Shown here: one piece after another, positions 1-24,186 of the stretch | Layout: each line of letters starts with the position of its first letter | Position numbering within the stretch: the stretch's first letter is position 1 | Sequence record: NC_013585.1 | Strand: one strand, 5' to 3' | Length of the DNA stretch: 24,186 nt | Position numbers and translations under genes: made by a program | The notes under the pieces: generated by a model | The model's input: the letters and a program-made list of their open reading frames with translations, nothing else | The model's database searches: none | Told to the model about the DNA's origin: nothing

Positions 1-5
1 TTTAG

Positions 6-254
6 GTGGGATATAGACACCACCAACACGATAGATGGATTCAAAGGGCAGTAAAAAGGAAAGGTCGGTCTCATAGATATCTAGAAAGGCTTTACGGCAA
101 AAGAGCGTTTACAAAAGACGGTGACATAAAGGTTGAGTATATAGATAAGGCAATTCGTCATGTGAAGAGGAATTACTCTAAAGGATCAGAAGAGCGTAGA
201 AGTTTGCTTTCGGCCCTATACTTGGCAAAGCGATTAAAGAGGTTAAAGAAATGA
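6..254 (+). CDS. vp2: VP2 basic DNA-binding virion nucleoprotein
   Basis: Very basic 82 aa; WIQRAVKRKGRSHRYLERLYGKRAFTKDGDIK...RSLLSALYLAKRLKR matches SSV1 VP2. GTG start preceded by GAGGTGA across the circular junction. Confidence 0.92.
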   Translation: MGYRHHQHDRWIQRAVKRKGRSHRYLERLYGKRAFTKDGDIKVEYIDKAIRHVKRNYSKGSEERRSLLSALYLAKRLKRLKK

Positions 255-397
255 AGGAAAGAGATAACGTAATAAAGAAGAAGATACGGATAAAGGAAAA
301 CCTAATAAAGCGTTTGCAACATGATATTGAAGTTAACCGTAAAATCATCATACGGGAAAAAAGGGAAATCGAAAAGTTGAGAAAAAAGTTAAGGTAG
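251..397 (+). CDS. 48-aa highly basic coiled-coil-like protein (not in ORF track)
   Basis: Hand-translated MKERDNVIKKKIRIKENLIKRLQHDIEVNRKIIIREKREIEKLRKKLR. ATGA overlap with the vp2 stop; fills the gap up to the next promoter. Confidence 0.65.
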   Translation: MKERDNVIKKKIRIKENLIKRLQHDIEVNRKIIIREKREIEKLRKKLR

Positions 398-400
398 GCC

Positions 401-431
401 ATTTATAAAACCATAATCTTTTTTTCTCTTG
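401..431 (+). promoter_or_regulatory. TATA box (TTTATAAA 402-409) plus pyrimidine tract: leaderless promoter and probable terminator of the vp operon
   Basis: TATA begins 30 nt before ATG432; T-rich run TCTTTTTTTCTCTT is typical of Sulfolobales terminators. Confidence 0.7.
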
Positions 432-680
432 ATGAGTGCGTTAGGTGACGTAATCTATATTTTAGGTATACTGATTCCACTCCTAGGTTTGATTGTAAGA
501 AACTATCTAGTTGACCTTTTAGGATTTATCATGGGTACTATGGGCTTTCTGGTGTTTGTGCAAAACTACACAGACATAACATTTTCAGCGTCAAACTTCT
601 ATCTTGCACTACTTCCGTTAGCGTTTGGCCTCATGGACTTTGCCTTTTTCTTCAATTGGGTCAGGGAGGAAAGGATATGA
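432..680 (+). CDS. Conserved fusellovirus membrane protein, SSV1 A82-like
   Basis: MSALGDVIYILG...NYLV...FFNWVREERI matches the A82 family; three hydrophobic segments. ATG432 preferred over TTG429. Confidence 0.85.
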   Translation: MSALGDVIYILGILIPLLGLIVRNYLVDLLGFIMGTMGFLVFVQNYTDITFSASNFYLALLPLAFGLMDFAFFFNWVREERI

Positions 681-689
681 GGGGATTAA

Positions 690-974
690 ATGTTAGAAAT
701 TTCAAAACTTTATTTCCTCATAGGAACAGTAATAGATTTAATAAGTATATTTTTCTTACTTCTGTTCAGAAAGTCAAAGCCCAAAACCAAGACATCAAAT
801 TTAGACCACAGAGGCATAAAGCGGTTGGGGTATTATCTAATAATAAGTTCCATTTTGGTTTTAGTTATTTCACATCTTGTTTCCTTTCACAACTACATCA
901 GTTACTTCATGGGGTTGTCCCTGATGGGGCTGATGTTTTTGATAGGAATGATAATGGTGACCAATCATGAATAA
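690..974 (+). CDS. Membrane protein at the SSV1 C84 position
   Basis: About three TM segments; GAGGGG RBS upstream; syntenic between A82-like and A92-like genes. Confidence 0.7.
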   Translation: MLEISKLYFLIGTVIDLISIFFLLLFRKSKPKTKTSNLDHRGIKRLGYYLIISSILVLVISHLVSFHNYISYFMGLSLMGLMFLIGMIMVTNHE

Positions 975-1230
975 TCTAAATGAAGAACAGAAAAGAAAAC
1001 AATGGGAGCACAGGTGGGGAATAAGGAAAGAACAACTACTACAAAAGGTAATGGAAAAAAAGAGGGGTGGATTTGGAAAGAAACATTTTGTATTTTATTG
1101 TATCTTATGCGGTAGAGAGTATATTTACTCTTCCTCATTGCGGGAGCATTTGAAGACAGTCCACCAAATAAAGAAAAACTATTCTGAGTTTTTTGGAAGA
1201 AAATCATTAGGGGGTGTTGTAAATGTCTGA
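967..1230 (+). CDS. A92-position protein with WEHRWG motif and C-terminal C2H2 zinc finger
   Basis: WEHRWG; CILC-x12-H-x4-H (CILCGREYIYSSSLREHLKTVH); overlaps both neighbouring genes. Confidence 0.75.
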   Translation: MNNLNEEQKRKQWEHRWGIRKEQLLQKVMEKKRGGFGKKHFVFYCILCGREYIYSSSLREHLKTVHQIKKNYSEFFGRKSLGGVVNV

Positions 1231-2014
1231 TGGGAAAGCATTTGAAGAGGAACTAAAGAAAGCCAAGAGTCTGGAGGAATTAAGGCAAAGGTATGAAGAT
1301 GCAAAGAAACAGATAAGCGATGGCAAAGACTTAAAGAAACTTTACAAAGTATACGAGAAAAAAGAGTTTGAACTAAAGAAGGCCCAATTTGATCAGCTTA
1401 AACAAGAGCTTTCAAAAAAGAAGAAAAAATACAGAAAAGAGAAAGTAGACGTAAACGTTAAAGTAGTTAAGAAGTGGATCAATTCGCGTTTGTTTACAGC
1501 GGAACACTATGTGGCTATGTTGCAGCAGAGTCGTGATGGTTTGCAGCTGCTATTTCTTAGGAAAACTAAACTTATCGAGAATCAGGGCTATCTGATGTTG
1601 GAAAATAAGAAGATGAGGAAGTCATGGGTCTTAAACGGTGAACCTCTTCTTCTTGAGAAAAGTAGGTTTCCGTTTGGGCGTAAATTCGTGGCTATCCATT
1701 TCGTCCTTCCTGACTACCCGTATACTTTAGACCTTACAATAGACGATAAGATTAGACAGCTCACGCTCAAGAACTTGAATGCCCCTCAAATTATGCATTC
1801 TATTATAAAGACTAAGTTCTTTGAAGCGTTAGCAAAGGTCGGTGGAGGAACCGACTACACAATGCTAATAATCGGTGCCCTAATGGGCATCGGTATAGGT
1901 GCAGCGATCGGATTTGGAATTTCTGACGCAAACTTAACGCATCTATTGGTTCATCATGTTACAAATACTACCCATACCATAAGTCCATATCCAACTTCAA
2001 CAAAGGTGAGCTAA
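1223..2014 (+). CDS. SSV1 B277-like core protein (coiled-coil N-terminus, C-terminal TM)
   Basis: MSDGK...coiled coil...INSRLFTAEHYVAML; C-terminal hydrophobic segment; GGGGTG RBS; synteny. Confidence 0.85.
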   Translation: MSDGKAFEEELKKAKSLEELRQRYEDAKKQISDGKDLKKLYKVYEKKEFELKKAQFDQLKQELSKKKKKYRKEKVDVNVKVVKKWINSRLFTAEHYVAMLQQSRDGLQLLFLRKTKLIENQGYLMLENKKMRKSWVLNGEPLLLEKSRFPFGRKFVAIHFVLPDYPYTLDLTIDDKIRQLTLKNLNAPQIMHSIIKTKFFEALAKVGGGTDYTMLIIGALMGIGIGAAIGFGISDANLTHLLVHHVTNTTHTISPYPTSTKVS

Positions 2015-2482
2015 ATGGCTAAGAAGAACGGCTTAACGGAAGTAGAGCAATTGAGAAAAGAAAATGATGAGTTAAAGAAAAAGTTAGCAGAGCTAGAGGC
2101 CTTAATGAATAACGAAACAGATGAAGATGAAAAAGAGGATTTACAGGAAATTGAGAACCCCTACACAGTTACAAACCGTGCTATCAGCGAATTAGTAGAC
2201 CCTAAGGACACCATGTTCTACCTTTCAGGGAATCAGGTTTCACTGATCCTAACGGCTTACGAGTTTGCTAGGTTGCCCTCATATTTCGGGGAAGAACCAA
2301 TCACAGAGTTAGCCGAATATGCACACAAACTTAAGCACTACTTAGTAAGTAAGGGCGGAAGAGGAAGAAGGGATATACTGAGGGTATTAAGGGTATCATC
2401 AGGTGACGCAAGAGAAAATATAAACAAATCAGTGTTTAAGCAATTGTTAGAAGGGGGTAAGGATAGTGACCTCAAAGAGTGA
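2015..2482 (+). CDS. SSV1 A154-like core protein
   Basis: MAKKNGLTE...ENPYTVTN...HYLVSKGGRGRRDILRVLR; AGGTGAG RBS; TAAATG coupling; lies just before the B251-like gene. Confidence 0.88.
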   Translation: MAKKNGLTEVEQLRKENDELKKKLAELEALMNNETDEDEKEDLQEIENPYTVTNRAISELVDPKDTMFYLSGNQVSLILTAYEFARLPSYFGEEPITELAEYAHKLKHYLVSKGGRGRRDILRVLRVSSGDARENINKSVFKQLLEGGKDSDLKE

Positions 2483-3164
2483 CGTATTATGGTTATCTAA
2501 AAAAATAGTTTCGGCATATCATAACATAGGCTTTGTATCGGCGGTAGTTTTCGGTAAGCAGGGTTCAGGGAAAACTACTTATGCCCTTAAAGTTGCTAGG
2601 GATGTATTTTGGAAACTAAACAATTTAGAAAATAAGGATGACGCATGGGATTACGTTAGAAATGCTTACTTCTTTGAATTACCTAATGCACTTGACAAAA
2701 TCCAAGACGCAATAGACAATGATTATAGGATTCCCTTAATCATATTTGATGATGCGGGTATTTGGATGAGTAAGTATGTATGGTATGAGGACTACATGAA
2801 AGTATTCTATAAGATCTATGCCCTCATAAGGACTAGGGTGTCAGCGGTTATATTTACAACCCCATCACCTGAAGACATCGCTTTTTATCTGAGGGAAAAA
2901 GGATGGTATCAGATACGGGTAACAATGGTGAATAGAAATAAGATGATAGCCAGAGCCACACTTTACGCTAAAGATTTCGGTAGAAACACAAGTGGTGAGA
3001 TCGTTACCCAGGTGAAGACAAAGGCCTTAGACTTTTTTAAGGTACAAATACCTGATAATATATATAAGGAATATATGCAAAGGAGGAAGGAAACGGAAAG
3101 AAAATTATTAGAAGAATTGAGAAAAACGCTATCAACCTTAAACGAAAAAAAGGCCGTTAATTAG
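2466..3164 (+). CDS. SSV1 B251-like P-loop ATPase (DnaA-like / putative packaging or replication ATPase)
   Basis: Walker A GKQGSGKT, Walker B LIIFDDAG; conserved position convergent with the integrase. Confidence 0.9.
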   Translation: MTSKSDVLWLSKKIVSAYHNIGFVSAVVFGKQGSGKTTYALKVARDVFWKLNNLENKDDAWDYVRNAYFFELPNALDKIQDAIDNDYRIPLIIFDDAGIWMSKYVWYEDYMKVFYKIYALIRTRVSAVIFTTPSPEDIAFYLREKGWYQIRVTMVNRNKMIARATLYAKDFGRNTSGEIVTQVKTKALDFFKVQIPDNIYKEYMQRRKETERKLLEELRKTLSTLNEKKAVN

Positions 3165-3179
3165 GGTAGATAACGGGGG

Positions 3180-4223
<1,044 letters not shown>

Positions 4224-4254
4224 AAGGAGTTTAAAAGCATTGGCAACCCGTTAG

Positions 4255-4298
4255 TTTTTGCCGTTAAAAAGCGTGAAATTGAAAGATGACGGCAAAAA
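4255..4298. repeat. Inverted repeat (10 bp perfect, 12 with a G-T pair) in the int / early-promoter intergenic region
   Basis: TTTTTGCCGT (4255-4264) is the reverse complement of ACGGCAAAAA (4289-4298). Confidence 0.75.
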
Positions 4299-4303
4299 AT
4301 ATG

Positions 4304-4373
4304 TAGTACAAAGTAAGTATACAGTAATGCTTAAATACTACAAAGTACAAAGATTATACTGAGAAAGATGGAA
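4304..4373 (+). promoter_or_regulatory. Early promoter copy A (70-bp direct repeat) with TACAAAG heptamers
   Basis: 66/70 identical to 10057-10126; CTTAAATA TATA-like box; TACAAAG at 4307, 4339 and 4346. Confidence 0.85.
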
Positions 4374-4544
4374 ACACACATCACCGTAAAAATGGATAAA
4401 AAGCTAAAGGATGTTTTTTCAGACCTATGCGAAATGGAAGGAGTGGATCTAAGCCACGGCATAAGAGAATTAATCGCTGAAGCTGTAGCTAGAGGCTACA
4501 TCGTGAAAGAAAGAAGAGAAAGAATGGAAAAGGTGAAGGCGTAA
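4368..4544 (+). CDS. 58-aa ribbon-helix-helix (CopG-like) regulator (not in ORF track)
   Basis: Hand-translated METHITVKMDKKLKDVFSDLCEMEGVDLSHGIRELIAEAVARGYIVKERRERMEKVKA: alternating beta-strand followed by two helices; first gene after the promoter. Confidence 0.8.
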   Translation: METHITVKMDKKLKDVFSDLCEMEGVDLSHGIRELIAEAVARGYIVKERRERMEKVKA

Positions 4545-4562
4545 AGCTGTGGGTGGTAACGC

Positions 4563-5078
4563 ATGAAAGCAATGAAATATAATTTCCAAGAAGTAGACGA
4601 AAGAAAACCAACACTAATAGTAAAATTGGCTCCAACGTCGGAAGATGGTAGTTACGGCGAAGCAGTATTGGAATTCAATAAACTATTGGAACCGGTAAAG
4701 GTGTCAGGCAAAACAAAGGACGGGAAAAACTTTGAGACGACTAGATGCGAAATGGTGGCGATACCGTTAGAAGGCGTATTCATCGATGTAATAAACAAAG
4801 AAGAAGTACCTAAGAAGGATCCCAAGACGGGCAGGGTTATAGGAAAAGACATGATACCTAAATCCTACACTGCCGACGAACTAAGCAAACTAATGGAAGA
4901 AAGAGGAAACGATGGAGTGATCATAAGGCTAAGTCAGGGTAGTTATGAATTTATAAGGAAGAACGTTAATGCGGGGAAGATACAATCCGGTGACATAATA
5001 AAAATAGAGTACACCATAGGGAATAGCGGAGGTGCTACAATAAAGAAGATATTTAAAGCAGAACGTGAAGAACAATAA
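4563..5078 (+). CDS. Hypothetical beta-rich protein, possible OB-fold ssDNA-binding protein
   Basis: 171 aa; GGTGGT RBS; beta-strand pattern ending GDIIKIEY; acidic tail EREEQ; sits upstream of two helicase-like genes. Function is inferred only. Confidence 0.65.
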   Translation: MKAMKYNFQEVDERKPTLIVKLAPTSEDGSYGEAVLEFNKLLEPVKVSGKTKDGKNFETTRCEMVAIPLEGVFIDVINKEEVPKKDPKTGRVIGKDMIPKSYTADELSKLMEERGNDGVIIRLSQGSYEFIRKNVNAGKIQSGDIIKIEYTIGNSGGATIKKIFKAEREEQ

Positions 5079-5100
5079 TTTTTTTTCGAGGAGATTTCTC

Positions 5101-5307
5101 ATGACTGTGATTTTATTACATAAAAAGGGGAAATACTCAACCACAACTAATTGCGAACCTGCACATGAAGTTTTGTTGGAAAACGGTCAAAGGATAAAAG
5201 CGGAAAAGGTTTGTTGGGAAGAAAATGGGAAAGTTACTGTTTTCGGAAATAAGGTTTACGTAATAAAGTTCGGCATTGCAACGGTGGTGGAGGAATATGA
5301 TGCTTAG
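5101..5307 (+). CDS. Hypothetical 68-aa protein
   Basis: GAGGAG RBS before ATG5101 (the track start at 5065 overlaps the upstream gene); overlaps the helicase start. Confidence 0.6.
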   Translation: MTVILLHKKGKYSTTTNCEPAHEVLLENGQRIKAEKVCWEENGKVTVFGNKVYVIKFGIATVVEEYDA

Positions 5308-6955
5308 AGATTATCAGGAGGAGATTGTAAAGAGAGCAGTTGAAGCATTGGATAACGGCCGTTCCGTTATCATAAACGCCCCAACCGGCACTGGAAAAAC
5401 TCTAATGGCTCTTGAGACTTTGAGGAGACTGGATAAGATAGGTTGGGTTTACGTTAGGACGATTTCAGAATACAGTTCGTGGGAAAGAGATGCAAGAAAA
5501 TTAGGTTTAACATTTAGCGGTTTAATGAGAAAAGGAGAATTTTGCAAAGCAATAAAGAGGCCTTATTATTACTATTGTACGAAATGTGATGAAGAAGTTG
5601 GTGAAGAGCACCTAAGGATACATAAAAGGTTTATAGAAAGGAGGTATAACAACCCTTTATGCTTTTCTTCTAAAACAGGATTATGTAGGTTTAGAGTTGA
5701 GAACCATGATGAGATTAAAGACACTGTAATAATGAAAATGGAAGAACTGTTAAGGAATGAGGGAATAAAAGGTACTGCTAACTGGTTTAGGGATAATAAA
5801 ATAGAAGGTGAAGATGTATGCGTTTATAAAACAATAGAAGGAGGTACGGACATCAGAATATACTCCTATATCTACTTCTTCTTAGGAATTAGGAAACCTG
5901 ATGAAGACATAGTAGTGTTTGATGAAGCCCATAACCTTGATGATTTTAATATCAATAACGTCACTATAACATTAAAGGAGATAATAAATCATTTCAAAAG
6001 GTTAAGAATTGAAGGTTTAAACGACGGCACATTTTTAGAGACCGTCGGGAATGATTTTAAGGAATTTATCCAAGATCCGGAAAGGGGATTTCCACATACA
6101 GAGTTCTTAGATGAAGATCTACAAAAAAAGTTTGGGACTGTAGCAAGGGCATGGGAAGAACAAGATAGATGGTATATAGAACGTGACTATAATGAGTGGT
6201 ACATTAAGGTAATGCCTGCAGACCCTGCAATATGGCTAAGTATTTTGAACGATTACCGCTTTATTCTCCTTTCTGGAACTATGCCGTCTCCTGAATACGT
6301 AAAAACCGTTTGGGGTCTTAATGATTTCGTTTATATTAATGCTTTATCGCTCTGGAGCAAAACGTCACTAAAAGGACATTTTGAGGGTGCTAAAATATTT
6401 GTGGATGACACTGTTTACTACATAAAGAATGAAAGGGCTAAATACAGAAAGCAAATAGCAGCCACCGTAAGACAATATGCGTCTAAAGAAGGAATAAATT
6501 TAGTAATAGTACCTAATTATGAGGAACTGGAAGCCTACAAGAATCTATTTTTCGGTGCTTTCTTTGAGGATATCAGACCGGACGTATTGGATCGCGTGAA
6601 GACTCTTCCTGATGGTTCTATAGTTTTTGCTGTAGCAGGAGGCAAGTTAAGTGAAGGTGTAGAGGTTACTGAAAACGGTAAAAGTAAAATAAAAACAGTA
6701 TTCGTAATAGGTCTACCTCTTCCCGAGTATAATAACCCCTACCTAGATAAAATGATTGAAACAGTTTCAAAAAGAGTATCAAAAGATCCTAACAACTTTA
6801 AGTGGCAAGTGCTTTACGAGAAAGCAGTCATTAAGATTAAACAGGCAATAGGTAGAGCCATTAGGGGCCCTCAAGATTCTGCAAACATCTACTTGATTGA
6901 CAAAAGGTTCGGGTACAAGAACGTAATGAGGTTAATGAATCTGGAGGTGGCCTAA
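5297..6955 (+). CDS. XPD/Rad3/DinG-family SF2 helicase with Fe-S-type cysteines
   Basis: Q-motif LRDYQ, APTGTGKT, DEAHNL, LLSGT, GGKLSEGVE, QAIGRAIR; GGTGGAGG RBS before ATG5297/5300. Confidence 0.9.
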   Translation: MMLRDYQEEIVKRAVEALDNGRSVIINAPTGTGKTLMALETLRRLDKIGWVYVRTISEYSSWERDARKLGLTFSGLMRKGEFCKAIKRPYYYYCTKCDEEVGEEHLRIHKRFIERRYNNPLCFSSKTGLCRFRVENHDEIKDTVIMKMEELLRNEGIKGTANWFRDNKIEGEDVCVYKTIEGGTDIRIYSYIYFFLGIRKPDEDIVVFDEAHNLDDFNINNVTITLKEIINHFKRLRIEGLNDGTFLETVGNDFKEFIQDPERGFPHTEFLDEDLQKKFGTVARAWEEQDRWYIERDYNEWYIKVMPADPAIWLSILNDYRFILLSGTMPSPEYVKTVWGLNDFVYINALSLWSKTSLKGHFEGAKIFVDDTVYYIKNERAKYRKQIAATVRQYASKEGINLVIVPNYEELEAYKNLFFGAFFEDIRPDVLDRVKTLPDGSIVFAVAGGKLSEGVEVTENGKSKIKTVFVIGLPLPEYNNPYLDKMIETVSKRVSKDPNNFKWQVLYEKAVIKIKQAIGRAIRGPQDSANIYLIDKRFGYKNVMRLMNLEVA

Positions 6956-8980
6956 ATGGATAAGGAAACACTTAAGAGGATAGTTGCTGAAAAACTGAAG
7001 AAGGATGGAGATGGGAAAAATAATTCAGTGCCACCTCAAAACTCAAATAACTTATTACGTAATGATAAAAATTCTCCGGAAGTAAACAAAGGGTATAACC
7101 AAAATGTACCATTTGCACCAGTGAATTTAAGCACTGGTGCAAGAGAAAAATTGACTGGTGCAAATGGTACAAATCACTCTATATCTTCCAAAACTTCCGG
7201 AGAATTTAGTTCATCAGATGAGGAAGAAATTGAAGAAGGTGTTGAAATTAAAGATAATATAATTATAATAAAAACGAAAGATAAACATAAATTCGAAATA
7301 TACTACGGTTTCGCTGGAACAATAGAGGACAATACTAGAATTATAGACCTTAAAGTTCCTCAACTTCCGCAATGGAATTTTGTAGCTAAGAAGAAGGATG
7401 AAACTTTAAGCATACTGATTACTATTGACTTTTATCAAGCCGAAGGAAAGACAATATACCATATTAGGAATAAGAAAGAGATAATTGGGAAACTTTACGC
7501 GTTCAGAGGTCAAAGAAATATCTCCAAGAAACTAATCAACGATGCTCTTGATTTATGGTTAGAACGCATAGAACCAGAGAAATATATACAATGGACAGAC
7601 GTACGTGAGGTGGTGAAAAAGTATGAAGAGTGGGAAGAGATAAATCAAGACCCGCTTAACTTTTTCCTAAGTAGGGCTTCGGAGGTTATAGGGAATGAGA
7701 AACTTAAGGCTGCGGTTTTGCTTAGTATAGTATCATCACAACTTAGGAAGCTCTTCGGGATATATCGTGTTCACTTAATTTTAACTGGTAGTTCCGGTGC
7801 CGGGAAGTCATCTACCATAAAATCAATCTTAAAGATGTTCTACGAGATGAGTGATGGGATCCAAGATTGGATAGTACTTAACATAACAAGGATGACAAAG
7901 GAAAGTTTAGGTTATCTTGACGTTGGTAGTCTTGACGATAAAGTGTTATTCATTGAACAACTTGACAATATAGAAGGAGTAGGATATCTAAGGGAAGCTA
8001 TGAGTGAAGGAAGAATAACTACGTTAATCCCGGTGAAGACGGAAACCGGGGATATAAAGACAGAACAAAAGATTATTCCGGGGCAGCCGGCATTTATTAC
8101 AACAAACGTTACTGCAAACGTTGACCACCAAATTCTAAATAGGTCGATACAGCTTTACTTAAGCCCGGCAGAAGATGAGAAGCTAAAAACGAAGATTATA
8201 GAGACGATCTTAGAGAGAGAACCGGAGGAGGAACTTCAAAAACTCAAATTAATTACCTATGTTTGGCTTAAGACAAGGCCTATTTCCCCAAAGATGACCA
8301 AAGAAGTGAAAGATGAATTGATAAGACTGCTTAGCAAGTTCATTAACTTTAAGAACATTTACAGGGCTACAGAAATCACTAGGAATTTAGTTAGAGCAGC
8401 AGCTTCACTTTTCGGCCATGAAGAGATTCAGAAAGACGACGTTAATTTCGTAATGAGTTACTTCAAGAAGGATATAATCCTCACCACATTAGAGCTCTCA
8501 GAGAGAGACCTTAATCTGTTGAAGTGGCTTAGAGACCACGGATTTATTCAAGGGGAGAAAGATGACGAAACTATTGATGTTGGTACCGCAGAAATAGCTC
8601 AATACTTTAAAATGGCAACTCAAGAGGTTAAGAAAATTTTGGATTCGCTTTATGATAAAGGTTTATTGTGGAAAGCATATGATGGTAAGCGTTTCAGTTG
8701 GGCGTTGTCACACTACGGGCTTAAAGTGTTGGATGAACTGGAGAAAGAGGTAGGAGAGAAAGAGGAGGAAATACAGGCAGATATCGAAGTTGATGATATG
8801 TTGTTGAATTATGTCCGTTCTAAGCTGTTAGGAAAAGATGAAGTTACGGAAGAGGAGCTTCAAAACATTTTGGAAAAAACAGTTCAGGCTACTGATACGC
8901 AATCACAACAAATGTGGATAGATCTGTTAGAGAAAATGAGCGTGATAAAGAAGAGTGATGGGAAATGGAAAGTGCTTTGA
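6956..8980 (+). CDS. MCM-like AAA+ ATPase / Rep-type helicase with disordered N-terminus and C-terminal winged helices
   Basis: GNEKLKAAVLLS, Walker A GSSGAGKS, Walker B-like LFIEQLD, REAMSEG, FITTN sensor 1, ILNRS arginine finger, wHTH TAEIAQYF...KKILDSLYDKGLL; GGAGGTGG RBS and TAAATG coupling. Confidence 0.75.
   Translation: MDKETLKRIVAEKLKKDGDGKNNSVPPQNSNNLLRNDKNSPEVNKGYNQNVPFAPVNLSTGAREKLTGANGTNHSISSKTSGEFSSSDEEEIEEGVEIKDNIIIIKTKDKHKFEIYYGFAGTIEDNTRIIDLKVPQLPQWNFVAKKKDETLSILITIDFYQAEGKTIYHIRNKKEIIGKLYAFRGQRNISKKLINDALDLWLERIEPEKYIQWTDVREVVKKYEEWEEINQDPLNFFLSRASEVIGNEKLKAAVLLSIVSSQLRKLFGIYRVHLILTGSSGAGKSSTIKSILKMFYEMSDGIQDWIVLNITRMTKESLGYLDVGSLDDKVLFIEQLDNIEGVGYLREAMSEGRITTLIPVKTETGDIKTEQKIIPGQPAFITTNVTANVDHQILNRSIQLYLSPAEDEKLKTKIIETILEREPEEELQKLKLITYVWLKTRPISPKMTKEVKDELIRLLSKFINFKNIYRATEITRNLVRAAASLFGHEEIQKDDVNFVMSYFKKDIILTTLELSERDLNLLKWLRDHGFIQGEKDDETIDVGTAEIAQYFKMATQEVKKILDSLYDKGLLWKAYDGKRFSWALSHYGLKVLDELEKEVGEKEEEIQADIEVDDMLLNYVRSKLLGKDEVTEEELQNILEKTVQATDTQSQQMWIDLLEKMSVIKKSDGKWKVL
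7069..7207. repeat. Nested inverted repeats centred at 7138 inside the MCM-like gene
   Basis: 15-bp perfect IR 7069-7083/7193-7207; 18-bp perfect IR 7105-7122/7154-7171; 11-bp hairpin 7113-7123/7132-7142. Confidence 0.9.
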
Positions 8981-9324
8981 GTTTATTTACATCAATAGAG
9001 ACTCACGGTATCGTTGTAAGGAAGCATATAAATTGGGATTATGTAGGTATTGCCATTACGACTATAGGTACTATAGTCGTCTTCAAAGATACAGACTGGT
9101 CATATTACGGTGTTTATTCACCGTTTAAGGGTAGGTATCATATTCATATGCCTTTTACTGACATTGTAATATTTGATGATAAAAGTAAGGATGTGCTAAA
9201 CGAAGTATGGGGATGTCTTCATTTTGCAGAATGTTATATCGAAAAAGGGGTAGTGTATAGTATAAACAAGTTTAGAATGAGGAGTTTTATTCCGTTTGGA
9301 GTTCATACAACAACCAAACTTTAA
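8965..9324 (+). CDS. Hypothetical 119-aa protein
   Basis: Overlaps the end of the AAA+ gene; aromatic and beta-rich; no recognised family. Confidence 0.6.
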   Translation: MESALSLFTSIETHGIVVRKHINWDYVGIAITTIGTIVVFKDTDWSYYGVYSPFKGRYHIHMPFTDIVIFDDKSKDVLNEVWGCLHFAECYIEKGVVYSINKFRMRSFIPFGVHTTTKL

Positions 9325-9477
9325 TATTTTTATATCATAAGATAGGTACTACGTATTATGTTTTTTATAGTAATACCATGTCTAAAGATGAAAAATACAT
9401 AATCTTACTAACATTAGGGTAATACTACCATCTACATTAGTTATAGTTTAAAATAAAGAAGTGTATTAAAAAAATAG

Positions 9478-9786
9478 GTGGTTGCATTTAATTGGGTTAA
9501 AGAGAACCTAGTATTAGGTAGTATAGTGAGGTTAAAAAAACTTATTGAAGATGAGGATATAGAAATAGCAAAAAAGGAGGCTAGACGTTATAAACTGAAG
9601 CTCTGTGATTGGTCTAGAAATGAGTGGTGGTTTCATCAATGGCATAGTGTTTTCGAAATTGTAGAATTTGATTTACGGCGAGATCTTATAGATTCGGCGT
9701 ATGAGATGTTAGAGCAGGCTGAGTTTCAACTTTCAATAACTGAGCCAAGTTTTTCTAAGGTATCTGTTAAACAGAGTAAAGCCTGA
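9478..9786 (+). CDS. Hypothetical 102-aa protein
   Basis: Open frame after an AT-rich spacer; start uncertain; last 61 nt overlap the convergent wHTH gene. Confidence 0.5.
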   Translation: MVAFNWVKENLVLGSIVRLKKLIEDEDIEIAKKEARRYKLKLCDWSRNEWWFHQWHSVFEIVEFDLRRDLIDSAYEMLEQAEFQLSITEPSFSKVSVKQSKA

Positions 9787-10013
9787 GCTATTTGCTGACC
9801 TTTTTCTGTTAGATAAAGTCTTTTCTTTTTTATTCTGCCTTCTTGTTCTTCTTTTTCTTCTATAAAGCCATCATTAACTAATTCTTCTTTGGTTTTGTAA
9901 AATGTATTCGGAGCAAGAGTTGAGTATTTTAACGCTTCATTTACTGTGCATCCTTCGTGTAAGAAAATCGCTCTAATAACTAATGCGTGATTTGTAATGA
10001 AATTACTTTTCAT
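9726..10013 (-). CDS. MarR/PadR-like winged-helix protein, SSV1 F93-like
   Basis: NTFYKTKEELVNDGFIEE...KRLYLTEKGQQIA wHTH signature. Confidence 0.85.
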   Translation of the reverse strand: MKSNFITNHALVIRAIFLHEGCTVNEALKYSTLAPNTFYKTKEELVNDGFIEEKEEQEGRIKKKRLYLTEKGQQIAQALLCLTDTLEKLGSVIES

Positions 10014-10056
10014 AGTTTGTATTTTGTATGAGAACCTATTTAGGGATACGCGATAT

Positions 10057-10126
10057 TAGTACAAAGTTTGTACACAGTAATGCTTAAATACTACAAAGTA
10101 CAAACATTATACTGAGAAAGATGGAA
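10057..10126 (+). promoter_or_regulatory. Early (T6-like) promoter copy B (70-bp direct repeat)
   Basis: 66/70 identical to 4304-4373; contains the palindrome GTACAAA-G-TTTGTAC and tandem TACAAAG-TACAAAC after the TATA box. Confidence 0.85.
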
Positions 10127-10411
10127 GTTCCAGAAGAAAAGTTTAAAGAAAAAATAGTTAATCAAAATAGTATTTTTTTCGTTATAACAAATAGTAAAGA
10201 TTCAATGACAAACTATATACATTTAACTGTTGAAGAAAACGGTGAAAAAGTAATAAACGACAAGCGATTTATTGATGAGGGTATAGAGTTCGAAACAGTA
10301 ATACAGAAACTAGAGTTATTATATAAACTAAATGCTGATATGATATCTCAAGAAGAAATAAGGAAAGAACTATACGCAACGATAGCGAAGTTATTATCCT
10401 TTTTCATGTGA
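10121..10411 (+). CDS. SSV1 A100-like protein
   Basis: QNSIFFVIT...YIHL...[16 protein letters not shown] resembles A100; first gene of the T6-like operon. Confidence 0.8.
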
Positions 10412-10424
10412 TGGGTGGCGGAAA

Positions 10425-10604
10425 ATGAGAGTTATTACATTTAAAGCAGAAGAAGACCTATTAGAACTATTAGATAGATATGCAGCAAAACATGGGATAT
10501 ACAGAAGCGAAGCTATACGAAAAGCAATAGAAAAAATGGTAGAGGACGAAGTTAAAAAAGAAACTGTACCAACGGCAAAAATCGAAAAGGGGCAAAGGTT
10601 ATGA
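10425..10604 (+). CDS. 59-aa RHH/CopG protein, SSV1 C80-like (not in ORF track)
   Basis: Hand-translated [59 protein letters not shown]; GGGTGG RBS. Confidence 0.88.
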
Positions 10605-10753
10605 AAAGCAGAAAGGAAAGAATATATTGGTGCAAACTATGCGGGTTTACTGCGACTTCGATAGAAGAACTAGAATTCCATACCGAAATGGCCCATGAGA
10701 GTGATGACTCAATTCTTGATGACGATTGGGTTAGCGAAAGGGATGTGTGGTAA
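10601..10753 (+). CDS. 50-aa C2H2 zinc-finger protein with acidic tail (not in ORF track)
   Basis: Hand-translated [50 protein letters not shown]; ATGA overlap with the upstream stop. Confidence 0.8.
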
Positions 10754-10754
10754 A

Positions 10755-11024
10755 ATGTACAAATGCCCTATTTGCAACTATACGACTAACACAATATGGG
10801 GGTTAAAGAGTCACATTACAAAGAGTCATACTTTCGACAGATGCCCGGCATGCGGGCAGGCAATAAATGGGAAAAGTGACATACGGTTGAAGGAGGGACT
10901 ACTAACCCATCTATGGAATAACAAAAATGATCCACAGCACCGCCTTTGGTGGTTTTTGCTGAGGTCCTCACACAATAACCGAAAGACGTTTGACGATCAG
11001 ATAAGGGGATTGCTAAGTGTTTAA
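10755..11024 (+). CDS. A79-like double zinc-finger protein, paralog 1
   Basis: MYKCPIC...H...H then CPACG...H...H; ATG10755 directly follows the stop of the 50-aa gene. Confidence 0.85.
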   Translation: MYKCPICNYTTNTIWGLKSHITKSHTFDRCPACGQAINGKSDIRLKEGLLTHLWNNKNDPQHRLWWFLLRSSHNNRKTFDDQIRGLLSV

Positions 11025-11292
11025 GTGTCCAGTTTGTGAATTTGAGACTACTACGATCTTCAACATTAAGAGGCATGTGAGGATGCATGACTTTGACAGG
11101 TGCCCCGTTTGCGGGCAAAAACTAAATGGCAATAGCCCCCAACAGAGGAAACTCGCATTAACGTCCCATTGTGCCCATTTCGATGACGCTGACCACCTTT
11201 TTTGGTGGTGGTTAGTTAGGTCAAGTCACGATGGAAGTAACCCATTCCCTATGTATCTCAGAAAGCAACTGAAGAGGCGGTTAGAATGTTAG
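11017..11292 (+). CDS. A79-like double zinc-finger protein, paralog 2
   Basis: MFKCPVC...H..H, CPVCG; shares FDRCPxCGQ and WWxLxRSSH with paralog 1. Confidence 0.85.
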   Translation: MFKCPVCEFETTTIFNIKRHVRMHDFDRCPVCGQKLNGNSPQQRKLALTSHCAHFDDADHLFWWWLVRSSHDGSNPFPMYLRKQLKRRLEC

Positions 11293-11591
11293 ATATTATT
11301 ATTTCGTTTTACGGTTTTCAGTTTAATGATTTTACAACCACACTTGTAGGGTTAAGAATGGGAGCCAGAGAAGGGAATGTCTTAGCTAGGGCATTCACTA
11401 GAAGTTTGCCAATATTCGTTCTATACAAATTTGGTCTTTCTACCTTTCTTCTGTTGTTCCTATTACTTACTTCTGCAGACTGGATAATGGTTTTCCATTT
11501 CTCACCGATGTGGGTAATATACGGTGATACAGTTCTTGAAGGTGCTGTAACATGTTCAAACATTTACACAATATGGAGGGTGAAAAAATGA
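11286..11591 (+). CDS. SSV1 C102a-like membrane protein
   Basis: FYGFQFNDFTTTLVGL...EGN..AR...YKFGL matches the C102a family. Confidence 0.82.
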   Translation: MLDIIISFYGFQFNDFTTTLVGLRMGAREGNVLARAFTRSLPIFVLYKFGLSTFLLLFLLLTSADWIMVFHFSPMWVIYGDTVLEGAVTCSNIYTIWRVKK

Positions 11592-11965
11592 CGGAGTCAG
11601 GTACTAAAAAGTACCTGAGTAACCATAAGGGTATAATGATTCATGTATCATTGGAGGAATTAACGCGTTACCATTCTCTACGGCCGGAGCAGAAACGGTT
11701 AATACGGGCTTTCGTGAAAATGCTGATCTATTACCCCCAACTACTTGATGAAAGCTCCTATCTTTACAAATTGCTTACTGTAAAAGCTGTATCGCCTTAC
11801 GTCTGTCCCCTTTGCTTAACGCCGTTTCACTCTTTCGCCTCTCTCAAACAGCACATTCGTTACGCTGAGCATACAACGACATGCCCGGTGTGCAAAAAGC
11901 AGTTCCAAAAGACTGATACGTTATTAGACCATGTGTGTAAGAAGCACAATATTTGCGTGAGTTAA
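11588..11965 (+). CDS. B129-like C2H2 zinc-finger DNA-binding protein, copy 1
   Basis: KKYLSNHKGI...EQKRLIR...CPLC...HIRY.EH...CPVC...HVCKKHNICVS; GGAGGGTGA RBS before ATG11588. Confidence 0.92.
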   Translation: MTESGTKKYLSNHKGIMIHVSLEELTRYHSLRPEQKRLIRAFVKMLIYYPQLLDESSYLYKLLTVKAVSPYVCPLCLTPFHSFASLKQHIRYAEHTTTCPVCKKQFQKTDTLLDHVCKKHNICVS

Positions 11966-12001
11966 CCCTTTTTTAAAAACTCACTCTCTTTTTATTTAAT
12001 T

Positions 12002-12190
12002 ATGAGAAGGAAATGGGTCATTTTTTCGAGAGACTCTTACGGTGATATCGTTTATTTGAAAATAACAGAGAAGCAGTCTACTGCACGCAAATATTATGCT
12101 GAGTGTCAGCAATTTTTTGGGGAAATCTGCGTTATGGAATTAGGGGAGTTCTATACTCTTGATGAGGCTGAAGAATTAGACTCCTTTTAA
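12002..12190 (+). CDS. Hypothetical 62-aa protein
   Basis: Own TATA box (11971-11978) 31 nt upstream; leaderless ATG; acidic C-terminus. Confidence 0.7.
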   Translation: MRRKWVIFSRDSYGDIVYLKITEKQSTARKYYAECQQFFGEICVMELGEFYTLDEAEELDSF

Positions 12191-12213
12191 ACCCATTCTC
12201 TTTTTTATGCCTA

Positions 12214-13044
12214 ATGAAGAAGGAACTGTTAGTATTAGGGATTTTAAGCGTGTTCTTAATACCAATGTTAATGCCCCTAAGCAATGCATACGAAATATAC
12301 AATCCTCCCAGTCCTGGTGGCCCTACATTTTACCCGATTCTCATTGAGAATGACGCCGGTTATGCATATAACCTGACTAGGATAACTTTCGTATCAACAC
12401 TCGTGAACCTGACGGGGACATTTAAATATAACAGCAGTGAAGGAGGGACACAATATGTAGACTACTATATTGCTTTAGGGCAAATTGTACCTAACGAACA
12501 ATATGGGGCTTATTATATACAACCAGTTATTATATTTGCTGCTGATGGAAACGTATGGATTCTTGATTGGCAAGTTCAGGCATGGGGTAATAACTCCGGC
12601 AATCCTTATAAAGAGTATAGTACTTATGATACTATTACCGATGGTTCAGGTTCGTCAGCAAACCTTAACTGCCTCTTCAATTTAACAATTAAAGCAACAC
12701 TGAATAGCCAAGGCCAGATAACTAGTGCATGGGTCTATATTGCAAACGCTAAGACCGGTCAAGTATACTTTAGTCAGACTATAAACCTACAATATCTGAT
12801 ACCCGATAAACAAGTCTTCTTTGAGGTTGAAGACCCGCTATCTGGGAATGCACCGGCTAATTTTCCAGTTATTCCTTCAAGTAACTACATATTTGTTAAT
12901 GCATTAGCATCAAATAGCACAGCTATATTTAACGGACTTCCACTTTATAACGGTGTAGGATTTGTGATGGGACCACCAAAAGCAACGGCGTGTGCAATAC
13001 CAACGTTTGGTACTGGTACTCAAGGAGTCCTCTATTACGGGTGA
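12214..13044 (+). CDS. Secreted beta-rich (glyco)protein at the SSV1 A291 / T3 toxin locus
   Basis: Signal peptide MKKELLVLGILSVFLIPMLMPLSNA; several N-x-S/T sequons; no C-terminal anchor; own leaderless promoter. Confidence 0.75.
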   Translation: MKKELLVLGILSVFLIPMLMPLSNAYEIYNPPSPGGPTFYPILIENDAGYAYNLTRITFVSTLVNLTGTFKYNSSEGGTQYVDYYIALGQIVPNEQYGAYYIQPVIIFAADGNVWILDWQVQAWGNNSGNPYKEYSTYDTITDGSGSSANLNCLFNLTIKATLNSQGQITSAWVYIANAKTGQVYFSQTINLQYLIPDKQVFFEVEDPLSGNAPANFPVIPSSNYIFVNALASNSTAIFNGLPLYNGVGFVMGPPKATACAIPTFGTGTQGVLYYG

Positions 13045-13081
13045 ATAAATTTATATAAGCTAACATTTCTTTTTTACTCTA

Positions 13082-13402
13082 ATGAGAAAGATAATTTTAC
13101 CTATACTAATAATAGCACTAGTACTTTTCGGTATATCATTCTATCTACAATCAATAGACCATTCCACAAAGGTTATAGTAACTAAAAATATACAAACAAC
13201 TACTACAAATATTAATATAACTCAAGAAATCATAGAGCTAAATAAGTCTATTTCGCAACTAACCCCCTTTCCTGTTAACGAGAGTCCTACACAAACTTTA
13301 TCTACCACTTCACAAATATATGTTCAGTACGCCCCAGAAATTGTGATAGTGATATTGCTAATCCTTCTAGGACTTTTATACAAGAGACGTTCAAAGAAAT
13401 AG
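13082..13402 (+). CDS. Two-TM membrane protein with YVQYAPE motif (C124 position, candidate immunity protein)
   Basis: N-terminal signal anchor, Thr-rich linker, YVQYAPE followed by a TM helix and basic tail. Confidence 0.75.
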   Translation: MRKIILPILIIALVLFGISFYLQSIDHSTKVIVTKNIQTTTTNINITQEIIELNKSISQLTPFPVNESPTQTLSTTSQIYVQYAPEIVIVILLILLGLLYKRRSKK

Positions 13403-13437
13403 TCCCTTTTAAAACCCTTTCCTCTTTCTTCATCTAA

Positions 13438-13527
13438 ATGAAGTACCTATTAGTCTTCTTTATACTCTTCCTATCAATTTTTTCATCATCGTCTTTAGAG
13501 AAGTTCAGGAGGTTGGAAAATGCCTGA
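13438..13527 (+). CDS. 29-aa hydrophobic leader peptide (not in ORF track)
   Basis: MKYLLVFFILFLSIFSSSSLEKFRRLENA; ATG 31 nt after TTTTAAAA; overlaps the RBS and start of B129 copy 2. Confidence 0.45.
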   Translation: MKYLLVFFILFLSIFSSSSLEKFRRLENA

Positions 13528-13897
13528 TATCAAAAAATATCAGGTCAGTCACGGTAAAGAGAATAAAGGGGTATTCTTCCACCTTAGCAGTGAAGAATAC
13601 GAAATTTACAAGAATCTACCTGAAGAACAGAAGAGGGCCTTAAGGCTTCTCATAAAAACGTTAATAAGGAACCCTAACCTACTTAACGATAACTTAGTTA
13701 AATATGCTATGTTAAAATCAATAAATACATTCACTTGTCCTATCTGTTTAATGCCTTTCTCTTCCTATAAGGGTTTAATTGAACATATTAGGTATACTAC
13801 TCATAACCTTAAGTGTCGTTATTGCGGTAAAACATTCACGAGTCAAGACGCGTTATTAGACCATATTTGTAAAAAACATAATATTTGTGTGAGTTAG
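13520..13897 (+). CDS. B129-like zinc-finger protein, copy 2
   Basis: EQKRALR...CPIC...HIRY.TH...CRYC...HICKKHNICVS; AGGAGGT RBS. Confidence 0.9.
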   Translation: MPDIKKYQVSHGKENKGVFFHLSSEEYEIYKNLPEEQKRALRLLIKTLIRNPNLLNDNLVKYAMLKSINTFTCPICLMPFSSYKGLIEHIRYTTHNLKCRYCGKTFTSQDALLDHICKKHNICVS

Positions 13898-13949
13898 TAG
13901 TTTTTCTGCCATTTAAAAAACTACGGAATTCGGTAAAAACAGAACTGAA

Positions 13950-15053
13950 ATGAAGTCATTAATCTCTCTAGCCGTATTAGCCGTATTCGTAATATCCCTT
14001 ATACCAATGCCAATATCAATAATACCATCGGTATTAACAACGGCTCAAAGCAGTTCTGAATATGATTGGGCCATATCAGCATATAACTCTAACCTAGCCG
14101 GGTACAGCTCCTACGAAGTCTATTTTACTAATTTCTCTTACTTTAAACTAAACAATACTGGCTTTTATTCAATAGCCGAAATGTTTAACCTACCGTTAAA
14201 TGCTACGGGGACGTTCACAATTAATGGCAGTACTTATAACTTTAATGAAGTTATTGCCCAAATGGCTTTACTAGATTGCGGAGGAACATTTTGTCTAGAT
14301 GTTAACTTTATACTTATGGGCCCTTACGGACCTTTGTTGACACTTGTACCTCTAGAGTCTATATCATACAACCCACAAAACAATTTCATAATTACTACAT
14401 GTAGTAGTGGCAATACCTGGTATGCAACTTTCAGCACGGAGGGACAAAGCGAAAGTTTCCCAGATTTTCCAATATACCCTGGTGGTGTTATTACCAATAC
14501 TAAAGCTGATGGTTATCCAGTTACGATAAAATTTAATACTGTACCTAAGATAGCTGTGCCCTTTTATTATAATGGTTATATAACATATCCTGATGTCGCG
14601 TTTGAAGTTCATGCACCTTCTCAGACAAGCTTTGTAGATGCTAATCCTTATTTTGTGGTATTATTCAAACTATATATAAGCAATGAACTTTATAACTCAG
14701 AACTTTATAACTCAGCATGGAGTGGACAGAACTTAATATCTGCAGATTCAGCGTCTCTTAGTGACGACAATGGTACAATGATTGGTGTATGTGCACCTCC
14801 AAGCGATATTGCATGGGGTGCAGATGAATACATATATACCTATTCCTACCATAATGGTCTAGGTTACAGAGAGTATACATATTGGTTTGACGTCTCTTAT
14901 TGGTTGTTAGGAACTCAAAATGGGATTAAGGCTTTTGCTGGTCTTAACGGTCTTCCATTAAATGACCCTCAAAACGGTAATTTTGTTAATTTAATAACGA
15001 GCCCTCAGCAATACATTGCATTGCCTTCCTATACGTACTCTAGCACTGGATAA
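13950..15053 (+). CDS. Secreted beta-rich (glyco)protein, second T3-like slot
   Basis: N-terminal signal peptide; aromatic/Asn/Ser-rich; sequons; no anchor; same context as 12214-13044. Confidence 0.72.
   Translation: MKSLISLAVLAVFVISLIPMPISIIPSVLTTAQSSSEYDWAISAYNSNLAGYSSYEVYFTNFSYFKLNNTGFYSIAEMFNLPLNATGTFTINGSTYNFNEVIAQMALLDCGGTFCLDVNFILMGPYGPLLTLVPLESISYNPQNNFIITTCSSGNTWYATFSTEGQSESFPDFPIYPGGVITNTKADGYPVTIKFNTVPKIAVPFYYNGYITYPDVAFEVHAPSQTSFVDANPYFVVLFKLYISNELYNSELYNSAWSGQNLISADSASLSDDNGTMIGVCAPPSDIAWGADEYIYTYSYHNGLGYREYTYWFDVSYWLLGTQNGIKAFAGLNGLPLNDPQNGNFVNLITSPQQYIALPSYTYSSTG
14685..14715 (+). repeat. In-frame 15-bp tandem duplication (ELYNS x2)
   Basis: GAACTTTATAACTCA repeated twice exactly, followed by G. 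Confidence 0.9.
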
Positions 15054-15092
15054 CGAAAAATTTTATAAAGTTATAATGATTTTTTCCTTCTT

Positions 15093-15506
15093 ATGAAAAA
15101 GTTAAAAGTGTTCAGCATAGTTCTAACTGTTGTTTCAGCAATATTTTTAGGGTATTCTTTATATCTTCATCGGAATTACGCTAAAGTGAATGATAAAGCA
15201 ATAGCTATCGGCAACATGTATACTAAGTTGGATCCTACATATACGAAGTATTTTTCTTCCCCGCCCCCGTCCTCACCTTGGTACATTCAATATGCCCCGG
15301 ACTTAATTCTTCTAGCGGGGATTACAAGCGTCATTCTAGCTTTTTACCTATCCCCTGGGCTTAGAAACGGTTTCAAGACCTTGATCAACAAGTATCGTAA
15401 ACTAATAGATGATAAAAAAATTATGAAAATGATTAATGCAATGATTAATGTAATAAAGGAGTTTATATGGTTGTTAATAGACCATTTAAGTCCAATCTTG
15501 GAATAG
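15093..15506 (+). CDS. Two-TM membrane protein with YIQYAPD motif (paralog of 13082-13402)
   Basis: Signal anchor, SSPPPSSP linker, YIQYAPD followed by a TM helix; own TATA box at 15062. Confidence 0.75.
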   Translation: MKKLKVFSIVLTVVSAIFLGYSLYLHRNYAKVNDKAIAIGNMYTKLDPTYTKYFSSPPPSSPWYIQYAPDLILLAGITSVILAFYLSPGLRNGFKTLINKYRKLIDDKKIMKMINAMINVIKEFIWLLIDHLSPILE

Positions 15507-15541
15507 GCTCTTTATAAAATCATTCTCTTTTTTGCCCTTTA

Positions 15542-17962
15542 ATGAAAGGAAAACAACTTCTTTCAATATTAATCCTATCCATTTTTATCGCAACTACATT
15601 AAGCGGGATAACAAACATAGCAGCAGTAAGCAATGGTAAAGACACAGTATTCAATTTCTGGTTAAACAGTAGTGGGATCTCATCGGAAGGAGGTTCAGCA
15701 AAATACACTAGTCTAAATGGTCCTATAGGTTGTACCTCAGGGTTTCTGCTAACACAAACTACTGGACAAAGCGGTTACGTTATTCTGAATAACAGTATTA
15801 CGGCAACTGATGGAGTATATTCTCTTCAAGCAGTAATGGTTAATGCTTCAAACCCACCCGCCGACGAGATAGCTTTAGTCTTAGGGCCTTCATCACCGGT
15901 AAACTTCGATGGAGGAGCATGGCCGGGCTCAGTATCTTCTAACGGAGGTACAATGGTAGGTATAGAATTCTATTCAGGAACGGTTAACGGTTATTCAGGT
16001 CCTGCAGTATTCATATACACTTCTCAGGGGTTAGCAGCATGGCAGCAAATAGGTGCAGTGCCTAAACCTTGGCAAGCGTTTACTTTAGAAGTAGGAGTTG
16101 TTTCTAGCAAAATATGGGTAGCCTACTATATTGGGAATCAGTTAATAACTAATGTTACTGCTCAAGTTCCTCCAACATTCTCAACTTCTGAGGTTGAAAT
16201 CCATGCTTCAACAGGAGGTGCTTATGCGGGTTTCCTATTATTGCAAACCGGTTACTTCAGCAACTTAATGATAGCTACAATACAGAATGAGATATCAATG
16301 GGACTTGACTACTTACTCAATATGGGTGAGAATATTAACGGCTATGGTTATGTTCCGGAATACGCTTCACCTTCAGTATCATTTTTAGTTACTTACACTA
16401 ATGGTTCTAATGCGTATTATGTACCCGGTGCTCCTGCTAATAGTCCTTCTTTTTACGGTTCACCTGTTTACGGTACCCCTGAGCATACCGGTGAATATGT
16501 TGCTACTCCAGTTCCAGAAAGTTTCATCCCCGGTATTTCCGATAGTCTGGTTTCCGAGACTACTACTAAAGTTTCTGTGTCATATGATGCATATACGTAT
16601 GGTGATGAGGTAGTTAATTCTAGGACAGGCTATATTTACTATTATAAGGTGAATATTTTTGAGGCTAATGAGGTTGTAAATTACGGGAACCCTTCGCCGG
16701 GTGTATGGTCTGTTCAAGTTATAGTTAACGTTAATTCCACAGCGAATTACGTTCAGGATGTTCAACCTTACTTAGCTTCCGGGTTTGTGTTAAATCAGAT
16801 AAACAGCACAGCATGGGAATATACATGGTCCGGACAGTATTTCTATCCTACCTCACCTTCACCTTATGCACCGTCAAACGGTTTTGCTTCTTCTATAGCT
16901 TTACCTCAATATCCTAATGAATACTTCCATAGTTTCAGAATAACAATTAGACATGTGCAAGAAATGATGGATATGATTACTGAAGAATCGCCTTCATTAT
17001 CGCCGTTCCATAATTCGTTTTATGATACTGTTTATCATATACAGAGTGCCGTAGGCGTATGGGGTAAAAATGGAAATCAACCTGTAAGCTACTATGCATC
17101 ATTATTCGGCTATCCTTGGCAACCAGATTTGGGAATAAACTTCTACGACGCAATAAACAATAATTGGCCTACATATAAGGATGATACGTTTAATCTGTTC
17201 TTCCCTAACGCATATCCTTACAAGAGCGGGGTAGTTGTCATAAATGAGAATAACGGAGGGCAGATATGGGCAGAGATACTGAACTTTAGTATTATTGAGT
17301 TGAATGCAACGTATTCAATAGGATTCGGTGCAGGCTATTATGACCCGTTAGCATATGAAGAAGAAGGCTTATATTATACGGATGTAGGGCAATGGAGCAA
17401 TGCTTTATCAGCATGGGACGATGTATATAACTTCTATCAAGATAATCATGGGTTATATTATACTTTCGCTATTATCGATGACGGTAATTTATACTTAAAA
17501 CATTCAGAAGGTGCTAACGATACATTGCGTTATGCTGAAGCAGTCGCATTAGGTTCAAAGTTAGCAGGAAACGGATATATTTCATGGAGCCAAGTAATGC
17601 CGATCCTGAATACGTTTATTCAAACTCAATGGCAGGGGAACGGTTATGCTGTAATAAACGGACAAAATACATATGTTTTAGCTCCTACCAATATAGGCGG
17701 TTTCGAAACTGGATTTACAAATGATCCTATTTTTACTAGCTCTAGGCCTTCATATGTAACTTTTGCAGAACAGCTTTGGGGTGAATACGGAGGGACTTTA
17801 TCTGGAGGACTACCGGAAGAAGTAGAATGGCCGGGACTTATTATAGCAAACGCTGAAACTACAATAGTAAGCGTCCAAGCATTAGCCATGTTCTTGTACT
17901 ACTACTACGGGATACCTCTAAGTGTGTCTCTCAGCCCGTATAACGCTTATCTCATTCCATAA
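15542..17962 (+). CDS. 806-aa secreted protein: lectin/ConA-like N-terminal region plus alpha-toroid-like C-terminal region, no membrane anchor
   Basis: Signal peptide; many sequons; helical motifs resembling the 1231-aa tailspike; TTTATAAA 31 nt upstream. Domain calls are inferred. Confidence 0.7.
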   Translation: MKGKQLLSILILSIFIATTLSGITNIAAVSNGKDTVFNFWLNSSGISSEGGSAKYTSLNGPIGCTSGFLLTQTTGQSGYVILNNSITATDGVYSLQAVMVNASNPPADEIALVLGPSSPVNFDGGAWPGSVSSNGGTMVGIEFYSGTVNGYSGPAVFIYTSQGLAAWQQIGAVPKPWQAFTLEVGVVSSKIWVAYYIGNQLITNVTAQVPPTFSTSEVEIHASTGGAYAGFLLLQTGYFSNLMIATIQNEISMGLDYLLNMGENINGYGYVPEYASPSVSFLVTYTNGSNAYYVPGAPANSPSFYGSPVYGTPEHTGEYVATPVPESFIPGISDSLVSETTTKVSVSYDAYTYGDEVVNSRTGYIYYYKVNIFEANEVVNYGNPSPGVWSVQVIVNVNSTANYVQDVQPYLASGFVLNQINSTAWEYTWSGQYFYPTSPSPYAPSNGFASSIALPQYPNEYFHSFRITIRHVQEMMDMITEESPSLSPFHNSFYDTVYHIQSAVGVWGKNGNQPVSYYASLFGYPWQPDLGINFYDAINNNWPTYKDDTFNLFFPNAYPYKSGVVVINENNGGQIWAEILNFSIIELNATYSIGFGAGYYDPLAYEEEGLYYTDVGQWSNALSAWDDVYNFYQDNHGLYYTFAIIDDGNLYLKHSEGANDTLRYAEAVALGSKLAGNGYISWSQVMPILNTFIQTQWQGNGYAVINGQNTYVLAPTNIGGFETGFTNDPIFTSSRPSYVTFAEQLWGEYGGTLSGGLPEEVEWPGLIIANAETTIVSVQALAMFLYYYYGIPLSVSLSPYNAYLIP

Positions 17963-17993
17963 AAGATAAAATCTTTTTTTCTTTATTTCATTT

Positions 17994-18284
17994 ATGTCTT
18001 TAATTCAAAAAGCGTGGTTTAGGGCTTTAAGTTATGTAGGGATTTTCTTCTTATCATGGTTTCTAGATATAGGTTTAGGTATTGCTCTTTACGAAAAGAT
18101 ATTCTATTCTGGATTTAACACAATGCTTTACGTAGATTTCAGTGCTTCCGTCTACGCTTTATTGTTCTCTCTTTATTTCCTGAAGAAGAAACACTTCTTT
18201 TCTCTCATAGTCCCAATACTAAACTTCTTTATAGGTCTGGTCTTTCTAGCTTTTGAGTTATTAGTTTTAATAGGAGTAAGTTAG
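17994..18284 (+). CDS. 96-aa three-TM membrane protein
   Basis: Three hydrophobic segments with KKKH loop; follows the 806-aa gene. Confidence 0.72.
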   Translation: MSLIQKAWFRALSYVGIFFLSWFLDIGLGIALYEKIFYSGFNTMLYVDFSASVYALLFSLYFLKKKHFFSLIVPILNFFIGLVFLAFELLVLIGVS

Positions 18285-18318
18285 GCCCTTTTTAAATTCA
18301 CTTTCTTTTCTTTCTTCA

Positions 18319-18945
18319 ATGAAGTGGCCACTTCTGTTGTTAGTTATACCTATTTTCTTCACACTGTTTAGTTCAGCTTATAGTATCAGTATAGTCTCAA
18401 CGCCACCAGTAAACCCCCCTGCATATTCCTATTTCTATTTGGAATTCCAATTCAGTCCTACGAATAATACACCTCAACCATATGCCATCTTTGTAGGTAA
18501 TAGTCCTAATAACCTAACAGAGGTGGCGGAAGGTTACACATATCAAAACGGTACAGGATACGCAAGAGTTCCAGTTATTGATTCACAAATAGAATACGTA
18601 GACGTAGTTTGGGTGAATGTAAACTACACAATTTTCCAAATATTCCCACAGACTGTCCAAAATACTACTTCAGTCAATGTAACCAATGTACAGAATCAGG
18701 GCTTTACTTTTAATCTGCCTTCGTGGGTTTCATGGATAATAGGATCTGTATTAGTACTAATTTTCATGGGTTTGGGGTGGAAGTTTATGGGGCCTGCGGG
18801 TTTGGCAGTTTTCGGTGTAATTGCGATCTTTCTAGCAAGTTTCTTCGGTTTGATACCCTCTTACATCATTTACATCTTCGTTTTCATAGTTGCGGTAATT
18901 GGTGCTAAAGTCATTACGAAACAATTTGGAGGTGGTGAAGAATGA
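18319..18945 (+). CDS. Tail adaptor-type membrane protein (like SSV19 B210 / C-terminal part of SSV1 C792)
   Basis: Signal peptide; AIFVGNSPNNL..GYT..GTG..EYVDVVW; C-terminal LGWKFMGPAG TM hairpin ending GGGEE. Confidence 0.78.
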   Translation: MKWPLLLLVIPIFFTLFSSAYSISIVSTPPVNPPAYSYFYLEFQFSPTNNTPQPYAIFVGNSPNNLTEVAEGYTYQNGTGYARVPVIDSQIEYVDVVWVNVNYTIFQIFPQTVQNTTSVNVTNVQNQGFTFNLPSWVSWIIGSVLVLIFMGLGWKFMGPAGLAVFGVIAIFLASFFGLIPSYIIYIFVFIVAVIGAKVITKQFGGGEE

Positions 18946-21900
18946 AAGGTTACCTTTCCGCAATGCTTTTTATCATCATCATTATGGAGTTAGCTCTTAA
19001 TGTGTCTGCAGAAGTTTCTTTACCGCCCCTTTATGTTGAAGATGCCGTCAATGCACAAATACAACAGTTATGGTCTAAAAGCCCTACAGGGATAGACGCT
19101 TTCCATGAGGCACCTACAGTGAATCAAAGCTTTTGGATAGACGATAATTCCAAATTCTTAGAGTCCATAGCCCCATGGTGGCAAAGCTATAGCAGTTATA
19201 CAAGTGATATACTACAATTTGTAGAACAGGGTGATGTAAACGGGTTATTTATAAAGAGATTCGAATACCCGCTTAATCCTGTTCAGCCCGTCAATCTAGG
19301 AGGGTTGAGCGGGTATACCAACGGATTTTATGATATTGTTGGGAATCCATTAGACAACACAATGAGCATACGATCATACTATAACCCTACGTTAGCCATA
19401 ACCTACTTGTATGGTAATGTGGTTCAATATCCAAATGGAATACTGGTAAACATGGAAAGCGGTACTGAAAACCCTATAATTGATGGAGGTTTTGGAGGAC
19501 AGGGTGGGCAAAACCCACCATGGGAAACGATTACTCCTATAACGCTAACGAATGATTCGATAGTGCAGATAGCGAATTCAGCAAAGACTTACCTAAACTT
19601 GACGGGGGTTCCTCTTTTCGGTTCACCGTCAGAAGAACTGCAGTACAATTTACCTATAGTCAATATACTGCCTCATTACCTTACGCTTTACAACAAAGGT
19701 GGTGTATTAGGTAATTATAATTATAAACAACAATTCATAGAGTTTAACGTAACATTGTTCTTACAATCATCTACCATAAACAGGATATATCTATTATTTG
19801 TTTGGGAAAACTCAACTTCGGGAACCCTAGTTGAGACTGATATGCCTGTATACTTTGACGCTAACGGCCAATGGCATCAGGTCGTAGTTACTGTACCCTC
19901 AACAATGTTCCCCAAATATTGGAATCTGGGTAATCTAGCCACAGTCCCTCTATTGATAGGGATTGGACTAATGGTTCCGGGGGCTTCTTCTACACAAACA
20001 GGAAATAGTGGAGTGTCAGTAGGTTCTATTTCCACATTATACCCAACAACATATGGGCCTACATTTGTCGAAAAGGATTATGGGAGTTATGTTGTGTTTA
20101 ATGAGAGTTGGCGTAGTGATTATCTTAATACCACTTTTTGGCTTTCCTACATTTTAGGGCAGGGTGACGCAATCGAAGTGTTAGCCTCTGCACCGGTAAA
20201 CGGTTCATGGATTTATATCGGTTACAACGGATTGGCCACAATAGGGACAGGGTACACAATGATGGAAACCATTAATGGCACTATAGCAAACCATAACAAT
20301 GTTAACAACATTTCATGGACTTACTTAGGGGATAATTTCGGCAAATGGTTCCTGCTATCAACGAGATACGCTCCAAACTGGATAGGTGATTTTCAACTAT
20401 TGAATGTTTTCCCTATGGCGGGTACTAGTGATCCTTACGTTGATACGTTAGGTTATGCGGCTTATATGGGCGATCCCACTGAGGTTAGGAATACTCTCTA
20501 TTTCGGAAACTTTACCACACTTCCCGGTTACTTCCAGTGGGTGGAAATAGCTTTCGAAAATACTAACAATGGAGGGGTTTACGGCTTCTTCCTAATGCCG
20601 TCAGTTGATTATTTGGTTAATCCTAACGTTATCGTTAATGACTTGTTCCCCTCAAACTTTACGGGATATAGCCCCTCAACACTCCCTAATAATTACTGGA
20701 CTGGAGTATGGGGTGAGAACTATTATGAAGGCGAAATAATCTACGCTTTAGCGTTATTAGGGAAATATGGGAATTCCCAAGCATTGTCAATGGCTGAGCA
20801 GGCATGGAGTGCTTACTATAATCAGCTAAACACTTATAACGGTTCTACTTATACGTCTTCTCTAGCTAGATTCTTGATGGCCACAATAATCCTAGAGCAG
20901 GTGACAGGAAATACGCAATACTCTAACGCATATACAACAATAGCAAATTGGTTATTACAATGGCAAAATGAGAGTAAATATGCATACGTATATATTCCAA
21001 TGTGGTACCATAAGGATTTAGCAGTAAGCACAGTAAACGGTTATAATTCATACGGATACATCATAAACGAAACTTCTGGTATGGATGTAGGTACAGTGTT
21101 TAGCGGGACTTCAATAGGACTAAACTTCTTTGAGGATATTCCATTAAATACTTCGTATGGGATTTCTCTTATTACTAACGGGACAGGAAAACTTCCGTTT
21201 ACTTACCAAAATACGCTTAACGTTTCCGGTATATTGACTACCTACATTTATCTTAACGGCGGAGGTACGGCAACTACTGCAAACATTACCATCACTGTTC
21301 AGATAGCGTATGATGGCAATATTCTGCAGACAATAGGTTCAGCCACACTAACAGACGTTCCTGTTCAACCCGGTGGAAGTTCCGGATCACCGCCGTACTA
21401 TCCAGTAAAAATTACCGTTCCTGTTCTCACTACCGTAATTGCTCCACCATCATCTACGTTAGTCATAGGGTGGAATATTAAATCCTCAACGACCGTTTAC
21501 GCTTTGATAGATTCTACTAACGGCCCATCAAACATAACTATCCCGCTAAGTTGGAAGAATCCCTTCTACGGCGAATTTACAATCCCGCCAATTTATAACC
21601 CTAATCCCGGAGTACATGATTACCCACAACCATACTTCTTAGATGTTTCGGCAATGGGCGGACAGGCGTTGATGATGTTGTACACTGTAACTAAGAACCC
21701 AACCTACTTAACAGATGCCGAATTGGTAGAAAACGCAATTCATTATAGCGAAATTCCAACATCAACCTATGGTGTTTTAGGAGTTCCTAATGCACCTGTC
21801 ACCTATAGACTATGGGTATATGGTAACTACTCAACTGTGGACGCAGACTACTACACATACAAAGCTGAACTTGTAAGCGAATTTGCAGACGCTATAGGTA

Positions 21901-22637
21901 ACAACACATTAGCATCTTTAGCCATCAGCAGAGTATGGCAGAAGACTGAATATACTTATCCAACGTCATACATCTATTATGTGTCACTGTATGGTTCAGG
22001 TCTTCAGATGAATAGCGAGACACAACCATGGGGTGATGTAGCAACTGAAGATTATGTCCAAACTTGGGATCCAACTAACTTACAACTCTATTGGGCCTCT
22101 TTACCACAGGAGGACTGGATAATGAACCAGACATGGAATGGTACCGCATTAAAGGTATACCTCTACTCTTACTATGGAAATCAGTTTCAATTGCTGTTCC
22201 TAACTTCGACTGTGAAATTCAATATCATTATTAACGGTAATTATACCAACTATGGGGCTAACCATCAAATACTAGAAGTCTCAGGAAATGCTAAGGTAGG
22301 TACAAACGTTATAATCATAGTCCCTAACCCTACTAACCAGACTTCGATTAACACCGGAACCAACACGACTACGACTTCGCCCGTGAGTAAGATAGTCTAT
22401 TTCAACCTTACGCCACAAGAAGGGGAATTATTCGGTTTCATAGTGTACTTTACTGTTGTAGGATTTGCCTACCTATTTAGTAGGAATAAGACGATAACAA
22501 CGTTAGGTAGCTTAGTTGGCGTAGTAATTATTTGGGCTTTGGGATTATGGCCAATGTATATGTTATTCTTAGTAGGGGCGGTTTCCCTATTCATGATGTT
22601 CTATACTATTAGAGGAGGGGAGGAAAATGGGTACTAA
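18942..22637 (+). CDS. Large tailspike / host-attachment glycoprotein (betafusellovirus type) with putative glycoside-hydrolase-like domain
   Basis: 1231 aa; signal peptide; FWIDDNSKF motif (GH76-like DD); Thr-rich linker; two C-terminal TMs; ATGA overlap and GGAGGTGGTGA RBS. Confidence 0.85.
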   Translation: MKGYLSAMLFIIIIMELALNVSAEVSLPPLYVEDAVNAQIQQLWSKSPTGIDAFHEAPTVNQSFWIDDNSKFLESIAPWWQSYSSYTSDILQFVEQGDVNGLFIKRFEYPLNPVQPVNLGGLSGYTNGFYDIVGNPLDNTMSIRSYYNPTLAITYLYGNVVQYPNGILVNMESGTENPIIDGGFGGQGGQNPPWETITPITLTNDSIVQIANSAKTYLNLTGVPLFGSPSEELQYNLPIVNILPHYLTLYNKGGVLGNYNYKQQFIEFNVTLFLQSSTINRIYLLFVWENSTSGTLVETDMPVYFDANGQWHQVVVTVPSTMFPKYWNLGNLATVPLLIGIGLMVPGASSTQTGNSGVSVGSISTLYPTTYGPTFVEKDYGSYVVFNESWRSDYLNTTFWLSYILGQGDAIEVLASAPVNGSWIYIGYNGLATIGTGYTMMETINGTIANHNNVNNISWTYLGDNFGKWFLLSTRYAPNWIGDFQLLNVFPMAGTSDPYVDTLGYAAYMGDPTEVRNTLYFGNFTTLPGYFQWVEIAFENTNNGGVYGFFLMPSVDYLVNPNVIVNDLFPSNFTGYSPSTLPNNYWTGVWGENYYEGEIIYALALLGKYGNSQALSMAEQAWSAYYNQLNTYNGSTYTSSLARFLMATIILEQVTGNTQYSNAYTTIANWLLQWQNESKYAYVYIPMWYHKDLAVSTVNGYNSYGYIINETSGMDVGTVFSGTSIGLNFFEDIPLNTSYGISLITNGTGKLPFTYQNTLNVSGILTTYIYLNGGGTATTANITITVQIAYDGNILQTIGSATLTDVPVQPGGSSGSPPYYPVKITVPVLTTVIAPPSSTLVIGWNIKSSTTVYALIDSTNGPSNITIPLSWKNPFYGEFTIPPIYNPNPGVHDYPQPYFLDVSAMGGQALMMLYTVTKNPTYLTDAELVENAIHYSEIPTSTYGVLGVPNAPVTYRLWVYGNYSTVDADYYTYKAELVSEFADAIGNNTLASLAISRVWQKTEYTYPTSYIYYVSLYGSGLQMNSETQPWGDVATEDYVQTWDPTNLQLYWASLPQEDWIMNQTWNGTALKVYLYSYYGNQFQLLFLTSTVKFNIIINGNYTNYGANHQILEVSGNAKVGTNVIIIVPNPTNQTSINTGTNTTTTSPVSKIVYFNLTPQEGELFGFIVYFTVVGFAYLFSRNKTITTLGSLVGVVIIWALGLWPMYMLFLVGAVSLFMMFYTIRGGEENGY

Positions 22638-23019
22638 GTTAATCATAAACGTAATATTTTTTGATATAATCTTAGCAATTTTGATGATGTCATTCGCATC
22701 TATTCAACCACCTAACATTTCTACACCGCCAACTACACAAGAAGCAATGGCTCAGGCTAATATAACGTGGAATTTGTCGGTAGGTACAATATCGTGGGAT
22801 TGGATATGGCCACTATTCTACTTTGTCGACTGGTTGATATGGATAGTGACGTCAATCTTCGCCGTAGTAGTTTTCATATTTAATGTATTCACAACGTCGT
22901 TAAGTCTGTTGGCATCTGCCCCTGTTGTAGGGCCTTTCCTGTTGATGTTTGCAGTTGTAATTAATTTTGTACTAATTTGGGAAATAGTCAAACTCATTAG
23001 GGGTTATGATAACATATGA
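22627..23019 (+). CDS. SSV1 C166-like / tail nozzle membrane protein
   Basis: MGTKL...FDI.L...PP...WL..FYFVDWLIW...PVVGPFL...NFVLIWEIVKLIRG. Confidence 0.87.
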   Translation: MGTKLIINVIFFDIILAILMMSFASIQPPNISTPPTTQEAMAQANITWNLSVGTISWDWIWPLFYFVDWLIWIVTSIFAVVVFIFNVFTTSLSLLASAPVVGPFLLMFAVVINFVLIWEIVKLIRGYDNI

Positions 23020-23264
23020 AAGCGTATGCCAATGAACTGAAAGGAAAACAAACTAGAAAGAAAATAGTCAAACTGTTAGCGGAAAATTACGCTCTTAGTG
23101 TTGCATTCATCTCTCATTCAATCCTATTATCCTATACGGCGACTATGAAACACCTTAAGATCCTGAAAGAACAAAACCTTATAGAAATGTGGGAAGAGCA
23201 GGGAAGGATTTATGTGGCACTGAAAGAAAAAGCTCACGAATTGAGGAAGGAATTAAATGATTAA
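23016..23264 (+). CDS. B115-like ArsR-type wHTH regulator
   Basis: TRKKIVKLL...LSYTATMKHLKILKEQNLIE...GRIYVAL. Confidence 0.85.
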   Translation: MKAYANELKGKQTRKKIVKLLAENYALSVAFISHSILLSYTATMKHLKILKEQNLIEMWEEQGRIYVALKEKAHELRKELND

Positions 23265-23427
23265 TGAAGTAAAGAAAGCGTTAATATCGGTATTAGTTTT
23301 TTTCATGATGTTAAGCCCTATCCCTCTTTTGGTATATCTTCAGTTTCCTAATTTTGTCATTATAGTTTTTATAGGTATTGTGGTAATAGGCTTTATATTT
23401 TATTTAGCAGCAGATGATAGGAATTGA
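23257..23427 (+). CDS. 56-aa two-TM membrane protein (not in ORF track)
   Basis: Hand-translated MINEVKKALISVLVFFMMLSPIPLLVYLQFPNFVIIVFIGIVVIGFIFYLAADDRN; GAGGAAGG RBS; overlaps the upstream stop. Confidence 0.7.
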   Translation: MINEVKKALISVLVFFMMLSPIPLLVYLQFPNFVIIVFIGIVVIGFIFYLAADDRN

Positions 23428-23443
23428 AGAGAGTTTAAACTTT

Positions 23444-23469
23444 CTTACACACTTTATAAAGTGTGTAAG
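23444..23469. promoter_or_regulatory. vp1 promoter: TTTATAAA box at the centre of a 26-bp perfect palindrome
   Basis: CTTACACACTTTA|TAAAGTGTGTAAG; TGAC initiator-like site at 23481. Confidence 0.8.
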
Positions 23470-23489
23470 GAAAGTGATGATGACCAAAT

Positions 23490-23912
23490 ATGAAGGTAAA
23501 AGCCAGTATGGCGGATATAATCGTAACTCTATCAGCTTTAAAAGTATTTAAAAACCCAACAAAATATTTCACAAGTGAGCAGATTGAGGAAGGAGTAAAG
23601 ATATTCTGGCAAACTTGGGATGGTAACATCATTAGGTCAGCACAAAAGTTTATAGAAGTTGCTAAAGCCAATCCAAAGTTAACAAAGGGTGAAGGTAGCG
23701 TAAATGTTGGCATGCTGATAGCACTCTTCATATTCATCTTGATCGGCATAGTATTATTGCCTGTAATCACTAGTGAAGTGTCTGGACTCACCTCGGGAAC
23801 TGATGCAAGTGTGACAGGCACAAATGCCACATTGCTTAACCTAGTACCATTGTTCTACATCTTGGTAATCATAATAGTGCCTGCGGTAGTAGTATACAAA
23901 ATGATGAAGTGA
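23490..23912 (+). CDS. vp1: Major capsid protein VP1 precursor (N-terminal propeptide, two TM helices)
   Basis: KIFWQTWDGNII...NPKLTKGE|G processing region; hydrophobic hairpin LFIFILIGIVLLP...TLLNLVPLFYIL. Confidence 0.95.
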   Translation: MKVKASMADIIVTLSALKVFKNPTKYFTSEQIEEGVKIFWQTWDGNIIRSAQKFIEVAKANPKLTKGEGSVNVGMLIALFIFILIGIVLLPVITSEVSGLTSGTDASVTGTNATLLNLVPLFYILVIIIVPAVVVYKMMK

Positions 23913-23913
23913 T

Positions 23914-24186
23914 ATGGAGTTTGATGCTGACGCTAAAACAATCATAGGCCTTTTCATCTTCATATTGATAGGTATAGTGTTCTTCTCACCTATCATAACA
24001 TACGTTAATCAAGTATCATCACCCGGTAGCTATACTACAGTAGGGACAACTAGTAGTTTCGTAGCAAATCCCTATTATGCAGGGTCAGCAGGTGCTACTA
24101 TAGCGTCATTAGTACCGATCTTCTACCTGTTAGTAATCATAGCAGTTCCCGCTTTTGTCGTATACAGAATGACCAGAGAGAGGTGA
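23914..24186 (+). CDS. vp3: Minor capsid protein VP3 (VP1 paralog)
   Basis: IGLFIFILIGIVFFSPI...GATIASLVPIFYLLVII; follows vp1. Confidence 0.93.
   Translation: MEFDADAKTIIGLFIFILIGIVFFSPIITYVNQVSSPGSYTTVGTTSSFVANPYYAGSAGATIASLVPIFYLLVIIAVPAFVVYRMTRER

What the first reader, a model, noticed from the sequence alone, without database searches (positions are those of the whole stretch)
4304..10126. A 5.75-kb plasmid-like replication module bracketed by a duplicated 70-bp promoter: possible excisable sub-replicon
Seen: 4304-4373 and 10057-10126 are direct repeats (66/70 identical). Between them lie an RHH regulator, a possible SSB, an XPD-type helicase, an MCM-like ATPase with an internal repeat structure, two orphans and an F93-like gene. 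This replaces the leftward T5-like block typical of SSVs. Recombination between the repeats would release a 5,753-bp circle with promoter, CopG-like regulator, Rep-like helicase and candidate origin, which is the layout of a Sulfolobales plasmid. It would leave an 18,433-bp genome, closer to usual fusellovirus size. Inference: a virus-plasmid chimera or a built-in satellite, perhaps giving two replication modes.
Basis: partly seen in the sequence, partly recalled or inferred. Interest (0 to 1): 0.8.

Follow-up and report, generated by a model that had tools for sequence, protein, structure and literature searches.

The report
Paired early promoters bracketing replication cassette
The two 70-bp repeats in this archaeal spindle-virus genome (ASV1) are most likely twin copies of the virus's early promoter that switch on a plasmid-related DNA-replication gene cassette and the next operon together; this layout is already published for this virus group, and I found no sign that the cassette pops out as its own mini-plasmid.

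Summary
The window is the complete published genome of Acidianus spindle-shaped virus 1 (FJ870917). The repeat is real: 4304-4373 and 10057-10126 match at 66/70, 5,753 bp apart.

Each copy has a TATA box flanked by TACAAAG motifs and ends in the ATG of the first gene of a rightward operon (A58a, C96). The literature already calls the block "T5+" and mentions repeats at both ends.

- Seven relatives carry their own 48-82-nt repeat pair at the same two positions.
- Both copies in a genome are always the same sequence type. That type co-varies with the ribbon-helix-helix (RHH) protein encoded first in the block.
- This points to a shared promoter-operator, as for SSV1 F55 on T5/T6.

"Plasmid-like replication module" is partly right:
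- C674 folds like an MCM helicase.
- It is 38% identical to the large ORF of satellite plasmid pSSVi and of a 4.7-kb integrated Metallosphaera element.
- Its 5' end holds a conserved nested palindrome with lineage-specific iterons, a candidate origin.

"Excisable sub-replicon" has no support. No classifiable locus among 42 metagenomic loci showed a circle or precise-deletion junction. Published and natural deletions do not recombine the two promoter copies. The pSSVi-like integrase lies outside the bracket.

Verdict: a known architecture, with one possibly new cis element.

The parts
4304..4373 (+). Left copy of the 70-nt repeat: candidate T5+ early promoter-operator. TATA-like TTAAATA at 4330-4336, TACAAAG motifs at 4307, 4339 and 4346, ATG of A58a at 4368.
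   Evidence: Same architecture (repeats flanking a TATA box) as published SSV T6 promoters.
10057..10126 (+). Right copy of the repeat: candidate T6 early promoter-operator, ending in the ATG GAA of C96 (10121).
4368..4544 (+). A58a, ribbon-helix-helix protein and first gene of the block. Candidate regulator of both repeat copies.
   Evidence: Pfam RHH_1 23 bits against a cut-off of 20.5. The RHH type co-varies with the promoter type across 12 genomes or contigs.
4563..5078 (+). A171, conserved beta-rich protein of unknown function. The SSB role is not confirmed.
   Evidence: phrog_21681; 43 homologs, all next to the helicase; AF2 pLDDT 89; no significant PDB fold match.
5065..5307 (+). B80, small conserved ORF of unknown function.
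   Evidence: phrog_31784 only; similar to SSV7_C74 in the record's annotation.
5276..6955 (+). C559, XPD/Rad3-type SF2 helicase.
   Evidence: Pfam Helicase_C_2 5e-22, ResIII, DEAD_2; PDB 3crv XPD 2e-34.
6956..8980 (+). C674, MCM-fold AAA+ helicase/initiator candidate with C-terminal winged-helix domains. Homolog of the large ORF of pSSVi.
   Evidence: Walker A GSSGAGKSS is invariant. AF2 pLDDT 76. Foldseek top 50 PDB hits are all MCM, E 7e-12 to 4e-9. 38% identity to the pSSVi ORF 344-2551. Homologs carry PF27228 MTBMA_p00010_2nd.
7062..7214 (.). Nested palindrome inside the 5' part of the C674 gene. Outer arms AAAATTCTCCGGAAGT / ACTTCCGGAGAATTT. Inner arms 7105-7128 / 7148-7171 carry three ACTGGTGCA iterons. 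Candidate replication origin.
   Evidence: Three iterons against 0.07 expected. The outer arms are conserved and the inner iterons are lineage-specific in relatives. pSSVi and the M. sedula element have analogous palindromes. The region encodes a disordered segment, aa 16-93.
8965..9324 (+). B119, conserved small protein that follows the MCM-like gene in all relatives.
   Evidence: phrog_24251; synteny in L009, L010, L011, L014 and L057.
9478..9786 (+). B102, small ORF with no family match.
   Evidence: Homologs sit next to D95-like genes in L014, L024, L026 and L042.
9726..10013 (-). D95, F93-like winged-helix regulator, divergent from the right repeat.
   Evidence: Pfam F-93_WHD 5e-19.
3180..4223 (-). 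Integrase D347, just outside the bracket and divergent from the left repeat. Closest to pSSVi-type plasmid integrases.
   Evidence: 56% identity to the pSSVi integrase and 57-66% to the M. sedula element integrase. Only 35-39% to metagenomic integrase fragments that are 55-67% identical to the SSV7/SSV9 integrases.
10121..10604 (+). C96 (DUF5517) and A59 (second RHH), the first genes of the T6 operon driven by the right repeat.

Best explanation
The two 70-nt repeats are paralogous copies of one early promoter-operator.

Shown:
- Each copy has a TATA box flanked by TACAAAG-type motifs and ends in the start codon of the first gene of a rightward operon. One operon is T5+ (A58a to B102). The other is T6 (C96, A59 and onward).
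- Each copy sits in a divergent intergenic region, next to the integrase on the left and D95 on the right.

Inferred:
- A virus-encoded ribbon-helix-helix protein, most likely A58a, binds the repeated motifs in both copies. The replication cassette and the T6 operon would then be repressed and released together. SSV1 F55 does this at the T5, T6 and Tind promoters.
- The 5.75 kb between the copies is an accessory replication cassette: RHH regulator, A171, B80, XPD helicase, MCM-fold helicase/initiator C674 and B119.
- The cassette's candidate origin is the nested palindrome at 7062-7214, inside the 5' end of the C674 gene.

The cassette is evolutionarily related to pSSVi-type integrative plasmids and is exchanged among fuselloviruses and other elements. 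In ASV1 it is a fixed part of the genome. The similarity of the two copies is kept by the shared regulator and occasional gene conversion. It is not a sign of an excision cycle.
For: - The repeat ends in the ATG of A58a and of C96. Four of the five TACAAAGT copies in the genome lie in the two repeats.
- The same layout of repeats flanking a TATA box is published for SSV T6 promoters. The T5+ transcript with repeats at both ends is published for ASV1, SSV7 and SSV9 (PMC6080066).
- Repeat pairs at the same two positions: SSV7 66 nt, 94%, 5,795 apart; SSV14 63 nt, 83%, 5,772; SSV9 56 nt, 84%, 5,459; S. ohwakuensis provirus 82 nt, 84%, 6,132; L010 52 nt, 100%, 5,638; L042 4,434 apart; L011 48 nt, 75%, 5,165.
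- Both copies in a genome always belong to the same sequence type. That type co-varies with the RHH type: 63-90% identity within a type, 29-45% across types. The S. ohwakuensis provirus has ASV1-like A171 (79%) but the other RHH type and the other promoter type at both ends.
- SSV1 precedent: RHH protein F55 binds 11-nt sites in the T5, T6, Tind and Tlys promoters (PMC9608457).
- Cassette function: XPD, MCM fold, homology to the pSSVi and M. sedula elements, conserved palindrome.
Against: - No transcript mapping or DNA-binding data exist for ASV1, so promoter and operator status is inferred from sequence and analogy.
- The left promoter and the RHH gene are adjacent, so their co-variation alone could be simple linkage. 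Only the distant T6 copy makes it informative, and that rests on about 8 genomes.
- A59 or D95 could be the true regulator instead of A58a.
- An SSV9 variant lacking the whole block is viable (PMC6452263). If the palindrome is an origin, it is not the only one.
- Direct repeats of 70 nt can in principle recombine in Sulfolobales, so rare circles are not excluded.
Confidence: 0.72

Rival explanations
1. The repeats act as recombination sites that regularly release a self-replicating 5.75-kb plasmid-like circle (a built-in satellite) and an 18.4-kb virus, giving two replication modes.
For: - The circle would formally carry a promoter, an RHH, an MCM-like Rep and the palindrome. This is the parts list of pSSVi minus the integrase.
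- pSSVi is a real 5,740-bp satellite packaged by fuselloviruses (PMC3543421; PMC8371274).
- The block is dispensable in SSV9.
- The block occurs in either orientation between the same flanks in L011 and L027, so its borders have been recombination-active over evolutionary time.
Against: - The bracket is conserved in at least 8 diverged genomes rather than being lost.
- In the loci that could be classified, no promoter copy joins D95/B119-type sequence upstream to an A58a-type gene downstream (circle junction). None joins an integrase directly to T6 genes (precise deletion).
- The one contig that looked circular (L010, 5,692 bp) has ends that differ in the 2 nt before the 52-nt repeat and stops exactly at the repeat. 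This is what an assembly break at a repeat looks like.
- Observed deletions do not recombine the two promoter copies.
- There is no recombinase inside the bracket, and the pSSVi-like integrase lies outside it.
Confidence: 0.07
2. Historical scar. The repeats arose when a circular pSSVi-like plasmid, carrying the same promoter type, integrated into an ancestral fusellovirus by homologous (Campbell-type) recombination at the T6 promoter. They have since been kept as promoters. This explains their origin and is compatible with the best explanation of their present function.
For: - Campbell-type integration of a circle at a shared sequence yields exactly a direct-repeat bracket.
- C674 and the adjacent integrase both have their closest non-viral relatives in pSSVi-type elements.
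- Cassette subtypes and orientations differ between otherwise collinear elements.
Against: - The pSSVi-like integrase lies outside the bracket.
- pSSVi itself shows no such promoter repeat.
- In SSV9 and L042 the orthologous copies are more alike than the paralogous ones. Any such event is therefore old and cannot be reconstructed.
Confidence: 0.3
3. The repeat pair has no regulatory role. It is a neutral duplication homogenised by gene conversion.
For: In ASV1 and SSV7 the paralogs are 91-93% identical, closer than any ortholog. This needs some homogenisation.
Against: - Each copy sits exactly upstream of an operon's first ATG and has a TATA box.
- The pairing persists across genomes with two unrelated sequence types and tracks the RHH type.
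Confidence: 0.05

Closest known systems
T5+ / T6 early promoters of fuselloviruses ASV1, SSV7 and SSV9 (Redder et al. 2009; Goodman & Stedman 2018, PMC6080066)
   Same: It is the same object. [quoted passage not shown]
   Different: The papers I could read do not quantify the pairs. They also do not report the RHH/promoter-type co-variation, the MCM fold of C674 or the palindrome in its gene. I could not read Redder et al. 2009.
SSV1 F55 repressor with its operators in the T5, T6, Tind and Tlys promoters
   Same: A small RHH protein with repeated short sites flanking the TATA boxes of the two early promoters, so that both are controlled together.
   Different: - F55 and its 11-nt site ATAGATAGAGT are reported as unique to SSV1.
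- The ASV1 motifs are TACAAAG-type.
- The ASV1 promoters are in direct rather than divergent orientation and lie 5.75 kb apart.
- Binding has not been tested for ASV1.
pSSVi, the 5,740-bp integrative satellite plasmid of Saccharolobus solfataricus (NC_013777), and the 4.66-kb integrated element of Metallosphaera sedula (Msed_2283 region)
   Same: - They share an MCM-like large ORF with ASV1: 38% identity over about 370 aa for pSSVi and about 630 aa for M. sedula.
- They have a large palindrome in the 5' part of that gene.
- They encode a small RHH protein.
- Their SSV-type integrase is 56-66% identical to that of ASV1.
   Different: - They have no XPD helicase, A171 or B119.
- Their integrase is part of the element, whereas in ASV1 it lies outside the repeat bracket.
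- They are bounded by att sites in a tRNA gene, not by promoter copies.
- The RHH proteins show no detectable similarity to A58a.
Phage lambda ori inside gene O (iterons within the initiator's own coding sequence)
   Same: Iteron-like repeats lie inside the initiator-type gene, in a segment that encodes a disordered linker. The comparison with lambda rests on my own knowledge.
   Different: There is no homology. Origin activity of the ASV1 element is untested, and an SSV9 variant lacking the block is viable.

Membership tests
Fusellovirus early (T5/T6-type) promoter-operator | TATA box flanked on both sides by short repeated motifs, immediately upstream of the first ORF of an early operon | tested here: met
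   TTAAATA at 4330 and 10083. TACAAAG at 4307, 4339, 4346 and at 10060, 10092, 10099. ATG at 4368 and 10121. Matches the published T6 layout.
Fusellovirus early (T5/T6-type) promoter-operator | Conserved at the same genomic positions in related viruses | tested here: met
   Repeat pairs occur in SSV7, SSV9, SSV14, L010, L042, L057 and L011.
Fusellovirus early (T5/T6-type) promoter-operator | Mapped transcription start and binding by a viral RHH repressor | not testable with these tools
   Only indirect evidence: co-variation of RHH type and promoter type.
pSSVi-type integrative plasmid replicon | MCM-like large ORF of the PF27228 family | tested here: met
   C674 aa 221-591 is 38% identical to the pSSVi ORF, E 2e-64. 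Homologs carry PF27228.
pSSVi-type integrative plasmid replicon | SSV-type integrase inside the element, with att-site borders | tested here: not met
   The integrase at 3180-4223 lies outside the bracket. The borders are promoter copies, not tRNA-derived att repeats like the 47-nt repeats of the M. sedula element.
pSSVi-type integrative plasmid replicon | Exists as a free or independently integrated circle | tested here: inconclusive
   No circle junction in the classifiable metagenomic loci. PLSDB holds only pSSVi itself. The look-alike contig L010 is best read as an assembly break. No read-level data for ASV1.
MCM helicase family (for C674) | Overall fold: N-terminal beta domain, AAA+ core and winged helix, matching solved MCMs | tested here: met
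   Foldseek top 50 PDB hits are all MCM, E 7e-12 to 4e-9, 460-627 aligned columns. TM scores are only 0.3-0.45.
MCM helicase family (for C674) | Sequence membership (Pfam MCM gathering score) | tested here: not met
   PF00493 scores 17.8 bits against a cut-off of 23.3, and only aa 239-294 align. No PDB sequence hit to MCM. I therefore call it MCM-like, not an MCM.
XPD/Rad3 SF2 helicase (for C559) | Helicase_C_2 and DEAD_2 domains, with similarity to solved XPD structures | tested here: met
   (3crv, 2e-34). A cysteine-rich insert (CKAIKRPYYYYCTKC...C...C) is visible in the sequence. An Fe-S cluster was not tested.
SSB / OB-fold protein (for A171) | OB-fold match to known single-strand-binding proteins | tested here: inconclusive
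   Confident model (pLDDT 89). The best SSB-like hits (Rim1, PriB, gene V) have E 0.2-0.5 and target-normalised TM <= 0.43. No sequence hit.
Excisable satellite (PICI / pSSVx-like) | Own excision function, plus evidence of free and deleted forms | tested here: not met
   No recombinase in 4304-10126. Natural and laboratory deletions have other breakpoints.

The most novel reading that the evidence does not exclude
The nested palindrome at 7062-7214 is the replication origin used by the MCM-like protein encoded around it. It has conserved outer arms AAATTCTCCGGAAGT and inner iterons that differ between lineages: ACTGGTGCA, GTTACGG, GTGTCG, TGCATCAC, and GTGGCA in the M. sedula element. This initiator-with-internal-origin unit would be shared by T5+ fuselloviruses, pSSVi-type plasmids and other Sulfolobales elements. 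ASV1 would then carry two replication systems, this cassette plus whatever lets block-less SSVs replicate. The natural 11.6-kb SSVs keep, and duplicate, only the palindrome with SSV14-type iterons. They would use a co-resident helper's MCM-like protein in trans.
Probability: 0.4. Interest if true: 0.55.

Novelty: already known. Interest (0 to 1): 0.3.

Why it matters
No fusellovirus origin had been functionally mapped as of 2018 (PMC6080066), and the role of the T5+ genes is unknown. The paired promoters and their matching RHH give a directly testable regulatory circuit.

The palindrome inside the MCM-like gene gives a concrete candidate origin. It links a virus, a satellite plasmid (pSSVi) and integrated elements through one replication module.

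That is useful for understanding how archaeal viruses and plasmids exchange replication machinery, and for building Sulfolobales vectors. The specific idea of a built-in excisable satellite would have been striking, but the evidence does not support it.

Tried and rejected
- **5.4-5.9-kb metagenomic contigs as possible free circles.** L008 is a different element. L009, L020, L043 and L050 start inside the left promoter and read through the right one. L010 has identical 52-nt ends, but the preceding 2 nt differ and the contig stops at the repeat edge. I read all of these as assembly breaks at the repeat.
- **L024 as a block-less variant.** Between the integrase fragment and B102/D95 it holds an inverted VP1-like piece and scrambled repeats. 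It is rearranged or chimeric, so I did not use it.
- **Collection scans that found nothing.** The IMG/VR pattern scan for the ASV1-type promoter gave 0 hits. The GTDB genome scan with the C674 alignment confirmed no relatives, so I obtained integrated copies through exact-protein look-ups instead.
- **A171 as an SSB.** No significant sequence or fold support.
- **Microhomology at the published SSV9 deletion ends.** Only a 7-nt match near the junction, about 30 nt away from one end, which is not convincing.
- **Redder et al. 2009.** It could not be read.
- **Loci without classification.** Fourteen of the 42 promoter-bearing loci had no hits to ASV1, SSV7 or SSV9 proteins, or only a distal A59-like hit, so their upstream side could not be classified.

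Full report
[quoted passage not shown] The deposited annotation is.

**The observation.** The direct repeat is exactly as described: 4304-4373 against 10057-10126, 66/70 identical, 5,753 bp apart.
- It is the longest direct repeat in the genome. Its 31-nt exact core compares with a mean of 14.5 and a maximum of 18 in 50 Markov-1 simulated genomes.
- Each copy contains a TATA-like TTAAATA flanked by TACAAAG motifs. Four of the five TACAAAGT octamers in the genome lie in the two copies.
- Each copy ends in ATG GAA, the first two codons of A58a (4368) and of C96 (10121).
- Each copy lies in a divergent intergenic region. The integrase starts leftward at 4223 and D95 starts leftward at 10013.

**Gene content of the block**

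| Gene | Finding |
|---|---|
| A58a | RHH_1 protein, above the Pfam cut-off |
| A171 | Conserved; confident beta-rich model (pLDDT 89); no significant fold or sequence match. The SSB idea is unproven. |
| C559 | XPD/Rad3 helicase (Helicase_C_2 5e-22; S. acidocaldarius XPD structure 2e-34) |
| C674 | Invariant Walker A; sub-threshold Pfam MCM hit; AlphaFold model pLDDT 76; top 50 PDB matches all MCM (E 7e-12 to 4e-9) |
| D95 | F93-type winged helix on the minus strand |
| B80, B119, B102 | No family outside fusellovirus-type elements |

The C674 model has an N-terminal beta domain, an AAA+ core and C-terminal winged helices. It is MCM-like by fold but not a sequence member of the MCM family.

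**What is already published.** Goodman and Stedman 2018 (PMC6080066) describe this block as a plus-strand 'T5+' transcript. It is present in ASV1, SSV7 and SSV9 in place of the usual leftward T5 operon. [quoted passage not shown] 2009. They also print T6 promoters with direct repeats on both sides of the TATA box. I could not obtain Redder et al. 2009. The core of the finding is therefore known.

**The repeat pair is a conserved architecture.** Every relative with the block has its own pair at the same two positions.

| Genome or contig | Repeat length | Identity | Spacing |
|---|---|---|---|
| ASV1 | 70 nt | 94% | 5,753 |
| SSV7 | 66 nt | 94% | 5,795 |
| SSV14 | 63 nt | 83% | 5,772 |
| SSV9 | 56 nt | 84% | 5,459 |
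| Sulfurisphaera ohwakuensis provirus (L057) | 82 nt | 84% | 6,132 |
| L010 | 52 nt | 100% | 5,638 |
| L042 | (pattern matches) | – | 4,434 |
| L011 | 48 nt | 75% | 5,165 |

The sequences fall into two unrelated types. The TACAAAG type occurs in ASV1, SSV9 and L042. The ATGTAC...GTACATA type occurs in SSV7, SSV14, L057 and L010. Both copies in a genome are always of the same type.
- In ASV1 and SSV7 the two paralogs are each other's closest match (93% and 91%), which needs some homogenisation.
- In SSV9 and L042 the orthologous copies are closer than the paralogous ones, so the duplication is old.

**Co-variation with the first gene.** The RHH protein encoded directly after the left copy also falls into two types. 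Identity is 63-90% within a type and 29-45% across types. The RHH type matches the promoter type in all 12 cases examined.

The informative case is the S. ohwakuensis provirus. Its A171 is the closest known relative of ASV1's (79%). Yet its RHH is of the other type, and so are the promoter copies at both ends, including the distant T6 copy.

I read this as a shared operator for that RHH. In SSV1 the RHH protein F55 binds 11-nt sites in the T5, T6, Tind and Tlys promoters and represses the early genes (PMC9608457). Binding in ASV1 is an inference, and A59 or D95 remain alternative regulators.

**Plasmid relationship.**
- In PLSDB the only relevant hit of C674 is pSSVi, at 38% identity over about 370 residues. 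pSSVi is a 5,740-bp integrative plasmid that fuselloviruses package and whose replication SSV2 infection stimulates (PMC3543421; PMC8371274).
- A 4.66-kb element integrated in Metallosphaera sedula is bounded by 47-nt tRNA-type att repeats. It encodes only a small RHH, a 124-aa ORF, a C674 homolog (39% over about 630 aa) and a split SSV-type integrase. A protein that is the one large ORF of such minimal elements is most likely their replication protein.
- The ASV1 integrase is 56% identical to the pSSVi integrase and 57-66% to that of the M. sedula element. It is only 35-39% identical to metagenomic integrase fragments that are themselves 55-67% identical to the SSV7/SSV9 integrases. The pSSVi-like part of ASV1 therefore runs from 3180 to 8980 and is not delimited by the repeats.

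**A candidate origin.** Inside the 5' part of the C674 gene lies a nested palindrome at 7062-7214.
- The outer arms are AAAATTCTCCGGAAGT / ACTTCCGGAGAATTT.
- The inner arms, 7105-7128 / 7148-7171, are 96% complementary and carry three ACTGGTGCA copies in both orientations, against 0.07 expected per genome.
- The outer arms are conserved in SSV14, L010, L011, L014 and L007, while the inner iterons differ by lineage: GTTACGG in SSV7, GTGTCG in SSV14, L007, L010 and L011, and TGCATCAC in L014. Metagenomic relatives with ASV1-type iterons add one to four extra iterons per side at 33-nt spacing.
- pSSVi and the M. sedula element have analogous palindromes at the same place in their homologous genes.
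- The region encodes a disordered segment of the protein, aa 16-93.

I did not find this element described in the papers I could search.

**Tests of the excision model.** One metagenome scan with the ASV1/SSV9-type promoter pattern returned 42 loci. I oriented them and annotated them with ASV1, SSV7 and SSV9 proteins.
- Promoter copies are followed either by an A58a-type RHH or by T6 genes.
- Where the upstream side could be classified, T5+-type copies have an integrase upstream (L017, L042) or upstream sequence with no hit to any query protein.
- T6-type copies have D95/B102-, B119- or A460-type genes upstream.
- No locus shows the circle junction and none shows the precise deletion junction. 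Fourteen loci could not be classified.
- Contigs of about 5.6-5.9 kb that looked like circles begin or end at the repeat. L010 has identical 52-nt ends, but the 2 nt before them differ (gt against ta) and the contig stops at the repeat edge. That fits an assembly break in an A-R-B-R-C genome.

**Known deletions.** Pauly et al. 2019 (PMC6452263) report an SSV9 variant that lost bases 2823-9693 and still produces clearing zones. The deletion removes part of the integrase, the whole block, both promoter copies (3867-3922 and 9326-9381) and C96. The block is therefore dispensable there, and the breakpoints are not the repeats.

The natural 11.3-11.9-kb SSVs integrated in S. islandicus differ from SSV14 by two deletions, SSV14 coordinates 343-2874 and 3329-7684. 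These remove both promoter copies. Between them survive the last ~55 codons of the helicase gene and the palindrome, which is then tandemly duplicated. The first breakpoint abuts the left edge of the left promoter copy (344-406), but neither deletion recombines one promoter copy with the other.

**Mobility of the cassette.** The 31.6-kb contig behind L011, and L027, share collinear flanks but carry different subtypes of the helicase/MCM-like block in opposite orientations. In L027 the block's promoter is divergent from, and an inverted copy of, the T6 promoter. The block behaves as an exchangeable cassette whose borders coincide with the promoters. That fits the published recombination idea on evolutionary time scales, but it does not amount to an excision cycle.

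**Conclusion.** The repeats are most likely the paired early promoter-operators of the T5+ and T6 operons (confidence about 0.7). The block is an accessory, plasmid-related replication cassette with its own candidate origin. A regular excision cycle yielding a built-in satellite is unsupported (about 0.07).

pSSVi shows that the MCM-like gene with its palindrome can belong to an autonomous replicon. The viable SSV9 deletion shows that the rest of a fusellovirus genome replicates without it. ASV1 may therefore carry two replication systems on one molecule.

Noticed in passing
window 7062-7214; also L003 6642-6708, L004 3144-3297, L010 2686-2827, L011 10234-10462, L014 2123-2276, L002 482-600, L060 7266-7353: A nested palindrome sits inside the 5' end of every C674-type gene. 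The outer arms are conserved and the inner iterons differ by lineage. It is a candidate replication origin, and I did not find it described in the papers I searched.
   Followed up: yes
L007 (MK054217) 1-1335 compared with L004 (SSV14): The natural 11.6-kb SSVs have lost both early promoters, most of the helicase gene, the MCM-like core and the first T6 genes. They keep the palindrome region and duplicate it in tandem (228-nt unit, 589-1044). Its iterons are identical to those of SSV14 from the same volcano. They may depend on a helper for replication.
   Followed up: partly
window 3180-4223 (-): The ASV1 integrase is much closer to the integrases of plasmid pSSVi (56%) and of the M. sedula integrated element (57-66%) than to integrase fragments of the SSV7/SSV9 type (35-39%).
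   Followed up: partly
window 11919-11973 and 13851-13905: A second bracketing direct repeat (55 nt, 82%, 1,932 bp apart) covers the 3' ends of the paralogous zinc-finger genes C137 and C125. It encloses C62, B276 and C106, which the record annotates as similar to S. tokodaii ST1724/ST1725. It looks like a duplication-bounded insertion.
   Followed up: no
L011 13456-14469; L008 4496-5503: Non-fusellovirus-like elements carrying the same helicase/MCM-like cassette also encode a full-length TFIIB (TFB) homolog (335-337 aa), next to RHH and ZapB-like genes. L008 additionally has a STIV_B116-like gene.
   Followed up: no
L011 7000-13000 compared with L027 (oriented) 6500-10600: The flanks are the same, but the helicase/MCM-like block is of a different subtype and in the opposite orientation. 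In L027 the T6-type promoter is tandemly duplicated and faces an inverted T5-type copy.
   Followed up: partly
L005 (SSV9) 8208-8570: A large complex palindrome (84-nt arms, 83% complementary, many nested repeats) lies in a non-coding stretch of the SSV9 T5+ region. SSV9's shorter MCM-like gene A460 lacks the 5' palindrome, so this may be the displaced equivalent.
   Followed up: no
window 395-430, 11963-11998, 12177-12212, 13405-13427, 15504-15539, 18282-18317: A family of TAGGCCCTTTATAAA-type sequences lies upstream of operons. It matches the published 'core' fusellovirus promoters with a GC-rich BRE, and it is clearly different from the repeat studied here.
   Followed up: no
window 23842-23904 and 24110-24172: A 63-nt repeat (76% identity) reflects the VP1/VP3 paralogy. 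The same repeat is seen in SSV7, SSV9 and SSV14.
   Followed up: no

Follow-up and report, generated by a model that had tools for sequence, protein, structure and literature searches.

In phage lambda the replication origin lies within the initiator gene O itself. Four direct 19-bp repeats with internal dyad symmetry are clustered in the part of the gene that encodes the inter-domain linker, and an AT-rich tract adjoins them. The repeat sequence varies between related phages, and the N-terminal domain of the lambdoid O proteins changes with it. This origin is proven and essential. The core origins of polyomaviruses and papillomaviruses (e.g. the GAGGC pentamers of SV40 site II, or the E1 site) have four units forming two inverted pairs, with an AT-rich tract and auxiliary symmetric sites flanking the palindrome, and presumably load two helicase assemblies in opposite orientations. 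These origins are non-coding, their unit is nearly invariant across the family, and in their initiators a P-loop helicase follows a DNA-binding N-terminal part. In iteron plasmids such as pPS10, R6K and RK2, the rep gene and an AT-rich region adjoin a cluster of repeats whose number varies and whose spacing is close to whole helical turns. Iterons are lineage specific in sequence (incompatibility groups), usually direct and 17-22 bp long, and bound by co-evolving winged-helix Rep proteins. The arrays bound by ribbon-helix-helix (RHH) proteins, such as omega of pSM19035, are made of contiguous 7-bp units, direct and inverted, but they are located at promoters and serve transcription or partition.

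In Sulfolobales, one plasmid origin and one virus origin have been proposed or mapped at a stem-loop beside or inside a gene. The origin of pRN1 is a stem-loop downstream of orf904, and its replicase is of the prim-pol/SF3 type. A putative stem-loop origin has been placed at ORF A49 in SSV10 (PMC6080066). Fuselloviruses are model viruses of thermoacidophilic archaea, yet none of their origins had been functionally characterised as of 2018 (PMC6080066), and a review from 2022 gives only a hypothesised origin region for SSV1 (PMC9608457).

Here we analyse the genome of the archaeal virus ASV1 (NC_013585.1; 24,186 nt, the whole window; host Acidianus brierleyi), in which a palindrome of approximately 140 bp, made of 7-bp units, lies inside the C674 gene, which encodes a putative replication helicase. 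The sequence-only reading had likened this locus to the lambda origin. The likeness holds for the anatomy (repeats in a linker-coding segment, an adjoining AT-rich tract, a homologue in the plasmid pSSVi), but not for the protein: no folded domain of C674 co-varies with the repeats. The repeats are also differently built, as a 2+1+2 array of short units within an outer inverted pair, and the ASV1 element is a candidate where the lambda origin is proven. With the polyomavirus and papillomavirus origins it shares the four units in two inverted pairs and the flanking AT-rich tract and symmetric sites, but C674 cannot be identified as an SF3 helicase, and no match to a known origin-binding fold was found for its N-terminal domain. 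As in iteron plasmids the repeats are clustered with a spacing near whole helical turns, variable in number, specific to a lineage and close to an AT-rich region, whereas their short length, mixed orientation, intragenic position and lack of detectable winged-helix co-variation set them apart. The likeness to RHH arrays concerns the units themselves; the ASV1 array is intragenic and has no partition ATPase to accompany it. Neither pRN1 nor SSV10 is known to carry an array of this kind at its origin. The pRN1 replicase belongs to another family than C674, and the SSV10 proposal concerns a different region, in a virus without the helicase gene block.

A nested palindrome inside the C674 gene

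The element covers codons 38-84 of C674 (Table 1). Its outer and inner inverted repeats have a common centre at 7138, with a gap of 21 nt between outer and inner arms on both sides. When extended, the outer arms reach 22 nt with 86% complementarity and the inner arms 24 nt with 96%. Each inner arm consists of two 7-bp units with a period of 9 bp. Alternatively, positions 7113-7123 can pair with the middle copy at 7132-7142 in a perfect 11-bp hairpin. The two nested repeats with one centre, the equal gaps and this mutually exclusive hairpin had all been described in the sequence-only reading, and its arm and hairpin coordinates were correct without exception when we rechecked them.

Table 1. 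Positions of the palindromic element, its parts and neighbouring features in the ASV1 genome.
Feature	Position	Strand	Sequence or composition	Remarks
C559, Rad3/XPD-like helicase gene	5276-6955	+		Pfam Helicase_C_2 (5e-22), plus ResIII and DEAD_2; annotation
ASV1_C674 gene, host of the element	6956-8980	+		GenBank annotation
Outer left arm	7069-7083		AAATTCTCCGGAAGT	Extends to 7062-7083
Inner left arm, perfect part	7105-7122		TGTACCATTTGCACCAGT	
Inner left arm, forward units	7105-7128		TGTACCA (7105-7111), TT spacer, TGCACCA (7114-7120), then GTGAATTT	
Middle (fifth) unit	7132-7142		TGGTGCA (7135-7141)	Reverse orientation
Inner right arm, reverse units	7148-7171		AAATTGAC, TGGTGCA (7156-7162), AA spacer, TGGTACA (7165-7171)	
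Inner right arm, perfect part	7154-7171		ACTGGTGCAAATGGTACA	
Outer right arm	7193-7207		ACTTCCGGAGAATTT	Extends to 7193-7214
AT-rich tract, candidate DNA-unwinding element	7242-7305		90% AT over 40 nt, 87% over 60 nt	

Chance does not account for the two inverted repeats. With arms up to 150 nt apart considered, no further perfect inverted repeat in the genome reaches 15 nt, and 300 dinucleotide-preserving shuffles gave on average 0.003 repeats of at least 15 nt and none of at least 18 nt. The 10-mer core of the outer arms occurs just twice in the genome, once in each arm. Folded as single-stranded DNA, the region 7060-7216 reaches a predicted -37.1 kcal/mol, against -11.0 ± 2.8 kcal/mol in shuffles (z = -9.5). 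GC skew, which is dominated by gene orientation, does not switch at the element.

The AT-richest windows of 40 and 60 nt in the whole ASV1 genome start 35-38 nt downstream of the element. This window has the same rank and position in SSV14, SSV7, L146, L133 and L148, and across ASV1 and several relatives the AT-richest 60 nt start 20-40 nt downstream of the module. The tract encodes a conserved I/K/N-rich peptide (EIKDNIIIIKTKDKHKFEIYY). The AT bias may thus be a side effect of coding.

The layout persists while the units change

Protein searches retrieved homologues of C674 from Sulfurisphaera, Acidianus and S. islandicus genomes. The same layout, each time with its own units, was found in homologues from viruses, metagenomes, proviruses and the plasmid pSSVi, with SSV9 as the exception, and the unit sequences are of at least 18 different kinds. 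Distant members of the family (L128, L152-L155 and pSSVi, 33-45% identity) also have the layout, with tight loops of 4-6 nt. Their modules were missed by the inverted-repeat search, because their spacers are non-complementary, and were found with a script based on the units. Searches by pattern were less productive: the protein pattern had no match in contigs representing one genome per species, the exact outer-arm 14-mer gave chance single matches and nothing more in viral contigs, and the two-arm pattern matched only ASV1 itself. The association of the module with the C674 gene family was seen in every element examined, and the module is a hallmark of this whole replicase-like family (PF27228).

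We compared 14 distinct arm versions column by column over 16 arm positions (224 cells). A standard base pair is present at 96% of the arm positions, a value equalled by none of 500 shuffles, and all 16 positions have changed on both sides. Sliding the partner arm by 1-3 columns lowers the pairing to 24-39%, and only two of the 224 cells are G-U. Within an arm, the second unit repeats the first in the same orientation and almost without change. The 2-nt spacers between them are non-complementary (AA in both arms) in four of the 14 versions. It is the units that are conserved and not a continuous stem, as expected for binding sites. The outer-inner spacing is 21/21 nt, about two helical turns, in 12 of 16 modules, also where the central loop measures 92 nt. 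The outer arms are conserved in most relatives, more so than the inner units, and show compensatory variants in L142 (TTCTGCAGAAGT/ACTTCTGCAGAA) and L149 (TTCTACGGG/CCCGTAGAA).

The middle copy is found in most relatives and differs in orientation in L138, L147 and L148, and family members do not share a common loop sequence. Extra unit copies lie beside the palindrome in L132-L137, L142 and L148, in variable number and in two reading frames. Some variants have tandem double modules. In L141, the arms are perfectly complementary over their whole 50 nt: in place of its own left spacer it has a sequence complementary to the right spacer, which costs it an in-frame stop codon. More generally the region is rich in indels, and the C674 gene family is strongly mosaic through recombination. 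ASV1 has five clustered copies and its relatives have from 5 to 26, nearly all of them at a single locus (5/5 in SSV14, 7/7 in M.04.0.37, 11/11 in L142 and 26/27 in L148). A second cluster elsewhere in the genomes, which would be the sign of a regulon, was looked for without success.

The encoded peptide changes non-conservatively, e.g. from VPFAPV to VSFVSP or from TGANGT to SDTNDT, and one identical 18-mer is translated in two different reading frames. The sequence-only reading had suggested that the DNA and not the protein is under selection here, with covariation in homologues as a check. Symmetry is retained in the homologues despite the replacement of the arms and of the peptide that they encode. 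The comparison therefore strongly supports selection on the DNA, which would make the element a clear example of a cis-acting DNA signal concealed in the coding sequence of a disordered segment.

The protein and the elements that encode it

The stop codon of C559 abuts the start codon of C674, and both belong to one gene block. The predicted C674 protein starts with a helix (residues 3-15), a disordered linker (14-92), a beta domain (95-170) and a helical region (173-260), followed by a P-loop ATPase (approximately 270-400), a lid (408-512) and winged-helix domains (516-596 and 614-673). The stretch encoded by the element is low in complexity, as the sequence-only reading had it, and predicted to be disordered: the pLDDT of the AlphaFold2 model is below 30 across most of residues 14-92. 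Pfam gave a weak match to the MCM P-loop, and the PDB profile search matched winged helix-turn-helix (wHTH) proteins, the nearest solved relatives of these domains being transcription regulators and the centromere-binding TubR. Searches of Pfam, NCBIfam, PHROGs and PDB sequences revealed no functional family beyond the P-loop and wHTH, and neither sequence nor fold searches matched a characterised initiator. The model of the N-terminal domain (pLDDT 85) had no significant match in the PDB, known origin-binding domains included. Sulfolobales viruses and proviruses, together with pSSVi, encode the C674 family, which corresponds to PF27228 and has at least 78 members. C674 has been related to the helicase part of prim-pol replication proteins, with a predicted role as replication initiator (Makarova et al. 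2014, PMC4158269).

We used domain-by-domain identity matrices to compare unit types with the folded domains of C674, and detected no co-variation. For example, the L147 and L138 proteins have 92% identity overall and do not differ at all in the ATPase and winged-helix domains, yet their units are TGCATCA and GTGCCA. Sharing a unit type does not make two C674 proteins more similar than any other two. Specificity for the unit may lie with a few residues within C674 91-220 or 409-501. Still, a conserved DNA-binding domain does not readily account for so many unit sequences among close proteins, and such diversity raises the question of how the repeats are recognised.

Elements differ in what they keep of the module and of the protein. 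In pSSVi, a replicon of 5.7 kb, the C674 homologue is the only large gene besides the integrase, and the sole module of the plasmid is located in its 5' portion. In short Kamchatka SSVs the body of C674 is missing but one or two modules remain, and both the 2000 and the 2010 samples show the layout. SSV9 has neither linker nor module. It remains viable after deletion of bases 2823-9693, which include the helicase and the C674 homologue (PMC6452263), and fuselloviruses in general thus do not depend on the C674/module replicon. Elements of this kind carry RHH/CopG-like genes, and neither ASV1 nor pSSVi encodes a partition ATPase.

A candidate origin and its alternatives

We propose that the element is a cis-acting DNA site, namely a two-fold symmetric array of two forward, one middle and two reverse units with a flanking inverted pair at 21 nt. 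We give a probability of about one half to its being the binding and loading site of the initiator, i.e. a candidate replication origin within the initiator's own gene. The replication proteins encoded nearby would then assemble on the element, namely C674 with its ATPase and winged-helix domains, and possibly the Rad3-like helicase. The protein would bind double-stranded DNA, occupying the units in two sets that mirror each other, melting would spread to the adjoining AT-rich tract and replication would begin there. Such an origin would serve an accessory replicon in ASV1-like fuselloviruses and pSSVi-like integrative plasmids, the differing units providing each replicon with a private origin. 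It would be tolerated inside a gene because the disordered linker accepts almost any peptide. We infer the binding of a protein, the identity of the binder and the initiation of replication at the element. Among the features of iteron-type origins, we found clustered short repeats at a single locus (5 to 26 units) and, by composition, an adjoining AT-rich region; co-variation of the units with the folded domains is missing. The simplest form of the origin idea has against it this lack of co-variation, the viability of the SSV9 deletion and the short SSVs that lack the protein. There is a very slight chance that the units are read neither by a folded domain nor by self-pairing of the DNA, but that the N-terminal repeat peptide helps to recognise them or that a copy of them in RNA or DNA serves as a guide, so that origin and specificity share nucleotides. 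The disordered peptide alone changes in step with the repeats, since they encode it. Co-evolution would then be instantaneous and would explain at least 18 private units among proteins that are 65-92% identical.

The palindrome could instead act by its structure, with a cruciform, or single-strand hairpins formed after unwinding, as the signal for priming, nicking, or junction resolution and recombination; two-strand priming, as at the ssi palindrome of IncQ plasmids, is one example. Its role would still lie in replication or recombination, by another mechanism. Recognition would rest on self-pairing of the DNA, and therefore no matching protein specificity would be needed. Both the variety of units and the absence of protein co-variation fit recognition by pairing, as do the strong predicted single-strand fold, the tight loops of distant members and the complementarity kept between left and right where the units of an arm differ (in ASV1, TGTACCA/TGCACCA against TGGTGCA/TGGTACA). 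The fully complementary arms of L141 are the expected product of hairpin template switching. On the other hand, spacers within the arms are often non-complementary, as are the 21-nt stretches outside L141, hence the stems would be short (7 bp) and weak at 75-80 °C. A hairpin has no need of units in direct repeat, of same-orientation copies outside it or of symmetric 21/21 spacing. Fusellovirus DNA can be positively supercoiled, which would disfavour cruciform extrusion. We regard this explanation as rather unlikely. If the element worked as RNA, it would fold into a long hairpin of the polycistronic mRNA, located between the helicase and the body of C674, and so control translation, stability or processing. 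It is transcribed within the operon, compensatory changes would preserve an RNA stem equally well, and the alternative 11-bp hairpin could serve as a switch. But RNA tolerates G-U pairs, which are nearly absent from the arms, and two-fold symmetry, 21/21 spacing, direct-repeat units and extra copies in one orientation are foreign to RNA stems. Moreover, the element is distant from the start codon and is retained in short SSVs that have lost the downstream gene. No Rfam family covers it: positions 6900-7400 gave just sub-threshold matches to generic hairpins, and at gathering score the tRNA-like attP was the sole match in the whole ASV1 genome. A role as RNA is thus highly improbable.

A protein might also bind the array for another purpose, as an operator or centromere-like site for autoregulation, copy-number control or partition and not for initiation, the binder being the winged-helix domains of C674 or a small viral RHH or HTH protein. 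The solved relatives of the C674 domains are of this kind, RHH operators and centromeres typically consist of 7-bp units arrayed in both direct and inverted fashion, RHH/CopG-like genes are at hand, and a single locus suits a centromere. We nevertheless consider this role improbable. The site lies 110-250 nt into a gene that is itself internal to an operon, and not at a promoter; ASV1 and pSSVi have no partition ATPase; the identical winged-helix domains of L147 and L138 go with different units; and the adjoining AT-richest tract is left unexplained. Finally, the module may have no function, a palindromic repeat in a tolerant linker kept by slippage, hairpin-templated repair and recombination without selection. 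The abundance of indels, the variable copy numbers, the mosaic gene family and the ability of SSV9 to do without the module are in line with this, and the palindromisation of L141 shows that templated homogenisation occurs. Yet long palindromes are normally unstable, and this layout is kept down to 33% protein identity and in different kinds of elements, with conserved spacing and outer-arm sequence, and persists in short SSVs sampled ten years apart. Absence of function is accordingly very improbable.

As a candidate fusellovirus origin, the element is precise (approximately 240 bp) and testable, and nature supplies variants of it: the many unit types, tandem modules, a gene interrupted by a stop codon and genomes with the module and without the protein. 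The module could provide minimal origins for Sulfolobus/Saccharolobus vectors.

Other observations

Two further types of element do not match. A rolling-circle double-strand origin was rejected since neither C674 nor its neighbours match Rep/HUH proteins and the loop sequence varies. A CRISPR or mini-CRISPR array was rejected as well: the units are 7 bp long, inverted and direct, with a 9-bp period and without spacers, while CRISPR needs repeats of 24-37 nt. The sequence-only reading had also related GTACAAA at 7167 to a promoter heptamer. We found no reason to retain this link, as the motif occurs 10 times in the genome against approximately five expected and the copy at 7167 is a piece of the right arm. 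The outer arms contain a TCCGGA dyad, which bears only a loose resemblance to the archaeal Orc1/Cdc6 ORB core.

A symmetric array of 7-bp units inside the C674 gene

ASV1, a virus infecting thermoacidophilic archaea, carries two nested inverted repeats in the 5' part of the gene of its putative replication helicase, C674. The outer and inner pairs share a centre at 7138 and are separated by 21 nt on each side. The sequence-only reading had described this geometry together with an alternative hairpin, and all its coordinates hold. These two pairs are the only perfect inverted repeats of at least 15 nt (gap of at most 150 nt) in the whole ASV1 genome, against a mean of 0.003 per shuffle in 300 dinucleotide-preserving shuffles. 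The single-stranded DNA fold of the region reaches -37.1 kcal/mol (z = -9.5). The inner arms are each made of two 7-bp units, repeated every 9 bp: the left arm reads TGTACCA-tt-TGCACCA and the right arm is its mirror image, TGGTGCA-aa-TGGTACA. The central loop holds a fifth unit. Half of the TGGTRCA sites of the genome (5 of 10) fall in 67 nt of the element, and the outer-arm core TCTCCGGAAG occurs only in the two outer arms. A search for an Rfam family at the element found none.

Coordinates of the element, of the neighbouring features and of the module in the plasmid pSSVi
Feature	Position	Strand	Description
Outer arms	7069-7083 and 7193-7207		15 nt perfect; 22 nt at 86% complementarity
Inner arms	7105-7122 and 7154-7171		18 nt perfect; 24 nt at 96% complementarity
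Alternative hairpin	7113-7123/7132-7142		11 bp, perfect
Fifth unit	7135-7141		TGGTGCA, in loop
AT-richest 60-nt window of entire ASV1 genome	starts 7242		87% AT
AT-richest 40-nt window of entire ASV1 genome	starts 7245		90% AT
ASV1_C674 gene	6956-8980	+	Element within codons 38-84
C559, Rad3/XPD-like helicase gene	5276-6955		Stop codon directly abuts C674 start codon
pSSVi module (NC_013777.1)	512-570		TCCCCGG x3 / CCGGGGA x3

As modelled by AlphaFold2, C674 has a helix near its N-terminus (residues 3-15), followed by a disordered stretch (14-92, pLDDT mostly below 30), inside which the whole element is encoded. The remainder of the protein comprises, in this order, a beta domain (95-170), a helical domain, a P-loop ATPase, a lid and two winged-helix domains, the latter confirmed by a PDB profile search. 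No structural relative of the N-terminal domain was found in the PDB. Precomputed Pfam matches place the family in PF27228 (MTBMA_p00010_2nd).

The layout recurs with other units

C674 homologues of SSV12, SSV14, M.04.0.13.SSV (Kamchatka) and SSV7 (Iceland), at 62-73% identity, have the ASV1 layout at the equivalent place with other units (TGTGTCG/CGACACA and TGTTACG/CGTAACA); the inner arms of SSV7 are 19 nt, perfect. The SSV7 homologue (6493-8544) is broken up into the ORFs B471 and B192, yet its module is intact; the outer arms there have decayed (2 mismatches in 12). Thirteen metagenome loci and four contigs reached via protein look-ups add the units GTGCCA, TGCATCA, TGTGGCA, TGTGCCA and TGTGACA. 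Distant family members (33-45% identity, TrmB-type HTH) show the layout too. They come from a Yellowstone SSV (TCCCCTA x3 / TAGGGGA x3), from metagenomic elements and a provirus of S. islandicus L.S.2.15 (unit types GCTCAGT, ATTGCGG, TGTGGTA and GCGTCGC) and from the plasmid pSSVi (TCCCCGG x3 / CCGGGGA x3). The N-terminal peptides of 45 further homologues obey the same rules (e.g. NASNAS...DANDAN, NVVNVV...TTNTTN).

One compared locus, L148 (ENA ERZ27246788 k141_38308, 10001-12781), encodes a 926-residue homologue in which three modules lie in tandem and TGTGCCA occurs 26 times. Its host element, which is not a fusellovirus, has genes of the ParA-like, DNA methylase, ATV_ORF273-like and pRN-like kinds. 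This block of genes travels between kinds of mobile element.

Selection on the DNA

The comparison strongly supports the earlier proposal that selection would act on the DNA rather than on the peptide. We aligned the arms alone, in 14 distinct versions. A standard base pair is present at 96% of arm positions, a percentage that is partly circular because the script that chose the arms demanded near-complementarity. Changes on both sides occur at 16 of 16 positions, 0 of 500 shuffles match the observed pattern, and sliding the partner by 1-3 columns drops pairing to 24-39%. The independent evidence is that almost all homologues have such arms, and have them at the equivalent place. The encoded peptide is altered non-conservatively (VPFAPV to VSFVSP, TGANGT to SDTNDT), and left and right arms code for unrelated peptides, yet change together. 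In locus L133 the 18-mer ACTGGTGCATCGTAWTAC occurs on either side of the palindrome and is read in two frames, giving TLVHRN in the upstream copy and TGASYY in the downstream one. In L141 (LAFI01000038.1, 74-227) the entire module is a perfect palindrome with arms of ~50 nt; its left 21-nt spacer has been exchanged for a complement of the right one, at the price of an in-frame TAA within the C674 homologue.

A candidate origin or initiator loading site

The best-supported mechanism for the element is that of an origin, or of a site at which the initiator loads, with a probability of about 0.5. Makarova et al. 2014 (PMC4158269) link C674 with the helicase portion of prim-pol proteins of the Mpal_2033 type and suggest that it acts in initiating viral DNA replication. 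The 5.7-kb integrative plasmid pSSVi, whose episomes replicate upon SSV2 infection (PMC8371274), has a C674 homologue as its sole large gene besides the integrase. This 735-residue ORF, annotated as a MarR family regulator, holds the plasmid's only 2+2 unit module in its 5' part. Small integrated elements of similar make-up exist (integrase, few small ORFs, C674-family protein). We found no second locus of units in any genome examined, a result that speaks for one cis site and against a regulator with multiple operators. In ASV1 just one other pair of units lies close together (TGTACCA forward at 10565-10571, TGGTGCA reverse at 10628-10634, 56 nt apart); it is located at the 3' end of the CopG-like A59 and in the intergenic region before A109, and may be due to chance.

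The AT-richest ASV1 windows start 35-38 nt past the outer right arm, within coding sequence. The AT-richest 60-nt window also lies 20-40 nt downstream of the module in the complete genomes of SSV14 and SSV7 and in the available sequence of the partial contigs L146, L133 and L148; the downstream window ranks in the top 1% in the partial contigs L142, L138 and L149. The tract also encodes a conserved peptide, and this coding role may account for its composition.

The sequence-only reading had likened the element to the lambda origin. The general kind is indeed shared, with repeats and an AT-rich tract inside a predicted initiator gene, and SV40 shares the palindromic array of units. The element departs from the general kind in its 7-bp units, a two-fold symmetry that includes an outer pair at a fixed 21 nt, its linker-coding position and an extreme unit diversity without protein co-variation. 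We found no prior description of such an element in the available literature.

Several results weigh against the origin reading or limit it, among them the coding role of the AT-rich tract and the lack of a PDB relative for the N-terminal domain. No domain of C674, examined one by one, tracks the unit type. The family is strongly mosaic (alignment over ASV1 residues 91-674). For example, the proteins of L147 (TGCATCA) and L138 (GTGCCA) are 92% identical and have different units; they are identical at residues 221-408 and 502-674 and differ at 91-220 (by about 25%) and 409-501, which points to frequent recombination at domain boundaries. ASV1 C674 is nearer to that of SSV14, with other units, than to those of L132 or L127, with the same units, and beta-domain identity in same-unit pairs (72-82%) equals that in other pairs.

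SSV9 (SSVK1) has a shorter homologue lacking linker and module. A passaged SSV9 variant has lost bases 2823-9693 and with them the entire gene block, yet zones of clearance still form (PMC6452263); the C674 replicon is therefore accessory for fuselloviruses. In seven short Kamchatka SSVs (11.3-11.9 kb), what is left of the helicase gene is a 3' portion, accompanied by one or two modules (if two, TGTGTCG then TGTTACG in tandem); the C674 body and the other genes of the block are missing. Such an arrangement fits a cis site outliving its protein, perhaps served in trans by a co-resident SSV, and also an inert remnant of one ancestral deletion. In L004, L007, L006 and L145 (MK054217, MK054216, MK054212), sampled in 2000 and 2010, the modules lie at locus positions of about 540-1080.

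Duplex binding units or a hairpin

The units could be bound as duplex DNA, which we rank first, or act through pairing as a structure-based signal, which we rank second and regard as unlikely; both readings concern replication or recombination. Pairing would account for the mirror symmetry held even when units differ inside one arm (ASV1 and another compared entry, P0042), and is consistent with the very large variety of units, the palindromisation undergone by L141 and the loops of 4-6 nt in distant members. However, each arm holds a pair of near-identical direct repeats, a likeness that pairing does not need. The 2-nt spacers lack complementarity in 4 of the 14 versions, with AA in both arms, and they do so throughout the units of L128 and L155. 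Extra copies in the same orientation flank the palindrome in 33-nt tandem units, whose number differs between near-identical contigs (L132-L137, L144), and copies number up to 26 in L148. The outer-to-inner distance is 21/21 nt in 12 of 16 modules, including that of L149 with its 92-nt loop, while the two 21-nt stretches are not mutually complementary. All these features favour discrete units on duplex DNA.

Other sites in the ASV1 genome

The SSV-type integrase gene D347 (3180-4223, - strand) contains a tRNA-like sequence (3932-4003, + strand; Rfam tRNA, 34.2 bits), which is the expected attP site, splitting the gene on integration. The VP1-like capsid gene (23490) is preceded, at a distance of 20 nt, by a perfect 12-nt hairpin with a 2-nt loop (CTTACACACTTT / AAAGTGTGTAAG, 23444-23469), and the start of C62 lies between the arms of a further 12-nt inverted repeat (11948/12084). 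The heptamer GTACAAA at 7167, previously read as an echo of a promoter motif, is without meaning for the element. It occurs 10 times in the genome (about 5 expected) and forms clusters in two intergenic regions that resemble promoters: one precedes the first gene of the helicase operon (4306 and 4345; gene at 4368), the other C96 (10059, 10067 on the - strand and 10098; gene at 10121).

Follow-up and report, generated by a model that had tools for sequence, protein, structure and literature searches.

A plausible double toxin-slot module in Acidianus spindle-shaped virus 1

The window analysed here, i.e., the whole stretch of 24,186 bp, is identical to NC_013585/FJ870917, the published complete genome of Acidianus spindle-shaped virus 1 (ASV1). 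It contains two tandem modules, in each of which a zinc-finger gene of the B129 type is followed by genes for a protein with a signal peptide and for a membrane protein of two helices: C137, B276 and C106 in module 1, and C125, A367 and A137 in module 2 (coordinates below refer to the + strand). These two cassettes had been noticed in a preliminary description, and their six open reading frames were found as described there, all of them intact in ASV1 and each with a promoter-like box; a small gene, C62, and a relic of 29 codons had been overlooked. The real start of C137 (11552..11965) is likely at 11588, as given previously, i.e., at Met13, which yields a protein of 125 aa as in the homologues. 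C62 (12002..12190; TATA-like box at 11970-11980), situated between C137 and B276, encodes a small soluble protein (phrog_19807, similar to B85 of SSV-RH); the same 61-aa gene is present in L003 between the zinc finger and an A367-type gene. A T3-like promoter box (CTTTTAAACCC...CTCTTTTTT; 12184..12213), recognized from repeat families D1 and D3 and, like the other promoters, from the sequence itself, lies about 25 nt 5' of the ATG of B276 (12214..13044), which occupies the toxin slot (gene 1) of module 1, and a Tx-like promoter (AATAAATTTATATAAG; 13045..13081) precedes C106 (13082..13402; gene 2). In module 2, C125 (13520..13897) is followed by a T3-like promoter (CATTTAAAAAAC; 13905..13949), A367 (13950..15053; gene 1, toxin slot), a Tx-like promoter (GAAAAATTTTATAAAG; 15054..15092; published Tx consensus AAAATTTTTTAAAC, PMC6080066) and A137 (15093..15506; gene 2). 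TATA-like boxes are found about 25-35 nt 5' of each ATG; in the SSV1 map, T3 box A and the transcript start are immediately 5' of the A291 ATG. The right-hand boundary of the modules is formed by a promoter box and C806 (15507..17962), the first gene of the ASV1 variant end-filament module (C806, A96, B208, A1231), of which B208 matches the VP4 C-terminus.

With 46% identity to each other (E=1e-37), C137 and C125 are true paralogues; both match the Pfam family B129_C2H2-zf (PF22034), C137 with E=5e-13. C137 shows 72-78% DNA identity to B129 genes of many SSVs, and comparison with its L003 homologue gave a dN/dS of 0.05, i.e., strong purifying selection, unlike the cassette genes. Module 1 has its left homology arm in the conserved 3' end of C137; the 3' part of C125 shares 96.5% identity with the copy in the host chromosome. 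According to the preliminary description, each zinc finger would regulate its own cassette, within a polymorphic toxin system made of units of toxin, cognate surface immunity protein (C106 against B276, A137 against A367) and regulator. A zinc-finger gene or fragment is indeed present ahead of each chromosomal cassette, but the fragments can be attributed to crossovers in the conserved 3' end of the gene, and B129 is a core fusellovirus gene, located and transcribed in SSV1 upstream of the T3 promoter. The regulatory role was therefore not upheld. The recombination by which the two modules came together explains why ASV1 has a second B129 copy; C125 has the appearance of a by-product of an illegitimate recombination event.

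Between C106 and C125 a junction scar (13403..13527) is found, composed of a VP4-type promoter (repeat family D1) and the relic ORF (13438-13527), which has a signal-peptide-like, hydrophobic N-terminus and overlaps the C125 start. Positions 13319-13444 are 86.5% identical to a stretch of L003 that runs from the 3' end of gene 2 through the promoter of VP4 to its ATG. The duplication probably arose through an illegitimate junction between two genomes with different slot alleles, in which the 5' part of a VP4-type gene in one of them would have been fused to sequence preceding the zinc-finger gene in the other; such an event would account for the relic, with the second zinc finger carried along as a passenger. 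The Acidianus brierleyi chromosome contains the same two-slot array, virus-free, with the same junction (86% identity); the junction already existed when ASV1 and the host-chromosome copy diverged, and alleles have been exchanged at both slots since. One of the modules could also be a non-functional recombination accident which is carried neutrally, since the relic shows an origin by illegitimate recombination and frameshifts are frequent in chromosomal copies. This appears very improbable, in view of the age of the junction and the later exchanges, of six intact ORFs with a promoter-like box each, and of dN/dS values below 1 for both types of gene 1 (B276 0.29-0.56; A367 0.34-0.48) and both gene 2 ecto-modules (0.48-0.82). 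Both modules are intact and fast-evolving, yet below neutrality.

B276 and A367 are candidate secreted glycoproteins, each with a single, N-terminal hydrophobic segment; the signal-like segments comprise residues 5-23 of B276 (6 N-x-S/T sequons) and 7-25 of A367 (5 sequons) and can be aligned with the signal peptide of A291. Homologues were found for both (29 for B276, 12 for A367). The high divergence of the secreted proteins, stated previously, was confirmed, since no sequence similarity was detected between B276 and A367 (E=0.32); a profile-profile match of 65% probability was limited to the signal peptide and first strands. Each type is the sole occupant of the interval from the B129 homologue to VP4 in related viruses and proviruses: the A367 type in the canonical slot of L003-L005, between ZnF/C62 and VP4, and the B276 type in that of L007, L016 and L017. 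It is directly supported that B276 and A367 are different alleles of one hypervariable slot. This slot is the same as that of the tested toxins SSV9 B310 and SSV11 p29, identified by ectopic expression (DeWerff 2021, PMC8628083), and SSV1 A291, identified by knock-outs (Abshier 2026, PMC13431529); the literature thus agrees with the earlier statement that the SSV slot gene (A291, B310) encodes a secreted toxin acting on uninfected cells. Against a toxin reading for ASV1 stands that B276 and A367 have no sequence homology to the experimentally tested toxins, and that a profile search of 1.84 billion proteins retrieved only the slot protein's own small family. Also, uninfected cells were not inhibited by SSV13 p30, another slot occupant, and toxicity is thus not universal (PMC8628083), which counts against the explanation preferred below.

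Both secreted proteins are predicted beta-sandwiches. The B276 model (pLDDT 70.9) has an eqolisin/neprosin-like fold, with scytalidoglutamic peptidase as the best PDB match (2IFW/2IFR; E=5e-7, TM 0.64-0.70). For the A367 model (pLDDT 79.4) the best PDB matches were neprosin (E=6e-4), which is matched by both proteins, and F. succinogenes beta-glucanase 3AXD/3AXE (E about 1e-3); the A367 matches are weak (TM 0.26-0.45), and a BFVD search yielded no fusellovirus toxin match, both of which count against the preferred explanation. A fold in the concanavalin-like lectin/glucanase class and the adjoining end-filament genes would also be compatible with lectin-like surface or virion proteins, for which C106 and A137 would be membrane docks and which would be present twice due to the expanded end-filament module. 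Such proteins might take part in adsorption or egress, or mask or destroy the receptor. A variant fibre module is indeed present in ASV1; an earlier annotation predicted slot genes for virion assembly or egress (Goodman & Stedman 2018, PMC6080066), and DeWerff et al. suggested that the small genes may act in the particle context (PMC8628083). This alternative is nevertheless considered rather unlikely, since SSV1 without a291, or without a291 and c124, still replicates and has normal virions (PMC13431529), B310 and p29 are active as cell-free supernatant proteins (PMC8628083), and B276 is far closer to glutamic peptidases than to lectins (TM 0.31 or less).

Eqolisins (MEROPS G1, scytalidoglutamic peptidase 2IFW/1S2B) and neprosin (G3) are two-sheet beta-sandwiches, as predicted for B276; glutamic peptidases are secreted and have a short pre/pro-like N-terminal segment, as would B276 and A367, and their activity in acid matches the habitat of the ASV1 host. 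In the B276 alignment, Gln122 is invariant and Glu206 nearly so, at a distance of 84 residues, a putative counterpart of the spacing of 83 between Q53 and E136 of eqolisin. Unlike glutamic peptidases, B276 does not reach Pfam Peptidase_A4 (PF01828), which was found in 1 of 19 homologues, colinear over 141 residues, at E=0.35, far below threshold; there is no PDB sequence match, and the match of A367 is weak. The model suggests, with less certainty, that B276 may be an acid-active glutamic-peptidase-like hydrolase at the external pH of the host.

C106 and A137 are two-TM membrane proteins homologous to SSV1 C124 and SSV9 C108 (family alignment A3); A137 matches phrog_20661 (E=4e-8), and in C106, which has 3 sequons, the TM segments span residues 4-22 and 81-99. 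The common topology proposed earlier was found, with two hydrophobic segments each and Y[VI]QYAP[ED] at the start of the second (YVQYAPE codons of C106, 13319-13339; YIQYAPD codons of A137, 15282-15302). BLASTP between the two gave E=0.003, and an exact run of 4 residues occurred in 31% of shuffles. The YxQYAP motif alone is weak evidence of relatedness; homology follows from the family alignment and from mosaics. The N-part of C106 is 98.7% identical to L002 and 59.6% to L003, the C-part 57% and 95.5%, respectively; the N-part of A137 shares 89% identity with L003 and L013, its C-part being at background level against these and 82.7% identical to a 104-aa gene of L006. Between mosaic family members, relatedness switches exactly at the motif, which is a recombination junction. 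The previous notion of a polymorphic toxin system with a conserved anchor motif and variable ectodomains is not supported, as the motif is located in the membrane protein, not in the secreted one. A modular composition of C106 and A137 is directly supported: a variable signal-anchor and ecto-loop, which travels with the secreted gene, and an interchangeable TM2 plus tail are fused at the juxtamembrane W/Y-x-Q/N-Y/L-A/W-P-E motif.

The proposal of cognate immunity has in its favour that gene 2 is directly 3' of gene 1, that its ecto-module is inherited together with the type of gene 1, that both genes evolve fast, and that extra or orphan copies of gene 2 are present in chromosomal arrays, as in orphan immunity arrays. 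However, SSV9 C108 alone gave no protection, and its co-expression left cost and halo unaltered (PMC8628083); disruption of SSV1 c124 had no phenotype (PMC13431529); and cells expressing the toxin gene alone, with gene 2 absent, were protected, C124 and C108 being neither necessary nor sufficient for protection (PMC8628083, PMC13431529). Furthermore, gene 1 occurs without any gene 2 in the metagenomic virus L017/L018 and in the Stygiolobus chromosome. The complete unit of toxin, immunity protein and regulator is thus improbable; C106 and A137 are presumably not classical immunity proteins, and a role at the membrane, in concert with their cognate secreted protein or with the budding machinery, is more likely.

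The explanation which we prefer, with a probability of roughly 0.55, is that ASV1 carries, in tandem, two complete copies of the fusellovirus T3/Tx module, whose place is between the core gene B129 and the end-filament gene, and that the slot proteins are likely antagonistic. In each module a promoter-like box precedes a leaderless-looking gene for a beta-sandwich protein with Sec signal, probably N-glycosylated (B276 or A367), followed by a second promoter-like box and a two-helix C124/C108-family gene (C106 or A137); parts of the membrane proteins are swapped at the motif by homologous recombination. From position, signal peptide, size and fold class, B276 and A367 would most likely be released antagonists, by analogy with B310, p29 and A291. 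The known T3/Tx modules (SSV9 B310-C108, SSV11 p29-p30, SSV1 A291-C124; PMC8628083, PMC13431529, PMC6080066) share with ASV1 the slot from B129 homologue to VP4, an own promoter, a similar Sec signal peptide on a protein of 250-370 aa with no other TM segment, a small TM protein next to it with SIDH and PPWY-x-N/Q-L/Y-W/A-P signatures, and a beta-sandwich "hydrolase-like" fold; A367 matches 3AXD, the PDB entry used for a291. ASV1 differs in the lack of detectable similarity of B276 and A367 to any tested toxin type, in two full tandem modules with duplicated zinc finger and relic VP4 5' end, and in its Acidianus host.

Polymorphic toxin-immunity arrays (bacterial CDI/Rhs-type orphan arrays and predicted archaeal systems) likewise combine a hypervariable secreted gene with an adjoining small gene, conserved flanks which allow cassette exchange, and degraded or orphan chromosomal copies. 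In ASV1, however, the secreted protein has only a signal peptide and no long conserved delivery domain, the relatives of the neighbouring gene failed in immunity tests, and co-occurrence is not obligatory. In the killer-yeast preprotoxin and in halocin C8, which have no homology to B276 or A367, the toxin gene alone makes the producer self-immune (cited in DeWerff 2021, PMC8628083). Protection of a producer by the toxin gene alone would fit a protein that is secreted and processed and whose N-terminal segment is unstructured, like residues 26-46 of B276.

The sequence was identified as the complete genome, which is circular, of Acidianus spindle-shaped virus 1 (ASV1; NC_013585/FJ870917; Betafusellovirus): the 5 kb used as query matched at 100%, and the lengths are equal (24,186 bp). 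The six ORFs named in the preliminary description were all found where it had placed them; C62 (12002-12190) and a relic between the two modules (13403-13527) had been overlooked. Module 1 consists of the zinc finger gene C137, C62, the gene for the secreted protein B276 and the small membrane protein gene C106; module 2 consists of the zinc finger gene C125, A367 (secreted) and A137 (membrane). A TATA-like box lies about 25-35 nt 5' of the ATG of every gene in the region, in keeping with transcripts that lack leaders and start separately, as in the transcript map of SSV1. Comparison with the consensus in PMC6080066 showed A/T-rich, Tx-like promoter boxes for C106 (13045-13081) and A137 (15054-15092). 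The doubled structure in ASV1 is real and beyond chance, and is best explained as a doubled T3/Tx module for two different secreted, fast-evolving beta-sandwich proteins. Already in the literature are the ASV1 genome, the paralogy of the zinc fingers, the slot for toxin genes and the motifs of C124. The present analysis adds the doubling of the module and the scar that marks it, crossover at the motif, the array without a virus on the host chromosome and the predicted glutamic-peptidase-like fold of B276.

Hydropathy analysis showed a single N-terminal hydrophobic segment and 5-6 N-glycosylation sequons in both B276 and A367. Both have the build of a T3 slot toxin (N-terminal Sec signal peptide, about 300 amino acids, no further transmembrane segment, as judged by hydropathy); the signal peptides of both proteins align with that of SSV1 A291. 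Genes of both types lie between a B129 homologue and the end-filament gene VP4, with a promoter of their own (TATA-like boxes), and this B129-VP4 slot corresponds to the T3 transcript on the SSV1 reference map. In three metagenomic fuselloviruses (L003-L005) the gene order is zinc finger, C62-like gene, A367-type gene, small membrane protein gene and VP4; a B276-type gene is found in the same position in the Metallosphaera sedula provirus (L007) and in the metagenomic viruses L016 and L017. Each type is alone in the slot in these relatives. Because of this common position, B276-type and A367-type genes can each be regarded as an allele of a single hypervariable B129-VP4 slot, and B276 and A367 are, with high confidence, secreted proteins of the T3 slot.

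The two secreted proteins are indeed as divergent as had been described: there is no sequence similarity between B276 and A367, and profile-profile comparison gave a probability of 65%, limited to the signal peptide and the first strands. The families comprise 29 (B276) and 12 (A367) proteins from hot-spring metagenomes and Sulfolobales genomes. Homologues of either protein were found by tblastn of 50,697 virus records in ASV1 only, and a search of 1.84 billion protein representatives with the B276 family profile yielded 15 matches, all from its own family, with no bridge to G1 peptidases or other SSV toxin types. Neither the two proteins nor the profiles of their families matched any family significantly in Pfam, PHROGs and PDB sequence searches. 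Comparison by hhalign of both families with A291, B252 and C247 revealed similarity in the signal peptide only; SSV9 B310 was represented here by its B252 piece (SSV9/SSV-K1, NC_005361, L012, 11915-12125). A scan of genome contigs with the B276 profile, using over-strict patterns, detected two degraded loci only. DeWerff et al. described an N-terminal extension of B310; in the RefSeq entry NC_005361, no single open frame joins it to B252. Within A367, a perfect 15-nt tandem duplication (14685-14714) produces ELYNS-ELYNS at residues 246-255 approximately; it is absent from the homologues. The C-terminus of the B276 family (B276: 12214-13044) contains a conserved P-T-F...G-T-Q-G-V-x-Y-Y-W, which was modelled at low confidence; the ASV1 protein ends with YYG, not with the YYW of its family.

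The junction between the modules (13403-13527), directly 3' of C106, contains a promoter box and an ORF of 29 codons (MKYLLVFFILFLSIFSSS...), which has a signal-peptide-like start and overlaps the start of C125. By its sequence this element resembles a relic of the 5' end of a VP4-type gene. The stretch 13319-13444 is 86.5% identical to the region of L003 which extends from the 3' end of gene 2 (the small membrane protein gene following gene 1, the secreted slot gene) across the promoter of VP4 as far as the ATG of that gene. This suggests that module 1 ends in the start of a VP4-type gene, joined to the region 5' of another B129 gene of divergent sequence. Such a fusion is what would be expected from illegitimate recombination if the two genomes involved had different alleles, and the second zinc finger would be a passenger of that event.

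The same junction is present in a virus-free array on the chromosome of A. brierleyi (CP029289, about 2.453-2.458 Mb), the recorded host species of ASV1. Slot 1 of this array comprises part of a zinc finger gene, a gene of SSV8 C247 / SSV10 B298 type, which is split, and a membrane protein gene; it is followed by a relic junction which is 86% identical to that of ASV1. Slot 2 holds a zinc finger region, an A367 homologue and two membrane protein genes. The zinc finger region of slot 2 is 96.5% identical to ASV1 and is disrupted to a 62-amino acid C-terminal fragment; the A367 homologue is identical in its first 45 residues, with 48% identity overall. The shared junction points to a two-slot architecture older than the split between ASV1 and the chromosomal array, and the alleles of both slots have been replaced. 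The locus (L006, CP029289.2, 7500-11905) has three gene 2 paralogues besides its zinc finger fragments, and the C247/B298-type gene in it is frameshifted; it may be a remnant, either domesticated or in decay. On other Sulfolobales chromosomes there are cassettes in a degraded state or several gene 2 paralogues in a row.

Paralogy is clear for the zinc finger proteins C137 and C125 (46% identity at E=1e-37), and both exceed the gathering cut-off of 27 bits of Pfam PF22034 (B129_C2H2-zf), with 49.4 and 39.8 bits, respectively. They had been proposed as regulators each specific for its own cassette; no evidence for a cassette-specific role of B129 was found, and the proposal is unsupported: B129 belongs to the core genes, is strongly constrained by purifying selection and is situated 5' of the T3 promoter in SSV1. 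Values of dN/dS were 0.05 for the B129-type zinc finger vs 0.29-0.56 for gene 1. Just 5' of the modules, A109 and B91 (10695-11292) form another tandem pair of paralogous zinc finger genes, a second local duplication within the same transcript region.

Both C106 and A137 possess two hydrophobic segments, with Y[VI]QYAP[ED] at the start of the second, and alignment placed them in one modular family with SSV1 C124 and SSV9 C108; A137 matches phrog_20661 (E=4e-8). Members of the family have a basic N-terminus, a first transmembrane segment (TM1) ending with YL[HQK]SID, a variable ecto-loop, which is often rich in Thr, Pro or sequons, the motif PPWY-x-[QN]-[YL]-[AW]-P-[ED], a second transmembrane segment (TM2) and a variable basic tail. 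Both the signature following TM1 and that preceding TM2 are found in C106 and A137, and so is the placement of the C124/C108 genes, as small genes after gene 1 or directly 5' of VP4 with a Tx-type promoter. The conserved motifs of "C124 homologues" and the conserved Tx promoter were noted by Goodman and Stedman (PMC6080066). SSV8 B74/C82 and one SSV in IMG/VR have the C-terminal module only. A scan of IMG/VR for WY[VI]QYAP[ED] detected ASV1 and one SSV only.

The similarity of the motifs was not significant by itself when assessed by shuffling, and an analysis of mosaics and crossovers was used instead. In C106 as well as A137, DNA relatedness switches exactly at the motif codons. The N-terminal part of C106 is 98.7% identical to its homologue in L002, the C-terminal part 57% (background); for the genes of L003 and L016 the values are 59.6% and 70% in the N-terminal part vs 95.5% and 100% in the C-terminal part. 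A137 is 89% identical to the genes of L003 and of Sulfolobus sp. S-194 (L013) in the N-terminal part and about 61% in the C-terminal part; for the gene on the A. brierleyi chromosome the values are 60.5% and 82.7%, respectively. The boundaries of the BLAST segments lie on the motif itself (13344/13319 in C106, 15301 in A137), which makes the motif a conserved juxtamembrane element that doubles as a crossover point for homologous recombination. The ecto-module keeps to its gene 1, and shuffling affects the TM2/tail module. Ecto-module and gene 1 may be inherited together because they are functionally coupled or simply because they are neighbours, the independent events being few. In Sulfolobus sp. 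S-194 (CP035730, 3464-6270) a zinc finger fragment, a gene for a protein with three transmembrane segments, a frameshifted C247-type gene and three different tandem C124-family genes were found, one of which joins an A137 N-module to a C124-type C-module.

Cognate immunity conferred by the membrane proteins, as had been suggested, does not agree with the results on relatives. Expression of C108 alone gave no protection, growth cost and halo of B310 being unchanged (PMC8628083), insertion into or deletion of c124 caused no phenotype (PMC13431529), and cells expressing toxin were protected without gene 2 (PMC8628083, PMC13431529). Since the small neighbour genes of SSV1, SSV9 and ASV1 are shown here to be one family, these negative tests bear on all of them. 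Nor is co-occurrence of toxin and putative immunity genes obligatory: in L017/L018 (L017, 2274-6027) zinc finger, B276-type gene and VP4 stand in a row with a gap of 43 nt only, a natural "gene 2-less" virus, and a Stygiolobus chromosome has a zinc finger gene and an A367-type gene without gene 2. It is thus improbable that C106 and A137 are cognate immunity proteins.

Structural models of both secreted proteins are all-beta sandwiches, i.e., the "hydrolase-like" type of fold which was reported for a291, b310 and orf299. The model of A367 (pLDDT 79, pTM 0.79) matched neprosin (E=6e-4) and the 1,3-1,4-beta-glucanase of F. succinogenes (3AXD/3AXE/1MVE; E about 1e-3, TM 0.37-0.45 by target length); A367 thus shares the match to 3AXD with SSV1 a291, for which Abshier et al. 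obtained a TM of 0.453 (PMC13431529). A fold search with A367 of the BFVD viral structure library gave nothing convincing. For B276 (pLDDT 71, pTM 0.72) the best match was scytalidoglutamic peptidase (2IFW/2IFR/1S2B; eqolisin, MEROPS G1; E=5e-7 to 1e-6, TM 0.64-0.70 by target length), followed by neprosin (E=1e-4) and by lectins and glucanases (TM ≤0.31). The beta-sandwich of two seven-stranded sheets of eqolisins is present in the B276 model, at a pLDDT of only 70.9. Eqolisins are secreted, active below pH 4 and have a Q53/E136 dyad (PMC6154417). In the B276 family Q103 and Q122 are invariant and E206 is nearly so; the spacing between Q122 and E206 is 84 residues vs 83 in eqolisin, and these residues could be a Gln-Glu catalytic dyad. 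The gathering score of Pfam PF01828 (Peptidase_A4) was not reached by the B276 family; one of 19 homologues gave a sub-threshold match, colinear over 141 residues (E=0.35, 10.7 bits vs a cut-off of 22.3). Any membership of B276 in G1 would be putative. An eqolisin-like signature "WVG...LQAG" of the A291 family, apparent in L020, was discarded, as it was unsupported by Pfam and PDB searches and conservation of the downstream Glu does not extend to A291. L020 encodes an A291 homologue (7698-8606, minus strand; 34% identity) with FLQAGVD where A291 has PLEAYVE; the Q/E-variable position recalls active sites of glutamic peptidases, without support from Pfam and PDB searches.

The earlier account of the SSV toxins was accurate (PMC8628083, PMC13431529): SSV9 B310 and SSV11 p29 are sufficient for an inhibitory supernatant (PMC8628083), and SSV1 a291 is needed for halos and dispensable for replication and virions (PMC13431529). 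Sequence homology of B276 and A367 to B310, p29 and A291 was not detected; their position and class of fold make it probable that they are antagonistic like those three proteins, and that they are toxic we would put at about even odds. A far more speculative scheme, to which we attach little credence, would regard the hypervariable fusellovirus "toxins" (including B276 and perhaps A367) as secreted, acid-active, glutamic-peptidase-like hydrolases attacking the surface of competitor cells, with ASV1 stacking two. The variable ecto-loop of the neighbouring C124-family protein would then tether its cognate secreted protein to the membrane or inhibit it. Viruses and host chromosomes would swap whole cassettes via three conserved arms (the 3' end of B129 together with the promoter and the signal peptide; the motif next to the membrane; the 5' end of VP4), and hosts would keep virus-free arrays as weapons of defence or offence.

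Secreted toxins encoded by viruses have been proposed as the basis of mutualism between chronic fuselloviruses and their hosts. The locus adds two new toxin-slot alleles, in a different host genus, and shows two modules stacked for the first time, with a scar from which the recombination can be read. Crossover exactly at the juxtamembrane motif and in conserved flanks provides a concrete account of cassette exchange, also with the virus-free host array, and the modelled glutamic-peptidase-like fold, which would be suited to pH 2-3, a testable enzymatic hypothesis. Downstream of the modules (15542-22637), the end-filament region of ASV1 is split and enlarged into C806, A96, B208 and A1231, where related viruses have one VP4 of about 800 amino acids; C806 is secreted and without a C-terminal anchor, A96 has two transmembrane segments, and B208 matches the C-terminal anchor of VP4 only.
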